Positions 1-51,523 of a stretch of DNA of 51,523 nucleotides are shown piece after piece. Source of the DNA: an uncultured Thermotogae bacterium (GTDB lineage Bacteria > Bipolaricaulota > Bipolaricaulia > CAYUCE01); NCBI GenBank assembly GCA_964443275.1, contig CAYUCE010000006.1:1-51523 (forward strand), in the 5' to 3' direction. Within the stretch, counting starts at the first letter, position 1. Each line of letters begins with the position of its first letter. Below the pieces are notes generated by a model. The model ran no database searches and had not been told where the DNA came from. It worked only from the letters and a program-made list of their open reading frames with translations. A program made the position numbers and the translations under genes.

Positions 1-230
1 AAACCCTGTTAGTAAGCGAATTAGGACGAAAGGGAGGGGGGTGAAGTTGGGTTAAAAGATAAAAATAATCAAAGCGATGACTATTAAATAATACAAGTAT
101 CAAGGATTAGATACGGGATTCAAAATTCTAAGTCATTTTGGGATCAGAATTCCAGTTAGGATTTAGATTTGGAATTCAAAGTATGGTGCTTGGATTGGGA
201 AGACTCAATCTCGGTTGGCTTGTGTCCTGC

Positions 231-259
231 TTGACATGAAAGTTCTTTTGGACCATAAT
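231..259 (+). promoter_or_regulatory. sigma70-type promoter for phoU
   Basis: TTGACA-17 nt-CATAAT, 28 nt before the ATG. Confidence 0.65.
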
Positions 260-287
260 AGATAGACTTTCGGGCAAGGAGCAGTCT

Positions 288-965
288 ATGGTAAGAGAAT
301 CATATCAAAAGAAATTAGAAAACTTAAAAAACTCCATCTTAGAGATGGGAGACTTGGTAGCTGACCGCTTAAAGAAGGGCCTAAGCGGTTTCAAAAAAAG
401 GGACCCGGAATTAGTTGAAGAGTTGGGAAGAAGCGATGAGGAAGTTGACAATCAGTATCTTTGGATAGAAAAAAAGTGCACTGAGCTATTGGCTCTTCAA
501 CAGCCGGTGGCCATAGACTTGAGGGTCATAACCTCCTCCCTTAAGATTGCCACTGATCTGGAACGTATAGCGGATCTAGCCCTTAATTTAGGTCAATACT
601 CACTTGAATATCGAGAATTTGAAGGGGTTTCAGCCGCCAACCTAATGGAGATTGGTGATCACGCTCTGGGGATGGTCTATGAGTCGGTCAAATCATTTTA
701 TGACCAAGATGTAGAAAGGGCAGAGCGGGTGGTAGAACTAGATAAACAGATGGACAAGATGTGTGATGGATTGACTAAGAAGGTGATAAAAAAGCTGATC
801 AAATCGGAGACAAAACCATCGCTTGCCCAAGAAGCTGAAGAGCTAGCCAGCGGAGTAGCAATGACCCTGCTTTCTATTAGAGATTTGGAAAGGGTGGGAG
901 ATCATTCCGTTAACATAGCCGCTCGAACGGTCTACATGCTGGAAAGCAGAAAGGATTATATATAG
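288..965 (+). CDS. phoU: phosphate signalling/uptake regulator PhoU
   Basis: ALQQPVAxDLR, DLERIAD and DLERVGDH repeat motifs; AGGAG SD. Confidence 0.95.
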   Translation: MVRESYQKKLENLKNSILEMGDLVADRLKKGLSGFKKRDPELVEELGRSDEEVDNQYLWIEKKCTELLALQQPVAIDLRVITSSLKIATDLERIADLALNLGQYSLEYREFEGVSAANLMEIGDHALGMVYESVKSFYDQDVERAERVVELDKQMDKMCDGLTKKVIKKLIKSETKPSLAQEAEELASGVAMTLLSIRDLERVGDHSVNIAARTVYMLESRKDYI

Positions 966-1008
966 AACTTGACTTATGTATAAATTTCTTATAATTTAGA
1001 TGTGGAAT

Positions 1009-1082
1009 TGGGAGATCGTCTAATGGTAGGACGGCGGGTTCTGGACCCGCTAGTGGAGGTTCGAATCCTCCTCTCCCAGCCA
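1009..1082 (+). tRNA. tRNA-Gln(CTG)
   Basis: Cloverleaf: TGGGAGA/TCTCCCA acceptor stem, GCGGG-TTCTGGA-CCCGC anticodon arm, GGAGG-TTCGAAT-CCTCC T arm, encoded CCA; U1-A72 pair. Confidence 0.97.
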
Positions 1083-1184
1083 CGGCCGGCCCGATACCCG
1101 CCTCTCGATTGAGAAAATATTTCTTTGATCAACTTAAAAGTTGTGGTTATTATAGCTCATAATATAGATTTTCGGAGGCGTTAA

Positions 1185-1925
1185 ATAATTCCCGGCATAG
1201 GTACTTTAATTAATATTATAACTGTACTGATTGGAGGTACTATCGGCCTCCTGTTGGGGGACAGACTCCCCATCAGGACTCGAATCGCGGTAATGAGAGG
1301 ACTGGGACTTGTTACTTTGGTCATTGGATTCCGGATGGCATTTGGCACTCAAAATGTCTTTATTCCTATGGCCAGCGTAGTTATTGGGGGCCTGCTAGGT
1401 GAGTGGTGGCAAATTGAATCTCGGCTCAACGGGCTAGGGGACCGATTAAAGGAAAGTTTCTCCTCCCTGATTGGCCGAACCGGCAAGTCCAAGCTGTTTA
1501 GTAAAGGTTTTGTAACTGCTAGTTTGGTATTTTGTGTAGGTCCGATGACTGTATTGGGTGCGGTGCAGGACGGTCTGATCGGGGATTTTAAGCTGCTTGC
1601 CATCAAATCGGGGCTGGATGGGTTTGCGGCCATGGCTTTTGCTACCACCCTGGGAGCCGGGGTGCTTTTTTCGGTGCTCACTTTGATCTTCTATCAAGGC
1701 GGCCTGACCTTCTTGGCTTATGCCCTAAGCAGCGGGCTGACCAGCGAAGGAGTTGCCAACTCACTGGCGGTAAGTGAACTATCGGCCACCGGTGGGATTT
1801 TGATCATAGGGATTGGGCTGATGCTTTTGGAGATTAAGGAAGTACGGGTAAGCAATTACCTTCCGGCAATCGCCATTGCTCCCATTATTGTGGGTTTGCT
1901 TTCCCTGTTTGGAATTTCAATCTGA
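1185..1925 (+). CDS. DUF554 (YdfK-like) membrane protein; start probably ATA 1185 or ATT 1188 rather than TTG 1254
   Basis: GFVTASLVFCVGPM and KSxLDG motifs; the family N-terminus GTLINxxxVxxGxxxG is encoded in frame upstream of 1254, behind GGAGG at 1174-1178. Confidence 0.85.
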   Translation: MIPGIGTLINIITVLIGGTIGLLLGDRLPIRTRIAVMRGLGLVTLVIGFRMAFGTQNVFIPMASVVIGGLLGEWWQIESRLNGLGDRLKESFSSLIGRTGKSKLFSKGFVTASLVFCVGPMTVLGAVQDGLIGDFKLLAIKSGLDGFAAMAFATTLGAGVLFSVLTLIFYQGGLTFLAYALSSGLTSEGVANSLAVSELSATGGILIIGIGLMLLEIKEVRVSNYLPAIAIAPIIVGLLSLFGISI

Positions 1926-1941
1926 TAAGTTTCTCGTTAGG

Positions 1942-2208
1942 TTAAGGCCCGATATGGAACATCTGTTTTCCATAATCGATAATCTCTTCACACTCACTTT
2001 CCTTCCCTTTGATAAGCTGCTCTTGGCATTCTCTTTTTAGAAGGTCGCAGATACCTTCTTTTTGAGAGATTAAACGGTTTAGTGCTCTCTTCTCATCGAA
2101 ATTCTCAAATTTCTGGGCCAGCTTATAATAGAAGGTTTTGGATGTCTCCTCCATCTGGAGGGCCTCCTGCAGGGCTTTTCTTAAGCTGATTCCTTCTCCC
2201 TTTGACAT
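1942..2208 (-). CDS. small rubrerythrin/ferritin-like helical protein with degenerate metal ligands
   Basis: ALQMEETSKTFYxxLA resembles rubrerythrin helix 1-2; overlaps the cimA end. Confidence 0.55.
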   Translation of the reverse strand: MSKGEGISLRKALQEALQMEETSKTFYYKLAQKFENFDEKRALNRLISQKEGICDLLKRECQEQLIKGKESECEEIIDYGKQMFHIGP

Positions 2209-3806
2209 GTAACTTCACTCCTTTCACTTTTATTCTTCTGGTTAAAATGGCGGTCAAGGCCGTAAATATAGCTGTCATAAAGCGCTTTCCAGCTAGCCTC
2301 TATAATGTCGTAAGAAACTCCCACCGTAGTCCAGCTCCTTTTGCCGTCGGTGGATTCAATTAGGACTCTGGGCTTGGCTGCCGTTCCCCTCTCCCTTTCC
2401 ATAATTCTTACCTTATAATCGGTCAAACGTAAGGTCTTTATCTCCGGGTAGAAATTGGACAAAGCCTTTCGTAAGGCATCATCCAAGGCGTCCACCGGAC
2501 CGTCACCTTCACCGGCGGTGAGAAGCTTCTTATCGGCCACCTCTATCTTGATCGAGGCCTGGGCACTTATTTTGCCAGCGGCATTTCGCTCATCCAAAAC
2601 GTGGTAATCAATTAACTTAAAAAATTCATGCTCCTCCCCTTGAGCCCGGCGCATCAGCAGCTCAAAAGAAGCATCTGCTCCCTCAAATTGATAACCTTCA
2701 TTTTCAAGCTCTTTTAGCTCCTCTAATATGTCCGTTACTTGGGAGTCATCCTCAAATATTTCCAATCCGTATTCCTTTGCCTTTCTGATTACATTTGTCT
2801 TTCCGGATAGTTCGGAAATTGAAAACCGCCTTTTGTTTCCCACCCGATCAGGGGGAATATGTTCGAAGGTCCGGGGATTTTTTTCCACCGCGTTTATGTG
2901 CATACCACCTTTATGAGCAAATGAATTAGCTCCTACATAGGGCAAATTTGAATTATGGGATAAATTGGCCATTTCACTTACATAACGGGAAAGGGAAGTC
3001 AATTCCCTAAGGGTACCGTGGTTGGTAAGGCATCTGTAGCCTAACTTTAATTGAAGGTTTGGAATGAGGGTACACAGATCGGCATTGCCCGCTCTCTCGC
3101 CGTAACCATTGATCGTACCCTGAATCATTTTGGCGCCCGCCTGAACGGCGGCCAAAGTGTTTGCTACCGCCACTCCTCCGTCATTGTGGGCATGGATACC
3201 CAAGGGAGTGGTTATTTCCTCTCTTACTTTACCAACTATGCTCTCTATCTGACTGGAAAGGGTACCACCGTTGGTATCACAAAGACATATCCAAGCTGCT
3301 CCCCCCTGTTGAGCCGCTTTTAAAGTTTTAAGGGCGTAATCGGGGTCAGCTTTATAACCGTCAAAGAAGTGCTCAGCATCGTAGATTACTTCTAGATCAT
3401 GTGATTTTAAATAAGAAACGGTATCTTTTATCATAGCCAGATTCTCTTCTAGAGTAGTATTAATTACCTCTTTTACGTGAAGGTCCCAGCTTTTGCCCAC
3501 GATTGCCGCCGCCGTGGCCGGGGTGTGAAGGATGCTCTTTATATTGGGGTCTTGATTGGACGTTAAATTAACTTTTCGAGTACACCCAAAGGCCACAATT
3601 TTGGCGGTTTCTAGCTCTAGGTTGGTGACTTGGTCAAAAAAGGCCATGTCCTTGGGGTTTGATCCCGGCCAGCCGCCTTCGATGTAATGGATGCCAAACT
3701 GATCCAGACGCTCAGCTATTTTTAACTTATCGCTTAATGAGAATTGAACTCCCCAGCCCTGAGTGCCGTCTCGAAGCGTGGTATCGTAGGTTATAATTTC
3801 GTTCAT
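2181..3806 (-). CDS. cimA: citramalate synthase
   Basis: DTTLRDGTQ, EGGWPGSNPKD, YDAEHFFDG, HAHND, FAHKGGMH; LeuA-type C-terminal regulatory domain. Confidence 0.88.
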   Translation of the reverse strand: MNEIITYDTTLRDGTQGWGVQFSLSDKLKIAERLDQFGIHYIEGGWPGSNPKDMAFFDQVTNLELETAKIVAFGCTRKVNLTSNQDPNIKSILHTPATAAAIVGKSWDLHVKEVINTTLEENLAMIKDTVSYLKSHDLEVIYDAEHFFDGYKADPDYALKTLKAAQQGGAAWICLCDTNGGTLSSQIESIVGKVREEITTPLGIHAHNDGGVAVANTLAAVQAGAKMIQGTINGYGERAGNADLCTLIPNLQLKLGYRCLTNHGTLRELTSLSRYVSEMANLSHNSNLPYVGANSFAHKGGMHINAVEKNPRTFEHIPPDRVGNKRRFSISELSGKTNVIRKAKEYGLEIFEDDSQVTDILEELKELENEGYQFEGADASFELLMRRAQGEEHEFFKLIDYHVLDERNAAGKISAQASIKIEVADKKLLTAGEGDGPVDALDDALRKALSNFYPEIKTLRLTDYKVRIMERERGTAAKPRVLIESTDGKRSWTTVGVSYDIIEASWKALYDSYIYGLDRHFNQKNKSERSEVTCQREKESA

Positions 3807-4804
3807 TTAGAGTCTCCAGACTCCAGACGGTCGATTACTGCCTGGGCCATTTCTTGTGTAGAAAGTTTCCCACCCAAATCCGGGGTGGCAAGACCCTCTT
3901 GTAAAGCCTTCTCCAAGGCTAACTCCGCCCGCTTGGCGGCTTCACTTTCCCCCAGCCAGTCGAGCATCATACATCCGCTTAATATAGAGGCAGTGGGGTT
4001 GGCGATATTTTTTCCGGCAATATCCGGAGCTGTACCGTGTACCGGTTCGAACATGGCGTGGTATTTGCCAATATTTCCGCTGGGACATAGGCCCAATCCA
4101 CCTACTAGGCCGGCAGCCAAATCGGAGATAATATCCCCAAACATATTGGTAGTTAAAAGCACTTGAAAGCGGCCGGGGTCACGTACCAAATACAGACTAG
4201 CAGCATCCACCAATACCTCTTCTAGCTCGATTTCCTCATATCCTTTAGCCACTTTACGAACTGCATCAAGAAAAAGGCCGCAGCTTTTTTTCAAGACATT
4301 TACTTTATGCACTGCGCTAACTTTACCCCAACCGTTTTCTTTTGCGTAATCAAACCCAAATTGAGCAATACGGCGGGAAGCTTTTTTGGTTATAACTCTG
4401 GTGGCGGTAACTACCCCCGAAGCGATCTCCTCTTCCAATCCTTTGTATAAACACTCGGTATTTTCCCGTACTATAACTATATCAACTTCTGGATAAAGGC
4501 ACTGAACGCCGGGTAGGACCTTCACCGGGCGTAAGTTAACAAAGGTATTTAGCTCTTGTCTTAACCGGATAACCACCTCGAAAGCGGTCTGGCCAACTGC
4601 GCCCAAAAGTAGGGCGTCTGAAGTAAGAGCCCCCTTTAAAGTTTCCTCTGGCAGTGCCTGCCCGCATTTTTTAAAAACTCGGTCACCGGCTTCGAAGAAG
4701 TTAAAGTCAAGCCCCAATCCTACTTTTTCTAATACCGAAATGCAGGCATCAGTTACTTCCGGACCTATTCCATCACCGGCAATTACTCCAATTTGATATC
4801 CCAT
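3803..4804 (-). CDS. leuB: isopropylmalate/isocitrate-family beta-decarboxylating dehydrogenase (short archaeal type)
   Basis: GDGIGPEV, NMFGDIISD, EPVHGTAPDIAG; operon context. Confidence 0.85.
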   Translation of the reverse strand: MGYQIGVIAGDGIGPEVTDACISVLEKVGLGLDFNFFEAGDRVFKKCGQALPEETLKGALTSDALLLGAVGQTAFEVVIRLRQELNTFVNLRPVKVLPGVQCLYPEVDIVIVRENTECLYKGLEEEIASGVVTATRVITKKASRRIAQFGFDYAKENGWGKVSAVHKVNVLKKSCGLFLDAVRKVAKGYEEIELEEVLVDAASLYLVRDPGRFQVLLTTNMFGDIISDLAAGLVGGLGLCPSGNIGKYHAMFEPVHGTAPDIAGKNIANPTASILSGCMMLDWLGESEAAKRAELALEKALQEGLATPDLGGKLSTQEMAQAVIDRLESGDSK

Positions 4805-4808
4805 TTTT

Positions 4809-6362
4809 TTACTTACCCTCCGATTTGACTCCGGCCGGCTCTGCCAATTCGTCTCTTTTGCGCACTAAGTGGTTGATGGCCGATACTAAAGCCTTAACCC
4901 CGGCCACTACGATATCCTCATCGGCGGCGGTGGCATCGGCGGATAGTCCATTTTCATCCTCTACGGCTACCGTCACATCCGCTATGGAATCACTACCTCC
5001 ACTAATGGCGGCCAAGTGAAAATCCGAAATCTCCACTTCCAGGTCGATGCGCCCGGAGGCCACCAGTTGACGGACCGCCTGCATGGCAGCGTCTACCGGC
5101 CCTACTCCGGTCCCGGTTCCAATCTTTTCTTTGCCGAAAATTCGGGCCCTAATGCTGGCCATGGGGGAAAGCCGGTTGCCGGTCATTACCGATATTTGAT
5201 CTAGCTGAATTAGGCTTTCTTTCTGAGGTACGCTGGAAATTACCGATGAAGCTATGGCGTAAAGGTCGGCTTCGGCAATTCTCTTGCCCTTGTGGGCAAG
5301 CTTTTTGGTCCGCAGGGTAATCTCGGTAAGCTCTTGGTCGGTGGGGGTCAGGCCGGCGTCTTTCAAGGCGCTCTTTACGGAGTGTTTGCCGGTATGCTTA
5401 CCGATTATTAATTTTCGCTTGTGACCGACACTTTCTGGGGTCATGACCCCGGGCTCGAAAGTGCGGGTATCTTCGATGATTCCGGCAGCATGTATTCCGC
5501 TTTCGTGACTGAATACATGCTCTCCTATCACCGGTTTGTGAGGGTTAATGGGGATTTCGCTTAGCCTCTCCACCAATTTTGCCATCTCATAGATCAGTTC
5601 TGTCCGGAGGCCGGTAGGTAAAAACAAGAGTTTCTCCAAGCCCATAACTACTTCTTCTAAGGATGCGTTCCCGGCCCTTTCCCCGATACCATTTGCACTT
5701 ACCTGTACCATATCTGCTCCCGCACCTACCGCGGCAAGTGAATTGGCCACCGCTAACCCAAAATCGTTGTGGCAATGAATGCTTATGGGAATATCTACCG
5801 AGCCTTTTACCTTACTCACCATATTTTCGATAAGGGCAGGATGAGCAATCCCCACCGTATCCGGCAAGTTTATGATATCTGTACCGGCCTGTTCAGCTGC
5901 CTGGCAGGCTTGGATTAGAAAATCTGGATCGGTCCTGGTGGCATCCATAGGGCTAAACATGCATTCACGCCCTTGATTTTTAACTTGCGCGATTGAAGTT
6001 TTAGCCATCTTTAGCACTTGCTCCCGGCTCGAACGAAGGGACTTTTCAATCTGGATATCGGATGTAGATACAAAGACATGTATCATTTGAGCGCCGGTTC
6101 TAAAAGCGGTCTGAATATCCTTTTCTTTAACTCTAGCCAGAGCACAAACTGTGGTCCCCTCGGGTAAGATATCCACTACCCTTTTGACACATTCTTCCTC
6201 GTGCCCTGAATTAACCGGAAATCCCGCTTCTATGACCCCTACTTTCATCTGTGAAAGCTTACTCGCAATCTTTAACTTATCCTCCAGTGAGAAACTTACC
6301 CGGGGAGACTGCTCCCCGTCTCTTAGGGTGGTATCAAAGATTTCCACTTTTCGTCCGGACAC
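4809..6362 (-). CDS. leuA: 2-isopropylmalate synthase
   Basis: DTTLRDGEQ, IEAGFP, HCHND, GIGERAGNA, HESGIH, GxGPVDA. Confidence 0.85.
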   Translation of the reverse strand: MSGRKVEIFDTTLRDGEQSPRVSFSLEDKLKIASKLSQMKVGVIEAGFPVNSGHEEECVKRVVDILPEGTTVCALARVKEKDIQTAFRTGAQMIHVFVSTSDIQIEKSLRSSREQVLKMAKTSIAQVKNQGRECMFSPMDATRTDPDFLIQACQAAEQAGTDIINLPDTVGIAHPALIENMVSKVKGSVDIPISIHCHNDFGLAVANSLAAVGAGADMVQVSANGIGERAGNASLEEVVMGLEKLLFLPTGLRTELIYEMAKLVERLSEIPINPHKPVIGEHVFSHESGIHAAGIIEDTRTFEPGVMTPESVGHKRKLIIGKHTGKHSVKSALKDAGLTPTDQELTEITLRTKKLAHKGKRIAEADLYAIASSVISSVPQKESLIQLDQISVMTGNRLSPMASIRARIFGKEKIGTGTGVGPVDAAMQAVRQLVASGRIDLEVEISDFHLAAISGGSDSIADVTVAVEDENGLSADATAADEDIVVAGVKALVSAINHLVRKRDELAEPAGVKSEGK

Positions 6363-6379
6363 TTAAATCATTCCTCCGG

Positions 6380-7393
6380 CTAGCTAAGCCAGCTCATCAT
6401 CTGGCGTAAGCGGGTGCCCACCTCTTCGACGGGGTGGTTTTGATCAGCCCGTCGGTACTTGTAATAAGAGGGACGATTTGCTTGATTTTCTAGGATCCAC
6501 TCGCGGGCAAATTCACCATTTTGAACCTGCTTAACGATCTTTTTCATCCCTTCTCTGCTCTTTTCATTTATAACTTCTTTTCCCCGGGTGAGTCCTCCGT
6601 ATTCGGCCGTATCGCTAACCGAATTCCACATATTTGAAAGGCCTCCCTCGTAGATAAGATCTACGATCAGTTTCAGTTCATTTAGTACTTCAAAATAGGA
6701 AACCTCCGGCTTATAACCGGCTTGTACTAATGTTTCAAACCCCGCTTTTATAAGCGCGGTAACTCCTCCGCATAGGACTGTTTGTTCGCCAATTAGATCG
6801 GATTCGGTCTCTTCTTGGAAGGTGGTTTGTATGACTCCCGCCCGAGTGCCTCCAATCCCCTGCGCATAGGCAAGTGCTATTTGTTTGCCTTCTTTACTGT
6901 AGTCCTGCTCAACCGCCAACAGGCAGGGTACGCCCTCTCCTCTAAGATAAGTCCGCCGCAGTAAGTGTCCGGGTGATTTGGGAGCCACCATGAGTACATC
7001 CACCCAATTGGGAGGTATTATTTGGTTATAATGGATATTGAATCCGTGGGAGAACAGAAGTACATCCCCTTCCTCCAGATGGGACTTTATTTTCTCTTCA
7101 TAAACGGCAGGTTGGGCGTGGTCAGGGATCAAAATTTGAATTACCTCGCTTGATTGGGCAGCTTCCTCTATGGTCATCGCTTGCAGGCCGTCTTGTTCGA
7201 CTTTATCCCGGTTTTTACTTTTTTCCCTCAGTCCCACTACCACCTTGTAGCCGCTGTCGTTTAAATTCTGTGCTTGAGCATGACCTTGACTGCCGTATCC
7301 TATGACCGCAATTTGCCGGTCGGCTAGATATTCTTTGTTTACGTCCTTTTCGTAATATATCTTGGCTTCCATCGGTTTAATATTCCTCCTCAT
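6380..7393 (-). CDS. ilvC: ketol-acid reductoisomerase
   Basis: [37 protein letters not shown]. Confidence 0.97.
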
Positions 7394-7902
7394 TATTTAA
7401 CTCTCACACTTCTGGATCCTCTGGCTAAAGCTATACGACCAGTTCGGGAAATCTCCTTTATACCGAAGCTGGCAAGCATGTCTTCCAAGGCGTTTACTTT
7501 TTTGCTGTTTCCGGTTATCTCTATGGTGAGTGACCTGTTTCCCACATCCACGATCTTGGCTCTGAAGATATCCACCAACTCTACTATCTCCGATCGATTT
7601 TCCTTTGTGGCACTTACTTTAACTAAAGCCAATTCTCTTTCTACGTGGTCTTCTCTAGTTAAATCGCTTACCTTAATTACCTCGATTAATTTGTTTAGCT
7701 GTTTTATTACCTGCTCTATAGTTTGATCATCACCTCTTACTGCGATAGTCATGCGGGACGCTTTAGGGTTATCAGTTCGCCCCACGGCAAGGCTCTCGAT
7801 ATTAAAGCCCCGGCGAGCAAAAAGCCCGGCTATTTTGAAAAGTACCCCGCTTTCGTTTTTGACTAAGGCAGCTAGAGTATGCAATTTATCTTCTTTAGGC
7901 AT
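7393..7902 (-). CDS. ilvN: acetolactate synthase small (regulatory) subunit
   Basis: ACT domain [13 protein letters not shown]; [18 protein letters not shown]. Confidence 0.96.
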
Positions 7903-9625
7903 CTTGGGCTCCGGTTAAGAAATCTCCAATAGAACCACCTGCCGGTACCATAGGGAAGACGTTTTCTTCTTCTGCTACCAGACAGTTAATTACCGTGGGG
8001 CCCTCCCGGTAGGATAAAGCCTCTTCCAATGCTGGCACGACTTCCTCTAGCTTGGTAACTTTGAGTCCTTTTGCCCCGTAAGCTTTGGCCACCAGGTCAA
8101 ATTGGGGAGAACTTCCCTTCAGGCAGGTTTCGGCGTACCGTCTTTCAAAGAAAAGCTCCTGCCACTGCTTTACCATCCCTAAAAAGCCGTTATTTAATAC
8201 AATTACGGTGATGGGCAGCTTTTCCCGAACACAAGTGGCAAGTTCCTGGATGTTCATCTGAAAGGAACCATCGCCCGTTACACACACCACTTGACGGTCC
8301 GGTTTACCAACTTGAGCACCCATTGCAGCCGGAAAACCAAAGCCCATAGTTCCCAGCCCGCCGCTGGTGACAAAGGTGCGGGGATGGTTGAATGGATAGT
8401 ATTGAGCAACCCACATCTGATGTTGTCCCACGCCGGTAGTAATAATGGCCGATTCATCCGCCAATTCACCTAATTTTTCGATTATGAATTGGGGTTTAAG
8501 TCCTTTGCCCATTTGGTAAGTGAGCGGATAATCCTCCTTCCAGGCCTTAATTTTTTCTAGCCAAGAGGCGAAGTTACGGGAATCTATTTCCTTTGTTTCC
8601 AGCGCACAGGTTAGATCATCCAAAATCCGTCCCGCATCACCCACAATGGGGATATGGGATTTAACATTTTTATCTATCTCCGAGGGGTCAACGTCTATAT
8701 GAATTACTTTAGCTTCCGGTGCGAACCTATTGGTATCTCCAGTTATACGATCGTCCAACCGGGTACCCACACAGATCAAAAGGTCGCAGTTGGTCACCGC
8801 CTTATTTGCATAACCGGTGCCGTGCATCCCCAGCATACCCAAAAATAGTGGGCTGCGGGCGGGAAAACTTCCCAGCCCCATTAAGGTGCAGGTAACAGGA
8901 ATTTTTAATTTATTAGCCAATTTTCTTAGCTTCTCCGAACCTTCCGAAGTTATTACCCCTCCACCGGCGATGATCAGCGGCCTTTCGGCTTTACCTAGAG
9001 CTGACAGTGCCTTCTCGATTTGCTTTGGATGACCAACGTAGTTAGGATCGTAACCCTTTGTCTCCACCCCATTCCGGGCCGGATGGTAATTTTTCAACTT
9101 AGCTAGCTGGACATCTTTAGGTACGTCAAGCAAAACCGGTGCCGGCCTCCCCGAGCGGGCAAGATAAAAGCATTTAGAAATAGTAGAGGAAAGCTCGGTG
9201 GGCTCGGTAACCATTTGGTTATACTTGGTAATGGGGGTGGTTATTCCTCTAACGTCAGCTTCTTGGAAGGCATCGTTTCCCACCAGATTCCTTGCCACCT
9301 GGCCGGTTAGGGCAACAATGGGCACAGAATCCATATAAGCGTTTGCCAATCCGGTAACCAGGTTTGTTGCTCCCGGACCGCTGGTGGACATACAAACTCC
9401 CGCTTTCCCCGTAACTCGGGCATAGCCGTCTGCGGCGTGAATGGCTCCTTGTTCATGAGCCGTAGTTATATGTTTGATTTGGTCGGCTTGGTATAGACAA
9501 TCGTATATGGGCATTATGGCTCCGCCGATGATCCCAAATATAGTGCTTACTCCTTCTGTCTTAAGTGATTCAATTACCGCTTGAGCGCCGCTTTTGGGTT
9601 TTGTTTTCATCTTAGTACTGCTCAT
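7895..9625 (-). CDS. ilvB: acetolactate synthase large subunit
   Basis: [22 protein letters not shown] motif GDGSFQM...NNGFLGMV. Confidence 0.96.
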
Positions 9626-11306
9626 AACCTTCCTCCCTTGAGTCTTTTAAAATAGCTCCTTTGTCCGCTCCGCTAACTAAGGTACAGTACCGGGCGAGTA
9701 GGCCTTTTTTGAATTTAGGCTCCGGTGGTTGATGGGTGATAAGCCTTTTTTCAATTTCTTCATTAGATAGCTTAATTTCCAGCCTTCTGTTTGGTGTGTC
9801 GATTTCAACTATGTCCCCATCTCGAACTATAGCTATTGGGCCACCTTTTGCGGCTTCCGGGGTAATATGTCCGATGGCCGCCCCTCTGGTGGCCCCGCTG
9901 AACCTTCCGTCGGTTAATAAAGCCACCTTTCCACTTAGGTTGCTGCCGCTTATCCTGCTGGTAGGCTCCAACATCTCTCGCATCCCCGGACCTCCACTGG
10001 GGCCTTCATAGCGGATGATGATTACTTCTCCCTCTTTTATCGTTCTCTGATCAATGGCAGAAGTGGCCTCTTCTTCGCAGTCAAATACTCGAGCCGGCCC
10101 GGAATGGACCAGCATGTTCTCTGCCACCGCGGTCTGCTTAACTACCCCCCCTTGGGGAGCCAGATTTCCAAACAGAACCGCTATTCCCCCCTCTTTATGC
10201 ACCGGATTATCCACATCGTGAATTACTTCTTCTCCATTTACTTTAAAGCTCGATACATTCTCGGTTAACTGGGAACCTATTGATTTGCCGGCAACAGTTT
10301 CAGCATCTAGATTTAGGAGGTTCTGTAAACGTTTCATTAAAGCGGGCAGTCCGCCTGCCTGGTGAAGATGGGTCACCCGCATCGGCCCCTGAGGGCTCAT
10401 ATTTATCAGATGGGGGGTAGTCCGAGAAATTTTGTCGAAATCTTTGAGCTCAAAATCAACTCCTAACTCGCTGGCTATGGCCGGTAGATGCAAAGTAGCA
10501 TTTGTAGATCCCCCCAAGGACAGGCTTACCATAGCCGCATTTTCAAAAGAACCTCGGGTGAGGAAACTGGATGGGGTGATGTTATCATTTATCAATCTTA
10601 CTATTATCTCTCCCGATCTTCGGGCCAGGTCCGATCTTTCTTTTGCCAGAGAGGGAATAGTTCCGCAGTAGGGGAGGCTTATACCTAAACTTTCAGCAAT
10701 TGAAGCCATGGTATTGGCGGTAAACATTCCCGCACAGGAACCAGCTCCCGGACAGGCGTATCTCTCTATTTTTTCCGCTGCATCCGGGGATATTTCACCG
10801 CTTTTTACCTTGGAAACTGCCTCAAATACGGTGGTGATATCGATGATCTCATTAGCCAATCTGCCGAAATCCATGGGGCCCCCGGTCACCATGATGGTGG
10901 GAATGTCCAGGCGGCATGCCGCCATAAGCATTCCGGGTATTATTTTGTCACAGCTAGCAATTAATACCAGCCCGTCAAACCGGTGGGCTTGGGCCATTAA
11001 TTCTACAGAATCGGCAATAACTTCACGGCTGGGTAGGGAATAGTGCATTCCCTCATGACCCATAGCAATTCCATCGCAGACCGCCACGGTGTTGAATTCA
11101 AAGGGTGTGCCACCACCTTTTCTAACTCCAATCTTTACTTCTTCTGATAATTTATCTAAGTGAATGTGGCCCGGTACTATTTCGTTCCAAGAATTAGCCA
11201 CTCCAATATATGGTTTATATATATCCTCACTTTTTAACCCGGTTGCCCTAAGCAATGCCCGGTGAGGCATGCGTTTTGTACTTTCTTTTACTTGATTGCT
11301 TCTCAT
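9612..11306 (-). CDS. ilvD: dihydroxy-acid dehydratase
   Basis: [37 protein letters not shown]. Confidence 0.97.
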
Positions 11307-11413
11307 AGTTTCCCCCGAAGGTTCATAAATTTTGATATATGAAGCTGCCCGCTGTTTAACAGGAAAAAAATTGAAAGAAAAAAATGGTTAGATAAAAAGC
11401 GTTTAAGTACGAT

Positions 11414-11429
11414 TGCCCCTAGAGGGGCA
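11414..11429 (-). promoter_or_regulatory. GC hairpin over the leader stop codon (attenuator or pause candidate)
   Basis: TGCCCC-TCTA-GGGGCA on the minus strand, followed by a U/C-rich tract. Confidence 0.5.
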
Positions 11430-11550
11430 GAATTGCAGAAGACAGGATAATAATGAGGGTGGTAAATATATACAAAGTAGATAGGAGGTAGACGGATAAC
11501 TTATCCATTTCCTTTGCCTCGGTTCCTTTTTTGAGTTTTGAAGTTTGCAT
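11419..11550 (-). CDS. putative ilv/leu leader peptide, 43 aa (not in the ORF track)
   Basis: AGGAG-8 nt-ATG; MQTSKLKKGTEAKEMDKLSVYLLSTLYIFTTLIIILSSAILPL*; lies between the promoter and ilvD. Confidence 0.65.
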   Translation of the reverse strand: MQTSKLKKGTEAKEMDKLSVYLLSTLYIFTTLIIILSSAILPL

Positions 11551-11582
11551 TAGTGTTTCTCCTATCCAGAATGTTGGTACAG

Positions 11583-11611
11583 TTTATAGCATAAAAGTTA
11601 TGGTTTGTCAA
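11583..11611 (-). promoter_or_regulatory. sigma70 promoter of the leader-ilvD operon
   Basis: TTGACA-17 nt-TATAAA with extended TG on the minus strand. Confidence 0.75.
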
Positions 11612-11625
11612 GGGCACTGAGCTGG

Positions 11626-11654
11626 TTGACCCCGGCTTCACTTACTGGTACAAT
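11626..11654 (+). promoter_or_regulatory. sigma70 promoter for ftsH (divergent)
   Basis: TTGACC-17 nt-TACAAT with extended TG. Confidence 0.65.
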
Positions 11655-11690
11655 AAATCCAAGATAAAATTAATTCTTTTAAATTAAGCT

Positions 11691-13520
11691 ATGGATGATA
11701 AAGAAAAAAGAAATAGAAACTTGAGAAATATTGCCTTAATTGTCATCGGGGTAATATTTGCTTTGATCCTTCTGCAGGCGCTGTTTGGAGGGGGCGAATC
11801 AACCCAGGAGATAAGTTACAGTGAGTTCATATCAATGGTAAAATCAGATCAGGTGGCGGCGGTGGAAATTGAGGGTATGGGTATTAGAGGGACTTTGGCC
11901 AGTGGTAGTAAGTTCAAAACTACTGCTCCATCTTCCGATCACCAATCCCTAACTGACCTGCTTTTAGAAAAGAACGTAAAAATTACAGCCCACAAACCGG
12001 ATGATAATTCTTGGCTGATGACCATATTCTTTTCCCTGCTCCCCATAGGTCTTTTGGTGGTGCTTTGGTTGTACATGATGCGCAGGATGCAAGGGGGAGG
12101 CAGCGGGGCCCTGTCATTCGGGCGGTCGCAGGCCAAGCTGGTTAATAAGGAATATTCGAAAGTAAACTTCGACAATGTGGCTGGAATCGATGAGGTTAAA
12201 GAAGAAGTTCAAGAGATAATTTCCTATCTAAAGGAGCCCCAGAAATTTGTGGAGATAGGGGCGGAGATTCCCAAAGGGGTGCTTTTGGTAGGTGCCCCCG
12301 GTACGGGAAAGACTTTGCTGGCCAGAGCTATAGCCGGTGAAGCAGATGTACCTTTTTACTCTATAAGCGGCTCCGATTTTGTGGAGATGTTCGTGGGAGT
12401 AGGGGCGGCTAGAGTAAGGGATTTATTCGATAAAGCAAAAGCCGAAAATACTGCTTCTATCGTCTTTATAGACGAAATAGATGCCGTAGGTCGAAAGAGA
12501 GGAGCAGGTATTGGCGGTGGTCATGATGAGCGGGAGCAGACTTTGAATCAGCTTCTTTCCGAGATGGATGGGTTCGAACCAAATGAGCATGTAATCATCC
12601 TGGCAGCCACAAACCGGCCAGATGTATTGGACCCGGCACTTTTAAGGCCGGGAAGGTTTGACCGTAAGATATCCGTCCGTGCTCCGGACATAAAGGGCAG
12701 AGAAGCCATCTTAAAGGTTCATACCAGGGATAAGAAGCTGGCTGAAGATGTGGATCTTAAAATTTTGGCCAGGAGAACTCCCGGTTTTGTAGGGGCCGAC
12801 TTGGAGAATCTGGCCAACGAAGCTGCCCTCCTGGCCGCCCGGCGTGATAAGCGAAGAATCGGGATGCAGGACTTTGAGGATTCAATTGATAGAGTGATTG
12901 CCGGTATCGAAAGAAAAGGCAGGCTAATCTCAGAGGAGGAAAAGGGAAAGATTGCCTATCACGAAGCTGGCCACGCTCTGGTGGGTAGACTCTTACCCCA
13001 CGCCGACCCGGTCCATCGGATATCTATCGTGCCCAGAGGGGAGGCCCTAGGATATACACTACAGCTTCCTTTAGAGGATAAATATTTGTATTCAAAAGAC
13101 GAACTTTTGGATCGATTAACCGGCATGTTAGGAGGAAGGGCTGCAGAAGAGCTGATCTTCAATGCTATTACTACCGGTGCCCAAGATGATCTAGAGAAAG
13201 TCACCGAGATTGCCAAAAGAATGGTGGTCTCATACGGAATGAGCGACCGGCTGGGACCTATTAACTTGGGACGCCAAAATGGTAACGTCTTCTTAGGAGA
13301 GGAGATAGTCAAAAGCCGCGAGCATTCAGAAGGCCTCTCCTCGCTGGTTGATGAGGAGATTAAAAGCATCATCGAGCACTGCTATGAAAAGGCCTACCAG
13401 ATCCTTAAAAAGAATAAAGAGATGCTTACTAAGATAGCCAATAAGCTGCTGGATGTGGAGGTCCTGGAGGGCGAACAGTTAGATAAGCTGCTGGAGCAAA
13501 CCGCCCCAGAGGTAGTCTAG
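11691..13520 (+). CDS. ftsH: ATP-dependent zinc metalloprotease FtsH
   Basis: Two TM helices, [29 protein letters not shown]. Confidence 0.98.
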
Positions 13521-13523
13521 ACG

Positions 13524-14693
13524 ATGCGAAAAAATGTAGCAGTCCTCGGTTCCACCGGCTCCATTGGAACCCAAACCCTGGAAGTCATCAAAAATCTAAA
13601 TGAGCATACCAATCATCAGTTTGAGGTCCTAACCCTGGCCTGCGGGCGGAATTTAAATCTTTTAGAAAAGCAGATAAAAAGGTTCAAGCCGCAGGCGGTA
13701 GCTATAAAAAACCAACAGGATATCGATCAGTTAAGGGAAGCTTTAGGTGATGATTTTCGCGATTTAGCTGTTTATTCAGGTAAGGAAGGTCTGCGTAAAG
13801 TGGCCACCTGGCAAGGGGTCGGGCTGGTGATAAACGGTTTAGTGGGAGCGGTGGGGCTGGAATCCACCCTTGCGGCTATAGAGAAGGACATAGATATTGC
13901 CCTGGCTAACAAGGAGTCCATGGTTATTGGGGGTGAGCTGATAAATAAAGTGCTTGCCAACAGCAAAAGTAATATAATCCCGGTGGACAGTGAACATTCG
14001 GCCATATTCCAATGTCTTCAAGCTGGCAAGCCCCAAGAGGTAGACCGGATTATTTTAACCGCTTCTGGAGGAGCCACCCGGGACATGGACCCGGATAAGT
14101 TAGAAAACGCCAGTCGCGAGGCCATACTCAAACATCCCAATTGGGATATGGGCCAAAAGATAACTGTAGATTCAGCTACCTTGGTTAATAAGGGATTAGA
14201 AGTTATAGAGGCTCACTGGCTGTTTGAAGTCCCTTATGAAGAAATAGAAGTAAAGATACATCCTCAGTCCATTATTCACTCTATGGTGGGATTTAAGGAC
14301 AGTTCAATTATCGCTCAGCTTGGATTACCGGATATGCGGATTCCCATCCAATACGCTCTCACCTACCCCAAGCGGGTGCGAAATTTTCATCCGGCGCTTG
14401 ATTTGGCTAAAGTAGCTAAGCTTACATTTAAAAATGTAGATCATCGAAGGTATCCTGCTTTTAACACCGTAGTTGAAGCTGGAAGGAGGGGAGGAACTTA
14501 CCCGGCGGTTATAAACGCCGCCAATGAAGTTTTGGTGGCCATGTTTTTGGAGGGGGAGATCAACTTCGGCCAGATCGCCAAAGTATTGGGAGAGATTTCA
14601 AAAGAGTATGAACCGGGGCCGGTTACAGAGTTAGAGGATATCTTGGAAGCCGATAAGTGGGGACGAAAGGTCGTTCTATCTTTAACTTGCTAA
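13524..14693 (+). CDS. dxr: 1-deoxy-D-xylulose 5-phosphate reductoisomerase
   Basis: LGSTGSIG, LANKES, PVDSEH, HPNWDMG, NKGLEVIEA. Confidence 0.97.
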   Translation: MRKNVAVLGSTGSIGTQTLEVIKNLNEHTNHQFEVLTLACGRNLNLLEKQIKRFKPQAVAIKNQQDIDQLREALGDDFRDLAVYSGKEGLRKVATWQGVGLVINGLVGAVGLESTLAAIEKDIDIALANKESMVIGGELINKVLANSKSNIIPVDSEHSAIFQCLQAGKPQEVDRIILTASGGATRDMDPDKLENASREAILKHPNWDMGQKITVDSATLVNKGLEVIEAHWLFEVPYEEIEVKIHPQSIIHSMVGFKDSSIIAQLGLPDMRIPIQYALTYPKRVRNFHPALDLAKVAKLTFKNVDHRRYPAFNTVVEAGRRGGTYPAVINAANEVLVAMFLEGEINFGQIAKVLGEISKEYEPGPVTELEDILEADKWGRKVVLSLTC

Positions 14694-14709
14694 AGGTAAA
14701 GGAGCCAAT

Positions 14710-15012
14710 ATGCCTCCGACAATAGATGAAATAGAGAGAATTTTACAGGATAAGGTATATCATCCAGAGTTTGAAATAAATGTAGTTGACTTAGGTCTTA
14801 TCTATGATATCCAAGTTGATGAAAAGGAAATAAACTTGGTGATGACCACCCCTAACCCTAAAAGTCCTAAAATCAGCTCCATAGCTGGTGAAATAGAAGC
14901 ATTGCTTAATGAGAAGTTTGAACAAATGGAAGTTGAAGTAAGCCTTACCTGGGAGCCGGAATGGAATCCGAGTATGATAAAGGATAGGGCCAAGGCCGAC
15001 CCACAGGGTTAG
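14710..15012 (+). CDS. DUF59/MIP18 (SufT/PaaD-like) protein lacking the conserved Cys
   Basis: HPEFEINVVDLGLIYDI and LTWEPEWNP; no Cys in the protein. Confidence 0.8.
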   Translation: MPPTIDEIERILQDKVYHPEFEINVVDLGLIYDIQVDEKEINLVMTTPNPKSPKISSIAGEIEALLNEKFEQMEVEVSLTWEPEWNPSMIKDRAKADPQG

Positions 15013-15057
15013 GAATCAGAAATTTGACCCCAGCAATTTAAAAACCAGATTAAAGAT

Positions 15058-15711
15058 ATGAAAGAATGTATTTATTGTAAAGATAATCGGGGTAGAAGGG
15101 AATGTCCGGCACTAGGGGGCCTCATATGTAGTAGGTGCTGTGGCGAAAACAGGGGTATCAATATAGACTGTCCCTTGGATTGTAGATATTTTAGAAAACA
15201 CGAAAGCTACCAGCGAGCTAAGTTAAGCGATGATTACAGGAGTACCTTGCTTGAAGTTGTGGAAGATCTCTTTGAAAAAGGACAGGACACTATAGGATTT
15301 CTCACCTATTTGGAAGGTTCTATCTATCAATACTATGAGGAAGAAAGAAAGAAGGCGGGCCGGGATAAAGAAGTCCGGGAAGCTTTGGAGTTTTTAAAAA
15401 GAAGGCTCAGTGCAATCGAAATAGTGGAGACCATAGGTTCTGATCTCGGTAAATATTTATGGAAAGGGATGCAGGAATACTTGCCGAAAGTGCCGGTAGA
15501 TGAGGAAGAGGCAAAAGAAGCAATCGAAAGGTTAGAAGAGGTTTTTAATAAATACTCAGACAGTGAAAATCCCCGCCAATGCCTGCAAGGCCTGTTAGGC
15601 CATGTGGAAAAAGACTTCCCTTCACCAGAGGAAGAGGAAAGATCGATAGTTTCTCCCCAAGGATTAATAATGACCCCGGATGATTTGAGGCGACAATATA
15701 AGCAAGGTTAA
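15058..15711 (+). CDS. hypothetical protein with Cys-rich N-terminal putative Zn-binding domain
   Basis: CIYC...RECPA...ICSRCCG...IDCPLDCRY. Confidence 0.7.
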   Translation: MKECIYCKDNRGRRECPALGGLICSRCCGENRGINIDCPLDCRYFRKHESYQRAKLSDDYRSTLLEVVEDLFEKGQDTIGFLTYLEGSIYQYYEEERKKAGRDKEVREALEFLKRRLSAIEIVETIGSDLGKYLWKGMQEYLPKVPVDEEEAKEAIERLEEVFNKYSDSENPRQCLQGLLGHVEKDFPSPEEEERSIVSPQGLIMTPDDLRRQYKQG

Positions 15712-15857
15712 GCGCCTATTTATCTCTCCAGCCGTGAGCAGGTTTATTAATCCCAACGGAAGCTTTAAATCATTTTGTCCGGGTAGATGGAACAACTACC
15801 ATGCGCTAATAAAGTGCCGAATACAATCTAGGGAGCAGATACACCTTAGAGAGAATT

Positions 15858-17564
15858 TTATCCAAACTTAAACAAGTTATTGCCTTCTATAGCAGGAGTA
15901 ACCTCCGAGGAAATCTTTACTCCTATTTTTGATCCTATTTTCGCGTTAGTAACGTTCTCATCGTCAATCTGAATATTTTCAACTTTAAATTTGCAAAAAT
16001 GAACATCTTCTATAAATATCTCTTCGCCTATAGATAAACCATGCCTTTCTAATTCAAAAATCAAAACATTTGGTTTAGGATAAACTTTCTCAATTGTCCC
16101 AATACGGGCCCATTTTGTAGGTTTAAAATTTACAAAGCCTGGTTTAGTTAGAGAGGAGTGAAAATCACCTACGGTTATTATCCCCCTTTTTATAGCAACA
16201 AAAACCCTGAAAAGTTGCCAAGTGGTAACTAAACTATATGGCCCTTCTTCAGCATCCTTAATTTCCTGGGTGGTAAATGGACAGGTGTCTCGCTGTGTAG
16301 GTTCCGTGAATTTCGAGTGATTTAGCACAAATACACCTTTTATCTCTTTGTTGGGATATTCCTTTTGGCGTCGATGAAGATATTTCAGAACTTGATTGCA
16401 TTCTGATTCTGATGGGGTAGGTCTCTTGATACCTTTGGCCTCAATTAAAGTCATGTCGAAGTCTCGAAGTTGCAAATCTTCCTGTAAATTTTCATCGTCT
16501 TGAATTTCTTCGTCCATGTTATGAACAGCCTGATATCCAATTTCATCTAAAAACTTTTCTAAATTTTTCACTAAACGTTCGTCATCGGCTTGTGAACCAA
16601 CTATCCCATATAAGAAACTATAACTATCTATTACTTTTTCAATATCTGACTCAATATCCAAGATTGTTCTTTTGAATTTCTCCTCAAGCTCCTCTCGTTT
16701 ATGATATAACTTTTCTAATTCAGGGACCCTATAAACAGATTTTCTATATAATTCTGTTATTGCTAACTCCGGAAACATTTTCGGCAAAATACTTGGCAAA
16801 TAATTAGTTAACAAATCTGATAAGGCTTGAGAGGGGTTTTCAAATAGTGGATGGATAAGAACTAAACCATAATTGTCTTCATCAACATCATGATAAGCTA
16901 TTGAGGTAATTTTGTTATCTTTATCTTCAGCTAGAGCTATAAAATTGTTTGCAAAGTAACCCAGAAAGTGAAATTTAGAGTTAGCTTTGCTGTTTTCTAT
17001 GTAATTATCCATCCATATTCCAAGGAGAGTTTCGTTTTTTGCAGAAAATAACTTATTTCGAATATTTAGAGAGATATCTAAAGGGACAAAATCTATAAAA
17101 GTAAAATTAGAAAACTCCGCTTCTTCTCTTGAGCGCCTTATCAATCTTCCTTCCTTTTTTCGAACTGTCACATATTGTTCCTCATACTTTAGGTGGGCTG
17201 GAACAATTAGTATCCCTCCTCTTTTCAGGATATTTTGGATGTCTTTTCTTATTAATGATTGGAAATAAGGTTTGGGGTCAAAATAGTTCTGTCCACGGGG
17301 TTTGATAATCAATTGTTCCTCCATGGAATGCTCCTCCGGTTCAGGATAATTCCCTTTCTCCATTTCAGGTTTCCGGTTATCTATCAATACGATATCCGCT
17401 TCTCCTAACCCCCTTAATGAGGCCCTTGGATATATGGCTTGCTCCTTAATAGATGTAGACACCTTTTTCCCCAATGTTCCCTCTTTTACGTTAAACCCCT
17501 TATCTTTAAGCATACGTACTATTTTCGCATTAATATCGATACAATAAATAATTGATCGGCCCAT
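15858..17564 (-). CDS. PD-(D/E)xK nuclease-domain protein with central coiled coil and C-terminal EF-Tu-domain-II-like beta-barrel
   Basis: EDLQL...LIEAKG...QVLKY nuclease motif; C-terminal IGTIEKVYPK...LSIGEEI...VENIQID...AKIGSKIGVK; AT-rich. Confidence 0.6.
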   Translation of the reverse strand: MGRSIIYCIDINAKIVRMLKDKGFNVKEGTLGKKVSTSIKEQAIYPRASLRGLGEADIVLIDNRKPEMEKGNYPEPEEHSMEEQLIIKPRGQNYFDPKPYFQSLIRKDIQNILKRGGILIVPAHLKYEEQYVTVRKKEGRLIRRSREEAEFSNFTFIDFVPLDISLNIRNKLFSAKNETLLGIWMDNYIENSKANSKFHFLGYFANNFIALAEDKDNKITSIAYHDVDEDNYGLVLIHPLFENPSQALSDLLTNYLPSILPKMFPELAITELYRKSVYRVPELEKLYHKREELEEKFKRTILDIESDIEKVIDSYSFLYGIVGSQADDERLVKNLEKFLDEIGYQAVHNMDEEIQDDENLQEDLQLRDFDMTLIEAKGIKRPTPSESECNQVLKYLHRRQKEYPNKEIKGVFVLNHSKFTEPTQRDTCPFTTQEIKDAEEGPYSLVTTWQLFRVFVAIKRGIITVGDFHSSLTKPGFVNFKPTKWARIGTIEKVYPKPNVLIFELERHGLSIGEEIFIEDVHFCKFKVENIQIDDENVTNAKIGSKIGVKISSEVTPAIEGNNLFKFG

Positions 17565-17783
17565 TTTTAATCACCACCGCAGGTTTACTTTGATCTCCAA
17601 CTTTCAGTACGTTTAGTTGCCTTGTTGAATCATAAAAAGCAGATGGCTTTTCCTCTAAATAAAACAACTTATCATAAGGTGCTAGAAAAGATTGTTATTT
17701 ACCGCAAATGCCCCTGCTTATTAATTTGTCTTTTCGGATTATTAAAATCATTATGTATTCAAGTTATTTATATAATATATCGT

Positions 17784-17966
17784 TCACTTTTCAAAGTGAA
17801 GTCTTTTCGATAACCTTGGATCCCTACGTATAATCTCTTGTCCTCCTGTGATATATGCTAATTCATCCCAATTTGCTTTGGTGAAGGCGCGTTCTATACA
17901 TCGCTTAATAGGCAAAATCATCTTATCTTCCCCTTCTGCCTCCAAAATACGCTTACATCTCATCAT
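17784..17966 (-). pseudogene. short ORF, possible N-terminal remnant of an abortive-infection (AbiJ/Abi_C-type) gene
   Basis: FTKANWDELAYITG...PRLSKRLHF recalls Abi N-terminal domains (from memory); stops abruptly within a TTCACTTT/AAAGTGAA palindrome. Confidence 0.35.
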
Positions 17967-17968
17967 TA

Positions 17969-20443
17969 TTAATCCTCTTCTAATTTCTCCACTATCTCAT
18001 CTACCAATTCACGAATTTCAGGTGTTATACGATTTAATACACTCTTATCCCCGGTCTCAATAAATTGTATCGCTTTTCGATAGGGTTTTAAAAACTCGAT
18101 CAAATCAGTTTGATCGCTTTCTTCAATAATCTGAAGTGTTCGTTTCATGAGTTCGATATCCCTATTTTCTAGGAGGTTTTTAAAGTAAGTTCCAACGAGT
18201 TCCTGGGTTCTATCAGAGGAGGCATCACTCACGTAAGTCAAAGCTTTCTTGAGATGGGTAATAGCTTTTTCATAATTCCCGCTGGATATTCTTTTCTTTG
18301 AGAGCTCAAGTCCTGTTCCAAATGCTCTGGCGGCGGTTTCTTGAACCATTGATTCCTTATCCATTTCAAGTGCTATGGAGTAAGCCTCGTTTGCATCCTC
18401 AAAAGCTTCAGAATATTCTTCTTGTTCCATGAAAGCCTGGCTTCGATGGAGAAGACAAATCACTATTATCATATCCTCTTCTGCGTGTTCAAGTGCTTTC
18501 GTGCACGACTTAATAGCCTCGGCACTTTTTCCCATCCTTAAATAAGTCACTCCAAGGTTCGACCATGCGAAGGGAAGTTCCGGTCTGATGTCAATGGCAG
18601 CTTGGTAGCAACGGATAGCCTCATCAAGTTCACCCTTTTCACTATAAGCAATACTCATGTTAAACCAAGCTTCATAGCCATCGGGCTTTATTTCTACTGC
18701 CTTTTGGTAGCAACGGATAGCTTCATCTAGTTCATCTTTTTGCCTATAAGCGTTACCCATGTTCTGCCAAGCTTTATAGTCATCGGGCTTAATATCCATT
18801 ACTCTTTTATAGCATTGAATAGCTTCATTCAGTTCTCCTTTCCATGAGTGAACAATACCCATATTGCCCCAAGCTGCATAGTCATCGGGTTTTATTTCTA
18901 CTGCCTTTTGGTAGCAGCGGATAGCTTCATCTAGTTCACCCTTTTGGCTACAGACGAAAGCCTTTTCAATATAGACGTAAACTAAAAGCTCTTCGTCATT
19001 ATCGGATTTTGCTTTGGAAAATAGATCTTCTACTTCCACCTCTGCATCTTCGAGGTCTCCAATACGTGCTAGGCTCATGACTCGCTGGTAATGTACCGTT
19101 TCTCGAATTGGTGAAGGGCTCGCTTCTTGGAGGTAATATAACCTATCTGTAATTTCTTTAACTTTATCTAAGGCGCTATCAGAAATGGAAGCTTGTAGTT
19201 TTTTAAACAATTCGGTAGGTCGCTCGCTTAGTTCTTCTGGTTCGAACCAAATCTTAATGAATTTGACAATAAACCTTAGACGTTTTCGGCCCGCCTCTAC
19301 GCGCATTTGGCGCCAGAATCTAAACAGTCGTTCATTTATATCATAATCATAAAGTGTCTCTTTCTTGTTCTTTACCTTAATAGCTTTCACAAAACCTCTT
19401 TTTTTCAATCGCCCAAGCTGGGTATTGGTAGCATTTACCGGCAATCGGGCAAAATTTGCTATTTCTGTAGGCGTGGAAGGACCATCTAATAGAGCAATGG
19501 AATCGACAATTTTCCTTTGTTGAGGAGAGAGCTCCTTCATGCGGTCCTGGAAATACGGAGTCATCTCGTCAAGTAAGTCAATAAAATTTCTTTCTACTTC
19601 TATGATCTTAAATTCAGCGAAAATTTTATAGAGACTTAAGATAAGACGAGGGTTACCCCCGGTTAGGTGGTTAATTGCTTTCAGGCGGTCTTCGTACTTA
19701 TCAAGTTTTTCCATAAGTTCTTCTTTTCCATCTAGCATTAACCGTTTTTTGATCACTTCCTTAACAAGGTCGTCTTCTATCTCCTGAAGCCAGATTATTT
19801 CAAAGAAGTTATAAAAAGACTCTCCATACTCTACGATAGCGTCAAACAGGCTAGGCGCAGCTCCAATGAGCATGAAAGTATCCTTGCTCATCAAAATATC
19901 CCTTAACCTACCCTGGTCTTCCTCAGTGAAATATGGTAGCATCTCATGAAGATTATCGATTAGCAGAAGAAATCGCTTGCCTGTTTCTTGAGATCTTTTG
20001 GAAAGATACTCTAATATTTCTTCCCTTTCTTTCTCTCCAGGGAGACTAACTTTATTTATCCTTTTTTTAAGTTGGTGTAATTTCTCATCCGGGGCTACTT
20101 GCCTTAGCCTTTCCAAAACTTCTAGGAGAAGATCTATTAAAGAGGTAATCCGATATTCCTCCTCGGCAAATAGAATGGGCACCCAGTCTTCGCTGAGTGA
20201 TTTGGAAAAACCATCCCATTTGATAGTTCCTTTCACCCCGTAATAGATAAGAAGAAGCAAATGAGTCTTACCTATTCCTCGGGGACCCACAAATAGAAAG
20301 CTCTGATTTGCTTTTCTATCTTTTCCCTCTTTTAGAGTCTTAAATATTCTTTCAAGTTCCTTTTCCCTACCTACCAGGGACTTTTTTAGATCTTGTGGAT
20401 CTTTAAGTGCGGGTGTATATCTGAAAATTTCGTTTACCATCAT
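17969..20443 (-). CDS. STAND-type NTPase with winged helix and C-terminal TPR repeats
   Basis: GPRGIGKT Walker A, LLLIDN Walker B, TGGNPR GxP motif, wHTH, 34-aa TPRs (ELDEAIRCYQKAVEIKPD). Confidence 0.85.
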   Translation of the reverse strand: MMVNEIFRYTPALKDPQDLKKSLVGREKELERIFKTLKEGKDRKANQSFLFVGPRGIGKTHLLLLIYYGVKGTIKWDGFSKSLSEDWVPILFAEEEYRITSLIDLLLEVLERLRQVAPDEKLHQLKKRINKVSLPGEKEREEILEYLSKRSQETGKRFLLLIDNLHEMLPYFTEEDQGRLRDILMSKDTFMLIGAAPSLFDAIVEYGESFYNFFEIIWLQEIEDDLVKEVIKKRLMLDGKEELMEKLDKYEDRLKAINHLTGGNPRLILSLYKIFAEFKIIEVERNFIDLLDEMTPYFQDRMKELSPQQRKIVDSIALLDGPSTPTEIANFARLPVNATNTQLGRLKKRGFVKAIKVKNKKETLYDYDINERLFRFWRQMRVEAGRKRLRFIVKFIKIWFEPEELSERPTELFKKLQASISDSALDKVKEITDRLYYLQEASPSPIRETVHYQRVMSLARIGDLEDAEVEVEDLFSKAKSDNDEELLVYVYIEKAFVCSQKGELDEAIRCYQKAVEIKPDDYAAWGNMGIVHSWKGELNEAIQCYKRVMDIKPDDYKAWQNMGNAYRQKDELDEAIRCYQKAVEIKPDGYEAWFNMSIAYSEKGELDEAIRCYQAAIDIRPELPFAWSNLGVTYLRMGKSAEAIKSCTKALEHAEEDMIIVICLLHRSQAFMEQEEYSEAFEDANEAYSIALEMDKESMVQETAARAFGTGLELSKKRISSGNYEKAITHLKKALTYVSDASSDRTQELVGTYFKNLLENRDIELMKRTLQIIEESDQTDLIEFLKPYRKAIQFIETGDKSVLNRITPEIRELVDEIVEKLEED
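18540..18950 (-). repeat. tandem 102-nt TPR-coding repeats (approximate limits)
   Basis: Near-identical tttctactgccttttggtagcarcggatagcttcatctagttca at about 18691 and 18895. Confidence 0.8.
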
Positions 20444-20452
20444 TTGCCTCCC

Positions 20453-21658
20453 TTAAATTGCATGATACCTAAGCCACCAATCCTTTAAAACCTTAGTGGC
20501 AAAGGTATATTCTTCTTTTTTAGAATCATAGGTGATGTAAAAATCGTTTTCCAATTCAGCAAGTAAGTAACTAAACGTCTCTTCTTCGCCCCTTCCATTC
20601 GTTTCTCGCTTATAGATATTCCATAGTTCTTTTCTTGAGAGATGGTCTTGCCTGGAGAGAACTGTAAGAAAAACCTTGGCTATATCCGCTGTTCCCTCAT
20701 CAAAGTATTCCTTTATACGCTCATAATAATGTTCAAAGTATGTCCGGTTATAAGCAGCAAGGACTTCTTCATGATAGGCTTCTTCAATAATTTCTGGGGA
20801 AAGATCCTCTTGTTTCCTATTTTCCATTTCATTAATGCTTTCTCTAACCAGGATCTGTATAAAGTAGGGTATGGGGGGACCTAGTATCTGGAGATATTTC
20901 TTTAATAGTGAGGGCGATATTTCCCGGATCCCGGTCTCTTTTTTGATAAGAGCTTTTATAAAGTTCTTAGCGTTCTCATTGGAAAATTCCCCGATTCTGA
21001 TGCTGTTTAGGTCGTTAATTGCTTTTGTACCTGCTCCTACTCGTCCGAGCACCTTTTCCATACCGATCGATCCACCAATAACCCAGCGCACTTTGCCTTG
21101 TAACTCGGGAATATGTCGTAGACCTCTTAGCCAAAATAGGAAATCTTCAGCTTGGTTCTTGGATTTATTCTTACAGATTCTCAATACAAGTAGCGGAAGT
21201 TCATCTACGATGAGGATATTTTCCCCATCCGTCCCCTTTAGAAGTTTAATTAAAGCTTTTCCTTGATCTTGCCAATCTTCCTTGAGGCTGTTCCTTAAAG
21301 CAATCTTGAACTTCGCTACCTCTATTTCCTCTATTCGATCTACAGTTTTCCCAGCTATCTTTTTCACATTTGCTAAAAATTCTCTCGTTCTATATTTGTC
21401 CAGTAAAGCCGTCATAATTTCTGCGACAAAGTCTTCCGGACCTCTTACCCATTCCACATCTAGATAAAAAGCTTCCCAGTTTTCCTTGGGATTGTCCACT
21501 AAATTCAACATTATGCTGGTCTTGCCGAAACGCCGTGGTGCAGTGAGCATTACTGAACTGGTTTCTAATGCCTTCCAAATATCGTTGATTTCTTTTTCCC
21601 TATCCCAAAGATCGCGGCCTCGGACTGTTTGCCCAATCACCAAACGTGGTAATTCCAT
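20453..21658 (-). CDS. P-loop ATPase (archaeal-ATPase/STAND-related) with C-terminal wHTH
   Basis: APRRFGKTS, ILIVDELP, IGGS; GAGGTG SD favours ATG 21658 over GTG 21667. Confidence 0.85.
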   Translation of the reverse strand: MELPRLVIGQTVRGRDLWDREKEINDIWKALETSSVMLTAPRRFGKTSIMLNLVDNPKENWEAFYLDVEWVRGPEDFVAEIMTALLDKYRTREFLANVKKIAGKTVDRIEEIEVAKFKIALRNSLKEDWQDQGKALIKLLKGTDGENILIVDELPLLVLRICKNKSKNQAEDFLFWLRGLRHIPELQGKVRWVIGGSIGMEKVLGRVGAGTKAINDLNSIRIGEFSNENAKNFIKALIKKETGIREISPSLLKKYLQILGPPIPYFIQILVRESINEMENRKQEDLSPEIIEEAYHEEVLAAYNRTYFEHYYERIKEYFDEGTADIAKVFLTVLSRQDHLSRKELWNIYKRETNGRGEEETFSYLLAELENDFYITYDSKKEEYTFATKVLKDWWLRYHAI

Positions 21659-21683
21659 TATCGCCACCTCTTTGTAACAAAAG

Positions 21684-21729
21684 TGTTATACAACATTTAT
21701 GTTATACAACAAAATCGTTGTCTTGTCAA
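21684..21729 (-). promoter_or_regulatory. sigma70 promoter overlapped by two 12-bp operator-like repeats
   Basis: TTGACA-17-TATAAC on minus; TGTTATACAACA at 21684-21695 and 21700-21711. Confidence 0.7.
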
Positions 21730-22022
21730 GGGCAAAGTTGGAAATAGGAAAATAGTACATTTTCCAACTTTTCTTAAATGCCTGATATAATTGATTTGGG
21801 CAGCGTTCAACAAACCACCTCTGTATTTTTATATTGCCGAACACACTAAACACTTATCCCTGGTAGGTTGTATAAAATAGCTAAAGAGGGATTAGAAGGG
21901 GAGGTGGGAGACAACGCCAAGATTTAATTGCCTGTCTCAGTTAAATAATTTACAATATTGACACATTTTTGCAACGAATCCCTCCGGAAACAGGTGCGGA
22001 TTTGAGCTACGTGTTATAATTT

Positions 22023-22235
22023 ATGAAAGGAGATGGGCCAATGGCTAAATGGAAGATAAATCCTAAACACTATATGATTGCAGCGGCTGTTTCGTTTGTA
22101 ATCGCTTCGATCGGCTTCTCGGGAGTTGTCTTGAAAAATGATCTGGTGAGGAGACTTATTTTTGGTTTTGTGTGGTTAATTGTTGGTGTTGGATGGCTTG
22201 GTCAATATTTTCATCGTACTACTTCGCCTCACTGA
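22023..22235 (+). CDS. small two-TM membrane protein (start may be ATG 22041)
   Basis: Two hydrophobic segments; GGAG before the second ATG. Confidence 0.6.
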   Translation: MKGDGPMAKWKINPKHYMIAAAVSFVIASIGFSGVVLKNDLVRRLIFGFVWLIVGVGWLGQYFHRTTSPH

Positions 22236-22312
22236 CCGCCTTTTTTGATGGCTCGAGGATATACGATATGGTGATTTTGATCTTGCGGATAGTCAATCAA
22301 TAAAGACAAGAG

Positions 22313-23425
22313 ATGGTTTTGAAAAGGAGCAAAAAGATCTTAATTTCCGGATATTTTGGTTACGGTAACCAGGGTGATGAGGCTATTCTGGCTGCTTTAA
22401 GTAAGGGACTGCAAGAAAATCTATCCGGGGTAAGACCGGTGGTACTCTCCGCCCACCCTGCCCGCACAAAAAAGATGCACGGGCTTGAGGCGGTAAATAG
22501 GTGGAGGTTGGCCCGGGTGTGGAAGGAGCTTGGTTCCTCAAAGGCTCTGATAACCGGGGTGGGAGGATTATACCAAGACGTCACCAGCAACCGCTCCCTC
22601 TGGTACTATCTTTTCATCGTTTATATGGCCTGGTTGCGAGGTATTCCAATTTTTATAGCCGGGTGTGGGATCGGCCCCATAAAGCATAGGTTTAATCGGA
22701 GGGTAACTGGGTTTATCCTAAAAAAAGCAAGATTTATTTCGGTGCGAGATGAGAAAAGCGTTCAGGTCTTAAAAGGATGGGGGATAGAAAAATCCCGACT
22801 CCATCAGGGAGAGGATCTGGCGTTGGGTTTGGAATTTAGTGGCTTGCAAAGCATGAGTATCTCCGATAAAGAAAACCAGGGGAAGAAAATATTGGCTGTA
22901 TCCTTAAGAAAGCCGGTAAAAAATAATAGAGGATTTAACCGGACTATAGCCCGGGCCATTAATAGAATGGGTGAGGAGTTTAAGATAAAAGTCCTCTTCA
23001 TCCCCATGTATTATCAAAAAGACATTGACCTCACAAAAGAGACGGCTCAAAACTTGCAAGTAGAATCCGAAATTGTGGATAGCTACAATATGACCCCCTA
23101 CCAAGTAATGGAAGTAATCAAGAGATGTCATGTTTTATTGGGAATGCGGCTGCACGCCTTGGAATTTGCTTATCTTCTACATATTCCTTTTCTCGCTATA
23201 AGTTATGATCCCAAGGTGGAAGAATTTGTGGAAAAGCTAAATGTGATTCTACCTATATTTAAAGGCCGGGAAATAGATAAAGAGGAGCTCTTTTTGGCTA
23301 TAAGAGATATCATGGTCAAAAATGAATCTTATCGAGAATCTTTAAGACTTGAGGTAGATCACTTGCAGCAATCCGCCCAAAGTTCACTTGAGAAGGTGTG
23401 CAATGAAATTTCAAAAGTTTTATAA
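22313..23425 (+). CDS. csaB: polysaccharide pyruvyl transferase CsaB
   Basis: SGYFGYGNQGDEAIL, GGLYQDVTS, SVRD, GMRLHA, SYDPKV. Confidence 0.9.
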   Translation: MVLKRSKKILISGYFGYGNQGDEAILAALSKGLQENLSGVRPVVLSAHPARTKKMHGLEAVNRWRLARVWKELGSSKALITGVGGLYQDVTSNRSLWYYLFIVYMAWLRGIPIFIAGCGIGPIKHRFNRRVTGFILKKARFISVRDEKSVQVLKGWGIEKSRLHQGEDLALGLEFSGLQSMSISDKENQGKKILAVSLRKPVKNNRGFNRTIARAINRMGEEFKIKVLFIPMYYQKDIDLTKETAQNLQVESEIVDSYNMTPYQVMEVIKRCHVLLGMRLHALEFAYLLHIPFLAISYDPKVEEFVEKLNVILPIFKGREIDKEELFLAIRDIMVKNESYRESLRLEVDHLQQSAQSSLEKVCNEISKVL

Positions 23426-23485
23426 ACTGATTAGAATTAATTTTTAAGTAAGCCGAGATTACACTTGAAAGCTTAATTTTCATAA

Positions 23486-24118
23486 ATGATGGATCTAGAA
23501 GCTATACTGTTAGTTGGACATTCGAGTTCGGGTAAATCCCCTCTGGGAAATAGAATACAGCAGTGGGGATTAAAGGGTAGAAAATGTTATCATTTTGATT
23601 TCGGTCATATCTTGCGAAAAATAAACAATGGAGAGCTGGATATAGGATTTAGTAAGAAGGAACTGAGTTACATAAGCTCAGTAATGGACGGACAATTGTT
23701 GGACGATGAGCATTTTCATATCGCCCGGGCGACCCTAAATTGGTATTTGAAAGTTAATGATTTTAACCCGGGTGCGGATTTATTAGTTTTAAATGGCTTG
23801 CCTAGGCATATTGGGCAGGCGAAAAGCCTGGCCAAGATGGGGATCAGGGTAAAAAAGATAGTCTATCTTGATTGTCCTGTAACCACTGCTTATCGGAGGA
23901 AGGTGCTGGCTGCTAGGGGGATGGGCCATGAAGATAGAAGTAATAGGGAGGACGGGGCAGAAGAGATTTTCGCCCGGAAAGTAAGCTTGTTTGAGGAAGA
24001 GACCCTCCCCTTGCTTGATTACTATAAAGAGAAGGAAGCGGAGGTAATTAGGGTTAAGGTTACTGTGGATCTGGATCCTGAGAGTATTTATGATCAGGTA
24101 AGGGATTCAATGTCATAA
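23486..24118 (+). CDS. adenylate-kinase-like nucleoside monophosphate kinase
   Basis: GHSSSGKS P-loop, LNGLPRH, RxDD-like REDG, ETLPLLDYY. Confidence 0.75.
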   Translation: MMDLEAILLVGHSSSGKSPLGNRIQQWGLKGRKCYHFDFGHILRKINNGELDIGFSKKELSYISSVMDGQLLDDEHFHIARATLNWYLKVNDFNPGADLLVLNGLPRHIGQAKSLAKMGIRVKKIVYLDCPVTTAYRRKVLAARGMGHEDRSNREDGAEEIFARKVSLFEEETLPLLDYYKEKEAEVIRVKVTVDLDPESIYDQVRDSMS

Positions 24119-24145
24119 AGCTAAGACAGTAGGAGGTGGCAGGAG

Positions 24146-24934
24146 ATAAAAGACTTAATAGCAATTTTGACCGTATGCGTAGCCACAGCGGGATTGATGT
24201 TAGCTATGTCCATCATAACCGCTGAACCCGCCTTTGATCAAGCCCAGGGTATTGGGACCACCGCTTTAGATAGTGAGCAGAGCGGGAGCCCCACTTACAC
24301 GCAGCCGGAAGAGGAGCTGGATTCAAATGTTCTTTTCGCTCCTAAACTTCAAGGTTGGATAGCTCCAATAAATCAAAAGGATTATTATCAAACTTTAGGC
24401 ACCTGCTGGGGTTGTACTATTAAATCGGATGGATGTCTTTTGGTAAGCTTGACCATGGCCCTTAGGTTTTGGGGGGTGAAGGTGATGGTTCCTGAAAGAC
24501 ATTCCAGTACCGGGGAACCAAGATTTGGGATGACCCCAGAGATCTTAAACGACTGGTTTCTTTGGAAAAACACCTATAGTTACAATTCAACCGGTTGTCC
24601 GGGCCGCTGTCTGGTAGATTGGTATCCCTTACCCGGAAATATAAAGGTCTCAAGCAGGCGGACAAATAGAGGCGAGTATCTGACCTCAAACACTAAACGG
24701 AACATAGATTACGCTTTAAGTCGCAATTACCCGGTTATAGCAGGGGTACATTGGGGGAATTACTGCCATGGGAATCCCGCTGAGACCGAAGACTGCCATT
24801 TTGTGCTTATCACAGGTAAGTGGGGAGATACCTACCGGATTATTGACCCGGCTGGAGGGATCAAAACTACTCTAGATAATGGAACTTTCGGTCGATATAT
24901 CATCGATCACTACCGCTATTTGAAAAGAAGTTAG
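24146..24934 (+). CDS. secreted C39-like cysteine peptidase; start possibly ATA 24146
   Basis: Signal-like N-terminus, NQKD...GCLLVSLTM, HFVLITG, IIDP catalytic pattern. Confidence 0.75.
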   Translation: MKDLIAILTVCVATAGLMLAMSIITAEPAFDQAQGIGTTALDSEQSGSPTYTQPEEELDSNVLFAPKLQGWIAPINQKDYYQTLGTCWGCTIKSDGCLLVSLTMALRFWGVKVMVPERHSSTGEPRFGMTPEILNDWFLWKNTYSYNSTGCPGRCLVDWYPLPGNIKVSSRRTNRGEYLTSNTKRNIDYALSRNYPVIAGVHWGNYCHGNPAETEDCHFVLITGKWGDTYRIIDPAGGIKTTLDNGTFGRYIIDHYRYLKRS

Positions 24935-24970
24935 TTGTCTGTAAAGATGTTCAATTTATAGGGAGGGGAA

Positions 24971-25066
24971 GAGGGAGAGGATAAACTTTTCTTCCTCGCT
25001 GCAAACTTTCCGCTTTCGCTTGTCAAACAGATTCTTAAGCTCCAAGAAAAATTTATCCTCTCCCTC
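24971..25066. repeat. 23-bp inverted repeat (MITE-like or hairpin)
   Basis: GAGGGAGAGGATAAACTTTTCTT / AAGAAAAATTTATCCTCTCCCTC, 22 of 23 paired, 50-nt spacer. Confidence 0.8.
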
Positions 25067-25235
25067 CAAGCAAATAGTGTGACAAACTAGCTACTGAAGA
25101 ACGGGAAGCTTATATCAAAACTTCAAAAAGACTTTTTAAATGCCTTGACATTGACTGAGTTAAATTTGTTAAATTAGCTGCAGGTTTCAATTGTTATAAA
25201 TTTTATAGATTTACTTATAAAGTAAAGGAGTCAGA

Positions 25236-26645
25236 GTGAAGCTAGCAAATAGAACTTTGTATGAACTTTTGTCCATGCTGGAGGAAGGGAAAGTTAAGCA
25301 GCGAAAAATAATTGATGAACTTTTCCAAGTTATCCAGGAAAAAGAACCCGAGATCAAAGCCTACATTTCTTTGACTGACAAGGAAGATTTAATCAACCAA
25401 TCCGAGAAGGCTTCTGACCGGCCTCTAAAAGGCATACCCATTTCCGTAAAGGATAATATTTCAACTGTTGATTTCAGCACAACCTGCGGTTCCAAATTTT
25501 TAGAAAACTTCCGGCCCATCTATGATGCCACGGTGATCAAGAAATTAAAGAGAGCCGGGGGCGTGGTTGTAGGTAAAACTAATATGGATGAGTTTGCTAT
25601 GGGCTCTTCTTGTGAGAATTCGGCATTTTTTAATACTCACAATCCGCATGATTTAGAACGGGTCCCCGGTGGTTCCTCGGGGGGTTCTGCAGCTTCCGTG
25701 GCTGCAAATGAAGCTATTTGTGCCCTAGGATCGGATACCGGCGGTTCGGTAAGACAGCCGGCTGCTTTTTGTGGGGTGGTGGGGCTAAAACCAACCTATG
25801 GGCTGGTTTCAAGATATGGTTTGGTTGCCTTCGCCTCTTCTTTGGATCAGATCGGGCCGATTACCAAAGACGTCCGCGATGCGGCCTTACTTTTGAACTT
25901 TATATCCGGTAGGGATCTAAAGGATTCTACCTCCATTGACAACGGCAATACAGATTATCTGCAGGGTATTGATAGGGGGATCGAAGGGATGAAAGTTGGG
26001 GTCCCGCGTGAATACGTGGGTGAAGATCTCTCCGATGAAGCTTTGGCCAAAATAGATGATTGGAAAGAAACTTTTAGAGATTTGGGAGCGGATCTAGCGG
26101 ATGTTTCCCTTCCCCATACTGAATATGCCGTTCCTACTTATTATCTTCTTGCTTGCTCAGAGGCCAGCGCTAATCTAGCCCGATTTGACGGGGTTAGATA
26201 CACAACCAGGGCTTCTGATGAATCCATGGAAGCCATGTTTTCCAAAAGTCGGGATCAGGGTTTTGGAGAAGAAGTAAAAAGAAGGATAATGCTTGGGACC
26301 TATGCCCTTTCTGCCGGATATTACGATGAGTTTTACGGTAAGGCCCAGAAGGTAAGAACTCTTATAAAGCGGGATTTTGATAAAGCTTTTAATAAAGTGG
26401 ATATTTTGTTGACTCCCACTTCGCCCACTCCCTCCTTTAAAATCGGTGAGAAAATAGCCGATCCGCTACAAATGTATCTATCCGATATCTATATCATTGC
26501 TTCTAATCTTGCCGGGGTTCCCGCTATATCCATTCCCGGAGGGAAAGTGAATGATCTTCCCTTCGGACTTCAAATAATGGGCAATCGTTTGGAGGATAAG
26601 CTAGTTTTACAAGCTGCATACGCTTTTGAGAAGGCGTTTGGCTGA
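25236..26645 (+). CDS. gatA: Glu/Asp-tRNA amidotransferase subunit A
   Basis: KDNI, GKTNMDEFAMGSS, PGGSSGGS, GSDTGGSVRQPA, EVKRRIMLGT. Confidence 0.96.
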   Translation: MKLANRTLYELLSMLEEGKVKQRKIIDELFQVIQEKEPEIKAYISLTDKEDLINQSEKASDRPLKGIPISVKDNISTVDFSTTCGSKFLENFRPIYDATVIKKLKRAGGVVVGKTNMDEFAMGSSCENSAFFNTHNPHDLERVPGGSSGGSAASVAANEAICALGSDTGGSVRQPAAFCGVVGLKPTYGLVSRYGLVAFASSLDQIGPITKDVRDAALLLNFISGRDLKDSTSIDNGNTDYLQGIDRGIEGMKVGVPREYVGEDLSDEALAKIDDWKETFRDLGADLADVSLPHTEYAVPTYYLLACSEASANLARFDGVRYTTRASDESMEAMFSKSRDQGFGEEVKRRIMLGTYALSAGYYDEFYGKAQKVRTLIKRDFDKAFNKVDILLTPTSPTPSFKIGEKIADPLQMYLSDIYIIASNLAGVPAISIPGGKVNDLPFGLQIMGNRLEDKLVLQAAYAFEKAFG

Positions 26646-26650
26646 AATCA

Positions 26651-26784
26651 ATGCAAAATGCAAATTGTAAAGTGCAAATTAAAAATTGAAAAATGCAAAA
26701 CTAAATGAGCCTATCGGAACGTTTACTGGACCTTGCAGTAATTTTAATATTTCCATTCTTCAATTTGCAGTTTGCTATGTGCTA
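26651..26784. repeat. inverted arrays of heptamer repeats around a short ORF remnant
   Basis: Seven ATGCAAA-like units at 26651-26699 and about six TTTGCAN-like units at 26743-26784. Confidence 0.7.
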
Positions 26785-27585
26785 GTCTTTGATATCCCTA
26801 AAGGGGATCTCTTTTCGGGTACCGTCTTGCTCTTCTAATACCACTGCTTTCTCGAAAATGTTGTGTCCTACCACTTCGTATTCGCTGCCTCTGTATCTAA
26901 TTTTGGCTCCTATCCGAGGCATTTGGGAGATTATTTGAACGTAATTTTGGTGTTCATAGGCAAGACAACAAAATAGCCTCCCGCATATTCCGGTTACTCG
27001 CTCCGGAGACACAAAAAGTTCTTGATCGTGAACTAAGCTTATAGATATTGATTTTGGGGAGTTTAGAAACTTTCTGCAGCAAAGGGGCCTTCCACACCGC
27101 CCCAGGCCGCCTTCAATTTGGGCTTCTTCTCGGGGACCTATGTGTCTTAGCTCAACATGTGAATCGAAGCGGGAAGTTAGTTCTTTAATCAATCCCCGGA
27201 AATCGACCCGCTGCGGTGAAGTAAAGTATACAAAGAGGGTATTTTTATCTAGTGTAAATTCGCAGGTCACCAAGTTCATCGGTAGTTGGTACTTGCGGGC
27301 AAGCTTTCTAGCTTCTTCCAGCGCCTTATCTGCCTCTTCTTTTAGTCTGTTCATTTTTTTCTGATGGTAGGATCTACCTTTTCTAATAACCCTGTTGGAG
27401 GGGGGACTTAAGTTATTTGAGTCCTCCGTCTCCGGATCTTTTAGGGCTAAACCCAGTTCAGAACCGTAGCCTCTTTTTACCACACATAGGTCGCCCTTTT
27501 TTAAAGATTCCTTAGTGGCTACGGTAAAATAATCTCTTTTTGATCTTGCGTTTAATAATTTGATCAGTATCTTGGAGTTGGTCAT
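26782..27585 (-). CDS. ricT: PSP1-domain protein (RicT/YaaT family)
   Basis: RVDFRxL, IGPREEA, GRCGRPLCC, GICGRLFCCLAYE; follows holB. Confidence 0.88.
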   Translation of the reverse strand: MTNSKILIKLLNARSKRDYFTVATKESLKKGDLCVVKRGYGSELGLALKDPETEDSNNLSPPSNRVIRKGRSYHQKKMNRLKEEADKALEEARKLARKYQLPMNLVTCEFTLDKNTLFVYFTSPQRVDFRGLIKELTSRFDSHVELRHIGPREEAQIEGGLGRCGRPLCCRKFLNSPKSISISLVHDQELFVSPERVTGICGRLFCCLAYEHQNYVQIISQMPRIGAKIRYRGSEYEVVGHNIFEKAVVLEEQDGTRKEIPFRDIKD

Positions 27586-28604
27586 GGCAGTTGATTCATT
27601 TTGAAAAGCAGATCCTCCAGCAGAAGCTTTTTATTGGCATACCTATCCAGCTTCCAGGTGGCTTCGGAGGCAGCTTCTATAAGTTTGGACACCGATCCTA
27701 ACGAAAAAATTTTGGAAGATGAAAGGCCATTTTTTGAATTTATTAACGAATACTTTGACGGGGACTGTAATCCTAAACGTACAAATGTAAGATCCCGCCA
27801 CCAAACAAGACAAAACCGCAGGAAAAATTTAAGCTCTCCTTCCTCAAATTTCTCTAGCTTATTGGCTATTTCTAGTATCTGATAGGCGGGTAAATCGGAT
27901 ATTGTTTTTAAAATCTTTTTCCCCACTTCAAATATTTTAACTAAATCTCTCTCTTGGTCCAACAAGTTTATTAAATCCTGATCGCGTGCCTTCTCTAATT
28001 CGATTTTAAGTTGTTCTTTTTCTCTTAACAGTTTGTAAGCCTCATCCTTGGAAAGGCTATCTATAAATTTTGGGCTCACTCTAGCCAGCTTGCCCAGGTA
28101 ATTTAGCTGGTTTTGATTGAGGTTGAAACCTTTCAGTCTCTTCTCTAGCTGCGCTCTGGATCGGCCCCTTATTCTCACTATCTGGCACCTGGATGTAATA
28201 GTGGGTAAGATGTTGGACAGGCTGCTGGCCAGCAGGATGAAAATTATGTAGTGAGGTGGGGATTCCAAAATTTTTAAGAAGCTGTTGGCGGCGGGCCCGC
28301 TCATATCCTCTACCTTATCTATTATGTAGATTCTCTTTTTGGATTCCACAGGGTGAAGGTGGGCGGTTTTTATTAATTCCCTTATTTGATCAATACCTAT
28401 ATTGTGATTTTCTCCCCTTATGATTCTGACATCCGGGTGTTTATCCTGTTTAATCTTCTGGCAGGTTCTGCAGACTCCACAGGACTTTTCACAGTTAACC
28501 TGCAAAGCAATTTCCTTGGCAAAAGAAAGGAGTTCATCACCTACCAAAAGATAGGCGTGGCTTAATTTGTCGGTATGAAATACCTTTTCATATAATTTTT
28601 CCAT
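27582..28604 (-). CDS. holB: DNA polymerase III delta-prime subunit
   Basis: SHAYL, CGVCRTC, HPDV, AANSFLKILE, LPTITSRC. Confidence 0.92.
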   Translation of the reverse strand: MEKLYEKVFHTDKLSHAYLLVGDELLSFAKEIALQVNCEKSCGVCRTCQKIKQDKHPDVRIIRGENHNIGIDQIRELIKTAHLHPVESKKRIYIIDKVEDMSGPAANSFLKILESPPHYIIFILLASSLSNILPTITSRCQIVRIRGRSRAQLEKRLKGFNLNQNQLNYLGKLARVSPKFIDSLSKDEAYKLLREKEQLKIELEKARDQDLINLLDQERDLVKIFEVGKKILKTISDLPAYQILEIANKLEKFEEGELKFFLRFCLVWWRDLTFVRLGLQSPSKYSLINSKNGLSSSKIFSLGSVSKLIEAASEATWKLDRYANKKLLLEDLLFKMNQLP

Positions 28605-28633
28605 TGGCGGGTTTTATTAGGCCTTCTAGAAAG

Positions 28634-28783
28634 CTAGTGGGAATAATATTTCCTGTCCTTTTTATCTATTTTTCCCTCTTTGAGTAATTCCCCGATAGGA
28701 GCGATCAGATTTCTCCACCCTATGTTTAGGCTTTTGCCCAAATCGGTCATTTTTATTCCTTCCGGATGATTGGCAATAACCAT
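28634..28783 (-). CDS. 49-aa winged-helix-like protein (not in the ORF track)
   Basis: MVIANHPEGIKMTDLGKSLNIGWRNLIAPIGELLKEGKIDKKDRKYYSH*; ATG 1 nt after the aspS stop. Confidence 0.6.
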   Translation of the reverse strand: MVIANHPEGIKMTDLGKSLNIGWRNLIAPIGELLKEGKIDKKDRKYYSH

Positions 28784-28784
28784 T

Positions 28785-30560
28785 CTATTTCCCCCCTTCG
28801 TTTTTAATTTGGATACCCAATTCGTCTAACTGCTCTTTCCTTACTTCCATAGGAGCGCCGGTTAAAGGGGAACTTCCCATGCTGGTCTTGGGAAAAGCGA
28901 TGACTTCTCTTATCGATTTTTCACCGGCCATCAACATGATTAGCCGATCCAGGCCCAAAGCTATTCCCCCATGTGGAGGTGCCCCGTATTCCAAAGCCCG
29001 CAACAGGTGGCCAAATTTTTCTTCCGCTTCTTTGCTGGGTATATCCAAAAGCTTAAAGATTTTCTCCTGCAATTTTCTTTGGTGAATTCTGATACTTCCC
29101 CCGCCCAGTTCAACTCCGTTTAAAACCAGATCGTAAGCGTTACTTTTTACCTTCTGTGGTTGACTGTCCAGCAGTTTGATATCTTCTTCTCTGGGAGCAG
29201 TAAAGGGATGATGTTCACTTTTTAGCTTCTTTTCTTGTTCATCGTATTTAAAGAGAGGAAAATCGGTTATCCAAATGAATTGCCATTTGTCATTTAGAAA
29301 GTTTTCTTCTTCGGCGATCTTAAGTCTTAATTTTCCTAAGACCGGATTTACGGTTTCTTTTTGACCTGCCAAAAACAAAAGAAGGTCGCCCTTTTCACAT
29401 ATCAGTTCCCTTTTTAACTCTTGCTGGATATCTTTGGATAGGTGCTTGGCGAAGGGAGATTCTAGCCCATCTTGGCCCACTTTAGCCCAAAGCAGCCCTT
29501 TGGCTCCCTGTTCTTTTGCTTGAGATTCCAGATCATCTATCTGGTTCCGGGAATACCTCCCGCAACCTTTAGCGTTCAATCCTTTTACCACCCCACCGGA
29601 TTTAATGCATCGGGAGAAGATTTTAAACTCGGAATTTGCCACTATCGGGGTTAGATCAGTAAGTGGCAAATCAACCCTTAAGTCAGGTCGATCTGTGCCA
29701 TACTTATCAATTGCTTCTTGGTGGGTTATTCTGGAAAATGGTATGGTGATATTTATCTCGAAGATTCGTTCAAATACCTGTTTCATCATCCTTTCTATTA
29801 CTGCCATTATTTTCCCTGGCTGGTTGACAAATGACATTTCTAAATCCAGTTGTGTAAATTCAGGTTGACGGTCCTTTCTTAAATCTTCATCTCGAAAACA
29901 TCTTGCAATTTGATAGTACTTTTCAAAACCGGACATCATTAATATCTGCTTAAACTGCTGGGGGGATTGAGGCAGGGCATAGAACTTACCGGGATAGGTT
30001 CTGGACGGTATTAGAAAGTCGCGTGCTCCCTCGGGAGTGCTTTTGGTAAGTATAGGAGTCTCTATATCCACAAAACCCTCTTTATCTAAAAAGTTCCTCA
30101 TCAGGGAGAAAACCCGGTGCCTAATCTTTAGATTCTCTTGCATTTTAGGCCTTCTTAAGTCTATATATCTAAATTCGAGGCGGGTGGATTCTCCAGTTTC
30201 AGTTTCTGTGTTGGTTAGTGAGAAGGGAGGGGTCTTGGATTTATTGAGAATATCTAGCTTTTGGACCTCGACTTCGATCTTGCCGGTGGGTAAATTTGGA
30301 TTAATATTTTCTGGCCCCCTTTCAACAACTTTTCCTTTAATCAAAATTACATCTTCTCTTCCTAGCTCCTGAGCTTGGTGGAAAACTTGCCTTTTGGAAG
30401 GGTCAAACTTTAGTTGAATTAAACCTGACCAGTCCCTTAAATCGATGAATAATAAGCCTCCTAAGTTCCTTGTATTATGAACCCATCCCGCTAGATGGAC
30501 TTTTTCCCCTATGTCTTCACTAGTCAGTTTTCCACACTGGATTCGGTTTATTCCTTTCAT
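28785..30560 (-). CDS. aspS: aspartate--tRNA ligase
   Basis: FIDLRD, TPEGARDF, LPQSPQ, FRDEDLR, GAD domain, GAPPHGG. Confidence 0.97.
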   Translation of the reverse strand: MKGINRIQCGKLTSEDIGEKVHLAGWVHNTRNLGGLLFIDLRDWSGLIQLKFDPSKRQVFHQAQELGREDVILIKGKVVERGPENINPNLPTGKIEVEVQKLDILNKSKTPPFSLTNTETETGESTRLEFRYIDLRRPKMQENLKIRHRVFSLMRNFLDKEGFVDIETPILTKSTPEGARDFLIPSRTYPGKFYALPQSPQQFKQILMMSGFEKYYQIARCFRDEDLRKDRQPEFTQLDLEMSFVNQPGKIMAVIERMMKQVFERIFEINITIPFSRITHQEAIDKYGTDRPDLRVDLPLTDLTPIVANSEFKIFSRCIKSGGVVKGLNAKGCGRYSRNQIDDLESQAKEQGAKGLLWAKVGQDGLESPFAKHLSKDIQQELKRELICEKGDLLLFLAGQKETVNPVLGKLRLKIAEEENFLNDKWQFIWITDFPLFKYDEQEKKLKSEHHPFTAPREEDIKLLDSQPQKVKSNAYDLVLNGVELGGGSIRIHQRKLQEKIFKLLDIPSKEAEEKFGHLLRALEYGAPPHGGIALGLDRLIMLMAGEKSIREVIAFPKTSMGSSPLTGAPMEVRKEQLDELGIQIKNEGGK

Positions 30561-30668
30561 AAAAAGCCTCCACTTTCCAAGTTGTTAAAAGTACCATTTT
30601 CATCCGTATTTTTCAAAAAACTTACCGTAATGTCAATCGAGCGAGCCCGCCTAACCTGGAGGTGATTT

Positions 30669-31673
30669 CTAAAAGGTAATCCCCACTTTATAGAAAGTGT
30701 ATATAACGAATCCAAAAGTTCCCAGAATTATCCAGGTAAGTATATCCGTCCCCCATAGCTTCTTGGGTTGCTTAGTTATCACTCCTATAGAAAGGAGACT
30801 GAGCATCAGCATGCTGAAAGTAATGCCGTATAGTTGAGACATGGTTTCTACGGAATTATAGATATCGCCCGCGAAAAATAGATCGGCAAAGAAGATAATA
30901 GAGACGTTAAACAAGTTGGATCCGAAAACATCCCCAATAGCTAGATCGTATGCTCGCATACGTACGGCGGCAAAGACGGTAACCAATTCAGGAAGTGAAG
31001 TGGATAAAGCTACAAATATATTGCCCATAAAGCTTTGGCTGATGGGAAAGACTGCTACCAGCTCCTTGGCCGCCCAAGCCAAAGTAATTCCGCTAATAAG
31101 AATTAAAAATACCATAAGTGAGAAGTTTAGGTAAGTCCTTCTCGGTTCGACTGATTCTTCACCTGGTTCCTTCTCACCTGGGGACATAGTTTGGGCTAAT
31201 TTTTCATTTTTAAAAATTGTTACTTGGGAAAGAATATAGATGAAAAGTACTATTATACTAATAGGGGCTAAGGTAAGTATTCTTGGTTGCTTACCAATAA
31301 ATAAACCTAACATTACCAGGTTGGTAATTAGAAAGATGAAGATTACGGTCAACATATGGAAGGTACGGGGTTTTCTAAGAGCCGCAATCTGTCTTACAAA
31401 GATCAAATCGGCAAAGGCAATTATGGCGATATTAAATATGTTACTTCCGAATATGTTGCCGAAAGCTATGTCCGGAGTTTTTAAAAAGGATGCGGAGGAA
31501 GTGGTCACTATCTCCGGCAGTGAGGTAGCAAGCCCGATGAGTAAAGTTCCTACCCATAGATGTCCCATTCCAGTTAAATATGCGATTCGATCTCCATATT
31601 TAGCTAATTTGACTCCGGCAAACAAAATTACAGCGGAGCTTAACAGATAGGCAACTACCGCCGGTATTACCAT
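30669..31673 (-). CDS. cation:calcium antiporter (CaCA/YrbG family)
   Basis: Two alpha repeats ATSLPE...GSNIFN and STSLPE...GSNLFN. Confidence 0.9.
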   Translation of the reverse strand: MVIPAVVAYLLSSAVILFAGVKLAKYGDRIAYLTGMGHLWVGTLLIGLATSLPEIVTTSSASFLKTPDIAFGNIFGSNIFNIAIIAFADLIFVRQIAALRKPRTFHMLTVIFIFLITNLVMLGLFIGKQPRILTLAPISIIVLFIYILSQVTIFKNEKLAQTMSPGEKEPGEESVEPRRTYLNFSLMVFLILISGITLAWAAKELVAVFPISQSFMGNIFVALSTSLPELVTVFAAVRMRAYDLAIGDVFGSNLFNVSIIFFADLFFAGDIYNSVETMSQLYGITFSMLMLSLLSIGVITKQPKKLWGTDILTWIILGTFGFVIYTFYKVGITF

Positions 31674-31943
31674 CGTTCTAACCTTCCTTTAATTAATTTT
31701 CCCGCTAATTATATCAAATGACCGGACAGTTTTTAATTAAACCACCCAATCCCGCTGATCGTTAAAATCGATGAGTTTACGAGCTCCCGGTTGCCCACGA
31801 AGCCTTAAACCATTATCCTACACTTCTAGGTAGGGAATCTTTGTTTTAAGGTTTGCTTAACCATACATTAATATTCGGCGCTTCTGAAACCGGCAATTCT
31901 TTCTCTAGTTTAATATAGTTTTTAAATAGAATGGGTGTTCACA

Positions 31944-32381
31944 ATGAAAGCGGTGGTACAAAGAGTTGCTCAGGCCTCGGTTACTACAGAGGGACAGCTT
32001 AAGGGCCAGATCGATAAGGGTCTATTGATCCTGGTTGGAATTGGCCAAAAAGACCAGGACAAAGATGCTAGTTACTTAGCGAACAAGATCGTTGCCTTGC
32101 GAGTATTCGAAGACCATGAGGGTAAATTAAATAAATCATTAAAAGAGGTAAACGGTGATATTTTGGCCGTTCCCAACTTTACCCTTTACGGGGATTGCTC
32201 TAAGGGGAGGCGACCCAGCTTTGCAAAGGCCGCCTGCCCCAAGAAAGCGTCCTATTTATTTAACGAGTTCGTAAACCAGCTAAAGCAAAGTGGATTAAGA
32301 GTAGAAACCGGGGCGTTCGGAAAATACATGGACGTAAAGTTAACTAATGACGGCCCGGTTACTTTTGTCTTAGAAAGCTGA
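31944..32381 (+). CDS. dtd: D-aminoacyl-tRNA deacylase
   Basis: MKAVVQRV, NFTL, GRRPSF, NDGPVT. Confidence 0.95.
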   Translation: MKAVVQRVAQASVTTEGQLKGQIDKGLLILVGIGQKDQDKDASYLANKIVALRVFEDHEGKLNKSLKEVNGDILAVPNFTLYGDCSKGRRPSFAKAACPKKASYLFNEFVNQLKQSGLRVETGAFGKYMDVKLTNDGPVTFVLES

Positions 32382-32382
32382 T

Positions 32383-33309
32383 TTAGGTTATTTTTTTAAG
32401 TAGCCTTTCCCAATTTCTATCCACTTCTTCCTGAATTTCGTCTATGACATGCTTGTTTTGCTCCGTAAATAGGTGGGCAAACCTTCGCTGCGGTTTTAGC
32501 CACTCGGTGATTGGCTTTTTCTCTTTTGGCTCGTAATTTATTTTATATTCGCCATCTTCAACTTCATAGAGGGGCCAGTAGCAGGTATCCACACCTATCT
32601 GGGCAGTCTTTATGGCATCCTTTGGTGGTATTCGCCAGCCTAACTGGCAGGTGGCGAGCACATTGATAAAAGCCGGCCCTTCCACTTCCACCGCTTTTTC
32701 CGTCTTATTGGAGAGGTCTATCAATTTGGAAACTGAAGCTTGCGCCGCGTAGGGAATGTCGTGAGCCGCTACAATTTCGGTTAAGTTCTTTCTTGGCTGA
32801 GGCTTTCCGTAGCTTACCTTTCCCTTTGGGGAAGTGGTGGCGCTTGCCCCCTTTGGAGTGGCAGATGAGCGTTGTATACCGGTGTTCATGTAGGCTTCGT
32901 TGTTTAAGCAAACGTATAAGAAGTCGTGCCCTCTCTCCAAAGCGCCCGAAAGTGATTGCAGACCGATGTCGTAGGTCCCCCCATCACCCGCAAAGGCCAC
33001 AAATTTTATTCTTTTATCTATCTTTCCTCGCCTTTTCAGCGAGCGGTAAGCAGCTTCTATACCGCTTATGGTGGCGGCTGCGTTCTCGAAAGCATTGTGA
33101 ACCCAGGGTATGTTCCAGGCGCTGGTTGGATACCTAGAGGTGGCTACTTCCAGGCAGCCGGTGGCATTAGATGCCACCACCGGGTAATCTATGGAGTTAA
33201 GGATAGCCCGAACAGCAACTGGAATTCCACAACCAGCACATAATGAATGACCCCTATCAAACTTAACTTGTTTTTGTTCTCTAGCTGCTAGTGTCTTATA
33301 ACTTGACAT
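32383..33309 (-). CDS. porB: pyruvate/2-ketoacid:ferredoxin oxidoreductase beta subunit
   Basis: CAGCG, ATGCLEV, GDGGTYDIG, NEAYMNTG. Confidence 0.92.
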   Translation of the reverse strand: MSSYKTLAAREQKQVKFDRGHSLCAGCGIPVAVRAILNSIDYPVVASNATGCLEVATSRYPTSAWNIPWVHNAFENAAATISGIEAAYRSLKRRGKIDKRIKFVAFAGDGGTYDIGLQSLSGALERGHDFLYVCLNNEAYMNTGIQRSSATPKGASATTSPKGKVSYGKPQPRKNLTEIVAAHDIPYAAQASVSKLIDLSNKTEKAVEVEGPAFINVLATCQLGWRIPPKDAIKTAQIGVDTCYWPLYEVEDGEYKINYEPKEKKPITEWLKPQRRFAHLFTEQNKHVIDEIQEEVDRNWERLLKKIT

Positions 33310-33320
33310 GTATATCCTCC

Positions 33321-34484
33321 TTACTCCCTAACTCCGACGTATCTGGTTTCCTGATTCATATCCTCCAGTTCTGTTAATATACCCTTGATTTGCTCCACAT
33401 TAATGTCTCTTCCTCCCAAGCCGTATATAAAGTTGTTAAATCTCGGTCTCTTGGCCAGTCCTGAGAAGCAAGAGGTTATATCTGAGTACAGTGCACCTTT
33501 TGCGCCGAAGGAAATTGCTCTATCTAATATCCCTAAGCTTTTCAGATGACTAGTAGCTTCCAGGATTTCTTCGCCCGGGAAAGGCCGGTACAAGCGGACC
33601 TTTAGTAAGCCTACTTTCTTTCCCTCATCCCGCAGTTCATCTACAGCTACCTTTGCGGTTCCAGCAGTGGAGCCGAGTATAGCTACCCCGTATTCAGCAT
33701 CATCCAGCTTATAAGGTTCGAAGTATCCCTCATAATTTCTGCCCGAAAGCTTCGAATAATCCCTTTGAACGTTTAAGAATACTTCTCCTACGTTAGCCAT
33801 GGCGTCTACTTGCTGGCGCTTGTGTTCAAAGTAGTAATCCGGCATATCAAATGGTCCTTGGGTAGTGGGATTATCCACGTCCAGAAGTGGGTATTTAGGC
33901 ACGTACTCGCCGACAAAATCTTTTACCGCCTGGTCTTCAAGGTAGGTTGCTACCTGAGCGGTATGGGTGAGGGTAAATCCGTCCAGGCAAACCATACCCG
34001 GAAGTAGCACGTCTTTATCTTCAGCTATCTTTTGGGACATGATCATGTAATCATAAGCTTCCTGTGCATCTTCGCAGTAAATTTGGAAAACACCCGAATC
34101 TCGGGCCAGCATGGAATCCGAATGATCGCAGTGAATATTAATTGGTGCTGATAAAGCCCGATTACAAAGGGCCATTACAATAGGGCAGCGCATAGAACTG
34201 GCTATGTAAACAATTTCCACCATAAGTGCTAACCCTTGAGAAGCGGTAGCAGTAATAGTTCTGCCTCCGGCTACTGAGGATCCTACACAGGCACTCATAG
34301 CGCTGTGTTCGGATTCCACGGTCACTATTTCAGTGTCCACTTCCCCGTCAGCGACGTATTGAGCAAAGTATTGAGCGATCTCAGATTGGGGGGTAATAGG
34401 ATATACCGCAACCACGTCCGGAGAAACCTGCCGCATGGCATTTGCCACCGCTTGGTGTCCGGTTACTACCTCTCTTTCTGTCAC
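33321..34484 (-). CDS. porA: pyruvate/2-ketoacid:ferredoxin oxidoreductase alpha subunit
   Basis: YPITPQ, ESEHSA, TASQGL, YGLGGRD. Confidence 0.92.
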   Translation of the reverse strand: MTEREVVTGHQAVANAMRQVSPDVVAVYPITPQSEIAQYFAQYVADGEVDTEIVTVESEHSAMSACVGSSVAGGRTITATASQGLALMVEIVYIASSMRCPIVMALCNRALSAPINIHCDHSDSMLARDSGVFQIYCEDAQEAYDYMIMSQKIAEDKDVLLPGMVCLDGFTLTHTAQVATYLEDQAVKDFVGEYVPKYPLLDVDNPTTQGPFDMPDYYFEHKRQQVDAMANVGEVFLNVQRDYSKLSGRNYEGYFEPYKLDDAEYGVAILGSTAGTAKVAVDELRDEGKKVGLLKVRLYRPFPGEEILEATSHLKSLGILDRAISFGAKGALYSDITSCFSGLAKRPRFNNFIYGLGGRDINVEQIKGILTELEDMNQETRYVGVRE

Positions 34485-34780
34485 GACTGGCCTCCTTCGG
34501 ATTCAGGCACCATAGTTATGGCATCTACGGGACATATTTCCGCGCATATTCCACAACCTTTACAGAAGTCCAAGTCATACCCGGTCATTTCTTCTCCTTC
34601 TATTGTTACCGCCCTATCTGGACAGTAAGCCCAACATTGTAGGCAGTTTATGCAAGTATCGTGGTCCACAATTGGCTTTTCTGTTCTCCAATCCCCAGTT
34701 TTGTTTAATTCAGGGGTAGAACCTCCGGGAATTACTCCGGCCATCGGGATTGAATCGTATTTCTTTAATTCAACTTTCAT
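34481..34780 (-). CDS. porD: oxidoreductase delta subunit (2x[4Fe-4S])
   Basis: TGDWR, CINCLQCWAYCP, CKGCGICAEICP. Confidence 0.92.
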   Translation of the reverse strand: MKVELKKYDSIPMAGVIPGGSTPELNKTGDWRTEKPIVDHDTCINCLQCWAYCPDRAVTIEGEEMTGYDLDFCKGCGICAEICPVDAITMVPESEGGQS

Positions 34781-34813
34781 TTAATTCTCCTTTCCGTTTG
34801 TGTCCATATAAGT

Positions 34814-35377
34814 TTAACTAGCTCCATCTACACGCTTATAACCCTCTACCAAAGCGTTTATGTTTTTGTCCACTATGTCCGAGGTAAGCTTCTTGGACAG
34901 TGTCTTCTTAATTTCCTTTTTTACCAGTTCGATATCCGATCCCAATAATTTAGTTAAGGCTCCCAACATAGGTATATTGGCAAAGCCGGTACCCGCCTCT
35001 CGGGCAATTTTATCCGCATCTATAGTTATCACCTTTGCTTTATCCCCTATCATTTCTTGAATTTTGGGGGGTGCTTCGGATGAGTTTACAAGTAATATGC
35101 CTTCTTCTGATAATCCTTCCGTGGGGTTTTCAGACTCAATCAATGTGCTGTCGATAACTACAACTATATCTGGCTTGTAGACGCCGGAATGGACCTCTAT
35201 CTTTGAGTCCGAGATCCTATTGTAAGCCTTTATCGGTGCCCCGGAGCGCTCTGGGCCATATTCTGGAAAGGCTTGCACAAATTTGCCTTCCCCCAGGTTT
35301 ATATTAGCTAGAAGCTGAGAGACAGTTTTTGCACCTTGTCCTCCCCTTCCATGCCATCTAATCTCACGCATTTTCAA
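34814..35377 (-). CDS. porC: oxidoreductase gamma subunit
   Basis: HGRGGQGA, YGPERSGAP, NIPMLGA. Confidence 0.92.
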   Translation of the reverse strand: MKMREIRWHGRGGQGAKTVSQLLANINLGEGKFVQAFPEYGPERSGAPIKAYNRISDSKIEVHSGVYKPDIVVVIDSTLIESENPTEGLSEEGILLVNSSEAPPKIQEMIGDKAKVITIDADKIAREAGTGFANIPMLGALTKLLGSDIELVKKEIKKTLSKKLTSDIVDKNINALVEGYKRVDGAS

Positions 35378-35639
35378 CCTCCTCTCACTCGGAATCTAGT
35401 TTATCAAATCAAAAACCAACTGAATTTACAAGCTTTGGTAGAGGTAAGAAAGTGTTTGAAATCCCAAGACAACAGGATTTTATTAATTGACCGGCTTTTA
35501 TTCCATGATTTGTATCACCTGATCTGTAAAGGGTTTGTGTCGATATAATCCCCGCTTTAATTTTGGTAGGTATAAGTTTTTATACTTTAAGTGATTTTTG
35601 AGTCCGCCAATTAATTTGGTAGAATATCGCCAGCTAAAA

Positions 35640-36275
35640 ATGAGAATTTTTAAGGAGCTTTTTTATAAATTTTGTTGCATAGTTCTTTACGGGTTTTTCA
35701 GATTGTTTTTACGGCTTTCAATAAGGGGTAGGCAAAATATCCCTCAAGATAGAAACTTCATATTGATCGCCAGACACAGAAGTTATTGGGATGTGCCCTT
35801 ACTGGCAGCCGCCTTTGGTATAAAACACAGGATTTACTTTGTTGCCCGAGAGACCCTCATTGAAGAAAATTTTATTATAGGAAATTTAGTCAAGTGGTTT
35901 GCTATACTTATTGATCGGGAAAAATTTAGACACTCCGATTTAAAGATTATCTTGAAATCCCTAAGAGAAGGTAAGATTCTAGGGATTTTCCCCGAAGGTA
36001 CCACTTTGACTACCGATAAGATTTATCGAGGGGTCTTTTTGTTTGCGCAAAGGGCAAAAAAGGAGCTTCTTCCTGTAAATATAGCCAGCCGGGGGCCGTA
36101 TCCTCCTCGAAGTCCTTTTAGACTTCCCAAAATTATCGTCCAGATCGGCTCCCCATTTTGGGTAAAGGACCTTAGGAACCAACTCAAAGAAGGGGAATTT
36201 GATCAGGAAAAAAAATATGAGCAAATGGGCAAGCTTTTGTTGGAAAGAATAGATAACCCTACAGGGACAGAATAA
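35640..36275 (+). CDS. plsC: 1-acyl-sn-glycerol-3-phosphate acyltransferase family
   Basis: HRSYWD and FPEGT motifs; start uncertain. Confidence 0.8.
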   Translation: MRIFKELFYKFCCIVLYGFFRLFLRLSIRGRQNIPQDRNFILIARHRSYWDVPLLAAAFGIKHRIYFVARETLIEENFIIGNLVKWFAILIDREKFRHSDLKIILKSLREGKILGIFPEGTTLTTDKIYRGVFLFAQRAKKELLPVNIASRGPYPPRSPFRLPKIIVQIGSPFWVKDLRNQLKEGEFDQEKKYEQMGKLLLERIDNPTGTE

Positions 36276-36420
36276 ACTAGGAAAGTTACAAAGAGGGAAA
36301 CGAGCTTGCGACTGAGGCAAGTTATTAACGGACCTTGAAGAAAGAAACAGGAAGATGCAATTCGGTTGGTTGATCGATTAAGTATATGTCGGTAAAATTT
36401 TATCGTAAATACAGGTTCCA

Positions 36421-36969
36421 ATGCGCAAAAAGATAGAAGCTACTACTATATTGGCTATTAGATCATCAAAAGAGCACCGGGCGGTAATTGCCAGTGACGG
36501 CCAAGCTACTATGGAAAACACCATCGTTAAAAGCAAAGCCAAGAAGGTAAGAAAGATTTATAACGGACAGGTTCTGGTAGGTTTTGCCGGTGCTACTGCC
36601 GATGCAATAACCCTATTTGAACGGTTTGAGGGTAAATTAAAGGAGTATAACGGGAATTTAAAAAGAGCGGCGGTAGAACTTACCAAGGATTGGCGTACAG
36701 ATAAAGTATTGAGAAGATTAGAAGCACTGCTGGCCGTAGTGGATAAGGAATCTTTATTTTTGATATCCGGGGCCGGTGAGGTGATGGCACCGGATGAAGG
36801 TATAATTGCCTTAGGTTCCGGAGGGGCCTATGCCCAGTCTGCAGCCAAGGCGCTGATTGAGGAAACCGACTTGCCCATTGACAAAATAGCTAGAAAAGCT
36901 ATGGAGATTTCCGCATCGATTGATATATACACAAATAATAATATTACTATCAAGGAGTTAGAGTGGTGA
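36421..36969 (+). CDS. hslV: HslV protease subunit
   Basis: TTIL N-terminal Thr after a short propeptide, DGQ, GFAG, GSGG. Confidence 0.96.
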   Translation: MRKKIEATTILAIRSSKEHRAVIASDGQATMENTIVKSKAKKVRKIYNGQVLVGFAGATADAITLFERFEGKLKEYNGNLKRAAVELTKDWRTDKVLRRLEALLAVVDKESLFLISGAGEVMAPDEGIIALGSGGAYAQSAAKALIEETDLPIDKIARKAMEISASIDIYTNNNITIKELEW

Positions 36970-38351
36970 ATATGCATGAGATTGTAGAAGTAGAGCCAGA
37001 GCCAAAGGATGGGCAAAGATTGGATGATCTAAGCCCTCAGAAAATAGTTCATATATTAAGTGAGTATATAGTGGGTCAAAGTGATGCCAAAAAAGCTGTA
37101 GCCATTGCCTTAAGGAATAGAATAAGAAGGCAGAAGGTAACCAGCGAGATCAGAAGGGATATTCAACCCAAAAATATCCTGATGATCGGACCTACTGGAG
37201 TGGGAAAGACCGAAATATCAAGAAGATTAGCTGAGCTTACCAACTGCCCATTTGTCAAAGTGGAGGCCTCAAAATTCACCGAAGTAGGATATGTGGGTAG
37301 GGACGTAGAATCAATGATCAGGGACTTAGTGGATACCGGCGTCAATATGGTGCGCCAGGAGGAGATCAAACGGGTTGAAGATGAGGCGGAAGAGCTGGTA
37401 GAGGAAAGGATACTGGAGGCTTTAATACCCTCCTCAGATGGGGTAAGCGAGGAGAGGGAGAAGAGCCTGCGGCGTACTCGCCGTAAATTTAGGCAGAAAT
37501 TAGCCGGCGGGCAGCTAGAAGACCGCTATATAGAGGTTCAGGTAAAGGAATCCCCCATGTCTCAGATCAATGTACAAGAGGGAATGGATCAGATGGTCAT
37601 CGATATGAGCGATATGTTATCGGATATCATGCCCAGTGCGCCCACTACCAAAAGGGTTAAGATAAAAGATGCCCGTAACATCCTGTTCAATCAAGAGGCG
37701 GAGAAATTAATCAATCAGGAAGAGATAAAGCAAAAAGGCCTTGAACGGACGGCAGAGACGGGGATAATCTTTATCGACGAAATAGATAAAATCGCCGCCG
37801 GTGGCCGGGATGAGCGAGGAGGACCGGGGGTATCGAGGCAAGGTGTACAACGAGATATTTTGCCCCTGCTTGAAGGTTCAACCGTGCGCACCCGATACGG
37901 AAACTTAAATACCGAAAATATACTTTTTATTGCCGCCGGGGCTTTTAATATGTCCAAGCCTTCGGATTTAATTCCCGAACTTCAGGGCAGGCTTCCCATC
38001 AGGGTGGAACTGAACAATCTTACCCAGGAGGATTTTGAGCGCATCCTGCGGGAGCCAAAGGATGCCTTGATCAAGCAATATCAGGCCTTAATGGACGTTG
38101 AAAATCTGGACCTTAAATTTGACCAGGGGGCTATCCAGGAGGTAGCAAAAATTGCTTATCAACTCAATGAATCGATGGAAAATATAGGGGCCAGGCGCCT
38201 GCAGACAGTTATGGAAAAATTGATGGAAGAGATATCCTTTGACGTGGTAGATTTAGAAGCTAGGGAAGCCACCATCATAACTGCTGATTATGTGAAAGAG
38301 AGGCTAAAAGATATAGCCGAAGATCGTGACTTAAGCCGCTATATTCTGTAG
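36963..38351 (+). CDS. hslU: HslU ATPase subunit
   Basis: GPTGVGKTE, GYVGRDVE, ENIGARRL, C-terminal LSRYIL. Confidence 0.97.
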   Translation: MVNMHEIVEVEPEPKDGQRLDDLSPQKIVHILSEYIVGQSDAKKAVAIALRNRIRRQKVTSEIRRDIQPKNILMIGPTGVGKTEISRRLAELTNCPFVKVEASKFTEVGYVGRDVESMIRDLVDTGVNMVRQEEIKRVEDEAEELVEERILEALIPSSDGVSEEREKSLRRTRRKFRQKLAGGQLEDRYIEVQVKESPMSQINVQEGMDQMVIDMSDMLSDIMPSAPTTKRVKIKDARNILFNQEAEKLINQEEIKQKGLERTAETGIIFIDEIDKIAAGGRDERGGPGVSRQGVQRDILPLLEGSTVRTRYGNLNTENILFIAAGAFNMSKPSDLIPELQGRLPIRVELNNLTQEDFERILREPKDALIKQYQALMDVENLDLKFDQGAIQEVAKIAYQLNESMENIGARRLQTVMEKLMEEISFDVVDLEAREATIITADYVKERLKDIAEDRDLSRYIL

Positions 38352-38399
38352 GCTTTTATCCAAAAATTACTTCTAAGCTTAAAAAATAAAGGAGCATTT

Positions 38400-40181
38400 A
38401 TGAAGATCGAAACCTCGGACGGAAGGACCCTCGATTTTGAGACCGAGGAAGGTAAAGAAATTTATAGGCATTCCACCTCACATATTATGGCCCATGCTGT
38501 AAAACGCCTTTTCCCGGATGCAAAGTTGGGAATTGGCCCGGCAATTGAAGACGGTTTTTATTATGATTTTGATATAGAAGACCTCTCTGAGGAAGATTTG
38601 GACCGGATAAGCGAGGAGATGGAGAAGCTAATTGAGGAGGATTTTAAGTTTGAAAAGATTATTTTGCCCAAGGGTGAAGCACGCAAGCTCTTAGAAGAAA
38701 GAGGCGAGGATTACAAGATAGAACTTCTTTCCGATATCGAAGATGCGGAGGTCACCTTTTACAAAAATGACAATTTTATAGATCTCTGCCGTGGTCCTCA
38801 CGTTAAGTCCACCGGTCAAATAAAGCATTTCAAGTTGCTGGAGGTGGCTGGTGCCTACTGGCGGGGGAATGAAAATCGGAGGATGCTGAAGCGGATTTAT
38901 GGTACTTCTTTCCCCACTGTGGAAGGTCTGGAGAGATACGTAAAGAGGCTGGAACTGGCGAAAGAAAGGGATCACCGGAAATTGGGCCGTGAGCTTGATC
39001 TTTTCAGCATGCATCAGGAAGTGGGGGCCGGTCTGGTTCTGTGGCATCCGGATGGAGCGCGGATACGGGCTCAAATCGAAGATTTCTGGCGGGAAAAACA
39101 TAGAGAATCAGGTTATGAGCTTGTCTATACACCCCATATCGGGAAAGCAAACCTTTGGGCCAAAAGCGGGCACCTGAAATTTTATAAGGAGGGCATGTAC
39201 GCCCCCATGGACATAGATGACCAAAAGTATTATATAAAGCCCATGAATTGCCCCTTTCATATTATGATCTACAAGAGCGAGATAAGAAGTTATCGGGACC
39301 TGCCGCTTAGGTGGGCGGAACTGGGTACCGTCTATAGATATGAACGGTCTGGGGTGCTTCACGGTTTGATGCGGGTTAGAGGTTTCACTCAGGACGATGC
39401 CCATATATTCTGTCAGCCAGAGGAGATTGATAAGGAGATTGGTAAGGTCTTCGATTTTAGCATGGATATGCTAGCTGTTTTTGGCTTTGAGGATTTCAAG
39501 ATTAGGTTGAGCGTGCGCGACCCAGAGCATTCAGAGAAATACGTAGGGGCCGACCAGGATTGGGAAAAAGCCGAAGGTGCCCTAATTAAGACCCTGGAGG
39601 ATAGGGGCGTGGATTACGAAAAAGTTGAAGGCGAAGCCGTATTTTACGGTCCCAAGATAGATATAGACGTGACCGATTCCCTAGGTAGAAATTGGCAGCT
39701 TACTACCATCCAATTTGACTTTAATTTGGCGGAACGATTTGACCTGGAATTTATGGGATCGGATGGGCAATCTCATCGTCCTTACGTTGTTCACCGTGCT
39801 TTGTTAGGAGCATTGGAACGCTTCTTTGGGATATTGATAGAACATTACGGCGGTGCCTTCCCGGTATGGCTTGCCCCGGTGCAAGCAGTTATATTGCCGA
39901 TTACCGATGATAACGATCCCTATGCTGAAGAGGTTGAGGAAAAGCTTACCAAAGCCGGGATCAGAGCCGATGCCTGGACCAAGAGGAGCGCCACCTTATC
40001 ACACAAGATAAGGGAAGCCCAGTTAAAGAAAATTCCCTATATGCTAATAGTTGGAAACCGAGAAGAAGAAAGCGGACAAGTTGCTTTGAGGCTGCGCAGT
40101 GAAGAAGATCTTGGCCCCCGATCGGTGGCCAACTTTATCCAGTTTGCACAAGAGAAAATTGCCCACAAGGAGCAACTGTAA
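38400..40181 (+). CDS. thrS: threonine--tRNA ligase
   Basis: RHSTSH, DLCRGPH, KPMNCP, RVRGFTQDD, FYGPK. Confidence 0.98.
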   Translation: MKIETSDGRTLDFETEEGKEIYRHSTSHIMAHAVKRLFPDAKLGIGPAIEDGFYYDFDIEDLSEEDLDRISEEMEKLIEEDFKFEKIILPKGEARKLLEERGEDYKIELLSDIEDAEVTFYKNDNFIDLCRGPHVKSTGQIKHFKLLEVAGAYWRGNENRRMLKRIYGTSFPTVEGLERYVKRLELAKERDHRKLGRELDLFSMHQEVGAGLVLWHPDGARIRAQIEDFWREKHRESGYELVYTPHIGKANLWAKSGHLKFYKEGMYAPMDIDDQKYYIKPMNCPFHIMIYKSEIRSYRDLPLRWAELGTVYRYERSGVLHGLMRVRGFTQDDAHIFCQPEEIDKEIGKVFDFSMDMLAVFGFEDFKIRLSVRDPEHSEKYVGADQDWEKAEGALIKTLEDRGVDYEKVEGEAVFYGPKIDIDVTDSLGRNWQLTTIQFDFNLAERFDLEFMGSDGQSHRPYVVHRALLGALERFFGILIEHYGGAFPVWLAPVQAVILPITDDNDPYAEEVEEKLTKAGIRADAWTKRSATLSHKIREAQLKKIPYMLIVGNREEESGQVALRLRSEEDLGPRSVANFIQFAQEKIAHKEQL

Positions 40182-40226
40182 CTGGCCGGTGGCCGTCTGT
40201 TTACCTAGCGCCTTTTTATTTCTGCT

Positions 40227-41408
40227 TTAAACGCTGGCTTTTAAAGCTTCAACCTTGTCAGTTACCTCCCACTTCACACCCAAATCTTCTCTTCCAAAGT
40301 GTCCGTAACAAGCCAGGTCTCTATAGATAGGTTCTCTTAGATTAAGCTTATCGATGATGGCCCCAGGCCGGAAATCGAAATTTTTCTTAACCATCTCTTC
40401 CAACTTGCCGCCTGCGACTTTTCCAGTTCCGTAAGTATTTACAGTGATAGATATGGGATGGGCCATACCAATAGCATAAGTGACTTGAACTTCACATTCT
40501 CGGGCCAGCTCGGCGGCCACTATATTTTTCGCTACGTAACGGGCCATATAAGAGGCGGAGCGATCGACTTTAGTGGGATCTTTACCGGAAAAAGCCCCTC
40601 CGCCGTGGCTTCCGTATCCTCCATATGAGTCGATTATTATCTTTCTACCGGTCATCCCCGTATCTGAAGGTGGGCCACCTATCACGAACCGTCCGGATGT
40701 ATTTATCAAGATATTTGTTTCATCGTCCATCCAGTCACCGACTATCGGCTCTACCACCTCTTTAGCTATTTCATGGGTAAGAGTTTCAATAGAGACATCC
40801 GGCGAATGTTGGGCGGCAATTAGTACGGTGTGGGCCCTTATAGGCTTGTTTTTTTTGTATTCAATTGTCACTTGAGACTTCCCATCCGGTCTGAGGTAGC
40901 CAAAAATATTCTTTTTTCTGACTTCAGCAAGTCTTTTGGTTAGCCCGTGGGCCAAATGGATGGGTAGAGGCATAAGTGCATCGGTTTCCCGACAGGCATA
41001 TCCATACATTATCCCTTGATCGCCGGCTCCAATAAGCTCGTACTCATCATCAGCGGCCAGCCCGTTTCTTACTTCTTTGGATTTGGTTACCCCGGAAGAT
41101 ATGTCCGGGGATTGTTCGTCGATAGTAGTAAGGATTGCACAGTCTTCCCAGTTAAAGCCGTATTCGCTTTTTGTATATCCTACTTCTTTAATTATTCTTC
41201 TGGCTATTTTGGGAACGTTCACCCAGGTCTGTGTGGTAATCTCGCCACCTACCAACACCAACCCGGTGGCCACGAAGGTCTCGCAGGCAACTCTGGCTTG
41301 AGGATCATCCTGAAGTATATCGTCAAGAACGGCATCCGAAATCTGATCGGCGACCTTGTCCGGATGACCTTCGGTCACCGATTCTGAGGTGAAAAGTTTA
41401 TTTACCAT
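40227..41408 (-). CDS. metK: S-adenosylmethionine synthetase
   Basis: [26 protein letters not shown]. Confidence 0.98.
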
Positions 41409-41506
41409 TTTTTGACTTCTCCTCTTTGTGAATTTTTTAACCCCACCTTTTCGATTTTTTCTGGTGGTGACCTTTAGGACCTCGTTATCCTAAGTTGAAG
41501 TGTTTC

Positions 41507-41535
41507 ATTATAGTGAGCTTTTAAGATATGTTCAA
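41507..41535 (-). promoter_or_regulatory. sigma70 promoter for metK
   Basis: TTGAAC-17 nt-TATAAT on minus. Confidence 0.6.
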
Positions 41536-41551
41536 AGTTTCGAAAAAACGG

Positions 41552-42388
41552 TTAACTTAGATTTTCCTTTAACCTATCCACATATTTATACTCGACTTTA
41601 ACTCTTCCTATGGCAAATTTTTGGGAACCTTCTCCGTGGCAGTCAGATCCCCCGGTAATCAAGAAATCAAATTTGTTGGCTAGCTTTTTAGCTTTAGCTA
41701 CTCCAAATTTAAAATATCTGTTTTTTTTATCATAGGGATAAAAAACCTCGATTCCATCTAATCCGGACTCTTTTAGCTCCTGTAATGCCTTCTCTACATT
41801 TTTAAACTTCCTTGTGCCGGGATGGGAAAGCACGGCCAGCCCGCCATTTTTATGGATGATTTCAATCACCTGGTTATGGGCTGGTTTTTGAACTGAAACT
41901 GCTGCCGGACCATTCTCATCCAAATATTTATTGAATGCTTCTTGGGTTGATCTGACTCGGTTTTTATTGACCATAACCTTTGCCAAGTGGGGTCTTCCCA
42001 CAGTTTTTTCGGAAATTGCCTGCACTTCGTCCAAACTTATGTCCGTCCTTAATAGGTTATTTACCTTTTTTATCATTTTTTGCATTCTTTTTATTCTCGC
42101 TTCTCGGATTCCCCTTAGCAAACTTTTAAGTTTGGCGTCTTCAGGATCTAAAAAATAACCCAAAATCTCAATAGATACGTTTTTCAATTTGGCTTTTATC
42201 TCCGATCCGGTGATTAGCTCAATGCCGGAGCGGACCTCACACCTTTTTTTTAACTCGGGATTTATCACGTCGTGATCAGTGATGGCTATACAGCCCAGTC
42301 CCAAGCGTTTGGCCTGTTTTATTCTTTCTTCCAGGACTTGAGTACCATCGGAGGCAGTGGTATGTAAATGCAGATCCGCGTATTTCAA
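41552..42388 (-). CDS. PHP-domain metal-dependent phosphoesterase (YciV/TrpH-like)
   Basis: DLHLHTTASDG, ITDHD, GRPHLA, SHP, GGSDCHG. Confidence 0.92.
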   Translation of the reverse strand: MKYADLHLHTTASDGTQVLEERIKQAKRLGLGCIAITDHDVINPELKKRCEVRSGIELITGSEIKAKLKNVSIEILGYFLDPEDAKLKSLLRGIREARIKRMQKMIKKVNNLLRTDISLDEVQAISEKTVGRPHLAKVMVNKNRVRSTQEAFNKYLDENGPAAVSVQKPAHNQVIEIIHKNGGLAVLSHPGTRKFKNVEKALQELKESGLDGIEVFYPYDKKNRYFKFGVAKAKKLANKFDFLITGGSDCHGEGSQKFAIGRVKVEYKYVDRLKENLS

Positions 42389-42577
42389 AAGATCACCTGC
42401 TTAAACTTTTAAGATTCTTCTATATTTTAAATCTTCCTTTGATTGATACTGAGCAGGTATTATACGGATTGAAGCCAGAAATTACCAAATCTATTGTCTG
42501 CCGGTGATGGCCAAAAGGATTTTGACTTCTCGGGTGCTATTTAATATCTTATTGAAAAGACTAAAAGGAGCAGTGAT

Positions 42578-43774
42578 ATGGGTAATTTAGAGGGAAAGAA
42601 GATAATAGCCGGGATTTGTGGGGGCATAGCAGCCTACAAAGCTTGTGATATAGTAAGCTCGCTTCACCAGAGGGGGGCGAAAGTCAGGGTGATGATGACC
42701 CCGGCAGCTTGTGAATTTGTCAACCCTTTAAGCTTTGCCACCCTCACTCACCAAAAAGTCCTCACTGATCTCTGGCAGGAGCCGCTTTCCCACATCGAAG
42801 AGGCCAAGGGGGCAGACCTTTTTCTTGTAATGCCGGCCACATTAAACACCATCTCCAAAGTGGCTTGTGGTATAGCGGATAACCTTCTGACCACAGCTAT
42901 AACTGCAACTGATGCCCCGGTCCTGTTCTGTCCGGCTATGGATTCCGGGATGTATGAAAACCCAATATTCCAAGAAAATATGCGTAAATTAAAGGGTTTA
43001 GGCAACTATCACTTCTTGGAACCAGAGGAGGGAAGGCTAGCTAGTGGAAAGAGGGGGGTAGGCCGGTTCCCGGAAAAAAGCGCGGTGATTGCTTTGGTGG
43101 AAAGATTGTTGACTGGAAGCTCTCTCCTTAAGGGTAAGAAAATATTGATTACCGCTGGTCCAACCCGGGAGATAATTGATCCGATAAGATGCATTACCAA
43201 TCGCTCCTCTGGCAAGATGGGTTATTTTATGGCCCAAAAAGCGTTGTATCTGGGAGCAGCCCAGGTGCTTTTAATCAGCGGGTCTACTTCTTTAGCTCCA
43301 CCAGATGGGGTGGAATTTTTGCCAGTTGAAAGTGCCGATCAGATGGCCGAAGAAGTTATTAGAAATTTTAAAAATTATGAGTGGATAATTTTGGCGGCGG
43401 CAGTGGCAGACTGGCGACCTAAAGAAACCTGGAGCGGAAAGATGAAAAAAGAAAATAAGCAGGAGATGGAGATATCATTTGTGAAGACCACGGATATAGC
43501 AAAGGAAGTTGGAAAAAGGAGAAAGGACGGTCAAATACTGGTCGGTTTCGCCGCGGAAACTGAGGATCTTTTGGTTAATGCCAAAAGTAAGCTTAAAGAT
43601 AAAAATCTCGATCTTATTGTAGCCAATGATATAACTAAAGAAGGAGCCGGCCCGGAAGTAGATACCAACATAGTTAGTTTGATATCCCGAGACGGAAAAG
43701 TAGAAAACCTACCTCAAATGAAAAAAGAAGCGCTGGCCGAGGAGATTCTTACCAGGTTAGCCAAGGCGAAATAG
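42578..43774 (+). CDS. coaBC: phosphopantothenoylcysteine decarboxylase/ligase
   Basis: GGIAAYK, PAM, TAGPTRE, NRSSGKMG, GFAAET. Confidence 0.96.
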   Translation: MGNLEGKKIIAGICGGIAAYKACDIVSSLHQRGAKVRVMMTPAACEFVNPLSFATLTHQKVLTDLWQEPLSHIEEAKGADLFLVMPATLNTISKVACGIADNLLTTAITATDAPVLFCPAMDSGMYENPIFQENMRKLKGLGNYHFLEPEEGRLASGKRGVGRFPEKSAVIALVERLLTGSSLLKGKKILITAGPTREIIDPIRCITNRSSGKMGYFMAQKALYLGAAQVLLISGSTSLAPPDGVEFLPVESADQMAEEVIRNFKNYEWIILAAAVADWRPKETWSGKMKKENKQEMEISFVKTTDIAKEVGKRRKDGQILVGFAAETEDLLVNAKSKLKDKNLDLIVANDITKEGAGPEVDTNIVSLISRDGKVENLPQMKKEALAEEILTRLAKAK

Positions 43775-43838
43775 CGAAAACTCCTACCCTTCTGATCCTG
43801 TCCCCTTTACTCTCAAATACCAACCCTTGGGCCTTTCC

Positions 43839-43866
43839 TTGACATCCCATAATCCCTTGGTATAAT
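43839..43866 (+). promoter_or_regulatory. consensus sigma70 promoter of cdc48
   Basis: TTGACA-16 nt-TATAAT with extended TG. Confidence 0.85.
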
Positions 43867-43869
43867 ATA

Positions 43870-43896
43870 TTAGCACTCTCAGGGTTAGAGTGCTAG
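43870..43896 (+). promoter_or_regulatory. CIRCE element (HrcA operator)
   Basis: TTAGCACTC-N9-GAGTGCTAG, one mismatch to TTAGCACTC-N9-GAGTGCTAA. Confidence 0.93.
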
Positions 43897-43944
43897 TATT
43901 TTAGCTACATGATCTTATCTTTGTTGAAAAAGGGAGTCGATAAA

Positions 43945-46218
43945 ATGAAAAGCGAAGTAAATTCGAATAATAATGATTCTATCTTATTGAAGGTGGCCGG
44001 GGCCAACCAGCGTGATGTGGGAAAAGGAGTGGCCCGTATAGACGAGCAGATAATGAGCCAATTGGGAGTTAGGCAAGGAGAAGTATTGAAAATCGAAGGT
44101 GAAAAAGAGACTGTAGGACTGGCGGCCAGAAGTTATGCCGCGGATCGCGGTTTAGACATCATCAGAATGGACGGATTGATGCGATCAAATGCCGGTGTAG
44201 GGATGGGTGATAAGGTACAGGTGGCTAAAGCTGATTGGAAAAGAGCGGAAAAGATCACCGTTGCCCCGGCCAAAAGAAACATCAGATTGCGAGGTTCGGG
44301 TAAAAGCCTTATTTCCATGCTCAAGGGAAGGCCGGTAACCAAAGGTGATTATATATCTACTAGTATTGCCAGAAGCCGTAGTCCGTTTGGCTCAGAGCTA
44401 AAATCAAGTGATTTTTTTAAGGAATTTTTTGATTCCTCGAGTTTCGGTTTGGGGGAGATTCGCCTGCGTGTAGTTTCCACCCATCCCAGCGGCATTGTCC
44501 GGGTGGCTAGGGATACCGAGGTAGAATTGTTGCCGGAATACCAGGAGGTAAGAGAAGAAGAAAGGCCGCTGGGAGTAACTTATGAAGATATCGGGGGATT
44601 GGATGACGTCATACAGAAAGTAAGGGAGATGGTAGAGCTACCTTTAAAAAAGCCGGAGCTTTTCGACCGGTTGGGTATTGAGCCTCCCAAAGGAGTACTG
44701 CTACACGGTCCTCCGGGTACCGGTAAGACCTTGTTGGCTAAGGCAGTAGCCAGTGAAAGCGAGGCTCATTTTATGTCCATTAACGGACCGGAGATTATGT
44801 CCAAATTTTACGGGGAGTCGGAAAAACAGCTCCGGAAACGCTTTCAGGAAGCAAAAGAAAGCGCACCCTCCATAATCTTCATTGATGAACTAGATTCCAT
44901 AGGGACCAAGCGCGAAGAAGTGAGAGGAGAAGTGGAAAGACGGGTAGTTGCTCAATTGCTAGCTCTTATGGATGGACTTGAGCCTAGGGAAGAAGTTATT
45001 GTGATCGGGGCCACCAACCGGGTAAATGCGGTGGACGAGGCTTTAAGAAGACCGGGAAGGTTCGACCGGGAGATCGAAGTGGGGGTTCCCGACGGGGAGG
45101 GAAGAAAGGAGATATTTCTTATACATACCCGGGGCATGCCACTGGATGAGTCGGTGGACTTGGATGAGTTTGTCCGTCTTACTTATGGGTTTACCGGATC
45201 GGATATAGAGGCCCTCTGTCGGGAATCGGCTATGAACGCCCTGCGGCGGGTAATCCCAAAGATTGACCTAGAGGAAGAGGAGATACCGGCAGAAGTCATG
45301 GAAGAGCTGATTGTAAACCGGCAGGATATGGACAGCGCCTTTAGAGACATCGACCCCAGCGCCCTGAGGGAGATATTAGCTGAAGTTCCCCAGGTAAGCT
45401 GGGATGATATTGGTGGGCTAGATGATGTAAAGCAGACCCTACACGAGGCGGTAGAGATGCCACTGAGAAGGCCGGATTCTTTTGAGCGGATTGGAATTAA
45501 CCCTCCTAAAGGAGTACTGCTTTACGGTCCTCCGGGTACCGGTAAGACCATGTTGGCCAAGGCGGTAGCTAATGAATCGGATGCCAATTTCATAACTGCC
45601 AAAGGCTCGGATTTACTCTCCAAATGGTACGGGGAATCCGAACAGCGTATTGCGGAAGTATTCAACAAGGCAAGACAAGTTGCCCCTTCAGTAATCTTTC
45701 TGGACGAACTGGACGCTTTAGCTCCCAAACGAGGAGAAAGCGTTGGCCACGTCACTGAGAGGATAGTAAATCAGCTTTTGTCCGAGATGGACGGTTTGGA
45801 AGAACTTAGGGGGGTAGTAGTGGTCGGGGCTACTAACCGGCCGGATATCGTGGATCCGGCACTGCTTAGGCCGGGTAGATTTGACGAACTTATTCAGGTG
45901 CCGGTACCGGATCGAAAAGCCCGGCAGGAGATCTTCGAGGTTCATACCCGGAATATGGCTCTAAGTGGTGATGTGGACTTAGATCAGTTGATAGAGAAGA
46001 CCACCAATTATACGGGTGCGGATATCAGGGCTATCTGTGAGAAGGCAGGGCGTCTTGCTCTGCGTGATGATATAGAATCAGAAGAAGTGAGGAAAGAACA
46101 TTTTGAGAAAGCCTTGGAGGAGACCCATGCTTCTGCTACCCCGGAGACTAAGGCCCAGTATGAAGGCATTCAAAAGAAGCTAAAGCAGGAAGGTAGCAAA
46201 ATAGGGTTCACCCCGTGA
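43945..46218 (+). CDS. cdc48: Cdc48/p97/VAT-family double-ring AAA+ ATPase
   Basis: N-domain ([16 protein letters not shown]), two AAA modules [24 protein letters not shown]; GGGAG SD favours ATG 43945. Confidence 0.93.
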
Positions 46219-46263
46219 AATAAGCGGTAAGCTTATCAGGAATCTATTTCACGGGGTGAACCC
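46204..46263. repeat. perfect 19-bp inverted repeat overlapping the cdc48 stop
   Basis: GGGTTCACCCCGTGAAATA-22 nt-TATTTCACGGGGTGAACCC. Confidence 0.85.
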
Positions 46264-46396
46264 CTGAAGGAAACTGAAACTAGCTCGCCGCGTGGTGATT
46301 GTTTAGCCATCTGAACCAAGCCATAATAATAGGAGAACCTTGACTTCTGACGGTAGGCATTCAGTGGGGTACAGAGGCTTTAAGATACAAATTCGC

Positions 46397-46515
46397 GATA
46401 CGTCAGATGTAGGGAATGGCCTCTGTGCCATTCCAGTATGTTTCGGTTGGGCACAGAGGCCCAACCCTACGTTTTTATGATACGCCAGATGTAGACAATG
46501 ACCTCTGTGCCATTC
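46397..46515. repeat. cluster of GTAG-type REP-like palindromes
   Basis: GTAGGGAATGGCCTCTGTGCCATTCC, inverted GTAGGGTTGGGCCTCTGTGCCCAACCG, and a degenerate third copy. Confidence 0.7.
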
Positions 46516-46613
46516 TAAAGGTTTCATGTGGCTAAATAGATACACCGTGTGTTTATTCGACGTTGAAGCAGCTCGTAAAAAGGCTGAGCGCTGAAAGGGT
46601 CGGAATAAAATAT

Positions 46614-46983
46614 GGAGGGAGGAGTAAGCCGGATTCTGTTTTAAAGTGAGCATCTATCTAAGCGGCCTACCCAGAGGCTCAAGCGGGCCACTTTTAACCG
46701 CCTCTTTATTTGGCCTTGCTCCGACTGGGGTTTGCCGTGCCTCGGACCTCGCGGTCACAAGCGGTGAGCTCTTACCTCACCATTTCACCCTTTCCCCCAC
46801 TTACTTAATCATTGATTAAGTAAGTGGGGGAGGTATATTTTCTGTGGCACTTTCCAGGGATTTCTCCCTCTGGACTTATAAATTTAAATTGTCGTCCAGC
46901 AGCCTGCCCTGTGGAGTCCGGACTTTCCTCAGGCTAAGAATTATATAACTATAATTTTAGCCTGCGCTCCTTCTCTCCCTCTC
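46614..46983 (-). ncRNA. rnpB: RNase P RNA (type A-like, P18 absent)
   Basis: GAGGAAAGTCCGGACTCC, AGTGCCACAGAAA, AGGGTGAAA, GGCAAACCCC...GGAGCAAGGCC, ACAGAATCCGGCTTA; P1 ends pair. Confidence 0.96.
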
Positions 46984-46996
46984 TTGGGTCTTTTTA

Positions 46997-47024
46997 ATTT
47001 TATCAATTAAATGATAATTATCAA
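46997..47024 (-). promoter_or_regulatory. promoter of rnpB
   Basis: TTGATA-16 nt-TAAAAT with extended TG, just upstream of the RNA 5' end. Confidence 0.65.
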
Positions 47025-47084
47025 CTTACACCCGTGTATTTGGATATTTACACTTTAGTGGTTATACTTAAGTTCTATTTAAAA

Positions 47085-47228
47085 GGGTGGGAAGCCCGCC
47101 CGGCTATCTTCACTGACTTTTAGAGGTGGGCAAAAACCTGCCAGGGGAAGGAGGTGGAAAACCCACTAGCAGGAAAACCCTTCCTCTGCGAGGCAAGCTC
47201 GCCATGCCAGGGTAGGGGCGGGCTTTTG
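47085..47228 (+). ncRNA. structured ncRNA candidate (long irregular hairpin, possibly 6S-like)
   Basis: Nested pairings AAGCCCGCCC/GGGCGGGCTT, GGTGGGC/GCTCGCC, TGCC/GGCA, AGGGGAAGG/CCTTCCTCT; possible TATACT -10 at 47063; strand uncertain. Confidence 0.45.
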
Positions 47229-47487
47229 TGCGAACTGCAATCTCTTCAACCTGATTATTTTCCATCCTCAATTGTAATTTTACCTAAAAATGATTTTTTT
47301 TCAAGACTAATTCTAAAACCTTTTTCCGGACTATTTCATTTTATTGCCTTCCCAGATTTTACCTATCAAACTATAGGAAAATGTTGTGAAGAAATTATGA
47401 AGGAGGGAAATAATTTGGGCTGATGTGAAGCCTCAAATGATCCTTTAGCCTTTATTTTTTGGTAGATTCAGGTGAAATCAAATTTAT

Positions 47488-47537
47488 TAACCTCCCGATA
47501 TACGAAAGCAAACTGACCTTCGCATAACGGGAGGTTA
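47488..47537. terminator. hairpin downstream of the HTH gene
   Basis: TAACCTCCCG/CGGGAGGTTA stem with AT-rich flanks. Confidence 0.5.
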
Positions 47538-47568
47538 TGTATTTTTTAATCAAAAGGATGGATTGCTC

Positions 47569-47754
47569 CTATTTTTCACCTTTTAGCTTTTCTTCTAGCC
47601 ATTCATCGATGACTGACTTTTTGAATCTCCAATTTCCGCCTAATCTGGTTCCGGGTATCTCCCCGGCCTCCACCTGGCGGTAGACCCAGTTTTTGCTGAA
47701 TCCCAAATAATCCGCAACATCCTTAGCTGTCATTATCTCTTTTTCTTCTGTCAT
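47569..47754 (-). CDS. excisionase/MerR-like helix-turn-helix protein (HTH_17-type)
   Basis: MTAKDVADYL...VYR...GEIPG.RLGGNWRF...IDEWL; GGAGG SD. Confidence 0.9.
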   Translation of the reverse strand: MTEEKEIMTAKDVADYLGFSKNWVYRQVEAGEIPGTRLGGNWRFKKSVIDEWLEEKLKGEK

Positions 47755-47979
47755 TTTTATACCTCCAACATTAGTTCTTGTGATGTTAGTCTAACTTTAC
47801 CATTTTATTGTAAATTTTTCAAATCCGAGCTGATACATATCAGTTTGCCCACATTTTTTAGTAATCGCAAATATTACTGTGCCTATGAATGATTCTATTA
47901 TCCAAATTCGAGCGTGAGAAGCATGTTTATGATAAAGAATAACTAATGGATCATTTCACCAGTATTTAGTACACCTTTT

Positions 47980-48054
47980 CGGGATGGGACAGAGCCCATC
48001 CCCTACATATGATTGTGGCCTGAATCCGTAGGGTTGGGGCTCTGTCCCCAACCG
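47980..48054. repeat. REP-like doublet (GTAG family)
   Basis: Inverted GTAGGGGATGGGCTCTGTCCCATCCCG and direct GTAGGGTTGGGGCTCTGTCCCCAACCG. Confidence 0.72.
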
Positions 48055-48148
48055 GGAACTTTGGCTTTTCTATAAATTGGCGGATCAAACAAAATATGTT
48101 ATTATAAAGGCAATTAAAATAGCCATTAAAATCAAGGAGGGAGCAAAA

Positions 48149-48664
48149 ATGAAGATTCGAAAAGCCCTTGGAGGACCCCTGTTTATTTTAGTAGCTTTGG
48201 TTGCCTGGTGGCTTTTATTGGGAACCCCGGTCTATGCTCAATGTGGCAGTAGGACCTATTGTCTTAGTTACTGTGGTGATTTAAATACCGATAAATACAC
48301 CTATGAACAGGGAGAAACAGTAGAATTTATCTTTTTAAACTCTGAAAATTACGATTTTATGTTGGAAAGGATCTATGTCCTCAACCTACAATCTTTTACC
48401 GGCGGGACATCAAAAGTTGAGACCGTCTATGAACACATCTTTTCTGATCCTATCAGTCCGGGGGCTCGCTGGAGTTGGGAATGGTATCAAAAAGATATGG
48501 CCGGTAATCAGGTTCAGAGCGGACGTTTCATGGGGGTCATAGAGACCAGGTATTGCGGTTCTCATAGAGCAACTTTTCGCATTGTTCCTAAACCTCCCAA
48601 GACGTGTGATCCGTGCTGTACCTTCTGGGCTAGTTGTTGTATAGGTTATCCGTGGTGCCCATGA
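48149..48664 (+). CDS. secreted Ig-like (BsuPI/FlgD-like) protein with Cys-rich tail
   Basis: AGGAGG SD, signal peptide ending VYA, TDKxxYxxGExV, WxQxDxxGxxVxxG, tail CDPCC...CC...WCP. Confidence 0.65.
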   Translation: MKIRKALGGPLFILVALVAWWLLLGTPVYAQCGSRTYCLSYCGDLNTDKYTYEQGETVEFIFLNSENYDFMLERIYVLNLQSFTGGTSKVETVYEHIFSDPISPGARWSWEWYQKDMAGNQVQSGRFMGVIETRYCGSHRATFRIVPKPPKTCDPCCTFWASCCIGYPWCP

Positions 48665-48702
48665 TATAATGAATCTCCGATTTAGACTAAAAAACCAAAG
48701 CC

Positions 48703-49650
48703 GTGACTAGAAAGATAGATTTCATAAAAGGGCATATGGGGGGCAACGAAATCATTTTGCTTTACGGAGATCAAGTTGGGGATAATCAGGAAGTTTCTAC
48801 TGCATTGTTCGTACTGGATCCACCCTATGTAGGTGGTCATCAAGCAGGCCTTTTATGGATGTCTTCCGATGAAGCGGCTATTAGGGTTAGGATCGTCGAT
48901 GTAACGGCCAGAGATTTTATAACCATGTGTGGTGGTTTGACTCAAGTGACGGGAAGGGCACTGATGGAAACGAATTTGGCAAAAGAGCTGGGGCTGGAGT
49001 TTGGGAAGCTGACGGGCAAAGTAACCCTGGAAACCGACCTGGGTCCCGTGCCGCTTATCTTGGAGGAAAATGATGGAGGATTTGGCCGGGTGCTGACCGG
49101 GATGGGAGCGTTTGTGGAGGAATGTTATCAATTAGGAGTCGAGTCGGTGAGCTTGGCTGGGGTAGAGGCTATGCGAGTGGGAAAATTTATGGTGGTAAGG
49201 ACTGATGACATATTGAGGGTTTATCCAGAGGCTAAATTCTGTGGGCTGGATAGGACAACAAAAGAAATCTTGATTGATATTCAAAAAGATTTCGACAGTC
49301 GGAAGTTTGTAAAGAATATAAACGCTGATTTTACCTTATATGATTTAGACCCCAAAGTTTCCCAGAATACAGGACGCCTCATTTTCCCTCATAGGGTATC
49401 CTCAGGACATATCGAACCTGCGTGTGGTACAGGCACAGTAGCTTGCGGGATCGCCATGGTAGAAAAGTCAGAAATTAGCTCTGAAAAATCCCCGGTCAAA
49501 CTGCTGTTCGAATCAGGTGGGGACCAGAATTCAATAGGGGGCCCCGATTTGACTGAACTTAAGCTTACCATAAGTGATGGGGTGGTTACCGAGGCCTACT
49601 TCAGCCATAGTTTAGTAGAGATATTGGCGACCGGGAGGGTGCGGCTTTAA
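48703..49650 (+). CDS. diaminopimelate epimerase/proline racemase-fold protein
   Basis: Two catalytic-Cys motifs MCGG and ACGTG; N-terminal KGHMGGN. Confidence 0.7.
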   Translation: MTRKIDFIKGHMGGNEIILLYGDQVGDNQEVSTALFVLDPPYVGGHQAGLLWMSSDEAAIRVRIVDVTARDFITMCGGLTQVTGRALMETNLAKELGLEFGKLTGKVTLETDLGPVPLILEENDGGFGRVLTGMGAFVEECYQLGVESVSLAGVEAMRVGKFMVVRTDDILRVYPEAKFCGLDRTTKEILIDIQKDFDSRKFVKNINADFTLYDLDPKVSQNTGRLIFPHRVSSGHIEPACGTGTVACGIAMVEKSEISSEKSPVKLLFESGGDQNSIGGPDLTELKLTISDGVVTEAYFSHSLVEILATGRVRL

Positions 49651-51071
49651 AAGGGGGCTTCTTCGGTTTCGCTGTAGGCGGTTTCGTAGAAGCTGGCGTA
49701 ATTTCGGTGGAAGGAAAGTTTGAACTTACCCACCGGTCCGTTCCGTTGCTTGCCGATGATAATCTCTGTAGTGCTTATAAAAGGGCTGGATTTTTTGCCT
49801 GTTACCTCCGCCTGCCCGTTTTCAGATTCCTCAGCTAGATCGCTTTCTTGTTCGTAATAATCTCCCCGGTAGATGAAGGCCACCAGATCGGCTTCCTGCT
49901 CAATAGACCCCGACTCTCTAAGATCTGATAACCGCGGTCTTTTCTTCTGCCTGTACTCTACTGCTCGGGATAATTGAGATACGGCAATTACCGGTATATC
50001 AAGCTCCCTTGCCAAACCTTTAAGCGATCGGGAAACGTGTGAGATCTGCTGCTCGCGATTAACGTTATTTGTACCCGCCTCTATTAACTGCAGGTAATCG
50101 ACGATAATTAACCCGATATCGTACTCCGCTTTCATCCTTCTTGCTTTTGCCTTCATTTCAATTGCCGGTATGCTGGGGGTATCATCGATTAATATGGTAC
50201 TTTCCTGCAGAGCACTGGCCGCTTTTACCACTCTGCGCCACTGCCTTGAAGGCAAAAATCCCCCTCTCAGCCGGTGTAGATTAATCTGTCCCTCACCGCA
50301 CAACAGTCTTTCCAAAAGTTGTTCTTTTCTCATCTCCAAGCTAAAGATCCCAATTGCCAAACCCTCCCGTAAGGCCACGTTCCTTGCGATGGATATGGCT
50401 AAGGATGTCTTACCCATGCTGGGCCTTCCCGCTATTACTATCAGTTCCGAAGGCTGAAGGCCGGAAGTCATTTCATCAAATTTACTGAAACCGGTAGGTA
50501 CCCCGGTAACAGTATGCCTGTCCGGATTCTGGTGAAGTTTTTCCAGGTTGCTGATATGTTCATGCAGAAATTGGCGAATAAGGTGATATCCTTGGGTTTT
50601 CTCAAATCTGGAGATCCTAAAGATCATCTCTTCCGCCTGATCCAACAGCTTCTCTAGTTCTTCGCTTTCATTATATCCCAGTTCGGAAATTTCCCTTCCC
50701 GCCCCGATTAAAGCTCGCATCAGAGCCTTTTCCCTTATTATATCCGAGTAATGTTCTACACTGGTGGTTGTAGTCACCTTGTTCTGAAGCTTTGAGAGAT
50801 ACACCCTTCCTCCTACCTGTGATAACATATCTTTCTCTTCTAGCCGGTTGGCCACGGTGACCAAGTCTATTGGTTTCCCCAACTCATATAGCTCTAAAAT
50901 CACGTCATAGACAGTTTGATTGGCCCTCCAGTAGAAATGTTCCGGCTCTAATTTTTCCAGTATTTTGGGAACTACCTCTTCTGATTCCAATATGGCTTGG
51001 CCCAGGACAATCTGCTCCGCTTCTCTGTTCTTGGGAAGAGATCTGGGTGAGTCGTTTTCCTTTGCCCGCAT
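49647..51071 (-). CDS. dnaB: replicative DNA helicase
   Basis: GRPSMGKT, FSLEM, VDYLQL, SQLSR, LSDLRESGSIEQEAD, KQRNGP. Confidence 0.98.
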   Translation of the reverse strand: MRAKENDSPRSLPKNREAEQIVLGQAILESEEVVPKILEKLEPEHFYWRANQTVYDVILELYELGKPIDLVTVANRLEEKDMLSQVGGRVYLSKLQNKVTTTTSVEHYSDIIREKALMRALIGAGREISELGYNESEELEKLLDQAEEMIFRISRFEKTQGYHLIRQFLHEHISNLEKLHQNPDRHTVTGVPTGFSKFDEMTSGLQPSELIVIAGRPSMGKTSLAISIARNVALREGLAIGIFSLEMRKEQLLERLLCGEGQINLHRLRGGFLPSRQWRRVVKAASALQESTILIDDTPSIPAIEMKAKARRMKAEYDIGLIIVDYLQLIEAGTNNVNREQQISHVSRSLKGLARELDIPVIAVSQLSRAVEYRQKKRPRLSDLRESGSIEQEADLVAFIYRGDYYEQESDLAEESENGQAEVTGKKSSPFISTTEIIIGKQRNGPVGKFKLSFHRNYASFYETAYSETEEAPF

Positions 51072-51174
51072 GGTTTATCAGTTACATTATATTAAGCGGG
51101 GGCAAAAATTTAAAGCATCTTGAGCGCCGTTTCCACTCCTACCTTGATAAATTGCCCAAGAAAACCGAAGGGCC

Positions 51175-51235
51175 CGTTGCCTCATTTAAAAAAGTACTCG
51201 AAACACCTATCGTTGCCTCACTTAGAAAGGTACTC
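51175..51235. repeat. tandem 25-bp repeats at the transposase end
   Basis: CGTTGCCTCATTTAAAAAAGTACTC and CGTTGCCTCACTTAGAAAGGTACTC, 22 of 25 identical, 36-nt period. Confidence 0.75.
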
Positions 51236-51508
51236 CAAATCCTTGGCATTTTGCTTCTCTTTACTGGCATCTCTCTTACGCTGATTAACCCTCTCCAGCT
51301 CCTCCTGCAGCCTGGTGATCTTCCTCTTTAGGGCTGCCGGGTTTAGCTCCTCGTATTCCTGTGCAAGCGCATCCTTGGCTTTTTTATCTATAACCGGCGA
51401 CTCTAGGACTCTCCTAAAAGGAGTCTTGGGCTGATCATACTTCTTTTTTACCTTGCTTCCAATTCTCCTCTTTTCTACCAATTTCATTACCGGCTGAAAG
51501 AAGCTCGT
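51175..51508 (-). mobile_element. truncated rve/integrase-core (ISNCY-like) transposase remnant
   Basis: FFQPVMKL...KKYDxPKTPFxRVL...LNPAAL C-terminus; an in-frame TAG lies three codons upstream of SFFQP. Confidence 0.7.
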
Positions 51509-51523
51509 ACTTCGCTACTTCGT

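Follow-up and report, generated by a model that had tools for sequence, protein, structure and literature searches.

A cassette of two adjacent genes, designated A and B, was delineated in the DNA analyzed (51,523 nt in total, hereafter the window). Its functional core appears to consist of the two ATPases only, and the two-gene unit would comprise a promoter, an operator array, gene A, and gene B (Table 1). We propose, tentatively, that this is a self-regulated cassette engaged in conflict or defence, a reading that, taken as a whole statement, falls just short of an even balance; a defence role, judged from sequence, is plausible and unproven. Held with high confidence, for all of the points jointly, are the predicted paralogy of A and B, their different Walker B motifs, the position of the variable TPR array within B, the joint inheritance of the two genes, and the phased operators upstream of A.

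Table 1. Positions of the features in the window.
Feature	Position	Strand	Description
Promoter-like element	21701..21729	minus	TTGACA-17 nt-TATAAC; TTGACA at 21729-21724, TATAAC at 21706-21701
Operator copy 1, TGTTGTATAACA	21700..21711	minus	Near-palindrome overlapping the −10 element; PWM 23.5 bits
Operator copy 2, TGTTGTATAACA	21684..21695	minus	16 nt downstream of copy 1; PWM 18.1 bits
Gene A	20453-21667	minus	Putative AAA+ ATPase (PF01637), ~401-404 aa, helical lid, C-terminal winged helix
Gene B	17969-20443	minus	824 aa; AAA_16, TPR-S, and 5 TPR stretches
Gene B, residues 1-430	19154..20443	minus	Putative STAND/ORC-Cdc6-like NTPase, GGNPR motif, MarR-like winged helix
Gene B, residues 431-770	18134..19153	minus	TPR-S and TPR array; rapidly diverging middle
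Gene B, residues 771-824 and stop codon	17969..18133	minus	Conserved C-terminal tail
ORF C	17784-17966	minus	60 aa; AbiJ_NTD5 fragment (Pfam E 4.4e-8, profile positions 5-51 of 93)
Gene D	15858-17564	minus	568 aa; central PD-(D/E)xK-like motif, C-terminal translation-factor-type beta-barrel
Accessory island	15712..21855		Segment absent from related populations; GC 35-40%

The A–B pair of ATPases

Gene A can be read from a GTG, giving 404 residues, or from an ATG at 21658, giving 401; the ATG is preceded by a Shine-Dalgarno-like GAGGTG motif, and the nearest homologues likewise have 401 residues. Protein A was assigned to PF01637 (ATPase_2) with 33.8 bits versus the Pfam gathering cut-off of 33.2, and the same family is precomputed on many of the listed homologues. 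The Walker A motif, PRRFGKTS in this protein, is invariant among the homologues, and the Walker B motif has the form hhhhDE, with D155-E156 kept in 24/24 sequences; A thus very probably retains the canonical catalytic Walker B (DE). Among solved structures, the profile of A matched 2fna (E 3.9e-5) and 2qen (E 0.004), for which the depositors' titles ('Conserved hypothetical protein' and 'Walker-type ATPase') give no function. A longer, fused form of A was searched for and none was found, which is weak evidence, and searches of 50,697 phage records and of IMG/VR gave no homologue of A.

The NTPase of B begins at about residue 20, with a Walker A of GxGKT and a Walker B of hhhhDN. These features extend to the homologues of B, among which G-x-G-K-[TS] occurs in 62/62 and [DE]-N in 59/62, with a near-invariant GGNPR; B has therefore in all probability retained its P-loop and carries Asn at the catalytic Walker B position. 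Among the same 62 sequences, AAA_16 matches 61, nSTAND_NTPase5 31, nSTAND1 30, and ORC-CDC6-like models 30–31, while the winged-helix models MarR_2 and HTH_24 match 48 and 43, respectively. TPR_2 matches 48/62, with about 14/62 having a short or no TPR array, and B proteins are between 465 and 1038 aa long. The nearest homologues are 65–66% identical in the N-terminal part, 37–42% in the TPR part, and 62–65% in the tail, which has a conserved consensus with a near-invariant E809 (62 sequences); the TPR region also contains DNA tandem repeats of 102 nt (18547-18950), two copies of which are 88% identical. The variable TPR array very likely sits, then, between two conserved parts. No nuclease, protease, TIR, or similar effector domain was found among the 25 commonest Pfam families in the 62 homologues, and B is accordingly predicted to be a STAND/ORC-Cdc6-like NTPase–wHTH–TPR protein without an effector domain.

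Alignment of A with B by hhalign gave a probability of 96% over 304 columns covering the ATPase, lid, and winged helix, and the two proteins are most probably distant paralogues, both AAA+ ATPases of the STAND/ORC-Cdc6 type, each with a lid and a winged helix. A homologue of B was found directly 3' of the homologue of A in 76/80 loci from bacteria and archaea (alignment gap of 11–190 nt), the junction being short or overlapping; three of the four loci having no B after A are contig ends. Moreover, pairwise identity in A was correlated with that in the N-terminal part of B at r = 0.96 (1770 pairs from 60 loci), and none of 999 Mantel permutations was as high, which suggests that A and B co-evolve. 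It is highly probable that the two genes have been inherited and transferred jointly across bacteria and archaea. An earlier reading made from the sequence only (hereafter the sequence-only reading) had taken the two ATPases for a pair, as their conservation together in 76/80 loci bears out, and had described B as an effector-less STAND NTPase–wHTH–TPR protein, in agreement with the domain models across the 62 homologues; it missed the A/B paralogy, the altered Walker B of B, and the conserved operator array.

The pair is scattered in bacteria. True homologues were found in 2/40 class relatives, both carrying two operators, and in 6/81 genomes of an acidobacterial family. In a methanogen family, A occurs at near-constant scores in 29/55 species genomes, a distribution that looks more like that of a stable lineage gene than of a fast-turnover defence gene. 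On the tree, archaea are placed among bacteria in at least three positions; phyla are nevertheless clustered far beyond chance (18 changes, minimum 14), and transfer has therefore not been rampant. Plasmid-borne pairs from Moraxella, Segatella, and Clostridium (four plasmids of cultured bacteria were inspected) show 24–28% identity.

The operator array and candidate functions of the cassette

The promoter-like element lies 34 nt upstream of the GTG of gene A and 43 nt upstream of the ATG, and is the single exact match to TTGACA-17-TATAAC in the window; the consensus scanner, which accepts only a −10 hexamer ending in T, left it unlisted. A TTGACA-like −35 element is visible at the equivalent position in many of the bacterial loci inspected. 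Upstream of A, a palindrome of the form TGTTGTAYAACA recurs in tandem copies with a 16-nt period. A position weight matrix (PWM) detected at least one site in 71/74 loci and at least two in 42/74, and the strict TGTTGTAYAACA pattern was present in 62/74 upstream regions, versus 38 sites in the remaining 987 kb of locus sequence. The spacing of adjacent sites was 16 nt for 25/27 pairs with the strict pattern and for 44/47 pairs with the PWM across loci. When the 1.85-Mb genome was scanned with the PWM, copy 1 was the best site and copy 2 the second best distinct one. The cassette hence very probably bears 2–4 phased copies of TGTTGTAYAACA over the −10 element and the leader, with no comparably strong site elsewhere in the genome. 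Palindromes that are conserved, phased, located at the promoter, and specific to the locus are those expected of an autoregulated operon. This conserved array upstream of A is a new observation here. A mutual-information test for the operator-binding protein was confounded by relatedness.

The surroundings of the pair offer few leads. There is no conserved third gene, the most any family recurs being in 7 of the 76 B-containing loci. Among the first 125 of the 225 neighbours within ±2 genes, Pfam families occurred in at most four proteins each and PADLOC families in at most two; the commonest were CCG, adh_short, MutS2/Smr, and histidine kinases, and the immediate neighbourhood in this sample is mostly housekeeping. 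Defence-related neighbours occur at some loci: PDC-S01 follows B in a Methanoculleus locus (L073), with cluster-mates in L079, L080, and L003 by blastp, and a protein with an SduA-like N-terminus neighbours the pair in a Nitrospirota locus. Plasmid-borne pairs have as neighbours Qat genes with a methylase, proteins of the DUF262 and WYL types, or DUF3800 and GIY-YIG together with an integrase. The enrichment near defence genes that the sequence-only reading had offered as a check is thus weak within ±2 genes, being seen at some loci, with most neighbours housekeeping. PADLOC v2.0.0 (2023) gave no match to A, and to B and its plasmid homologue (L087) only TPR-type or weak models (E of at least 2.5e-5), e.g., AriA and mad8; NCBIfam (2026) has no system name for the pair. 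The layout, which the same reading could not recognize as a named system, is likewise unnamed in these two model sets.

In the mechanism that we propose, the winged helix of A, of B, or of both would in the resting state bind the palindromes as a dimer array, by which the operon would be repressed. B would act as a sensor that binds ATP and hydrolyzes it poorly, and its TPR array would bind a trigger, most likely a protein from an invading element. Binding of the trigger would lead to ATP-dependent co-assembly of B with the hydrolyzing partner A, relieving the autorepression, and the A–B oligomer itself would be the output, because neither an effector domain nor a conserved third gene was found. 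Our preferred guess for the output is an ORC-like, ATP-dependent engagement of DNA that would block replication or transcription in either the invader or the cell; this specific DNA-directed output is, taken by itself, plainly unlikely. The wider proposal, that A–B is an undescribed effector-less immune system of bacteria and archaea, in which an ORC-like, ATP-driven clamp or filament would form on DNA upon induction by the trigger, and in which the operator would double as the −10 element (bacteria) or a TATA-like element (archaea) with the promoter shut at rest, is possible but rather unlikely.

Alternatively, A and B may be a non-immune, signal-sensing pair of transcription regulators working in the manner of the MalT/LAL STAND proteins, in which binding of a cellular ligand or protein by the TPR array of B would induce A–B oligomers on the phased palindromes, controlling their own operon and same-strand downstream genes. 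This is rather unlikely in our judgment, and has several observations in its favour: the winged helices of both proteins (for B, the MarR_2 and HTH_24 matches given above), the phased sites at the promoter, the mainly housekeeping neighbours, the stable presence in the methanogen family, and a same-strand gene downstream of 32/62 complete pairs, in 14 of these within 60 nt. Defence and non-defence STAND clades are, moreover, interspersed according to PMC13581612. However, the strong sites in this genome occur only at the cassette's own promoter, so that there is no regulon, and a regulator having only itself as a target would have no output. No regulated cargo is available to 24/62 pairs, because a convergent gene comes next, and the downstream genes are not conserved. 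The sites, furthermore, lie over the −10 element and the leader, the position of a repressor, and the activator boxes of MalT are placed differently.

Very unlikely is a selfish addiction or abortive-type module resembling autoregulated toxin-antitoxin pairs, in which one ATPase would inhibit growth, the other would restrain it, and the operator would serve tight autoregulation. The compact operon of two genes that closely adjoin or overlap, the palindromic operator on the promoter, the occurrence both in an accessory island and on plasmids, and the patchy distribution in bacteria would suit such a module, but a variable TPR sensor would be unexpected in it, and a toxin domain was searched for without any being found. 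We know of no toxin-antitoxin family with paralogous AAA+ proteins of the sizes of A and B (about 400 and 500–1000 aa).

The accessory island and its passengers

Four co-oriented minus-strand ORFs are separated by gaps of 9 nt (A–B), 2 nt (B–C), and 219 nt (C–D). One contig of the relatives joins 15711 to 21856 (6144 nt skipped, 6 letters between, depth 54.6, side 44) and another joins 15683 to 22271 (6587 nt skipped, 95 letters between, side 230), both junctions coming from a single run (X7) at a minimum likeness of 80%; on these junctions, the entire block is a true insertion/deletion between core genes. The GC content is 35–40% within the island versus 40–50% in the adjoining bins, and direct repeats flanking it were looked for and not found. 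The flanks are housekeeping, with ilvD, ftsH, dxr, and a FeS-assembly protein on one side and pyruvyl transferase, adenylate kinase, and amidase on the other. The island of 6.1 kb would consist of the A–B cassette and two unrelated passengers, the AbiJ remnant C and gene D.

AbiJ proteins have a complete N-terminal domain and a C-terminal HEPN domain. In ORF C only part of AbiJ_NTD5 is left; the 219-nt gap has stops in all three frames, and the ORF continues in none of them. The fragment was absent from all 80 A–B loci (0/80), and ORF C is evidently a remnant outside the A–B module.

Gene D gave no above-threshold match in Pfam, NCBIfam, PADLOC, or PHROGs, nor did six members of its family match Pfam at E<=5; since no profile passes the threshold, the PD-(D/E)xK label comes from the conserved motif only. 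Across 73 family members, D351, E362, K377, and K394 never vary, and conservation of D363 and E375 is 90% or higher, an acidic/lysine pattern that we take to be a PD-(D/E)xK nuclease motif. A profile search of the PDB with D matched only the C-terminal beta-barrel (eIF5B, E 4.4e-4). D evidently belongs to a large unnamed family (552 representatives at E<=1e-30) and is an independent passenger in this island; this separate family merits its own study, and the annotation of the island is corrected here.

The sequence-only reading had put the four genes into one system, in which the nuclease-like protein D would receive a signal in trans from A and the effector-less sensor B. The common strand, the lack of a minus-strand terminator-like site between B and D, the invariant D/E...ExK-type motif, and the joint gain or loss of all four genes relative to the relatives in run X7 would accord with it. 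Nonetheless, D was found in 0/80 A–B loci by tblastn and by the profile of 73 family members; a D homologue in a D-centred locus (L090) adjoins type I hsdMSR restriction-modification genes, with neither A nor B within 8 kb; and the AT-rich 219-nt spacer ahead of D holds weak promoter-like sites of its own. The four-gene model, now extremely improbable, is thus largely refuted by missing co-occurrence. What has stood of that reading is the description of the locus (the ORF order with its short gaps, confirmed by the coordinates; the insertion among housekeeping genes, by the flanks and by the relatives' contigs lacking the block; the consensus promoter ahead of the first ORF; and the truncated Abi-like remnant) together with the conserved ATPase pair, the accessory nature of the insert, and the effector-less STAND protein, while signalling to the putative nuclease in trans has not. 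Equally improbable is a module for replication or partition belonging to a degraded integrated element, with ORC/Cdc6-like initiators on iteron-like repeats beside their own gene: the ATPase–winged-helix architecture, the phased repeats adjoining the gene, and the plasmid-borne pairs recall such a module, but just 2–4 sites are present, always within the promoter and leader and with the −35 element in register in the bacterial loci inspected, no integrase, relaxase, or replication family recurs near the pair (125 of 225 neighbours within ±2 genes), the TPR sensor is left unexplained, and the Clostridium estertheticum plasmid carrying the pair has a separate annotated replication initiator.

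Significance and comparison with known systems

If the A–B cassette is an immune sensor, it would represent a STAND-type system without a fused or linked enzyme output, widening the modes of action of NLR-like proteins, and a prokaryotic counterpart of the sensor/helper NLR pairs. Whatever the function, the operator TGTTGTAYAACA accompanies the genes across phyla and across the divide between bacteria and archaea, a rare example of a cis-regulatory element that horizontal transfer has not parted from the protein presumed to bind it, and it provides an immediate experimental handle. Cultured Moraxella osloensis and Clostridium species carry homologous pairs on plasmids, and the hypothesis is therefore directly testable.

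Among known systems, Avs/AVAST resembles B in the STAND NTPase (AAA_16, nSTAND, GGNPR), the winged helix, and the rapidly diverging C-terminal TPR array, and resembles the pair in being an accessory gene set of patchy distribution. In contrast to Avs, A–B lacks an effector domain at the N-terminus or elsewhere, includes a second ATPase gene, paralogous and obligatory, carries Asn at the catalytic Walker B of B, and has its own operator array; no Avs model was among the PADLOC matches to B or the L087 homologue. The archaeal ATPases of PF01637 are close to A, which reaches their gathering score and matches 2fna and 2qen by profile; A differs in forming a subfamily of its own, invariably paired with B and carrying the operator.

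The MalT/LAL regulators combine an NTPase, a repeat sensor, and a DNA-binding module with repeated sites at regulated promoters, all of which have counterparts in A–B; the helix-turn-helix of A–B is, however, an internal winged helix and not a C-terminal LuxR-type domain, the functions are divided between two proteins, the palindromes over the −10 element and leader have repressor geometry, and no regulon was detected. In plant sensor/helper NLR pairs, adjacent genes encode paralogous NOD-type ATPases, of which the degenerate one is the sensor and the other is intact; the resemblance is an analogy only: apart from the shared STAND class the sequences are unrelated, and A–B lacks a cell-death domain.

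BREX likewise co-encodes an active and a degenerate ATPase of the STAND/ORC-Cdc6 type, as A keeps DE and B has DN: in PMC12839542, BrxC is an active ORC/Cdc6-clade ATPase and BrxB an inactive STAND protein of one system. B differs from BrxB, described there as having no Walker motifs, in retaining its P-loop; A and B are much smaller than BrxC, and PglZ, PglX, and BrxL are absent from the 25 commonest Pfam families in the 125 scanned neighbours.

A two-ATPase module among housekeeping genes

The sequence-only reading had described four co-oriented minus-strand ORFs with gaps of 9 and 2 nt behind a promoter, inserted among housekeeping genes, and the ORF coordinates confirm this arrangement: A (an ATPase) and B (a STAND NTPase-wHTH-TPR protein) are separated by 9 nt, B and C (an AbiJ fragment) by 2 nt, and C and D (a PD-(D/E)xK-like protein) by 219 nt of AT-rich DNA with stops in every frame, and the flanks of the block are housekeeping genes. 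An alternative start of A, the ATG at 21658 behind GAGGTG, would give a protein of 401 aa, as long as its nearest homologues. The TTGACA-17 nt-TATAAC element upstream of A is unique in the window and is missed by a generic promoter scanner because the latter demands T at the last position of the −10 box.

Features of the window and of the accessory block
Feature	Coordinates	Strand	Description
tRNA-Gln(CTG)	1009-1082	+	
Accessory block (island)	15712-21855		contains A, B, C and D
Gene D	15858-17564	-	568 aa
ORF C	17784-17966	-	60 aa
Gene B	17969-20443	-	824 aa
Tandem units in B	18547-18950		four 102-nt (34-codon) DNA units within the TPR array
Gene A	20453-21667	-	404 aa from GTG start
Operator copy 2	21684-21695		motif match
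Operator copy 1	21700-21711		motif match
Promoter-like element	21729-21724 and 21706-21701	-	upstream of A
GTTGTATAAA	21867-21876	+	one mismatch from operator core
70-aa ORF	22023-22235	+	no Pfam hit
RNase P class A RNA	46609-46983	-	bacterial, 249.9 bits

A word-indexed search found 259 relatives of A from many uncultivated bacterial and archaeal lineages, and a scan of one genome per species gave 270 A-encoding stretches, 80 of which were kept for analysis. Of these 80 loci, 76 carry, on the same strand and 11–190 nt past the A alignment, the start of a B homologue (judged by its first 440 residues); among the remaining four, three run into a contig edge and one (L021) is a truncated A match. 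The pairwise identities of A and of the N-terminal part of B are nearly one-to-one (57/57, 55/55, and 50/50% for the closest loci) and correlate with r = 0.96 over 1770 pairs, a value reached in none of 999 permutations; the pair shares a single history of inheritance and transfer. Downstream of the 62 complete pairs lies a convergent gene in 24, a same-strand gene in 32 (within 60 nt in 14 of these), and nothing within the locus in 6, which indicates that the pair is a complete unit in many genomes.

The same reading had taken the four ORFs for a split defence system, with the two ATPases signalling to an effector in trans, and this interpretation proved half right: the two-ATPase module is conserved, whereas the presumed nuclease and the Abi fragment merely share its variable site. 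D was detected in none of the 80 A loci either by tblastn or with a profile of 73 family members, so that its assignment as the effector in trans is not supported. Likewise, C was found in none of them by tblastn, and clustering of the neighbours within four genes revealed no family in more than seven loci. The conserved A-B module has apparently not been described before. A literature search returned neither the gene pair nor the operator motif, with the reservation that the supplementary tables of PMC13581612 on 589 STAND clades may include the clade of B together with a defence score, and neither PADLOC (2023) nor NCBIfam (2026) recognised A or B as a system component.

More distant pairs, at 24–28% identity, were found on plasmids from Moraxella osloensis, Clostridium tagluense, C. 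estertheticum, and Segatella copri, the last of these with a shortened B; there, the proteins are annotated merely as "hypothetical", "ATP-binding" or "tetratricopeptide repeat" proteins. At the DNA level, the A-B pair of L057, a contig labelled Klebsiella, is unmatched in 5,426 E. coli genomes. Separately, an Agrobacterium tumefaciens plasmid (pAtCFBP7129a, L091:6962-10198) encodes a stand-alone 1078-aa protein with a B-like N-terminus; it has no annotated A-like neighbour and adjoins two adenylate/guanylate cyclase-domain genes, a ThiF-family gene, and a Tn3 transposase.

Paralogous ATPases and the putative sensor region of B

Profile-profile alignment of A with the N-terminal 430 residues of B covered 304 columns with a probability of 96%, spanning the P-loop domain, the helical lid, and the winged helix. 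A scores just over the gathering threshold of PF01637, and its profile matches the archaeal ATPases 2fna and 2qen. Its Walker A sequence PRRFGKTS is invariant, and its Walker B sequence has the form hhhhDE in all 24 sequences. In B, GxGK[TS] is kept in 62 of 62 homologues and a GGNPR motif is near-invariant; Walker B reads [DE]-N in 59 of the 62, with Ser in the remaining three. A and B are paralogues with differing catalytic sites; B would bind ATP but hydrolyse it poorly, and A would be the hydrolysing partner. The 62 B homologues matched AAA_16 (61), MarR_2 (48), TPR_2 (48), HTH_24 (43), nSTAND_NTPase5 (31), ORC-CDC6-like (30), and nSTAND1 (30). No fused form of A was seen among longer proteins, which is weak evidence.

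Across 62 complete B proteins, length varies between 465 and 1038 aa. Compared with its three nearest homologues, the window B is 65–66% identical in residues 1–430, 37–42% in the TPR part, and 62–65% in the final 54 residues; this C-terminal tail is conserved family-wide, with E809 near-invariant. A variable middle between conserved ends would fit a sensor under diversification, and repeat proteins in general tend towards the same pattern. Two of the tandem DNA units within the TPR array, copies 2 and 4, share 88% identity, which points to recent repeat turnover and suggests that TPR units were recently duplicated or underwent gene conversion.

An operator array shared by bacteria and archaea

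The most distinctive property of the module, and one absent from the original finding, is an operator array that recurs in both domains. Locus after locus, a shared motif is visible in the 130–150 nt upstream of A. Among the 74 loci for which 150 nt upstream of A are available, 62 contain the strict pattern GTYRYRYRAC (1.2 sites per region), against 38 sites in the 987 kb that make up the remainder of the same loci (0.006 per 150 nt), and adjacent sites are spaced by exactly 16 nt in 25 of 27 pairs. With a PWM derived from the strict sites, for which the upstream counts are partly circular and the background count is not, at least one site of at least 10 bits was found in 71 of the 74 loci and at least two in 42, the spacing being 16 nt in 44 of 47 pairs; the background amounted to 27 hits in 1.97 million positions. 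As the top site of a locus, the perfect palindrome GTTGTACAAC is the most frequent (26 loci), followed by GTTGTATAAC (14), GTTATATAAC (10), and GTTGCACAAC (6). A literature search for the exact motif GTTGTACAAC gave only primers and unrelated sequences. The two copies in the window are the top-scoring distinct sites of the whole genome (1.85 Mb, 94 contigs), with 23.5 and 18.1 bits, the next reaching 15.9.

In the bacterial loci inspected, the array follows a TTGACA-like −35 box and overlaps the −10 box; archaeal loci (Altiarchaeales, Methanoculleus, Thermoplasmatota, and others) have the same array, where the motif is TATA-like. The distant plasmid pairs carry different palindromes or phased repeats at the corresponding place. 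On the M. osloensis plasmid pNP7-2 (L087:7800-8000), for instance, two copies of the long palindrome TAACTATAAAATTATAGTTA surround a TTGACT box upstream of the A-B pair, and in this pair the operator principle seems to have been kept while the sequence changed.

We read the array as a putative autoregulatory site, which would be bound by a dimeric winged-helix protein from the cassette itself, either A or B. When mutual information was calculated between operator position 4 (G or A) and the protein columns, the top columns were scattered over both proteins; of the 12 top columns in B, 4 coincide with or adjoin its winged helix (positions 338–362), versus 1 of 12 for that of A, a comparison confounded by relatedness. 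Just past the right junction of the block (21855/21856), on the upstream side of the promoter and some 140 nt from it, lies the near-match GTTGTATAAA, which may be chance or a leftover site.

The accessory block, its passengers, and a possible function of the module

GC content is 35–40% within the block versus 40–50% in neighbouring bins. In one public sequencing run from another study (X7), a contig bridges 15711, where the stop codon of a 217-aa gene ends, to 21856 with six other nucleotides at the joint, and a second contig of 985 nt (sides of 657 and 230 nt) bridges 15683 to 22271. Related populations therefore exist that lack A, B, C, and D together, a conclusion resting on these two contigs at a minimum likeness of 80%. 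Depth in X7 is about 70–100 in the flanks and about 1–10 in the island, and cover of the island is thin in runs X3, X5, and X7, with D almost uncovered in X5; missing cover was not counted as evidence, and only the two bridging joints were used. Neither a target-site duplication nor a convincing flanking direct repeat or att-like site was seen at the island ends. Synteny in 40 class-level relatives is uninformative about an empty site, as the genes for the 217-aa protein and the pyruvyl transferase are on separate contigs wherever they are listed. The 70-aa ORF, situated between the latter gene and the island, falls in a stretch that is also missing from the second bridging contig. Elsewhere in the window, the RNase P class A RNA and the tRNA-Gln(CTG), both ordinary, fix the organism as a bacterium.

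The passenger C matches positions 5–51 of the 93-position AbiJ_NTD5 model and then ends in a stop; it is an AbiJ remnant. For D, a word-indexed search gave 5 relatives and suggested a rare protein; an exhaustive profile search then recovered 2966 representatives at E ≤ 0.001, of which 552 reach E ≤ 1e-30, and most have 550–620 aa. When the source names of 10 clusters were looked up, 5 were named, always "hypothetical" or "uncharacterized", and 5 were unnamed. Across 73 family members, D351, E362, K377, G378, K394, and N415 are invariant and D363, E375, and H416 are at least 90% conserved, a pattern that may fit a PD-(D/E)xK site with a Q..KY helix after it; neither Pfam models nor PDB sequence profiles supported a nuclease core. 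The C-terminal 60–70 residues resemble the beta-barrel of eIF5B, IF2, and EF-Tu (E 4.4e-4). PADLOC models matched the family through two families, each in 1 of 73 members at E 1.5e-4 or weaker, and D had no match in IMG/VR. A second, distant member of the family is encoded in the same genome (contig C14, profile E 3.5e-18). In the only metagenome locus found for the D family (L090:7426-9122), the homologue consists of two neighbouring frames of 183 and 379 aa, representing a frameshift or two genes, and comes immediately after a full type I hsdM-hsdS-hsdR set of the same orientation.

For the function that we infer for the module, a role of the cassette in defence or conflict has slightly less than an even chance. 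B has a STAND-like sensor architecture, and the cassette is accessory in this lineage and patchy elsewhere: A is present in 2 of 40 class relatives, both also carrying B and the operator, and in 6 of 81 genomes of one acidobacterial family. In a quick tree of A, in which the window copy adjoins one from a Bipolaricaulota genome, archaeal sequences fall at three or more places among bacterial ones. Taxonomic clustering on this tree is, however, well above chance, A occurs in 29 of 55 genomes of one methanogen family with near-constant scores, and it had no match in phage records or in IMG/VR. The neighbours are similarly divided. Defence-type genes here comprise the AbiJ remnant and D, with its homologue beside the type I set. 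In Methanoculleus, the gene directly 3' of a short, TPR-poor B in L073 (10032-11456), the one locus of its cluster that was scanned, matches PDC-S01, a PADLOC candidate system (E 9e-114), its cluster-mates in L079, L080, and L003 being grouped by blastp only; the family of this methanogen is the one with A in 29 of 55 genomes. In Nitrospirota, a gene with an SduA-like N-terminus lies 3' of B in L014, again the one locus scanned of a cluster that includes L017. On plasmids, the neighbours are Qat genes and a methylase, DUF262 and WYL, or DUF3800, GIY-YIG, and an integrase. Against this stand the first 125 of the 225 ±2 neighbours, covering the 25 commonest families, which were mostly ordinary metabolic or regulatory families with no PADLOC family in more than 2 of the 125. 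No effector was found anywhere, and the absence of a PADLOC or NCBIfam system match for A and B also weighs against a defence role.

Compared with known systems, the cassette shares its sensor logic with antiviral STAND proteins, which are single genes with fused effectors. It has the STAND-sensor architecture of Avs and is not filed under Avs because the effector and curated-model features of the latter are lacking. The pairing of an active with a degenerate partner is common to BREX, in which, as described in PMC12839542, an active BrxC of the ORC/Cdc6 clade is paired with an inactive STAND protein, BrxB; the other BREX genes are absent here. Finally, the cassette has the NTPase-sensor-DNA-binding logic of MalT-type STAND regulators, but with a different DNA-binding module and a site geometry typical of repression.
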